A stretch of 64,000 nt of DNA from Ginglymostoma cirratum (lineage: Eukaryota). A model generated the notes under the pieces. That model was not told the DNA's origin and did not search any database. It worked only from the letters and a program-made list of their open reading frames with translations. Positions within the stretch are counted from its first letter, which is position 1. Each line of letters begins with the position of its first letter. This document shows, piece by piece, positions 1 through 64,000 of this stretch. The stretch is from NCBI GenBank assembly GCA_024137785.1, contig JAHRHZ010000031.1, forward strand, positions 4,623,684 to 4,687,683. Reading direction: 5' to 3'. The position numbers and the translations under genes were made by a program.

Positions 1-420
1 CTTAGAAAGGGAGTTTCAGAATTTTGACTCAGTGACAGAGAAGGAATGCTAGCATAGTTCCAAGTCAGAATAGTATATGACTTGCATCAGTGGGGGAGGG
101 AATGAATGTTCAAGGTTTTGGATGTAGTGCCAATCAACTGGACTGCTTTATCCTAAATGATGTAAAGTTTCTTGAGTGTCATTGGAGCTCCACTCATTCA
201 AACAAGTTAGAAATTTCATCACATTCCCGACTTGTGCTTTGTAGATGGTGGACTGGATTCGGGAGTCAGGAGGTGAGTTACTAATTGCAGAATTCCTAGC
301 AACTCGTACCTGCAACTCTTGCTACCGTATGCATATGGCTGGTCCACTACAACTGTCAGTCAATGGTAATACCCAGGGTGATGATCATTGGCGATTCAGT
401 CATGGTAATGCAATTGACCT
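1..420 (-). mobile_element. Decayed non-LTR retrotransposon ('LINE family B', CR1/L2/Crack-group), RT C-terminal part
   Basis: Reverse complement resembles the plus-strand copy at 6340-7050. The same element resumes at about 1036 after a CR1 insertion. Confidence 0.6.
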
Positions 421-429
421 TTAAGTCTT

Positions 430-1030
430 TAAGATCATAACACATAGGAGCAGAAACAGGCCATTCATTCAATGAGATCATGGCTAATATGATAATCTTT
501 AACTCCACTTTCCTCCCTTTTCCCAATAAACGTAATCCCCTTACAGATAAAAAAAACCTGTCTACCTCAGCCTTGAATTTAATGACCCAGCCTCAAGAGG
601 AAGTTCCTCCTTACCTCAGTCTTAACTGAGTGACTGCTTACACTGACAATATGCTGTCCAGTCCTAGACTCTCTCACAAGAGGAAACAAGCTTTCCTTGT
701 CTATCCTGAGAGGTACCCCGAGAATCCAAAAGGTTTCAATAAGGTCACTTCTCATTCTTCTAAACTCTAATGAGTACAAACCCAACACTCCATAACCTTT
801 ATCAACTTTCTGAAGATTCTCTGTATTGCTTCCAACACTAGTATATCTTTCCTTCACTGTTCTAGATGTGGTATAACTAATGTCTTGCATAGTTTTAATA
901 AGACTTCCCAATTTTTATATTCCATTCCCTTTGAAATAAAAAAGGATAATATTCCATTTGCCTTCCCTATTACACAATGAACTTGGATATTCTCTTTTTG
1001 TGATTTATGCACAAGGACTTCAAAATCCTT
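430..1030 (-). mobile_element. CR1 LINE 3' fragment nested in LINE family B
   Basis: ORF 579-911(-) contains LGLYSLEFRRMRSDLIETF, the CR1 ORF2 C-terminus. The CR1 3' tail ('taagatcataacacataggagcag') lies at about 430. Confidence 0.85.
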
Positions 1031-1035
1031 TTATT

Positions 1036-2045
1036 TAGTGCAAATGTTAGTTCCTACACCTTATCAGGCCAAGCCTGGATGTTAACCAGGTCTGGCTGTA
1101 TATGGACATGGGTGGATTCAGTATCTAAGGAGTCGTGATTGGAGCTGAAGACTGTAATCATCAGCAAACATCCCATTTCTGACCTTATGATGGAGAGAGA
1201 GTTGTTGATGAAGCAACAGAAGATGGTTGAGTCTAAGACACTATCCTAAGAAACACCTACAGAGATGTCCTGGAATTGAGATGGTTTACTGCCAACAAAA
1301 GCATTTTTTTTAATGCTTAATTTTAACTAGTGGAGTTTACTCTCCCCAATTCCCATTGATTCTTGATGGTGTACTCACCAAATGCTGCTTTGATGTCAAA
1401 GGTAGACCCTGTCACTTCACCAAGAAGTTCACCTTCTTTGTTTATATTTGGGCCATGGTTGGAATGAGGTCAGGAATCAAATGGCCCTGGAGAAAACCAA
1501 ACCAAGCATCAGTCATCATGTTATTCCTTTGCAAGTATCATTTGGTAGTGCTGGCAATGACCCCTTTGATCACCTTGCTGAGGATTGAAAGTGGACGGAT
1601 AGGACAGTATTTGGCCAGGTTCAATTTGTCCCACTTTTATGCACAGGGTGTGTCTGGACGATTGTCCACTTTGGAGGATTTCAGTGTTGCCACTGGCACT
1701 TGTACATGAACAGCTTGGTTAGGTGTATGGAAAATTTTGGAGCACAAGTCTTCATTGCTGAATGTTGTCATGGCTCATAGCTTTTTTAAGTATTCAGTGC
1801 CTTCAGCATTTTCTCAATATCACATGGAGTGAATTGAATTAGTTGAAAACTAGCATCTGTGATCCTGAGGACCTCAGGAGTGAGGTGCGACAGATCATCC
1901 CATTGCCATTTCTCACTGAAGATGGATCTAAATACTTCAGTCATGCCTCTTGTGTTGGTATCCCTCAGTATTGAAGATGGAGATGTTTATGGAGTATCCA
2001 ATTACTGTTAGTTGTCTAATTGTCCTTCACCAGTCAGCCTGTTAT
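1036..2045 (-). mobile_element. LINE family B, decayed RT region (continuation of 1-420)
   Basis: Minus strand gives RT-like relics, including an FADD-like motif from 'atcatcagcaaaca' and a DIKAAF-like motif from 'aatgctgctttgatgtcaa', with many frameshifts. Confidence 0.6.
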
Positions 2046-2079
2046 TGGCTGCTTCTCTTTTATTGGAAGAGAATATTCC

Positions 2080-4285
2080 ATACGTGGAATGCCTACAGGA
2101 TGGCTTTTTGGAACAGCTTGTGATGGAGCCCACAAGGGAGCAGGCTATTTTGGACTTAGTGCTATGTAATGAGCCAGACTTTATCAAAGATCTTAAAGTA
2201 AGGGAACACTTAGGAGGCAGCGATCATAATATGGTAGAGTTCAGTCTGCGGTTTGAAAGAGAGAAGGCAAAATCAGATGTAATGGTGTTACAGTTAAATA
2301 AAAGTAATTATAGGGGCATGAGAGAGGAACTGACAAAAATCGACTGGAAGCAGAGCCTAGCGGGGAAGACAGTAGAACAACAATGGCAGGAGTTTCTGGG
2401 TGTAATTGAGGACACAATACAGAGGTTCATCCCAAAGAAAAGAAAGATTATCCGGGGGAGGATTAGACAGCCATGGCTGACAAAGGAAGTCAAGAAACGT
2501 ATCAAAGAAAAGAGACAGCCTATATAGTGGCCAAGAGCACTGGGAAATCAGAAGATTGGGAAGGGTACAAGAACAAACAGAGGATAACAAAGAGAGAAAT
2601 AAGGAAGGAGAGGATCAAATACGAATGTAGGCTAGCCAGTAATATTAGAAATGATAGTAAAAGTTTCTTTCAATACATAAGAAACAAACGAGAGGCAAAA
2701 GTAGACATTGGGCCACTCCAAACTGATGCTGGAAGGCTAGTGAAGGGAGATAAGGAAATAGCTGAAGAACTTAATAAGTATTTTGCGTCAGTCTTCACAG
2801 TGGAAGACATGAGTAATATCCCAACAATTAAGGAGAGTCAGGGGGCAGAGTTGAGTATGGTAGGCATTAGAAAAGAGAAAGTGCTAGAAAAGCTAAAAGG
2901 TCTAAAAATTGATAAATCTCCTGGCCCCGAGGGGCTGCATCCTAGAGTTCTGAGGGAGGTGGCTGAGGAAATAGCAGAGGCGTTGGTTGTGATCTTTCAA
3001 AAGTCACTGGAGTCAGGGCAAGTCCCAGAAGATTGGAAAATCGCTGTTGTAACCCCCTTGTTTAAGAAAGGATCAAGTCAAAAGATGGAAAATTATAGGC
3101 CGATTAGCCTAACCTCGGTTGTTGGTAAAATTCTAGAATCCATCGTTAAGGATGAGATTTCTAAATTCTTGGAAGTGCAGGGTCGGATTAGAACAAGTCA
3201 GCATGGATTCAGTAAGGGGAGGTCATGTCTGACAAACCTGTCAGAATTCTTTGAGGAGGTAACAAGTAGGTTAGACAAGGGAAACCCAGTGGATGTTATC
3301 TATCTAGACTTCCAAAAGGCCTTTGATAAGGTGCCTCACGGGAGGCTGCTGAGTAAGGTGAGGGCCCAAGGTGTTCGAGGTGAGTTACTGGCATGGATTA
3401 AGGATTGGCTGTCTGACAGAAGGCAGAGAGTTGGGATAAAAGGCTCTTTTTCGGAATGGCAACCGGTGACAAGTGGTGTCCCGCAGGGTTCAGTGTTGGG
3501 GCCGCAGCTGTTCACCTTATATATTAATGATCTGGATGAAGGGACTGGGGGCAGTCTGGCGAAGTTTGCTGATGATATGAAGTTGGGTGGACAGGCAGGT
3601 AGTACGGAGGAGGTGGGGAGGCTGCAGAATGATTTAGACAGTTTAGGAAAGTGGTCCAGGAAATGGCTGCTGAAATTTAACGTGAGCAAATGCGAGGTCT
3701 TCCACTTTGGAAAAAAGAATACAGGCATGGACTATTTTCTGAACGGTGAGAAAATTCATAAAGCCGAAGTACAAAGGGATCTGGGAGTGCTAGTACAGGA
3801 TTCTCTAAAGGTTAACTTGCAGGTTGAGTCTGTGATTAAGAAAGCGAATGGAATGTTGTCATTTATCTCAAGAGGGTTGGAATATAAAAGCAGTGATGTG
3901 CTTCTGAGACTTTATAAAGCTCTAGTTAGGCCCCATTTCGAATACTGTGTCCAATTTTGGGCCCCACACTTCAGGAAGGACATACTGGCACTGGAGCGTG
4001 TCCAGCAGAGATTCACACGGATGATCCCTGGAATCGTAGGCCTAACATACGATGAATGGCTGAGGACCCTGGGATTGTATTCATTAGAGTTTAGAAGGTT
4101 GAGGGGGGGCCGGGATGTTGAATGTCTTCAAGGCATTGATAAATTCTTGATCTCGCAAGGAATCAAGGGCTACGGGGAGAGTGCGGGTAAGTGGAGTTGA
4201 AATGCTCATCAGCCATGACTAAATGGCGGAGTGGACTCGATGGGCCGAATGGCCTTACTTCCACTCCTATGTCTTATGGTCTTAT
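2080..4285 (+). mobile_element. Young 5'-truncated CR1 LINE (end of APE domain, RT, 3' UTR)
   Basis: ORFs 2012-2527 (EPTREQAILDLVLCNE, LGGSDHNMV) and 2473-4200 are joined by one frameshift. The 3' tail is 'cctatgtcttatggtctta'. Confidence 0.95.
2473..4200 (+). pseudogene. CR1 ORF2 reverse-transcriptase reading frame (575 aa, truncated, internal deletion near the C-terminus)
   Basis: Motifs NYRPISLTSVVGK, QHGF, YLDFQKAFDKVPH, GVPQGSVLGP, KFADD and YCVQFWAP. Confidence 0.92.
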
Positions 4286-4289
4286 TGTA

Positions 4290-4495
4290 CCTTCAGCTGC
4301 TAAGCTTCATATTCCAGAACTTCTTTCCTAAACCTCTCCAATCCTTCACCTTCTCCAAATGCAGTTATTTAACCAATCTTTTGCTCATCCTTCTAATCAT
4401 GCTGTATCCTTTTATTATTTTTATGCCCTGTAGAACATCTTCTGATGGTTTTTTAATGTTAAAGGCACTATATAAACACCGGTCATTGTTGTTAT
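4290..4495 (+). mobile_element. Probable L2 LINE 3' tail relic
   Basis: Ends '...aatgttaaaggcactatataaacacc...ttgttgtt', an L2-type tail. Heavily decayed. Confidence 0.45.
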
Positions 4496-5266
4496 CCACC
4501 TCTTTAGAATATTTCAAGCAAGATTTATACTTAGTGAACATGACTGTGAATAAAAGTTGCGTTAAAACATATTTGGTGGCCTCCCTGGAGCCCAGCCTAA
4601 TTGGCTATCAGCTGAAATTATGCATGAAGGCACACATGACAGTTTCTCTACTAGAGATTAAGGGTTCTGCATTTTAATTGACTGCTAACACTTTTATAAC
4701 CGACTGTGGTTTCTTAATACTTTCTATAAGCTTGTTAAAACGTTTGAAAAATAGTTTGCTACTTCAGGTATTTGGTTTTGCAAACAATATAACAAACATG
4801 TTATATATATCAATTTTAGATCGAGACTATGAATTGTAAATTTACCACGTTGTCGTTGTGGGAGAAAATCATTAAATAATATTAACAGTCATCTTATTTT
4901 GAAATGTTGGAGATGGAAGGATTCTCAAAAGTTCAGGGTTAAACCATAAGAATTATTAAGATTAAGAATAGACCTTTAGGTTCTGAGTGACCAATTTTAT
5001 AGATCTCAGTGTACTTGTTTTCCCATCAATCCCTTCTTACCGCAAAATTATACTTAAATTATACTTTAGTAGACATTATCTGGTATCTATCATGCTTAAT
5101 ATTTCTAACATCTTAAATTTGTGTTTCAATGTCCTTAGAGCAATAATTTTTTAAACTAGTGATATGTATTTTTAAAAGACAGAAGTGGAGACTATTAAAA
5201 TATGATTTCATATTTAATGCCTTTTACTGTGACAAGAAAGGTAAAATCAACTTCAACTAAACATTA

Positions 5267-5550
5267 AAAACCGAAAGAGCTGCGGATGCTGTCCATCAGA
5301 AAAAAAACAGAAATTGCTGGAAAAGCTCAGCAGGTCGGGCAGAATCCGTGGAGAGAAATCAGACTTAATGTTTCTGGTTGAGTAATGCTTCCTCACAGCT
5401 GATAGTAGCTAGGAAAAGCTACCTAGGAAAAGGTTTTCCTAGCTACCATCAGTTCTGAGGAATGGTCACTTGACTCAAAGCGTTAACTCTGATTTCTCTC
5501 CACAGATCCTGACAGACCTGCTGAGCTTTTCCAGCAATTTCTGTTTTTGG
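5267..5550. mobile_element. Penelope-like (family B) fold-back pLTR insertion with 15-bp TSD
   Basis: Perfect direct repeat ttcaactaaacatta at 5252-5266 and 5551-5565. Arms at about 5267-5417 and 5434-5550 are reverse complements. The sequence matches the pLTR downstream of the GIY-YIG relic at 26940-27090. Confidence 0.9.
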
Positions 5551-6339
5551 TTCAACTAAACATTACTTGTTAAACAAGTAATACACTAAACTATGGAAAA
5601 GTTGTACCCATAAAATTCATAATATCAAAAAATACATGCCATATTGAAACATACGCACTCATCTGAAATGCAGTCTTACGATTAAAGTCCCAAGCTCCTT
5701 CCAGCTTTTGTAGATTATCTTATCTCTCTGCTCCAAGAGCATGAATCTTTCCTTTAAATAAAGTTCCTTCTACCAATTTTTTGAGCTAGTCAAATGGCCT
5801 TCTAATAACAAAGCATCTGTTGGTGTCTCTTTTACTCTCAACATGCTTTGCTTCACTGAACCAGGAATCCTTCCTCAACAGCAGTCCCTTTGTTGGTTAA
5901 CCCCAGAAAAGTCCTTTATATCTTCCTCACACAGAAGCACCACTTGTCAGTCCTCTTCTCAACATTGTGCCATCTGACTGACTGTGAAAATGTGCATACA
6001 GTAAGGCCAGCTGTCTCCCGTTTAGTCTCACAATTTTAAAGATTGTATCACACTTTTCATAATAAGCAGGTGCCATGAGTTTGTTTCCACACTCATTTTG
6101 TATGAAGGTCACATAGGCATGTCCCAAGAAAATTTTATAGGCCATCAGATTCTCCACTCCAATCTATTCCATTTTGCATCGAATTAAAGACGACATTTTA
6201 AAATACAGCCATCTTATAAGTCCAGCATTTGTAACAGTTCTGACATTGGTGTTTCAGCTGGTCGAAATGAACAAATGGCATGTTTGTAGTAATGCTAATT
6301 GTGCTCAAGTGTTGTGAACAATCTACTTTTAATTCAAAA

Positions 6340-7050
6340 TTGCATAACATCCAGTGCCAAGCAATAAAAATCTCTACCATGATGGAATCAAACCATTCTC
6401 TATTGACATTCAATGGCATTACTATCACTGAATCCCCTGATATTAATATCTAGAGGTTACCATCGACCAGAAATTTAACTGGACAACCCAATGAATACTG
6501 AGATGACAAGAGCAGATCAGATGCTAGAATTCCTAAAGCCTGCCCACTGTCACACACGAAATAAGGGATTTTGGTGGAATCCTCATCATCTGTTTTGATG
6601 AGGACAGTTCTAACGACACTCAAGAAACGTAACGTTATCCAGGACACAATAGCCTACATGCTCACACCACTAAGCAGCACCTTAAGCATTCATTCCCTGT
6701 ATTACTACCATATAGTGACAGCAAGTGTAGCATCTACAAGACTATCTACAGCATCTGATCAAGATTCCTTTGACAGCGTCTTCCAAACCCGCAGTCTCTA
6801 CAATCTAGAGATTGTAACAAAGGCAGCTGATGCATAGGCACAACACCACCTGCAAGTTCCCGATAAATCACATACCAGCCTGGCTTGGAACTATATCTCA
6901 GTTCGCTGAGACTAAGAGCTGTGACTTTCATTGTGACCATACCAACATGATGTAGATTAAAATGGTTGAATTAAATGGCTCACCAACACCTTCTTAGTGG
7001 CATTTATGGTATGGTCAATAAATCTTGGCCTTGCCAGTGATAACTACATT
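6340..7050 (+). mobile_element. LINE family B 3' portion with 3' tail
   Basis: Decayed ORF relics (LTFNGITITESP..NI; TTLKKRNVIQD..AYMLTPLSSTLSIHSL). Tail 'caataaatcttggccttgccagtgat' is shared with the family B SINE. Confidence 0.7.
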
Positions 7051-7239
7051 CTACCCTGCACTGTTGTCAATGATTTCCTTCAAACATTTCACTTCAGCAA
7101 TCCATTGAAATTCAAATTTCTCCTAGATAACATCTGTTTTCTTTAGGTCTAATAGTATGTCACCTTCTGCAAACATCAAACCATTTTATACTTTTCATAT
7201 ATTGCACGAGAAAATGATCATCAATTTTATTTGCCTTTC

Positions 7240-7580
7240 AGAACAGCAAGGCATCACAATATTATTCTAGTTTATTAAGCGCTTTTGAAATGTACTGATT
7301 GGTGAAATGCATGTAAAGGTGATAACCAATTGCCCACAGCTAGGTCCCAGAAACAACAATGAGATAATTGTCTGGCTTCATGATGTTGATTGAGATATAC
7401 CTGATAGCCAGGACACCCAGAGAACCCAAGTCTTTTACTTTAAACAGGACGGATAACTCGTATACATTTGCCTAACTGAGCTGTTGAGGCCTGAGTTTAA
7501 TGTACTATTTGGAAGATGTCTCTTTGATGTGGCTGCTTCAGTGTCAGTCAAAATCAACTGCACAAGTATCTGGGGTTTGA
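7240..7580 (-). mobile_element. Decayed Deu-domain-like SINE
   Basis: Reverse complement resembles 8335-8755 and 43720-43975. Confidence 0.5.
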
Positions 7581-8059
7581 TTTTTTTATACACTCCATTA
7601 CATTTGACTATATATATCCATTAAGATGTCATCTAACATGCTGAGGGCGTTTTCTATTCCTTGCGATCAAAAATTTCTTGATATTTTTGCTGTCTCAAAA
7701 ATTCAATGTTTTACATCACTTCAGAGTAATGATGGTCTTCTGATTTCAGGTCAAATTTGAAGTTATGGACAATCTACTATCACTGTAACAATTTAATATT
7801 CAATGGTGACTCATGTCAACCTTGTTTGAATTTCTTTCAGCGTCTATGATCACTTTTAATTAAGCCATATTAATCCTATATTTTGGTGCAACCACTTTTG
7901 TAAAACATATAAATTCTCCATTCTATCATCTTCTGTTAGTTTATCTTTTTTCTGAGATTTCTTTGTGGGTAGGAATCAGGATTCCTTACATTACCTTACA
8001 ATTGGTGGCTTGAATTTATGTCTTTGTAATTTTAACTTTTACTCATTACTACAGCAAAG

Positions 8060-8300
8060 GGGGAAATGTTGACACAGTGCAACATGTTACTGAACTGGTA
8101 ATCCAGAGGCATTGACTAATATTCTGAGGGCATACAGGTTCAAGTCCTGTCATTACAACTGATAGAATTTAAATAGAACTAATAAATCTGGAATTGAAAG
8201 CTAGCCGTGAAAATATTATCAATTGTTATCAAAATCCATCAGGTCCATTAATGTCCTGATGGTCAGAAGGATATTTGAATAGGTGAGTTTTTAACCTCTG
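8060..8300 (+). mobile_element. Decayed tRNA-derived SINE (family B)
   Basis: Similar to 36119-36470 ('taatccagag', B-box-like 'ggttcaagtcc', 'aataaatctggaattgaaagcta'). Confidence 0.6.
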
Positions 8301-8334
8301 AAATGGATCCTCATGACCAAACTGAAAAATAAAA

Positions 8335-8755
8335 CAATCTGGATCAGAATGCTATGGATTCAAATTCTGTTCCAAAGATTTGAGCGCATAAGCTGTGATG
8401 ACAAATCAGTGCAGTACTAAATTTGCCCTGCAGTGATGGAAGTGTTGCCTTTTAGATGAATAAGCCTTGCTGATCCTCTCAAATAGACATAATAGATCTG
8501 ATGGCATTATTTTTGCAAATAAGCAGAGGGGTTATCTTGACCAATAGCTGTCTTTCAACCTATAGCACTAAAATAAGTTATGAGGTAATTTACCCTATTG
8601 CTGCTTTGGGAATTTTTCTTGGATCTTGATTGCCTGCTGTGCTTATATTGGCCACAACAGTGACTATGCCTCTCAAGAACTTTATTGGCTATGAGCAGTT
8701 TTGGGACATAACATTGTCACAAAAGGTGCCAAATCAAGACAAATTCTTTCTCTTG
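8335..8755 (+). mobile_element. Deu-domain-like SINE with L2-type tail
   Basis: B-box-like head 'ggattcaaattc', central 'cagtgcagtact...', and a 3' part 'acaacagtgacta...attggctatgagcagttttgggaca...aaaggtgc' that resembles DeuSINEs. Confidence 0.6.
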
Positions 8756-10149
8756 TCCAGCAATTTATTTAGTAGTGCCTTTCTAGATATTTGGAAACTC
8801 CTTGCATTCTTCATAAACAGAATTCTTTGTTTTCACTTCATTTGCACCACCACTGTCTGAAGGATTGTAAGAGACTGAATATTTTTATTATTGTACATTC
8901 AGTCTATAATAAATAAGATTTGACATAGAAATTATGTCTTTTCCTGATTTCTTTTACACAAAACAGATACTGCTCCTCTTCTGAATGACCATATATTATG
9001 TTGTGTGTTTGAGATGGTGGACATTGCCTTTTTGCTAATTTCCCCCAATAAGCCCTGATTTTAACACAAGGCATGCAGTTCAACTGAAATAATGACCGGT
9101 CTTCAAAATTGGCCAGCATCACCACCAGTGTCACAGTGTTGAGTGTTACCACTCTCCAACACTCCATTCCCATCTCCGTGCCGATATTGAAGCCTTTATC
9201 TTGCTTTAATTTACAGGAATGATGACAGTGTGAAAAATGACTCTCTTTTTCTGGGCTCTTGCCAAAGGGGCAAATGTGTTTTTACAGAAATAATCATCAT
9301 TGCCTCTAGCTTTTGTGCAATCTTGTTTTATCTCCCTGTCTTTAATATTTAGCTTTCTAACAGTGATATTAGCTCATTTTCCACACTTTTGAATATGCCT
9401 TCTGATATGATATTTCTGAAATCTGCTTGACCATACAAGATCTAGCATTTTAACTTAATCACGTACCTACTTGTACATTCCATCTTTCATATTATTAGAA
9501 ACAACAATTTTCTGAGTATCCTACAGGCTAAGAACATTTCTTATATTTTTCCCCCACAATATTGCAAAGTAAAACTTGTTTTTCCTCAGGTTCAGAAAGA
9601 ATAAAATCAACCGTGCCCCTTCTTTGATTATAAGTGAGATGGGTCAGAGTCAGCACTCAATACAATCAGGTCATATATGTTGAAATCTTAGATATATGCT
9701 CCAATCATGTCCATTTGAATAATTAGATTGTGAATTTCTTTAGGATTACTCTAATGAGGTGAAGGTGGTGTTATCATATCCTTTGTATATGTGTCCAAAA
9801 CTGTTAATACTGAGGAACACCATTGGCAACATTCACTTTGATGGACTTGTGTGCAGAACAGCTTTGGATCTCAAAAGGTTGAGACCTACCATCTGGTCTT
9901 TCAGAAAGACTCTGTAACAACGTCTGTTATAACTGGTTGCTAATATGCAATACATAGGCAATACAAAACTTGTCTAGTTAGACCAGGAAGTGGTTTTCCT
10001 CTATCACATTAGACCAAACAGGCCTTTAGTTTCCTACACTTAAAGAGGGTGGTGGCAACAACTTCATCATGAGCAGCAGCTGATGAACTGTCGTTCCCTT
10101 ACAACAGAAAACTTATATTCTATCTGCAAAAATGACTCTGAGCTTCCTG

Positions 10150-10700
10150 TTGTTTGCCACTTTGACACACTACTGTGTTCCTTTCCCAGCATCTCTATCC
10201 CAGGCTTGTTGCAGTGTTCCAGCAAAGCTCATTGTAAACAGAAAGAATAGTATTTCATTTTTTTGCTTGAGGACACTGCAGCCTTTGGGACTCAGTATCG
10301 AGTTCAACAATTTTAGGGCTTGAGTGCCCTTGCCCGTGCCCTTACACCGACTCCACATACCAGGCCTTGCCATCACATGGGCTGTTAACCACAACCATCC
10401 CATTGTCAGTTACTAATGGTCCCATTAGCAGTTAATGATTTTCCCCAGGCTGACCTCTACCCATTCCTTTGTCTGTCCAACTGTTGTTCTGCCTATCTCT
10501 TTGCTTCATCTCCACCTATTGTTTCCTCCTTCCTACTTCCCCTTTCCCCCAGCCCATCCTTAGCAAAGGCACTAACTGTTTCCTAGCTACAATCAGTTCT
10601 GAAGAAGGTTCACTGGACCCGAAATGTTAGCTCTGCTTTCTCTCCATAGATGCTATCAGACCTGCTGAGTTTTCTCAGCCATTACTGTTTTTGTTCCCCA
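10150..10700 (+). mobile_element. Penelope-like (family B) 3' fragment: GIY-YIG C-terminus plus pLTR
   Basis: LRTLQPLGLSIEFNNFRA (ORF 10132-10323) is the PLE endonuclease C-terminus. The pLTR with a hammerhead-like motif follows. Confidence 0.85.
10595..10632 (+). ncRNA. Degenerate minimal hammerhead ribozyme motif (PLE family B)
   Basis: agtt-CTGAAGA-aggttcactggaccc-GAAA-tgtt-agct. The core boxes are intact and the stem III palindrome ACGT is altered to ATGT. Confidence 0.55.
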
Positions 10701-11669
10701 TACAACACAGTAGGCAGGTGTCTGGATTTTATTGGACTGCTCATTGTACTTGGTGAGCCCCACTGTGACATCTTCAACTCTGTTTTCAGTTATCTACTCA
10801 TACAACATACTGAGCTGCAGGGAACAGCTAAAGATCTAAGAATCAGTAGAAGAAATCCTCATGGCAGTTCTCAACACAGAACAATGCTCTAGCGAATGGA
10901 AATGTGTTTCAGACTTAGTAAAAGACATGCTGCGACAGGAGACTGAGCAACGCTTCAGAGAAGAAGAACTCTTAAGCAGGTACAGGCTGTGTTACAAGGT
11001 AGTGGTCATTGAGTGTTGTCCCAAGTCAGAGTTGTGTGGTGAGTGACATCAGAGGCTCCATGAGTAAATCATAAAATCCTTGGTCATCGGGAAACTTTAA
11101 GATGGTGCAGTAATTCAGACTGGAAATGTGAGAGTTTACGAAATGACTTATAGCTCAGACTGAGTGTGACCACCACAGTGAGTGAAATGGCACTAAAGAG
11201 CCAGACATTAAATATTAATTCAAGGTCACAGACCCTGGTGCTTGATGAAAGTAGTTTCTGAAGTAATCACATTGGGCAGATTAAAACCGAAGGAGGTCTG
11301 GTCTAATGGAATCAAAGTGTTTGGAAGACTTAATTCAGCCACAGGAAAGACAGAAGTTTTTCAACAGAGTCACGACAAAGATAGAATTCATTTATTTCAA
11401 TTACAGGGAGAAGGAATCATTCAGTAAGACCATGATTAAAGTGCAAGTCATTTATCAAAGTCAAGAGCAGGGGAATTCTGCTAAACCACCAGTAATTATT
11501 CATTTTATCCATAAGAAGGTGGAAATCCTCCATTTTAACTGTAAAGTGTGGGAAAATATAGTAGCAAAGAGCAGAAGTGTCACTACTAAGGTGAAATACT
11601 TCTATTTTAAGCAAACAAAATATATAATCACATCAGGAAAACATCACAGCTGATATCATATTGTCAAGA

Positions 11670-12380
11670 CAACTTAATTTCAGATTTGACCCAAACAGAG
11701 CATAGAATTGGGCATCTTGGAGAAAACAATTTCTGAGATGCAGAATAGATTTAAAAGTATATATTATATCAACAGTTGAATAAGTAAATATACTGCTATA
11801 CACGATTGGGAACATAGTGGATGATGTTATAAACTGTCAAGGTGTTAAAGAAGCAAAAGTTACTTTTGAAGAAGTACAGAAGATTTTGACAATTATTTTC
11901 ACCACTAAACTCAAAGTTTTTGATAAGGTAAGATTTAGTAGAAGGGTTCAGCACCCAGGGAATATATAGATGAATGATCACTAGCTATAAGTGGAGAAAT
12001 GCGACCCGGAAGACATTAGGTTACAATTCATATGAAACTGAATTTTTGTAGGAATTATTGATGAGACTTTATCTGATTTATTACAGTTTAAAGAAGACTT
12101 CAGGGAAACAATTGAGTTGGTCAGTGAGTCAGTGGTCTGGAAGTAGTACAGATCAATCCTAAGGGAAGACAGGAGATCCATTCAATTCTTAAGGTACCAA
12201 AAATGGCATAGATGAGTGAGTACAGTGAGTAGTACTGAAACCAGGCAATAAAAGTCCTGCCACCACTGGGAAGCAAAAGAAATTTCACACAGACAGACAG
12301 TGCCCAGTTATTCAAAGTGAATGCTTTATCTCTCAACAAAATGTTGCTTTCAGGAATTGTGCAGAACTGGGATATAGTTT
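11670..12380 (+). mobile_element. Gypsy LTR-retrotransposon gag relic
   Basis: Frameshifted translation gives RFSRRVQHPG, IFVGIIDETLSDLLQFKEDF, and a zinc-knuckle-like HTDRQCP...EC. Confidence 0.65.
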
Positions 12381-13367
12381 CGGAAAAGCAGGAAATCAAA
12401 TGTGTTAATGAGGTATAACAAAAGAAAACCATAAAGCATTCCTGTGGGAAATACTTAATACAAACCTTATCTTGTGTCATGTTGCTAATTATGTTAATGG
12501 TCATCTCATAGATTTCAAGTTAGACACCAGGGCGTGTATCATTATATCATCAGATAGTGAGCCTGGCTAAGAAAACACTGCCTACAATCAACAGCAGTAC
12601 AACTGTATCGTCCAGGAGGCATTGTACTTAATATTACAATGATACTACATGCAAATCTCCAGTACTGGGCATGGCAAACTGTAGAAATCCTACACACACT
12701 TTACCATCAAGTATTTTTCACTCTTGAATCAGAAGGCATATCTTAATCTTGTTATAAAATGATCTCCTATTTAATAAATTTTATGAACTTGAGTTTAAAG
12801 AATTGTGGAGGTCTACATTTTTAAAAGTTTAATAAAAAGACAAACTGAATTTATTTTAATACGAGGCATTTATTAAAAACCGTAGTTCCAGATAATTGCT
12901 GTCTTGATTTATTTAGATTACTTTACAGAAAACTTCTGATTGTTTCATGAATGGGTTTATGGTTATTCTGTTAAAGCTGTGTTTGTAGATTATGGTTTGC
13001 ATTTGATTTGTCAGTTGGAAAAAGCCTATTTTGGACCGAACTGCTAGCTCATTTCTCTTATTTCTGAAACACCTTTGCTGTGAGATCAGGATGGAACCTG
13101 ATAGCTCTCGAGTGACTGGAAGAAAAAAAAACTCAATATTTTAATTCCTGAGCATGCTGTGTCTATCAAGTCCCCAGAGACAATTATGCATATCTAGAGA
13201 CTTAACCATATGTGCAAGAACGCCAGACTGACAAACCCCAGAATATTCTATGTATTATTATTTTCCTTTTGTTTTTAGAATCACCACCATTAGCCAGAAA
13301 GATGTTTTTATTCATTGAATTTCGAAAGGGAGAAATCTGCTTTTTCTTATTCCGCATAAACTGAAGA

Positions 13368-25885: not shown

Positions 25886-27090
25886 CTCCTCCTTTATTCC
25901 CAACACGTCCCCACTCCCATGGCACCTCTCCTTGCAAAGGGGAGGCAATGGTCCAGTGGTATTATCACTGGACTGTTAACCCAGAGACTCAGATAACATT
26001 CTGGGGACCCATGTTTAAATCCCGCCATGGCAGATTGTGGAATTTGAATTCAATAAATATCTGGAATTAAGAATCTAATGATGACCATGAATCCATTGTC
26101 AGGAGAATTGTCAGGAAAAACCCATCTGGTTCACCAATGTCCTTTAGGGAAGGAAACTGCCATCCTTACCTGGTCTGGCCTACATGTGACTCCAGACCCA
26201 CAGCAATGTGGTTGACTCTTAACTGCCCTCTGGGCAATTAGGGATGGGTAATAAATGCTGCCTCACCAGTGACGCCTTCATCCTGTGAATGAATAAATTG
26301 CAGGATGTGTAATGCATGGCCGCTTACTTCCTCCACCCTCACTATCCCAGGCCCCAGACACATCTTTCAGGTGAAACAGCGCTTTACTTGCACTTCACTC
26401 AATCTAGTCCAATGTATTTGCTGCTCACAAATGTGGTCTCCTCTATATTATGATATTATGGAAATGAAGCACAGACTGGGGGACTGCTTTGGAGAAAACC
26501 TGCACTCTGTCTGCAAAAATGACCCTGAGCTTCCAATTGCCTGCCACTTCAACACTTCACCCTGTTTCCTACCCAATATATCTCTCTCAGATTTACTGCA
26601 GTTCCCCAGTAATGTTCAGTGCAAACTGGAAGAATAGCACCTTATTTTCTGTTTAGGAACTCTGCAGCCTTCTGGAATCAATGTTGAGTTCAACAATTTT
26701 AGAGCTATAGCACCTTCCCCCATGCCTTTTCCCCACCCCACACATCAAGGGCTGTGTGGGCTGCTACCACACACAATCTATTGTCAACTTCTAATAGTTC
26801 CCATTAGCAATTATTCATTACATCAGACTGACCTTTACTCAGTCCTTCATCTGTGCAACTATATTTCTTTCTCTTTGGGCTCTACCCCACCTATCATTTG
26901 ATCTTTCCCCCACCCCATCTTCTAATTAATACCAACCTTTTCTGAGCTACCATCAGTTCTGAAGCGGAGTCACTGGACCCAAAATATTAATTCTGCTTTC
27001 TCTTCACAGATGCTGCCAGACCTGCTGAGTTTTTCCAGCAATTACTGTTTTTGTTTCTGATTGCCAGCATCTGCAGTTCTTTCAGTTTTC
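25886..27090 (+). mobile_element. Penelope-like (family B) GIY-YIG endonuclease relic plus pLTR, split by a SINE
   Basis: HGTSPC|CRMCN..TIPGPRHIFQVKQRFTCTSLNLV.CICCS..RLGDCFGENL..NDPELPIACHFN..KLEE. The pLTR with its tail ends at about 27090. Confidence 0.9.
25939..26298 (+). mobile_element. Full-length tRNA-derived SINE (family B)
   Basis: A-box 'tggtccagtgg', B-box-like 'gtttaaatcc', near-identical to 36119-36470, and ends 'gaatgaataaa'. Confidence 0.9.
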
Positions 27091-27149
27091 TACCTAATCA
27101 GAGCCAGAGTATTGTTGGTACCAGCTTCTTTTCCCACTCCCACACCATT

Positions 27150-27780
27150 ACTTCTCATGTCCCACAGGGGTCTATCTGTGTCCCCCCTGCTATCCCTCCT
27201 CTGCATTCTGACCCTTGATACCACCATCCGAAAACATAGAATTTTTAGTTTTCACATTGCTCTGATGCTACATCACCAACATATTTCTCATCCCCTCCAC
27301 TGCCTCCAAAACTGTCAGATTGCTCATCCAGTACCCAGGAATGAGGAGCAGAACTTTCTTTAAAATAAATATTGGTGGTGTGGTGGCTCGAATCTTCTGG
27401 TCTCCATGACATCAGAGACCAGATGTACAATTGGAGATGCACACGAAGATCTTGATGAAGTCCTGATGTGCTGAACTACACACAGTTTCAATTTCTGACT
27501 GATAATTCTCCTGCTCCCGAAAACCCTCTAAGAAACTCTCCGACTCTGTATTGCAGCCAGAGACTTCAGACAGTTCCAATCAACTTACGAAGCAGTCACC
27601 CAGGAAAAGTGAGACAGTAAAATCTAATATAATCCCTAAGTAACTCCGGAAACAGAAAAGGATACCCCAATCATTCACACTTCTTAAACACCAACCCCTC
27701 TAGATTAATCCTCTTTCACTGCCCACTACTGTCTAATAACCTGACTCCCGTGCTTGAACTCCTAATTGTCATCCATCCAC
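27150..27780 (+). mobile_element. L2 LINE RT relic
   Basis: GLSVSPLLSL..FSFH.. and ..QNFL.NI relics. Probably continues the L2 at 25560-25885. Confidence 0.5.
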
Positions 27781-27793
27781 CATCTTACCCAAA

Positions 27794-27942
27794 TAAAAAC
27801 CGAAAGAACTGTGGATGCTGTAAATCAGGAACAAAAACAGAGGTTGCTGGAAAAGATCAGCAGGCCCAAAACATTAATGCTGATTTTTTGTTCACAGATG
27901 CTGCCAGACCCACTGAGCTTTTCCAGCAACTTCTGTTTTTGT
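27794..27942. mobile_element. PLE family B mini fold-back insertion
   Basis: 'acaaaaacagaggttgctggaaaagatcag' pairs with 'ctgagcttttccagcaacttctgtttttgt'. Degenerate flanking repeat accatcttaccca/actatcctatcca. Confidence 0.75.
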
Positions 27943-28039
27943 ACTATCCTATCCATTCAGTAATTCATCCATTCACCCTTTTGTGAAGCTTCAAATTAAA
28001 GCTTTAAACATGCTGGATTGCAACTAATACTGTCCACTT

Positions 28040-28644
28040 AGATAACAAGGTGTGGAGCTGGATGAACACAGCAGGCCAAGCAGCATCAAAGGAGCAGGAA
28101 AGCTTGACGTTTCGGGCCTAGACCCTTCATCAGAAATGGGGGAGGGGAAGAGGGTTCTGAAATAAATAGGGAGAGAGGGGGAGGCAAAATCTCCCCTCCC
28201 CCAACCGCATCCCAAAACCAGCCCAGCTCGTCCCCGCCTTCCTAACCTGTTCTTCCTCTCACCTATCCCCTCGTCCCATCTCAAGCCGCACCCCCATCTC
28301 CTATCTACTAACCTCATCCCGCCCCCTTGACCTGTCCGTCCTCCCTGGACTGACCTATCTCCTCCCTACCTCCCTACCTACACTCACCTTTACTGGCTCC
28401 ATCCCAGCCTCTTTGACTTGTCTGCCTCCTCTCCACCTATCTTCTCCTCTATCCATCTTCTATGCGCCTCCCCCTCTCTCCCTATTTATTTCAGAACCCT
28501 CTTCCCCTCCCCCATTTCTGATGAAGGGTCTAGGCCCAAAACGTCAAGCTTTCCTGCTCCTATGATGCTGCTTGGCCTGCTGTGTTCATCCAGCTCCACA
28601 CCTTGTTATCTCTGATTCTCCAGCATCCACAGTACGTATTATCT
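28040..28644. mobile_element. PLE family A fold-back insertion with 16-bp TSD
   Basis: ctaatactgtccactt (28024-28039) versus ctaatactgtgcacat (28645-28660). Arm 28040-28185(-) is inverted relative to 28186-28644(+). Confidence 0.92.
28106..28133 (-). ncRNA. Minimal hammerhead ribozyme, intact core (PLE family A)
   Basis: Minus strand reads ttt-CTGATGA-a-gggtc ta ggccc-GAAA-CG-TC-aag. Confidence 0.75.
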
Positions 28645-29620
28645 CTAATACTGTGCACATCCTGCTTTGTCCCAATTTTACTCAGCTGTGCCAAAGTGCT
28701 ATGAGGGACATCACACTCTGCATTTTTGTTAAATGGAACCTGAAATGTGAAGCAGAACTGTGCTGGGGGGATAGTATGTGCAGAGCAGCAATACAATGAT
28801 CATTGCTAATCCTCAGAAGGCTTGAGCCATAGTTTAAACCTTAGAAAAAATACTTGGAACTTAATGTACCAGTCATACTGGAGATCCATTTGAAGCATTC
28901 AAGATGAGTTGGACAAGTATATGTGATTCACTTGTTTCCCTTTTTCCTACTAGGACTGCCTCCATGTCCATACTTCTTCATCACTCTGGAATTCTTTCCA
29001 ACCCCCATATTCCTCTAATGCATCTGAACTCATCTAACTCATGTGCTCATGCCTTCTGTTGGCAAGAAAGATCAACAATTCCACCTTCTCTAAACTTCTC
29101 TGCTTCTTGAACCGTCTCTTCTCCTTTAAGATTCTCCCTTTTAACCAAGCAATGTGCCATCATGTGGTTCAGTATAAAATTCTGATTTATAACCATCCTG
29201 TGAAGCATCTTGGAATGTTTATTGCTTTAATGTTGCACTATAAATTAAGTTTCTGTTGTTGCCATCAATGTAGCACCAGCAGTCAGCAGCTACAATCTAA
29301 CTACATCTGAACCACATAGCTCATTACAGCAGATCCTACAGCTTGCCCTGGCAAGCAAGTGAATGATAAGTAAGTTAACCCTTCAGAAAATAGATTTCTG
29401 TTCAAGAGGATCATTGTTTTCATAATTGAGAAATGATATCTTTTGACAACCTGCATTAATAAAATTCACAATATAATACACAGGAAAAATGAAGAATACT
29501 AAAGCCAATGAGTTCAGTTCCATGTTTAGCAACAGGATAAAAAAAACACTGATATGATGAACCTAGGAGTATTCATGGTCCAGGCATGTCGTAAAGAACG
29601 CGTCCAATATTGACCACTAT

Positions 29621-29771
29621 AGATAACAAGATGAAGAAAAGATGAAGGGTCTAGGCCCGAAACGTCAAGCTTTCCTGCTCCTATGATGCTGCTTGGCCTG
29701 CTGTGTTCATCCAGCCCCACACCTTGTTATCTCGGATTCTCCAGCATCTGCAGTACCTTTTAGCTCTGATA
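29621..29771 (+). mobile_element. PLE family A short insertion with perfect 16-bp TSD and 10-bp inverted arm
   Basis: caatattgaccactat at 29605-29620 and 29772-29787. Begins with inverted 'agataacaag'. Confidence 0.92.
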
Positions 29772-30589
29772 CAATATTGACCACTATTGCTTTTAACTTG
29801 ACAGGAGAGGACAGAAGACTCAATCACTAGACAGAACACTTCAATTAGTTAGTAACTAATCATGTGGTTTTTTTTTGAAGAATGTATTTGATAAAGCCTA
29901 TCAGTATTCTGTTCAAGACCACATTAATTAACCATTCAATGTCAATGAAATTCAAAGGTTGGTTAGCAATGATACAGACCTTTATTCACAAAAGATATTA
30001 AGATAAAAGAGAATAAACATTCTGAAACCATTTATTGCGAACACAAATTCAAAGATTTTTAAATGCTCAGCAAAATTATAATCCCACTAATCCAAATATT
30101 CCTTTAAAAATTGAAAAGACAAGCAACGGCTTTTGTATCTGATACAAATATACCCCTGGTAAAGTACTCAAGACACACCTTGAATTTTAGATGTAAACAC
30201 CGCTCATACAGTACTGACAATGGAGTGCCTACCTTCAATACTTTGATACGTTGAAGTTCTTTGGGGCTTTAACATATAGACTATAACTGCTTCTTCCTGA
30301 GCTATTATACATTGGAGGTTAAACATACTTAGCTTTAAATAACCTCTTCAGGATTTTATGGTCTTGGACTAACACCAATTCTTCATGACAAGGTAACTTA
30401 GTTTATTATATCCTCCCCTTCTCAAGAGCACTGAATTGTACATCTATCTTCATCCAAGAAATTCAGAGGACTGTACTAAAACTAAAATTTAAGCATAAAA
30501 TTAAAACCTCCCCCGCTGAGCTAAGGGTCTTGCACTACAATAAATAAAAATCCATTATTGGTACGCAATATTTGAAAGCAAGGCCTCAA

Positions 30590-31770
30590 AAGCTGTCTTG
30601 AAAAAAATCACCATGGCTGTAAAAATACTTGCAAGCTAACTTTTGCTTCTCTGGGTGCTGCTGGGCCTTAGTGCAAATAAGTCACCTTACCTTCCAAATT
30701 CACAGTTGGCCAACTTTATAACCACATTGCTTTTTGTAGTCAATAAACCAATTTAGTCAAATGGTACATATTTCTTCCCAAGGTTAACTAAAAACAACCA
30801 CATCATTTCTGTTAACAGCACAATTAATCTGTCAAGTAATTTGTAGATTAACCATTGAAACATTGCTAGTTCATTTTTCATTACAAATGTTATAAATTTG
30901 CATTGATAAAGTCCACCTGCTTTTACAAAAGCAAATATTTTCTGATCTCTCTTAGTTTCAGGAACTTGCTAGTCTTCCTTGAGCAAGATAAAAATTGTGA
31001 CAAGCCAGGCATGTTGTTTGATATAATTTCCAGTCTCAGTATTGGGTAGGAGTCCACTTTCATTACCATGTTGACTTTCAGATAATTAATGCACAATCTT
31101 AATGACCTATCCAGTTTTGGAACTATCATAATAGGTGAGTGCCAGCTACTTAGATTCAATTCATTAATGTTATTGACCATCATGAATTGAATCTCTTTCC
31201 TCACCTGAGCTATTGTTTCTAGACTGAGTCTGGATAGGTGTTGCTTTATCAGCCATGTATTCCCCACAATATTAACAGCATGAACAGCCAAACCTGTTTC
31301 TCCTGGCCTATTCTCACAAATTGAATTATAATTCTCGAATCACATCCATAAGTCATCTCAATAGTTTTCTGGTAGTCATAATGTTCCGGTAGTCATAATC
31401 TTTTACACATTTCTGTGTTTTCCTATATACTTGTTTAGACAGTTAGTTTTTGAAGTTTTCATTTTAGATTCATTATCTCACCACTCTGATATTTCTTTTA
31501 TGCTTTCAACTTTCTTCAGTAGCGTAAGTATTATTTTCTCCCGATTATTGTCCCTATCAGGTTCAACACACTTGTTGACTCCATCTCCTATCCAGAGTGC
31601 ACAGCAAATAACATACATCACTGAGCTTCTTCCTGACTTGATAAGGTCCAGCCAACCCTGTTTTGGATGGTTCACCTACGAGAGGCAACAACAATTACAC
31701 TCTGAGTCCTGCAACAAAGTTTTGAACATTGACCTTTTTGTTTTCACTATCTGTTGAGCCTAGGTCAAAA
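30590..31770 (-). mobile_element. Gypsy (Gmr1-like order) pol relic: integrase C-terminus upstream of RT
   Basis: Minus strand: LLLPLVGEPSKTGLAGPYQVRKKLSDVCYLLCTLDRR (31560-31740), then RT SWHSPIMIVPKLDRSLRLCINYLKVN..DSYPILRLE (ORF 30923-31291). Confidence 0.8.
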
Positions 31771-32774
31771 GTTTCTTTCACATGCATTAGTTAGTTTCTC
31801 TCAGATCCCTCTGCATCTCAGAACTCTGTAATCTCTTGCTATTTAAATAATATTACTTTTACTCTTCTTGTTAAAATAGACAATTCCATATTTTTCCACA
31901 TTATATTCTAGTTACCACATCTTTGCCATTCACTGAACCTACCTATAGCTTTCTATAGCCTCCTTTTGTCCTCTTCATAACTTGTTTGCTTGCCTATCTT
32001 GAGTCATCAGCAAATTTTGCATGAGTATCTTCTATTTCTTCATCCATGTTATTTACATAAATTTGTAAACAGTTGAGGTCCCAGCATCAATTCTTGTGGT
32101 GCATCACTCATTAAATTTTACCAACATGAGAAAGACCCATTTAAGCCTACAGTCTGCTTCCTGTTAACCACCCAATTTTATATTCATGTCAATATTCTAC
32201 CTGGTACTCCATGAGCTTTTATATTCTACAATTATCTTTGATGTGGCAAAAGCCTTCTGGCAATCTAAGTATAGAACAACTACCTGTTCTCCTCTATCCA
32301 CAGTATATGTTCCTTCCTCACAGAACTCCAATAGATTGATTGGTTTTGACAAAACTGAATTGATTCTCTCTGATTACTTTGTACATACGTGAGTGCCATG
32401 CTAAAAGTTCTTTCATATGAGCTTCTGACATTTTCCCTACGACAGATGTCAAGTTAACTGGATTGTATATTCTTGTTTTCTATTTTCCTCCCTTTTTAAA
32501 TGAATGTGTTATGTCTTACAATTTAAAGCGACCTTGCCCAAACCAAGGGAATTCTGAAAAATTAAAACCAATTCATCAACTATTTCACTGTTTTTCACTG
32601 CTGTTTTTAAATGATTTTCAATCTTCTGTCTTGCCACCCATCTTTGTACAAATTTATGCTTTTTCTTTGAGGATAATTCTATCTTTAACCATTCCAATTT
32701 ATCAGGATGGTTGGTGGATTCACATCTTGGAATCTTTATTACTTTTTGAAATGTATCTATTCTGTATATTCTGA

Positions 32775-33080
32775 AATCAGGTAATGTTCTGGAAACCTGT
32801 GTTTACCATGGCAGATGGTGGAATTTGAATTCAAAATGAAATTGGAATTAAAATTTTAATGACAATGATGAAACCACTGCCGATTTTTGGAAAAACTCAT
32901 CTGGTTCATTAATGCCCCTTAGGGAAGAAAACTGCCATCCCTACCTGGTCTGGCATGCATGTGACTCCAGACCCACAACAATTGTTGACTTGCAACTGCT
33001 GTCTGAGCAAATTAGGGATTGGCAATAAATATTAGCCTAGCCAGCAATGACCACATCCAATAAATGAATGAAAAAATAAA
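32775..33080 (+). mobile_element. 5'-truncated tRNA-SINE (family B)
   Basis: Aligns by eye with 26000-26298. Confidence 0.85.
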
Positions 33081-34145
33081 ATATGATTTCAGACCCCTTT
33101 CCTCAACAGAATGCAAAATTAGATGACCTTACTATGAGTTCATTAACTAATCCTATCGCATCATACATACCAGGTCTATAGTCTGTTCTCTGCTCTGTGC
33201 CAAAATGTGCTGTTCAAAGAAACAATTCCTAAACATTCTATGAACCTGTCACCTAGGCTACCATCTGACTGTTTCAGGTTATGTGTAGATCAAAATCACC
33301 AATGATTATCAGAGAGCATTTCTGACAAGTTCTCATTATTTCTTCCTTTTAGCTGCACCCTGCTCTTTCAATATGGTTATTAGATGGCTCGTACATCAAT
33401 CTCTCAAATAACTTTGTACCTTCATCATTTCTCATTTCTACCCAAAGCATTTCCATATCCTGGCTTCCTAAACCAAGGTCGCCATTGTGCCATTAGCATC
33501 ATTAACCTTCCACAATTTACAAGCCTCTAAATGCCCTTTACCCTTCAACATTCAGGTCCCAATTCATGTCATCCTGCAGCCATGTCTCTGTAATTGTTGA
33601 ACAATTTTTTTAGTTGTGTTTGCAGTTCATCTGTTTTGTTTTGAATTCCAAATGCATTCAGATAGAGTCTTTAGTTTTATCATTTTATTCTATTTGTAAC
33701 TTCTAGTTTTGTCTGTTGGTTTACCTTTAGATTTGTACCCTCCAACCCCTTCCTGTCTGTTCACCATTTTCCAAATTAACTCCTTCCTCTTCGGCCTTGG
33801 CTCTACTCTTTGATTTACTACATCTTCCCAAATTTAATCCATTGCCCAAACTATTTAGTTTAAAATTCTCTCAACTTCCCTTGTCATATAGCATGCAAGA
33901 ATACCATTCCATCTGGCCCATCAATATAGATCCCACTTTTGAAAGAACGAGTACCAATGATCCATAATCTGGAACTGATTTTTACCACATTTGTCTCTCT
34001 TATCTAAATTGCCTAATGTCAATTTACATGTGACCTATGTAATAAACATGGAAAGACCAAAGAACAAAGAGGCCCTTCAGCCCTCCAAACCTGTGCCAAC
34101 AAATGTTGCCCTTCCATACTGAAACTGTCCTCACTTATAGGAGTA

Positions 34146-34615
34146 GAGAGATAGTAGGAACTGCCGATGCTGGAGAATCTGAGATAACAAGGTGTAGAGC
34201 TGGATGAACACAGCAGGCCAAGCTGCATCAGAGGAGCAGGAAAGCTGATGTTTTGGGTCGAGACCCTTCTTCAGAAATGGGAGAGGGGAAGGGGATTCTG
34301 AAATAAATAGGGAGAGGGGGGAGGCGGATAGAAGATGGATAAAGGAGAAGATAGGTGGAGAGGAGACAGACAAATCAAAGAGGCAGGGTTGGAGCTAGTA
34401 AAGGTGAATGTAGGTGGGGAGTTAGGGAGGGGATAGTTCAATCCAGGGAGGACGGACAGGTCAAGGAGGCGAGATGAGGTTAGTGGGTAGGAGATGGGGG
34501 TGGGCCTTGAGGTGGGAGGAATGGTTAGGAAGCGGGGGACGATCTGGGCTGGTTTTGGGATGCTGTCGTGGGAGGTGAGATTTTGAAGTTTGTGAAGTCC
34601 ACATTGATACCCTTT
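34146..34615 (-). mobile_element. PLE family A pLTR plus ORF end
   Basis: GINVDFTNFKISPP matches the C-terminus of the element at 41835-41990. Full tail at the left end. The hammerhead core is mutated. Confidence 0.9.
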
Positions 34616-34616
34616 G

Positions 34617-35585
34617 GTATCTTATAGGATCTGTATCCCTCTATTCCTTTCCTATTCATGTATTCATCCAGGTGCTTCATGAATGCTGCCATTGTGTCTG
34701 CTTCCATCACCCCCTCTGACAACGCATTCCAGGTACTCATCACCCTTTATGTGAAAAACTTGCCTCGCACATCTCTTTTAAACATTCCTCTCCCCATACT
34801 TTGAACCCAAGTCCCCTAGTAATTGACCCCTTCACCCTGGGAAAAAGCCTCATAATTTCCACTCCATCCATGCCATTCACAATCTTATAAACTTCTAACA
34901 GGTTGCCCCTCAACCTCCTGCTTTCCAATGAAAACAAACCCAGTCGATCCAACTTTCTTCATAACTAAAATCCCCCATAAAAGGCAATATCTTGGTAAAA
35001 CTTTTCTATACCCTCTCTGAAGCATCCACATTCTTCTGGTAGTGTGGTGACCAAAAGTATATGCAATATTCCAAGTGTGGCCTAACTAAACTGTAAAGCT
35101 GGAGTATAACTGTCTATCTTTATTGTCAATGCCCCTTCCAATGAAGGCAAACATGCCATTGGCCTTTTTTACATACTTATCTACCTGCACTGCCACCTTC
35201 AGTGATCTGTGGACCTGCACAGCCAGATCTCTTTGCATATCAATACTCCTAAGAGTTCTGCCATTCACTGTATAATTTCCACCTGTACTTGACCTTCCAA
35301 AATGCATCACCTCACATTTGACCTGATTAAACTCCATCTGCCATTTTTCTGCCCATGCCTCCAACTGATATATCTTGCTGTAACCTCTGACAATCCTCTT
35401 CACTATCCACTACACCACCAATCTGTGTATCGTCCACAAACTTATTGATTAGACCAGCCACACTTCCCTCCAAATCATTTGTGTAGAACATGAACAGCAG
35501 AGTCCCAGCACTGATATCTGTGGAATACCGCTCATCACAACTCTCTATTCTGAAAAGCATCTTTCCACTGCTACCATCTATCTTC
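34617..35585 (-). mobile_element. CR1 RT 3' fragment
   Basis: ORFs 35086-35403 (WAEKWQMEFN..KCEVMHFG), 35327-35560 (KFVDDT) and 34740-34952 (LGLFSLESRRLRG). Confidence 0.9.
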
Positions 35586-36118
35586 TAAGACTGAGTAATT
35601 ATCACCTTGGAGGTACTACTTCTTAAGTTGGCACTGAGCTCCTCATACTATGTTTGTCTTACCAATGTGTCTCATACACATGAGTACCAAAGTGACTGGA
35701 TCGTCCTCCTCCTCTTCCTACTTCAAATTACCTTCCACTCCTGAGCAGATGTCCTGAACCTTGCTACCTGTCAAGAAACATAATCTCCTGCACTTGCACT
35801 CTTTGCGCCAAAGGACAGTGTCAATCCTTTTGACATGCTGTTGCCATTTACCACTAAATTCCTCTTTACTGTCCCAACTTGAATGGCTTCCCCACTATGG
35901 TGCCGTAATCAATTGATAATCCACATCACAGCTTCCAGTCTCATCCAGACAAACTGAAAGGACCTCGAACGTGTTGGACAAACTTCAAAAGCCAAGGGCC
36001 CTGTGTTCCGCCCTCTGGGTACCCTTACCTGCCCCACTCACAGTCACAATTTTCTGTTCCTGAATACTGACCAAATACCGACCACATTGTCCATTCTGCC
36101 ATTCTGCCATCCTTAAAA

Positions 36119-36470
36119 GGGGAGACAATGGCCTAGTGGTATTATCGCTGGACTGTTAATCCAGAGACCCAGCTAACATTCTGGGACCCAGGTTCCAATC
36201 CCGCCACAACAGATGGTGGAATTTGAATTCAATAAATATCTGGAATTAAGAATCTAATGATGACCATGAATCCATTGTCGATTGTCAGGAAAAACCCATA
36301 TGGCTCGCTAATGTCCTTTAGGTAAGGGAACTGCCATCCTTGTCTGGCCTACATGTGACTCCAGACCCACATCAATGTGATTGACTCTTAACGGCCCTTC
36401 GGGCAATTAGGGATGGGCAATAAATGCTGCCTAGCCAACAATGCCCTCATCCTGTGAACGAATAAAGAAA
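36119..36470 (+). mobile_element. Full-length tRNA-derived SINE (family B)
   Basis: A-box 'tggcctagtgg', B-box 'ggttccaatcc', LINE family B-type tail and A-rich end. Confidence 0.9.
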
Positions 36471-37079
36471 ACAAAAAGTGTGCTAATTAGCTACTTAGTT
36501 ATATTATTCAATTATACATTTACTTATGTTTTTGTATCTTTTATTCACCTTATTGACAGTTGCTATGTTGAACATTGAGAACAGAATAAACCTCAGCTAC
36601 TTAACTGTTACTCACCAAATAACTAACCTCTTCTTCTTCTCGTAGAATAAAAATCAGATGGTGGAAGGTGAAAAAAATTAGAAAAAGCAAAAACCGTGTA
36701 GCACATCTCTCCTTTTCTCCCTTTAAATACATTAATCAGCCAACTCCAGCAGTTTATTGTGAGTCAAGTGCAAGTACAAAATGACATCAAATTGATTGAT
36801 TTATGGACACAAAAAGGTCTATTCAAACCAATTATAATAGAACCAGTTTGAGTTGCTTTTTGGATTAGTTATGCAGAACTGCCCATCCAGTGGTGACTTT
36901 GTTAATACCCTGCTTAAAGGTGGTACGTTCAAAATTTAAATTGTAGTTTTCAGCTAAATGCTAACTACAAACTGTAAGGAAGGTTAGATTTTTACAAAAT
37001 AAAACCTTTCTATCCATCTAATTGTGAGCATTCGGTCCCCATGGCCGTAGAATATTAGGATTATTGCACTTAAGAGCAA

Positions 37080-37350
37080 GGATAAGTCACTTAGCCCTTT
37101 GAACCTATTTCACCATTCAATAAGATCACGGCTGATCTCGTTGTGATCTCAGCTCTACTTTCCTGTCTGATCCCATAACCTATGATTCCTTTGCCAAAGC
37201 AAAATTTACTTAACTGAGCCTTGAGTAACTTTAAAGTCCTAATCTCTATTTCATTGTAGGAAGAGAATACCACACTCTAAGCAATCTCTGAGAAAAAAGA
37301 CTGTCTTAAAAGGGAGACATCTTATTCTTAAACCACGTTTCTTGTTTCCA
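37080..37350 (-). mobile_element. CR1 3' end fragment
   Basis: KAQLSKFCFGKGIIGYG (ORF 37091-37273) plus 3' UTR. Confidence 0.7.
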
Positions 37351-38199
37351 GGACCTGAGCCTCTAGACCTACGACAATAAGACGATGGCACCATTTCCCT
37401 ATAAAATTATTTAAAAATAGATGATTTACCTCCCTGAATAACGAACAGGATGTGTGATGCTACAGGTATCACAGGGCTTCTGCCTGATCTGAAAACTGTT
37501 ACAAGAAGGAAGAGGCACATATAATTTAGAGAACATGATCAACTCCTTTAAATTGGGTGCTGTGTAGATGCCACAGTGGGGTGGCTTTAAATGAGACAGT
37601 TATAATCAAAGCTTAGATCCATCTTTGTAGTTGTAATATAGAAAGAGGTGGGAAAAAAAGTTGATGTTTTCAAACATGTGCACAGATCCAAGTGAAAAAT
37701 TAATTCCTCGGTCACAAAAGGCTGCCAAGGTAAGTGCTATTCACATTTTGCTTTACTGTACAGCTTTGTGTTCTGATGCAAATTAATCACACTCCTTTGG
37801 AAACTTGCCATGGCAGCATAGAACAGTGACACTCTGCATTTTGCCCAGGTATGTTCCAGCCTTAAACAGCACTGTGCCATGACAAAGCATCTGCTCTGTG
37901 TCATATCAAATATGCCAAGTAATAAACACACAGCCTATTAGCCGAAGGTACCTATATGCTGCATGTTTCACAATCTCACTTCAGGTGCCAGTAGAGCTTG
38001 AGGGCCTTTTTTAATTTTTACAACATACATCTCTTCTAAATCTGCTCAAAGTAAGATGCTGCTTCGAACCAGCATTAAATACTTGTAAATGATTGGACCA
38101 AAAAATTAAGTCAACAGATGAAAAGCTAAACAACTAAAAATCTTGAAACAGTTACAAAAGCAATTAGAGGTGGGAAATAAATGCTGGAATTTAAGATTT

Positions 38200-38830
38200 A
38201 AGATAGCAGCAGGAAGGTAGGAAGTGTTCTGGTTCCAGGCCTATCTGCTGGTATCACCAGGCCTGCCACATCCTTTTCTCCCTTTTTTTAAAATATATTT
38301 TTTCTAACATTTTCCTTTGATGGCTTCGGGTAAGGCAGGACGCTCTGAGATGTTGCTACAGTGGAGATTGCAGTATGGGTCTGGCCAGTCATTGTGGCTG
38401 CATCCTGGTGGGTCCTTCAACTAGACTGCTTCCGCGGCAACTTTGAAGATGAGATAGGCCCGGGATTCCAGTGACCAGCCTGGGACTCCTTGTGGTGGCT
38501 TCGGCGTTGGTCTGTGACTCCATGTAGCGCTGCTTTGGCATCGTGTCCGGCCCAGGATTCTAATGGGGATCAGGTCCTCAAGGCCAGAGCTGTGAAATGG
38601 ACTAATTTCTCTTCTTTTGAAATTCTTTCTTTTTTTTAATTATACTATTACAGCAGGACTGTTATTCTGATTTACTTTGTTTCTTCATTTTTCTATTTTT
38701 GCCCTATGAATTTGTACTCAAGGATCTGTACCTAGGTACCTTTGTACCTAAGTTGGTGCTGTAGGTGGCAATTTGTAAACTTTTCACTGTACTCATTTGA
38801 GTGCACGTGACAACGAAGCTAATTCATTCG
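38200..38830 (+). mobile_element. Non-autonomous element with Rex1/Babar-type 3' tail
   Basis: End 'ttttcactgtactcatttgagtgcacgtgacaacgaagctaattcattc' resembles the Rex1 tail at 45030-45075(-). GC/CpG-richer body with no ORF. Confidence 0.55.
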
Positions 38831-40999
38831 CTCAATTTACACCCTGAAAACTAAAGAGAAAAAAAAGTAGGTATTTTAATGTGCTGGCTGTGAGATTGTG
38901 TTAGCAGTTGCAAAAGTTGTGAATACAAATTCCACCATGCCACATCATATAATGGAATTTACTATGTCTGGTAATTTGTGAGCTGGTGATAAATCGAGTG
39001 ACTTCAAACAATATTAAAACCTCAGCTATCCATCAGTGTCCCTCAGTGGCCTGGATTGACACTTGACCTCTGGTGAACTAGGATGTGTTAATCAACATCG
39101 CACCCATTCCATGAGCAAATAAGACAAAAACTACTTCAGCAGAATGTATCCCATTTTTGGAGAAGAACTCTTCTACAAAGAGATCATCTTATACAGGTGC
39201 TGAGCTTCTCAAGCGATATTCAGATATCCCAGTGCTTTAAAAGGACACCAAGTAAAGAATTTTCAAGTTTGAATTTGTTCTTGATATCCAGTAAATTGCC
39301 TTTATACCAAGTTCCTTTCATATTGCTCTTATCGCATGAGATTGCATGGGAGGAGATACTGAATTCCAAACCTCAATCTGGTGGCTCTTATTAAATTAAA
39401 AGTTCTATGCAATCTTGCACTTCAAACAAGGAATTTTGGTATAATTCAACATCATATTTTCAGATTTTAAGTCTCCCAACAGCTTTTCACATCTTTGTAT
39501 GTTGTCAATTCCATTCTAGCAACATCATGAAGTTTACTAAACCTCACAGGATTTTTGAACTTTTTTTTCAGTTGCCATGATTTGGGCATTACCTTTGGTT
39601 GTTAGAAGTAATGTAAACGTTCCAACAGAAGTATTTTCATATTTGTCAAGCTTTAATGCAAGTAAGTAACTTGCAGTGGAAGAAGTTTGGCTACAGTTGT
39701 CTCCATCTGGAGTCGACTTTGTGCCTTTAATGCCAACAATGTATGATGTCATCCTCATTTACATTTACGTCCATGTATTATAATACAAGCACAGGATTTA
39801 CTCAGTGACTAAAATTCATTTAACCATCATACCTTACTGGCAATGGTATCTCATATTGGTATTATGGGAAAGGTAGCTTTTTTACTGCTCATGTGATGAC
39901 TTACAGCATGTTACAGCTGGGACCTTATTTAAAGGGTTTCAGCACCCATAAATCAGATTGTCTTCACCGTACATGTTGAATCCTCACTTTAAGGTCATCT
40001 GTCTGAAAAGGTCTTCAATTACTATTTAATCTTACTCTGAGAATAAATGACCACTTGTCACTGTCACTGAACTTGATGTGGTCCTAACAAAATTCATAAA
40101 TTACACCACTGTGATAGTTGCTGTAATGCATTTTCCCTCCTTGGTGTCTCTACAGTTTTTGATGCAACCATTTTCCTAATCTGTATTTCTTTCAATGTCC
40201 TTCTTTCTGGTTATATCCTGTTCAATCATAGCTGCGCCTTCTGTTGGCAGGTATCACACCCTGAAATTCCATTCCTGAATTCCTCTGGCTCCCTAACTAC
40301 TTCTTTTCTTTCTTCAAAACAATGATTTTAATCAAGCTTCAGATCACCTATCCTAATATATTTTTGATTCATTATCCATTTCTGCATATCACATCTACAA
40401 AGTACCTTGGGATAATATTCCATATTAAATACATCATAGCAAATAGACCCATCAAGCATTTAAAAACAAATTACGGTTAATCACATGATTAGATTTTACA
40501 TTTTTAACATGTTTAAAATTGATCTTGGTTTTGATTCCAATTCTAATTGTTACAGTTCCTACTTTATTTTCAAAGTTTGTTGACTGTCCAAAAAAAAATA
40601 CAGCACAGAAACCATTTTTTCTGTTTCTATGTTGCTGGCATCTCTATAGTGACACATTTGTTCACAGACTTATGCAGAAATTCATAAACTTTATTTTTCT
40701 ATGAGTCATCATATCCTGATGTGCAAATTAAAAAGAAAGATTGGAAGATTTTATTCAGCTACAAGCAAAAGCAAATTGTTGCTATACAATGGGTGTATAC
40801 ATTGGTTGATAGTGATTTCAGTTGTCAATCATACACCTCCCAACAACTTCAACAGACTTTAAAATCAAGAGAGTTGTGGATTGGGCAGTCAGTTTATATT
40901 ATTACCCAAAGTCAAAATTATTTCAAGTATAAAAAGAACTTCAGTCCTAATGTTGATGCCATTTAAACAAGTAGCATAGTTACTTTTTCTAGTTCAGGA

Positions 41000-41435
41000 G
41001 ATATTGACGTTTACCGTATGATTTCTAAGTGTGAAAAATCATACACAAATTGCTGTTGTTGCCGATGTCGAACAATAATTCCAAGATTGTTTAGGTAGAC
41101 ACGTGTTAGCACTAACACATATCAACCAACATTTCAAAACAAGAACTGGTTTCACTTTATAACAAACCAAAGTCGTTTCACTTTGCCTCTTATCGCAAGG
41201 TTGCTGGTCTCGCAAAGCTTTGGAGAACAGTAATAGTTAACCTTCACACATCTTCCCTTTAGAATTTATGAAGATATTTCAGATTCTTAAACCTTGAGTC
41301 TTGATCTTCAGTTACCAGTGATTCACGTTTTCTTTGCATTTGTCTTCGGTGAAAGAATTCTTCGCTGAGCAATGTATGCTGAATTACTACTGAGACAGCA
41401 ATGACACGCTGATAAATGGCAAACTACAGGTAAAG
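41000..41435 (+). promoter_or_regulatory. Candidate promoter/enhancer with tandem IRF-type sites
   Basis: 12 CpGs in 41008-41408 versus none seen in 40501-41000. GTTTCACTTT occurs twice (41149-41158, 41175-41184). E-box CACGTG at 41100-41105. Donor-like CAG|GTAAAG at 41429/41430. Confidence 0.4.
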
Positions 41436-41834
41436 TGATGTAGCAGGAAACATAGATAAAAGGTACTGCAGATGCTGGAGAATCCGAGATAACAAGCGTG
41501 GGGCTGGATGAACACAGCAGGTCAAGCAGCATCATAGGAGCAGGAAAACTTGACGTTTTGGGCCTAAACCCTTCATCAGAAATGGGGGAGGGGAAGAGGG
41601 TTCTAAAATAAATAGGGAGAGAGGGGGAGGCGGATAGAGGATGGATAGAGGAGAGGATAAGTGGAGAGGAGGCAGACAAGTCGAAGAGGCGGGGATGGAG
41701 CCAGGAAAGGTGAGTGTAGGTAGGGGGGTAGGGAGGAGATAGGTCAGTCCAGGGAGGACGGACAGGTCAAGGGGGCAGGATGATGTTAGTAGATAGGAGA
41801 TGGGGGTGTGGCTTGAGGTGAGAGGAAAAACAGG

Positions 41835-43451
41835 TTAGGGAGGTGGAGATGAGCTAGGCTGGTTTTGGGATGCGGTTGGGGGAGGGGAGATTTTGAAGCT
41901 TGTGAAACCCACATTGATGCCATTGGGCTGCAGGGGTCCCAGGCTGAATATGATTTGCTGTTCCTGCAGCCTTCGGGTGGCATCACTGTGGCANNNNNNN
42001 NNNNNNNNNNNNNNNNNNNNNNNNNNNNNNNNNNNNNNNNNNNNNNNNNNNNNNNNNNNNNNNNNNNNNNNNNNNNNNNNNNNNNNNNNNNNNNNNNNNN
42101 NNNNNNNNNNNNNNNNNNNNNNNNNNNNNNNNNNNNNNNNNNNNNNNNNNNNNNNNNNNNNNNNNNNNNNNNNNNNNNNNNNNNNNNNNNNNNNNNNNNN
42201 NNNNNNNNNNNNNNNNNNNNNNNNNNNNNNNNNNNNNNNNNNNNNNNNNNNNNNNNNNNNNNNNNNNNNNNNNNNNNNNNNNNNNNNNNNNNNNNNNNNN
42301 NNNNNNNNNNNNNNNNNNNNNNNNNNNNNNNNNNNNNNNNNNNNNNNNNNNNNNNNNNNNNNNNNNNNNNNNNNNNNNNNNNNNNNNNNNNNNGGGAGTG
42401 TGGAGCGGACAAGGGAGTCGCGGAGGGAGTGGTCCCTCCGGAAGGCAGATAAGGGTGGGGAGGGAAACATGTCTTTGGAGGTGGGGTCTGATTGCAGATG
42501 GCGGAAGTGTCAGAGGATGATGCGTTGGATGCGGAGGTTGGTGGGGTGGTATGTGTGGACGAGGGGGATTCTTTTTTGGTTACTATTGCGGGGACGGGGC
42601 GTGAGGGATGTGTTCCGGGAAATGCGGGAGACACGGTCGAGGGCGTTCTCGACCACTGTAGGGGGGAAGTTGCGGTCCTTGAAGAATGAGGACATTTGGG
42701 ATGTACGGGAGTGGAATGTCTCATCCTGGGAGCAGATGCGGCGGAGGCGAAGGAATTGGGAATAGGGGATGGCACTTTTGCAGGAAGGTGGGTGGGAGGA
42801 GGTGCATTCCAGGTAGCTGTGGGAGTCAGTGGGCTTGAAATGGACATCGGTTTCTAGGTGGTTACCCGAGATGGAGACAGAGAGGTCCAAGGAGGAGAGA
42901 GAAGTGTTGGAGATGGTCCAGGTGAACTTTAGGTTGGGGTGGAAGGTGTTGGTGAAGTGAATGAACAGTTCGAGCTCCTCGTGGGAGCACGAGGCGGCGC
43001 CGATGCAGTCATCAATGTAATGGAGGAAGAGGTGGGGTTTAGGGCCAGTGTAGGTACGGAAGAGGGATTGTTCCACGTAACCTACAAAGAGGCAGGCATA
43101 GCTTGGGCCCATGCGGGTACCCATGGCCACCCCCTTTGTCTGTAGGAAGTGGGAGGAATTGAAAGAGAAGTTGTTGAGGGTGAGGACGAGTTCAGCTAAG
43201 CGGATGAGGGTGTCGGTGGAGGGGGATTGGTCAGTTCTGCGGGACAGGAAGAAGCGGAGGGCCTTTAGGCCATCAGCATGGGGAATACAGGTGTATAGGG
43301 ACTGGACGTCCATAGTAAAAATGAGGTGTTGGGGACCGGGGAATTGGAAGTTCTGGAGGAGGTGGAGGGCATGGGTGGTGTCACGGACATAGGTAGGGAG
43401 TTCCTGGACCAAGGGGGTGAAAATGGAGTCTAGGTAGGTGGAGATGAGTTC
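41835..43451 (-). pseudogene. Penelope-type RT plus GIY-YIG ORF (5'-truncated, one premature TGA at 42510-42512, endonuclease mostly inside the N gap)
   Basis: LIFTMDVQSLYTCIPH, QTKGVAMGTRMGPSYACLFVG, YIDDC, KPTDSHSYL and IPYSQFLRLRRICS. The frame continues in ORF 41835-42470 to LQPNGINVGFTSF. Confidence 0.92.
41994..42393. other. Assembly gap (400 N)
   Basis: Run of n. Confidence 1.
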
Positions 43452-43595
43452 CTACCTACACTCACCTTTCCTGGCTCCATCCCCGCCTCTTCGACTTGTC
43501 TGCCTCCTCTCCACCTATCCTCTCCTCTATCCATCTTCTATCCACCTCCCCCTCTCTCCCTATTTATTTCAGAGCCCTCTTCCCCTCCCCCATTT

Positions 43596-43623
43596 CTGAT
43601 GAAGGGTCTAGGCCCGAAACGTC
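43596..43623 (+). ncRNA. Minimal hammerhead ribozyme, intact core (PLE family A)
   Basis: ttt-CTGATGA-a-gggtc ta ggccc-GAAA-CG-TC-aag. Confidence 0.75.
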
Positions 43624-43719
43624 AAGTTTTCCTGCTCCTATGATGCTGCTTGACCTGCTGTGTTCATCCAGCCCCATGCTTGTTAGCAGGAAACATAGAT
43701 CCCTTTGCATAGGAGCTCA

Positions 43720-43975
43720 TCACAAAAGCTGTGACCTGTCAGTTGTGGTTTCGGTCTGAACCAAAAGCTACAGAGTTCAGTTCCACTCCAAGGCTTGAGT
43801 GCAAGAAAACCAAAGTTCACACTCCAGTGCAATACTGAGGAAGCACTGAGGTCCCATCTGGGTATAAGAGATCCCACACCATTATTTCAAAGAACAGTAG
43901 AGATCACTGATGTCCTGGCTAATATCTATCCCTCAATCAAAAACATAAAATGCAGATTATCCGGTCACTTTTCCA
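43720..43975 (+). mobile_element. Partial Deu-domain-like SINE
   Basis: 'cacactccagtgcaatactgaggaagcactg' and 'gtcctggctaatatctatccctcaatcaa', similar to 8335-8755. Confidence 0.6.
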
Positions 43976-44084
43976 CAGTTAACCATATTCATAATTTTTA
44001 AAACATTGCCAGAAAACTGACATCAGTAATGTTGATGCAGCTTGAAATTGGAGCAGGGAGTTTCAGGGATCTGGGGCTTACCCC

Positions 44085-44990
44085 TTTTGGGGCTTGTTTT
44101 CTGCAAAGTCTTGTGTAAGTGATTCCTGCTTCAGTCTGTTTGTGGCTGGTTGTGCTTCTAATTCTGCAGCATTAGCAGAGCAATTGCTGAAATGGCCTGT
44201 GTATTTTCTACATTCTGTGAGTGCATTTTTGAACTCACTGTAATCAATCATTGTAGATTTTGAGAATTGCATAACGTGTTCAAATGGTAAAAGACTGGCT
44301 GCACCTATCATCTGTAATATGTGTGTCAGTCCATTTGTCATTACCTTGCCTTGTACAGTCTACTCTTTCACCACATTTAAAAAGAATTCCGCATATGTTT
44401 CAGTACAGCATCTCTTCTTCATACTCTTTATTGCTGGCACAAGAGTCTGTTGTGGCCAGACAACAACAGCCAGGTATCCAGTGATTACAAGATAACTATA
44501 ATTACTCTAACAGCCAGTAATCACCAGTAAAAGCAACAATTGCCTTTTTCTTTAGTAACATTGACTTTGTGACCTTTTCTTTCTCAAGTAGGTCATGTCC
44601 TCTGGAAGATAAGGTATACAATAACTGGAAGGTACTATTTTGAGAATATTGCTTAGCCTTCATGTTCAGGAGTCTGCAATTGTTTGCTATTTACTTTACA
44701 ATAGCATTTGCTTATTCTAATGTCTACCTTGATTCATGGACATGCAAAAATCCTCAAATTCTAAAAGACAATACTTATCCAAGATGATTGTTTTCACTTG
44801 TTGTTTCTTGCAGCAGAACAATGACTAAAGAACACATTTTGGGACAGTAAAACCATTTAGCACTCAGGTGGCACGACATATTGTCCACAGTACACTTCAT
44901 CAGATTGATATACGTTCTTTCCATCTCCTGAACTATCAGAATTTTAATAGACTTAACAAATGCAAATTCTTTGCTTAAAACAATGCATCA
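44085..44990 (-). mobile_element. hAT (ZBED1/Ac-like) transposase relic
   Basis: Minus strand: IVAFTGDYW..NYSYLVITG..ETYAEFFLNVVKE*..MIGAASLLPFEHV..ALTECRKYTGHF..ANAAELEAQ..ESLTQD, preceded by IANNCR..LSSRG. Confidence 0.8.
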
Positions 44991-45029
44991 TCATTTGCAA
45001 CAGTCCTATCAGATCACACGAAATATGAT

Positions 45030-45862
45030 TTGATTTGGTTTATTAGTGTCACATGTACAGAGATACAGTGAATAATATTGTATTGCATGCTAACCGGATA
45101 AATCATACCTTATGTCAGTACATCAGAGTAACAGAACAGAATGCAGAATGTAGTGCTACAGCTACAGAAAAGGTACTGAGAAAGATCAACACTAATATAT
45201 GAGAGGTCAATTCATAAGTCTAACAATAGTGTGGAAGAAGATGTTGGTATGTGTTTTCAAACTTTATTATCTTCTACCTGATAGAAGAGGATGGAAGAGA
45301 GTATAACTGTAGTGAGAGGGGTCTTGATTGTGTTGGCTGCTTTCCTGAGGCAGCGAGAACTGTAGACAGAGTCAACAGGAGGAAAACTGATTTGCATGAC
45401 AGACTGGGCAGTGTTCACAATTCTCTGTAATTCCTTGTGGTCTTTGGCAGAGGAGTTGCCATGCCAAGCTGCGCTTCATCCGAGTAGGTTGCTTTCCATG
45501 GTACATCTATAAAAATTGGTAAGTCATCTGTGGACATGCTGAATTTCCTTGGCCTTCTGACGAAGTAGAGGTATTATTGTGCTTTCTTGGACAAGGATAG
45601 ATTGTTGGTGATATTTATTCCCAGGAGTTTGATTCTCTCGACCAACTCCACCTCAGCACCATTGATGAAGACAGAGATGTGTCCTCCAAACCACTTCCTG
45701 ATGTCGGTGGCCAGCTATTTCATTTTGCTAATACTGTGGGAGAGATTTGTGTCTTTACTCTAAGCCACTAAGCTGTCTATCTCCTTCATGTGCTCTGTCT
45801 TGTACTTGTTTGAGAAGTGACCCACTACAATGATGTTATCAGCAAATTTGTAAATGGAGCTG
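45030..45862 (-). mobile_element. Rex1/Babar LINE 3' part
   Basis: Minus strand: SIYKFADNIIVVG, LLGINITNNLS, KKAQ..LYFVRRP..F.MS, NFYRCTMES, LQRIVNTAQ, LLSGRR. The tail lies at about 45030. Confidence 0.85.
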
Positions 45863-45863
45863 A

Positions 45864-45963
45864 GGGAGGTGACGGCCTTGTGGTATTATCGTTGGACTGT
45901 TAATCCAGAAACACAGGTAATGTTCTGGGTTTGAATCGTGCAGTGGCACATGATAGAATTTGA
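45864..45963 (+). mobile_element. 5' head (about 100 bp) of the family B tRNA-SINE abutting the CR1 5' end
   Basis: gggaggtgacggccttgtggtattatcgttggactgttaatccag... matches 36119-36226. Confidence 0.85.
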
Positions 45964-48900
45964 GGTCCAGCAGAGGGTGACTGAGAGGAAGAGGCATCAC
46001 TTCAGCACATATATTAGAGCCTGGAAACAGTCAGCTGCACTGAGGAGTGGATTGTTGTGGGCCTGGTATCAAGGAGCACTTAAGCCCCAAACATTGCATC
46101 ACTGTAGTGTTTCCCTCCTCCTCTAACCAAAAAGAAAATCAGGGGGAGAGAGATGTGATATTGAAAATTGGTTGGTAGTAGAGTAAGTAGGCTGTTGGCT
46201 CGAGAGGCTTTGGTGAGCAGCGGCTCAGCAAAAAGTACAGGTAAGCTCAGGTAAAGTTCTTTTAATTTCCTCTTTAGTCTTAGAGCATTTGAGATGGTAG
46301 TTAGGGCAGTGGGATGCTCCTTCTGCAGGATGTGGGAGCTCAGGGAGACCTCCATCATCCCTGAAATAACAAGGTGTAGAGCTGGATGAACACAGCAGGC
46401 CAAGCAGGATCAGAGGAGAAGGAAAGCTGATGTTTTGGGCCTAGACCCTTCTTTTGAAATGGGAGAGGGGAAGGGGGTTCTGAAATAAATAGGGAGAGTG
46501 GGGAGGCGGATAGAAGATAGGTGGAGAGGAGATAGGCTGGTCAAAGAGGCGGTCATCCTTGATGACTACATGTGTGGAAAGTGCACCCAGCTGCAGCCCT
46601 GGGAGACCGTGTTAGGGAGCTGGAGCTGAGCTGGATGCACTCAGGATCACCAGGGATGCTGAGCGTATCATAGATAAGAGTTTTAGTGAGGTGGTCACAC
46701 CTAAGGTGCAGGCAGAGAGTAGCTGGGTGACCACCAGGAAAGGCAAAGGGAGTAGGCAGAGAGTGCAGGGATCCCCTGAGGCCAATCCTCTTGAAAACAA
46801 GTATACCATTTTGGATACAACTAGCGGGGATGACTGATTTGGGGAAAGCAGCAGTATCCAGGTTGGTGGCATTAGGACTGGCTCTGGGGAACAGCAGGAA
46901 GGGGTAAAGGTAAACATGACCTTAGTGATAGGAGACCCGATAGTTAGTGGGACAGACAGGAGATTCTGTGGCCGCAAATGGGAATCCAGGATGGTATGTC
47001 GCTTCCCAGGTGCCAGGGCTCAGGATGCCTCAAAGCAGTTGCAGAATGTTTTCACGAGGGTGAGCAGCCAGAAGTCATTGTGCACATTGGCACAAATGGC
47101 ATTGTAGAAATAGGGATTAGGTCCCGTGGAGTGATTATGGAGAGCGAGGAGAAAAGTTAAAACCAGGGCCTCGACGGTGATAATCTCTGGATTACTTCCA
47201 GTGCCATGTGCTAGAGAGGGTAAGAACAGGAGGTTATGGCAGATGAATATGTGGCTAAAGAATTGATGTAGGGGGCAGGGATTCAAATTCTTAGATCATT
47301 GGGATCTTTTCAGGGGCAGAGGTGACCTGTTCAAGAGGGATGGGTTGCACCTGAACTGGAGAGGCCGATGAACTCAGAGCATGGATAGGTACGTGGGGCT
47401 GTAATATTATAGCCATTACAGAAACATGCCTAAGGGAGGGAAAGGACTGGCAGCTTAATGTGCCGGGGTATAGGTGCTTTAGGGGGAACAGAGATGGAGG
47501 AAAGAGGGGAGGGGCGTTGCATTTTTGATACAGGGGATTATCACAGCAGTAGTGACAGATGAAATAACTCAGGGATCATCCAGTGAGGCTTTGTGGCTGG
47601 AGCTAAGAAATAATAAAGGGGTGATGATGTTATTGGGGTTGTACTATAGGCCACCAAATAGTCAACTGGAATTACAGGAACAAATATGCAAAGAAGAATG
47701 CAGAGACTTGCAGGGAAATAGGGTTGTCATAGTGGGGGTTTTAATTTTCCTAACATGGACTGGGACCTCCATAGTGCTAAGGGCTTAGATGGGGTGGAAT
47801 TTTTTTTAATGTGTTCAGGAAAGTTTCCTCAAGCAGTAGATAGAGGTTCCTACTCAGGAAGGGGCAAAACTCGACTTACTGTTGGGAAATAGAGCAGGAC
47901 AAGTGACTGAGGTGACTGTGGGGAAGCACTTTGGGACCAGAGAATGTAGTTGTATGAATTTTAAAATAGTTGCGGAGAAGGACAAAACTGGGCCACGGGT
48001 TCAAGTTCTAAATTGAGGCAAGGTGAACTTTGATGGAATTAGATGGGAGTTTGCAGGGGTTGATTGGAGTAGTTTGTTTGCGGGCAAAGGGACCTCTGGC
48101 AAATGGGAGGCCTTTAAAAGTGTGATAGCTAGAGTTCAAGGTCTACACGTTCCTGTGAGGGTGAAGGGCAAGGTTGCTAGGAGTAGGGGACCCTGGATGA
48201 CAAGAGATGTTGCGGCTTTGACCAGAAAAAGAAGGAGACATGGTTCAGGTACAGGCAGCTAGGATCAAGAGAATCCCTCCAAGACAGAAATTTACTGAAG
48301 AAGTAAATCAGGAGGGCAAAAAGGGGGCACAAGACAGGTTTGGCTGAGAAAATTAGGGTGAATCCTAAAAGATTCTTTAAGAATAATAAAGGAAAAAGAA
48401 TGAATAGAGAGAATATAGGACCCCTCAAGGACCAAAATGGACTTGTATGTATGGAACCGCAGGAGATGGGCAAGGTCCTGAATGAATATTTCTCCTCTGA
48501 GTTTACCGTGGAGAAAGACATGAAGACTTGGGAACTTGGGAAAGTTAGTGGCAATATTTTGGGGACAGTCCATATCACAGTAGAAGTGATGTTGGAAATA
48601 TTAGAATGTATGAAGGTGGATAAATCTCCAGGTCCTGATCAGATATATCCAAAAACACTGCAAGAGGATAGAGAAGAAATTGTGATAGCACTGGCATCAT
48701 CATTAGCTGCAGGAGAGGTCCTGGAAGACTGGAGAATGGTGAATATTGTGCCCTTATTCAAGAAGGGGTGCAAAGAAAAACCTGGGAATTATAGACCAGT
48801 AAGTTTAACATCTGTGCTGGACAAGTTACTTGAGAAGATTCTGAGGGATAAGATATACATGCATTTAGAAAGATAAGGTTTTATTAGGAGTAGTCAGCAT

Positions 48901-62039: not shown

Positions 62040-62400
62040 AATGTCCAGGAGACACCTAATAGATGTATATAAAACTAGGAAGGATTTTGAAAGGTTGGGT
62101 AAGGAGAAACATTTTCCTCTAGGAAATGTGTTGGGCACCAGAGGTCATAGATTTAAACTAATTGGCAAAAGAACAAAAGAACAAAACATTTTGTTAAACA
62201 GAAGATCACTAAGATCTGAAACAGAATAGCTGAAGGAATCAAATTCCAAAGGCACTTGGAAATTTACTTGAAGGTGACCATTTTGCAGGGTAATGGGGAA
62301 ACAGCCAGGGTGTGGAACCAAGTTGGAAATTTCTTTCAAATATCTGGTACAGGCGCAAGAAACCTCCTGTACGATAAGGTCATATGATTCTGTTGGCATG
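62040..62400 (+). mobile_element. CR1 3' fragment
   Basis: LIDVYK..FPL...GTRGHRFKLIGKR, then the 3' UTR ending 'catatgattc'. Confidence 0.75.
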
Positions 62401-63400
62401 GTACAGATATTGGACATTGTTGCACCTGCTTGGTGTTCACCCAAATTTTTCATATGCAATGCTGGCAAGTCAGACTCCCCACGAGGAGCACAAAACGTTA
62501 ATTGATGATCCAAGCACAATTTTAATGATCAGTGTTTTTTTCGTAGCACCAATGCAACAGATCAAGTCTGAGATGTGAAGTGTATGTTTTTGCAGTGAAC
62601 TAAAGGAGAGAATATTATACTGATTTTTCTTCCAGTTTGGTTTTTGTAACAATATTCTGCCTGAATCCAATCCAGTTCATCAAAGAAAATTGTTGTAACA
62701 AATAGTAACACAGATCACATGTGAAACAGCATCAAAGTTTAATTGTTTGTAATGACCATGCCTGATAGTTCATGGTAAATCCAAACACTTAAATGTTTCC
62801 AGACAGGTAAAACAACGTCTCATAATAAATGTTGGCACAGCAGCAATTTTTGCACAGCTGAATGGTTTTATGAGGCATATGGGCTTTTGCTTTGCTCTGA
62901 TGGATATTTCATTTTTCTTCCACTCTATAACACTACCATTAATTGTTTTCTCTGTGTCGAGTTCATCATATTTTATTGATGTATTCACTTTTCGACATTA
63001 CCAAACTTTTGTCCTTTATTTTTTGCCTGAGCGATCATAAATTTCCCTTCCTTATAATTCTTCTGTTCATTTTTGAGACTTGCTGGTTGTAGAGCATTGA
63101 TCCAGAATTCATATGAAACTGCAAAAACTAACGGTAGTTTCAGTTTAATGAGATCTGACCACAGTCGAGATGAACCATCCCCACATTATGCAGCTCACTG
63201 AGTGTAATGCCAAGGTCAGAGATATGTTCTTATGCAAGAAGAAGTCCTTGAAGAGGTAGCAACTAAGTAAAGCTGCAAAGATCCAAAAATCTGTTGCAGT
63301 CAGATCTGTATCCAAACTCCCACCATCTGTAAAATCCTATGAGGAACAATTTGATTCACCTTTAAGGCACAGGTAATCTTTTCATTGTCCACTGCTGTTT
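62400..63400 (-). pseudogene. Unidentified decayed protein-coding relic
   Basis: ORF 62770-62988 reads through one TGA into TIRHGHYKQLNFDAVSHVIC. Flanking frames also look protein-like with frameshifts. Family not recognised. Confidence 0.35.
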
Positions 63401-63494
63401 CAAGAAGATGATTAAAACCTTAGCATTGAAATAGTGATGTAAGGAATTACAGGCTGCTTACATCATGAAGAAACCTTCACAGACATTTCCAATT

Positions 63495-63637
63495 AAAAGC
63501 AAAGTACTGTAGATGATTCAGATTTGAAATTTGTAAAAAAAAGTTCAGGAAAAACTCAGCAGATCTGGCGGCATTTGTGGAGAGATGCACTGAAGCTACC
63601 AGAACTGCAGAGTTTCTCCAGCATTTTCAGTTTTTAA
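63495..63637. mobile_element. Decayed PLE mini fold-back insertion
   Basis: 'aaaagcaaagtactgtagatg...aaaactcagcagatctggcggcatttgtggagag' is followed by the inverted 'gagtttctccagcattttcagttttt'. Confidence 0.6.
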
Positions 63638-64000
63638 ATCAACGTTCTCAAGTTAGATTATGGTTGAGAAAGCGGGTAAGGAGTGTGCAGTCCTGGTGCA
63701 CCTTACTGGAAACCTTATTGTTTTAAATTTACATAAATCACTATGACTGGAAACTTACACCAGTCAAAATTGTTGATGCAAAACTGACAGTGGAATCAGA
63801 TGATATAGCTCAAACGTTGTAGAGAGTTGCTCAAAAAACAGGTGTGAAGTGCAGAAAATATAAAGTACTGAATGAGGAATCAAAAAAAGAACAAATAGAG
63901 TAAACATAATTCAAAAAGAATTCAAGGCAAGTTGAAGGAAGTCATAATCAAACTGTACAGTCTTCTGGGCATAGAAACATATCTAAATAGGAAAGGAGAG

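What the first reader, a model, noticed from the sequence alone, without database searches (positions are those of the whole stretch)
41441..43700. Three Penelope-like families carrying minimal hammerhead ribozymes, repeatedly arranged as fold-back pairs
Seen: the CUGANGA-stem II-GAAA-NUH pattern recurs in three pLTR families with different stems. Family A has stem II gggtc/ggccc and the palindrome ACGU (17569, 28106, 43596). Family B has stem I agtt/aact (5451, 10595, 26955). Family C has stem I acac/gtgt and the palindrome AGCU (52334). The core is conserved while the stems differ. Established: PLE pLTRs are known to encode minimal type-I hammerheads whose palindromic stem III favours dimeric cleavage. 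Inference: fold-back copies place a ribozyme motif on each strand, so read-through transcripts in either direction could be cleaved or form long dsRNA. This would be a dispersed self-cleaving RNA system in this shark genome.
Basis: partly seen in the sequence, partly recalled or inferred. Interest (0 to 1): 0.72.

Follow-up and report, generated by a model that had tools for sequence, protein, structure and literature searches.

The report
Penelope jumping-gene ends with hammerheads
This is one dead, mirror-image insertion of a Penelope-type jumping gene whose ends carry a tiny, already known hammerhead ribozyme motif; about half of the family's copies break off just before the motif rather than at its predicted cut site, which likely marks where the element's RNA starts and suggests it is mostly copied uncut.

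Summary
Motifs real, kind known. 41441-43700 is one Penelope-like (PLE) insertion: 17-bp target duplication, truncated RT, head-to-head pLTRs, 'tail' on one arm only. Families A, B and C all lie downstream of GIY-YIG-type frames and carry minimal type-I hammerheads, as published, opposite-strand pairs included. The 'ribozyme on each strand' reading fails: 2 of 14 window motifs are intact, the left arm here has G12>A, and 23 of 33 sampled fold-backs have no intact motif. Extra result: 46% of 27,175 exact family-A motifs lose their upstream sequence within 3 nt of the motif's start, about 30 nt below a TATA-like box at an initiator-like A; family B does the same, and 5 of 20 near-full-length A copies start there. 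The predicted cut site shows about 1-1.4% breaks (controls 0.4-0.5%). So the ribozyme likely sits at the RNA's 5' end and uncut RNA is likely the main template. The scan noted this shared start before on other DNA; I did not find it in print. Cleavage untested.

The parts
41441..41457 (.). target-site duplication, left copy (17 bp)
   Evidence: identical to 43684-43700
41458..41489 (-). PLE 'tail' (about 30 nt), on this arm only
   Evidence: family 3' ends cluster near +93 and +121..125 from C3
41552..41583 (-). left-arm hammerhead motif, dead (G12>A at 41559, a CpG site)
41608..41614 (-). TATA-like TATTTAT, 31 nt before the inferred start A
   Evidence: sequence; spacing; promoter role inferred
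41835..41993 (-). end of the PLE ORF (C-terminal end of the endonuclease region)
   Evidence: sister copies carry GIY-YIG PF01541, E 4.5e-5, above cut-off
42394..43451 (-). 5'-truncated RT region with an in-frame stop at 42510-42512
   Evidence: RVT_1 E 8e-6, below cut-off; 96-97% identical to 126 other scored copies
43431..43458 (.). inversion junction at 43450/43451 with an 8-bp inverted repeat around a 12-nt spacer
   Evidence: sequence
43451..43683 (+). inverted pLTR arm without tail; 8 mismatches in 235 nt to the left arm
43561..43567 (+). TATA-like TATTTAT
   Evidence: role inferred
43590..43596 (+). initiator-like CCATTTC; A at 43592 is the inferred RNA start and first base of stem I
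   Evidence: 5' break pile-up; start site inferred, not measured
43592..43627 (+). intact minimal type-I hammerhead: stem I AUUU/AAGU, core, extra A, stem II GGGU/GCCC, helix III ACGU; predicted cut after 43623
   Evidence: cleavage not tested
43684..43700 (.). target-site duplication, right copy
28040..28646 (.). second family-A fold-back; intact motif at 28133(-), G12>A at the 28518(+) motif, 14-bp duplication
26293..27055 (+). family B copy: decayed endonuclease-like frame followed by pLTR with a dead motif at 26959
51456..52424 (.). family C fold-back; decayed motifs at 51542(-) and 52338(+)

Best explanation
The region is one dead head-to-head insertion of an RT plus GIY-YIG Penelope-like retrotransposon, with a minimal hammerhead motif that likely forms the first ~36 nt of the element's RNA and is likely copied mostly uncut. 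Shown: TSD, one-sided tail, truncated RT, motif structure, and break statistics. Inferred: an upstream pLTR supplies a TATA/initiator promoter; the RNA starts at the first base of stem I; RT starts internally about 93 or about 121 nt below C3 (as shown in vitro for the anole element) and, in the 5' pLTR, runs off the RNA's 5' end, leaving 100-130-nt copies that start at the motif. Both nicked target strands are likely primed, one from each RT start, and the two cDNAs are joined head to head, giving the fold-back with a tail on one arm. The hammerhead likely acts rarely or late, as a protein-assisted dimer in source-element RNA, not in the scattered genomic relics.
For: Single event: 17-bp TSD; 20 of 33 head-to-head pairs have a 7-20-nt TSD and 30 of 33 pair one tailed with one tailless arm, p=7e-7. 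PLE: RVT_1 plus GIY-YIG in sister copies; endonuclease-type frames upstream of B and C pLTRs. 5' pile-up: 39 of 78 copies at risk end at -7..-1 (7.1%/nt) against 0.24%/nt at -50..-8 and 0.10%/nt at +27..+59; 14,799 of 27,175 exact motifs keep the upstream CCA; 21 of 30 B copies break at -6..0 (read by eye); 5 of 20 near-full-length A copies start at -5..-3 and none at the cut (L364 read by eye). TATA-like box 31 (A), 29 (B) and 31 (C) nt before an initiator-like A. 3 of 30 junctions repeat the first 7 nt, and G precedes the start A in 53 of 100, as run-off re-priming or cap copying would give. Constraint: core non-CpG 3/592 vs 135/6249 elsewhere, p=0.003; stems I and II change in pairs across families A-D with the core and G10.1-C11.1 kept. 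Literature: two internal RT starts, both strands extended, hammerhead protein-assisted and dispensable in vitro (PMC11167929 parts 1-2).
Against: No start site was measured; the RNA-seq run is unstranded and shows no end pile-ups. In family C only 7 of 30 copies break near the motif, mostly at -4/-5, whereas TATA spacing predicts -8, so a stop at the stem I edge fits C as well. The mode in A and B is -3, one base after the proposed start, and 5,648 A motifs have T at -4. Breaks inside the motif are also raised (1.06%/nt). The cut site shows a 2-3.5-fold bump over two controls, so some cut RNA may be copied. In family A the hammerhead-compatible fold is 5.8 kcal/mol above an alternative hairpin and stem I is only 2-4 bp. 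The G excess at -5 is also explained by hairpin junctions. D. virilis Penelope has a TATA-less internal promoter (PMC2377424). Arkhipova 2013 prefers self-priming on an antisense template for inverted junctions (PMC3846280 passage).
Confidence: 0.7

Rival explanations
1. One reading: fold-back copies form a dispersed self-cleaving RNA system that cuts read-through transcripts on either strand.
For: At least 27,175 exact family-A motifs, 1,185 of B and 362-439 of C; 45,173 reads of a poly(A) run lie on the left arm and some span fold-back joints; 5 of 33 pairs keep both motifs.
Against: Opposite-strand motifs cannot form the dimer in one RNA (inference); 23 of 33 pairs have no intact motif; decay follows CpG sites; a monomer min-HHR did not cleave and dimers were weak in vitro (PMC4209133 part 2).
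Confidence: 0.07
2. The pile-up is not a transcription start but an RT stop or RNA-processing site set by the ribozyme fold or a bound protein at the edge of stem I.
For: Breaks sit at the stem I edge in A, B and C; in C they fall 3-4 nt below the TATA-predicted start; breaks are raised across the whole motif.
Against: RT would be expected to stall on entering a structure from its 3' side, not after leaving it (inference); near-full-length copies start at the same place; TATA-like box and initiator sit at canonical spacing in all three families.
Confidence: 0.15
3. The hammerhead cuts the RNA, the unit is circularised or used with a 5'-OH end, and this cut RNA is the main template (model of PMC4209133).
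For: Core conserved and stems covary; breaks at the cut are about 1.4% and 1.0% against 0.5% and 0.4% at controls. A circular template would leave no break at the cut, so read-through copies are compatible with it.
Against: About half of the copies that reach the motif's 5' edge end there, which needs a linear RNA that still holds the uncut motif. Many cut-site breaks sit at A-rich or palindromic microhomology with the partner arm.
Confidence: 0.12
4. Fold-backs arise by self-priming (a hairpin of the first cDNA or an antisense template) rather than by priming at both target nicks.
For: 8-bp inverted repeat at the focal junction; one gap-free fold-back has arms 99.96% alike over 2.46 kb (L357); PMC3846280 passage.
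Against: 30 of 33 pairs have different 3' ends on the two arms; focal arms differ at a site that is polymorphic between subfamilies, though one transition could do that.
Confidence: 0.2

Closest known systems
[quoted passage not shown]
   Same: No loop 3, palindromic 15.1-16.1, extra base between A9 and G10.1, G10.1-C11.1 pair, short helix I, thousands of solo copies, and pairs 100-700 bp apart on opposite strands.
   Different: Host not among those named in the parts read (no shark term in the supplement searched); far higher copy number; the paper does not, in the parts read, place the motif at the RNA start.
EN+ PLE insertions with inverted pLTR, one-sided tail and TSD (Pen2a_Av, PMC3846280; Fig. 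2 legend of PMC8557442; passages read)
   Same: Head-to-head inverted pLTR, 30-40-nt tail on one end, TSD, palindromic junctions, partial tandems.
   Different: TSDs here are longer (mostly 12-18 bp against 8-10 bp); the pile-up of 5' ends at the hammerhead is not described in the passages read.
Poseidon of Anolis carolinensis, PAc (Frangieh 2024, PMC11167929; parts 1-2 of 4 read)
   Same: Two internal RT starts that define the tail; both strands cut and extended; uncut RNA is the main substrate; no RNA-seq ends at the cut.
   Different: PAc's ORF starts inside the hammerhead; here the long frame starts 167 nt below C3 and the linker has a cysteine motif.
Non-LTR retrozymes (preprint 10.64898/2026.07.22.740005; part 1 and passages read)
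   Same: Type-I hammerheads derived from PLE pLTRs; reported in one chondrichthyan genome.
   Different: Retrozymes are head-to-tail tandem arrays; these copies are mostly solo or head-to-head (7 of 58 neighbours direct).
Retroviral minus-strand strong-stop DNA (recalled, not from a call)
   Same: Internal priming near the RNA 5' end and run-off at the cap site.
   Different: No tRNA primer or integrase; the primer is inferred to be nicked target DNA.

Membership tests
EN+ Penelope-like element | [quoted passage not shown] | tested here: met
   Sister copies L043 and L047: RVT_1 then GIY-YIG above cut-off; endonuclease-type frames upstream of B and C pLTRs, read by eye
EN+ Penelope-like element | pLTRs from partial tandems, direct or inverted | tested here: met
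   Inverted arms; partial tandems L367 and L377
EN+ Penelope-like element | 30-40-nt tail on one end; TSD | tested here: met
   30 of 33 pairs long plus short; 20 of 33 with TSD
Neptune/Nematis clades | Zn-finger-like cysteine motif in the RT-EN linker | tested here: met
   CNRRKCYTC in A and like motifs in B and C; clade trait from PMC8557442 passage; exact spacing recalled
Neptune clade | RT phylogeny within Neptune | not tested
   No named reference RTs in hand; no tree built
Minimal type-I hammerhead of PLEs | Core CUGANGA, extra base, G10.1-C11.1, GAAA, palindromic helix III, UH | tested here: met
   43596(+), 28133(-) and intact B, C, D copies elsewhere; not met by 12 of 14 window sites
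Minimal type-I hammerhead of PLEs | Stems I and II kept by compensatory change | tested here: met
   Between families and C subfamilies (8 hand-picked copies, no formal statistic); stem I only 2-4 bp in A
Minimal type-I hammerhead of PLEs | Self-cleavage as a dimer | not testable with these tools
   RNA-seq cannot show ends; dimer fold not scorable by ViennaRNA
Rfam hammerhead models | Covariance-model match | tested here: not met
   No hammerhead family among 14 matches at E<=10
Non-LTR retrozyme | Head-to-tail tandem units each with a hammerhead | tested here: not met
   7 of 58 neighbours direct, no arrays in the sample

The most novel reading that the evidence does not exclude
PLE insertions in this genome record the replication cycle base by base: a TATA/initiator promoter in the upstream pLTR starts the RNA on the first base of the hammerhead, the enzyme makes retrovirus-like strong-stop cDNAs from two internal starts, a dimer primes both target strands at once to build the mirror image, and the ribozyme cuts only about 1% of templates, acting as a late decapping switch rather than as the maker of the template.
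Probability: 0.45. Interest if true: 0.6.

Novelty: new member of a known kind. Interest (0 to 1): 0.36.

Why it matters
The motifs and mirror layout are known PLE features, so the finding as written is ordinary. What could matter is the end map. PLE transposition and the role of their hammerheads are called unresolved in PMC8557442 and PMC11167929. Tens of thousands of young copies give a predicted RNA start, two RT starts and an upper bound on how often cut RNA is copied. One CAGE or cyclic-phosphate library could test all three.

Tried and rejected
Rfam scan: no hammerhead match. PDB sequence search of the ORF: two weak unrelated hits. Sequencing runs: no RNA holder listed; two raw runs under the same species label were laid, X22 gave 15 reads and X21 is unstranded with no end pile-ups. 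Dimer energy could not be scored because the pairs cross. The first ATG after the motif as ORF start: rejected, it meets a stop within 40 codons and changes frame between subfamilies (read); the long frame starts at +167. No same-strand splice joint among the joints shown (137 and 133 more were not shown). Cap-derived G as proof of a start site: not accepted, since duplications and hairpin junctions also give G. Strict alignment put false 5' ends at +29..+36 in old subfamilies; redone with two references. Lunse et al. 2017 on dimer cleavage is not held; I know it only from its title and a review passage. Literature searches for strong stop, TATA or transcription start with pLTR or hammerhead, and shark showed no paper describing the 5' pile-up; subscription papers, one unread supplement of PMC4209133 and preprint supplements could hold it.

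Full report
Observation. The motif at 43596(+) reads stem I AUUU/AAGU, CUGAUGA, an extra A, stem II GGGU/GCCC with a CUAG loop, GAA, the palindrome ACGU and C17, with the predicted cut after 43623. A descriptor for this shape hit 13 times in 40 tiles plus the window and never in five shuffles. Rfam finds no hammerhead at E<=10. Of 14 motif sites that I listed in the window, only 43596(+) and 28133(-) are intact. The three B copies and both C copies are decayed, and 17569 lacks its stem I 5' strand.

The focal element. 41441-41457 and 43684-43700 are the same 17 bases, so the span is one insertion. On the minus strand it holds a 5'-truncated RT frame with one in-frame stop, a run of 400 N, the end of the ORF, and a pLTR with tail and a G12>A motif. 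The right arm is a 233-nt inverted pLTR without tail; it differs from the left arm at 8 of 235 places. The RT fragment is 96-97% identical to 126 other scored copies. Sister copies carry RVT_1, a cysteine linker and GIY-YIG. B and C pLTRs also follow endonuclease-type frames with that linker, so all three are EN+ PLEs, likely Neptune-type; no tree was built.

Family layout. I sampled 100 tiles of 10 kb (252,610 of 1,000,000 bases were N) plus the window. Forty tiles were at round coordinates; sixty formed three blocks that I chose in sequence-rich regions. 139 copies covered offset +60; I kept the 124 at 80% identity or more. Of 58 neighbours within 3.5 kb, 33 are head-to-head, 18 tail-to-tail and 7 direct. 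30 of the 33 pair a tailed with a tailless arm (p=7e-7) and 20 have a detectable TSD. This layout is published (PMC3846280 and PMC8557442, passages), as are opposite-strand motif pairs (PMC4209133, parts 1-2). The two 3' ends match the two internal RT starts shown in vitro for the anole element (PMC11167929, parts 1-2).

Is it a working dispersed ribozyme system? Mostly not. 34 of 124 copies are intact; 23 of 33 fold-backs have no intact motif, 5 have one and 5 have two. A read-through RNA carries one sense motif and its complement, so it cannot form the ACGU dimer and should bury the motif in duplex (inference). The motif is still under constraint in the source lineages. In 61 young copies, non-CpG core sites differ at 3 of 592 bases against 135 of 6,249 elsewhere (p=0.003), and core CpG sites at 8% against 28%. 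The outside class includes minor subfamily variants, so this is not evidence of selection on dead copies. Stems change in pairs across families A-D (eight hand-picked copies). Against activity in family A: an alternative hairpin is 5.8 kcal/mol more stable and stem I is 2-4 bp.

Where copies begin. Offsets count from C3. 39 of 78 copies at risk end at -7..-1 (7.1% per base), against 0.24% at -50..-8, 1.06% inside the motif and 0.10% at +27..+59; 12 of the 124 copies were gap-limited and not counted as ends. Genome-wide, 14,799 of 27,175 exact motifs keep the three bases upstream, and 5,648 have T at -4. In B, 21 of the first 30 exact copies break at -6..0. In C, 7 of 30 break at -9..0. Among 20 of 40 listed copies with the ORF's N-terminus, 5 start at -5..-3, 4 at +3..+12 (one of them gap-limited), 2 have an upstream partial tandem, 1 is gap-limited at -7, 8 start further down, and none starts at the cut. 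A TATA-like box lies 31, 29 and 31 bases before an initiator-like A in A, B and C (promoter consensus recalled). G precedes the start A in 53 of the first 100 non-C cases, and 3 of 30 such junctions repeat the first 7 bases. I read this as run-off at the RNA's 5' end. Family C fits less well.

The cut site. The base before +28 departs from C in 685 of 26,051 and 821 of 50,972 copies of two subfamilies; 16 of 30 and 12 of 20 inspected cases are true breaks (read by eye, correcting the script's 11), which gives about 1.4% and 1.0%. Controls: 743 of 39,308 at +36 with 5 of 20 breaks, and 181 of 22,027 at +22 with 9 of 20 (script values 4 and 11), about 0.5% and 0.4%. The bump is 2-3.5-fold, rests on small inspected samples and often involves microhomology with the partner arm. 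It neither shows nor excludes rare cleavage. It is more than 30 times smaller than the pile-up at the start.

RNA. In poly(A) run X21, 45,173 of 12.9 million records lie on the left arm. Depth drops about threefold across the pile-up, and 9 of 15 joints shown have one end at 41579-41584 (same pattern). These reads come from many copies in an unstranded library, so they repeat the genomic picture and say nothing on ends.

Verdict. A new, very abundant member of a known kind. The useful residue is the end map, which the scan had noted on other DNA (not independent support; my reading was noted first) and which my searches did not find in print.

Noticed in passing
L127:557(-), L119:2241(+), L072, L080, L090, L108: A fourth hammerhead family (D) with extra base U, a longer stem II and ACGU; not seen in the window; its ORF was not checked.
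   Followed up: partly
window 41532, 41535, 41551 (offsets +47, +44, +28): RNA reads show sense A>G at 14-17% where sampled genomic copies show G in 1-2 of about 120 (the genomic count mixes two references that are one base out of register). Could be A-to-I editing of fold-back dsRNA or alleles of a few highly expressed copies.
   Followed up: partly
L290, L297, L303: The first 7 nt of the inferred RNA are repeated at the 5' junction, like a telomerase-style re-priming step.
   Followed up: partly
family C, e.g. window 52360-52385 and L161-L190: AATAAA lies about 10 nt below the predicted cut in C, not in the A and B copies shown; may set an RNA 3' end.
   Followed up: no
L357: Gap-free fold-back of about 5.4 kb with arms 99.96% alike over 2.46 kb.
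   Followed up: no
L172, L175, L199: Family A ends inserted just below the motif of C or B pLTRs, suggesting PLEs insert into one another.
   Followed up: no
window 2467-4200 (+): 577-aa open RT frame of a LINE, RVT_1 E 4e-33; further decayed LINE pieces at 48300-50100 and 58980-59570.
   Followed up: no
window 25936-26297, 32785-32982, 36116-36466, 45860-45929: Dispersed repeat of about 350 bp, SINE-like by size; not identified.
   Followed up: no
window 17481-17667, 5303-5548, 27800-27942: Short fold-backs of A and B ends; 17541-17647 gives a sub-threshold match to a miRNA hairpin model.
   Followed up: partly
L161:365-904: Open frame that looks like an EH-domain ATPase exon (recalled motif) near a family C copy.
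   Followed up: no
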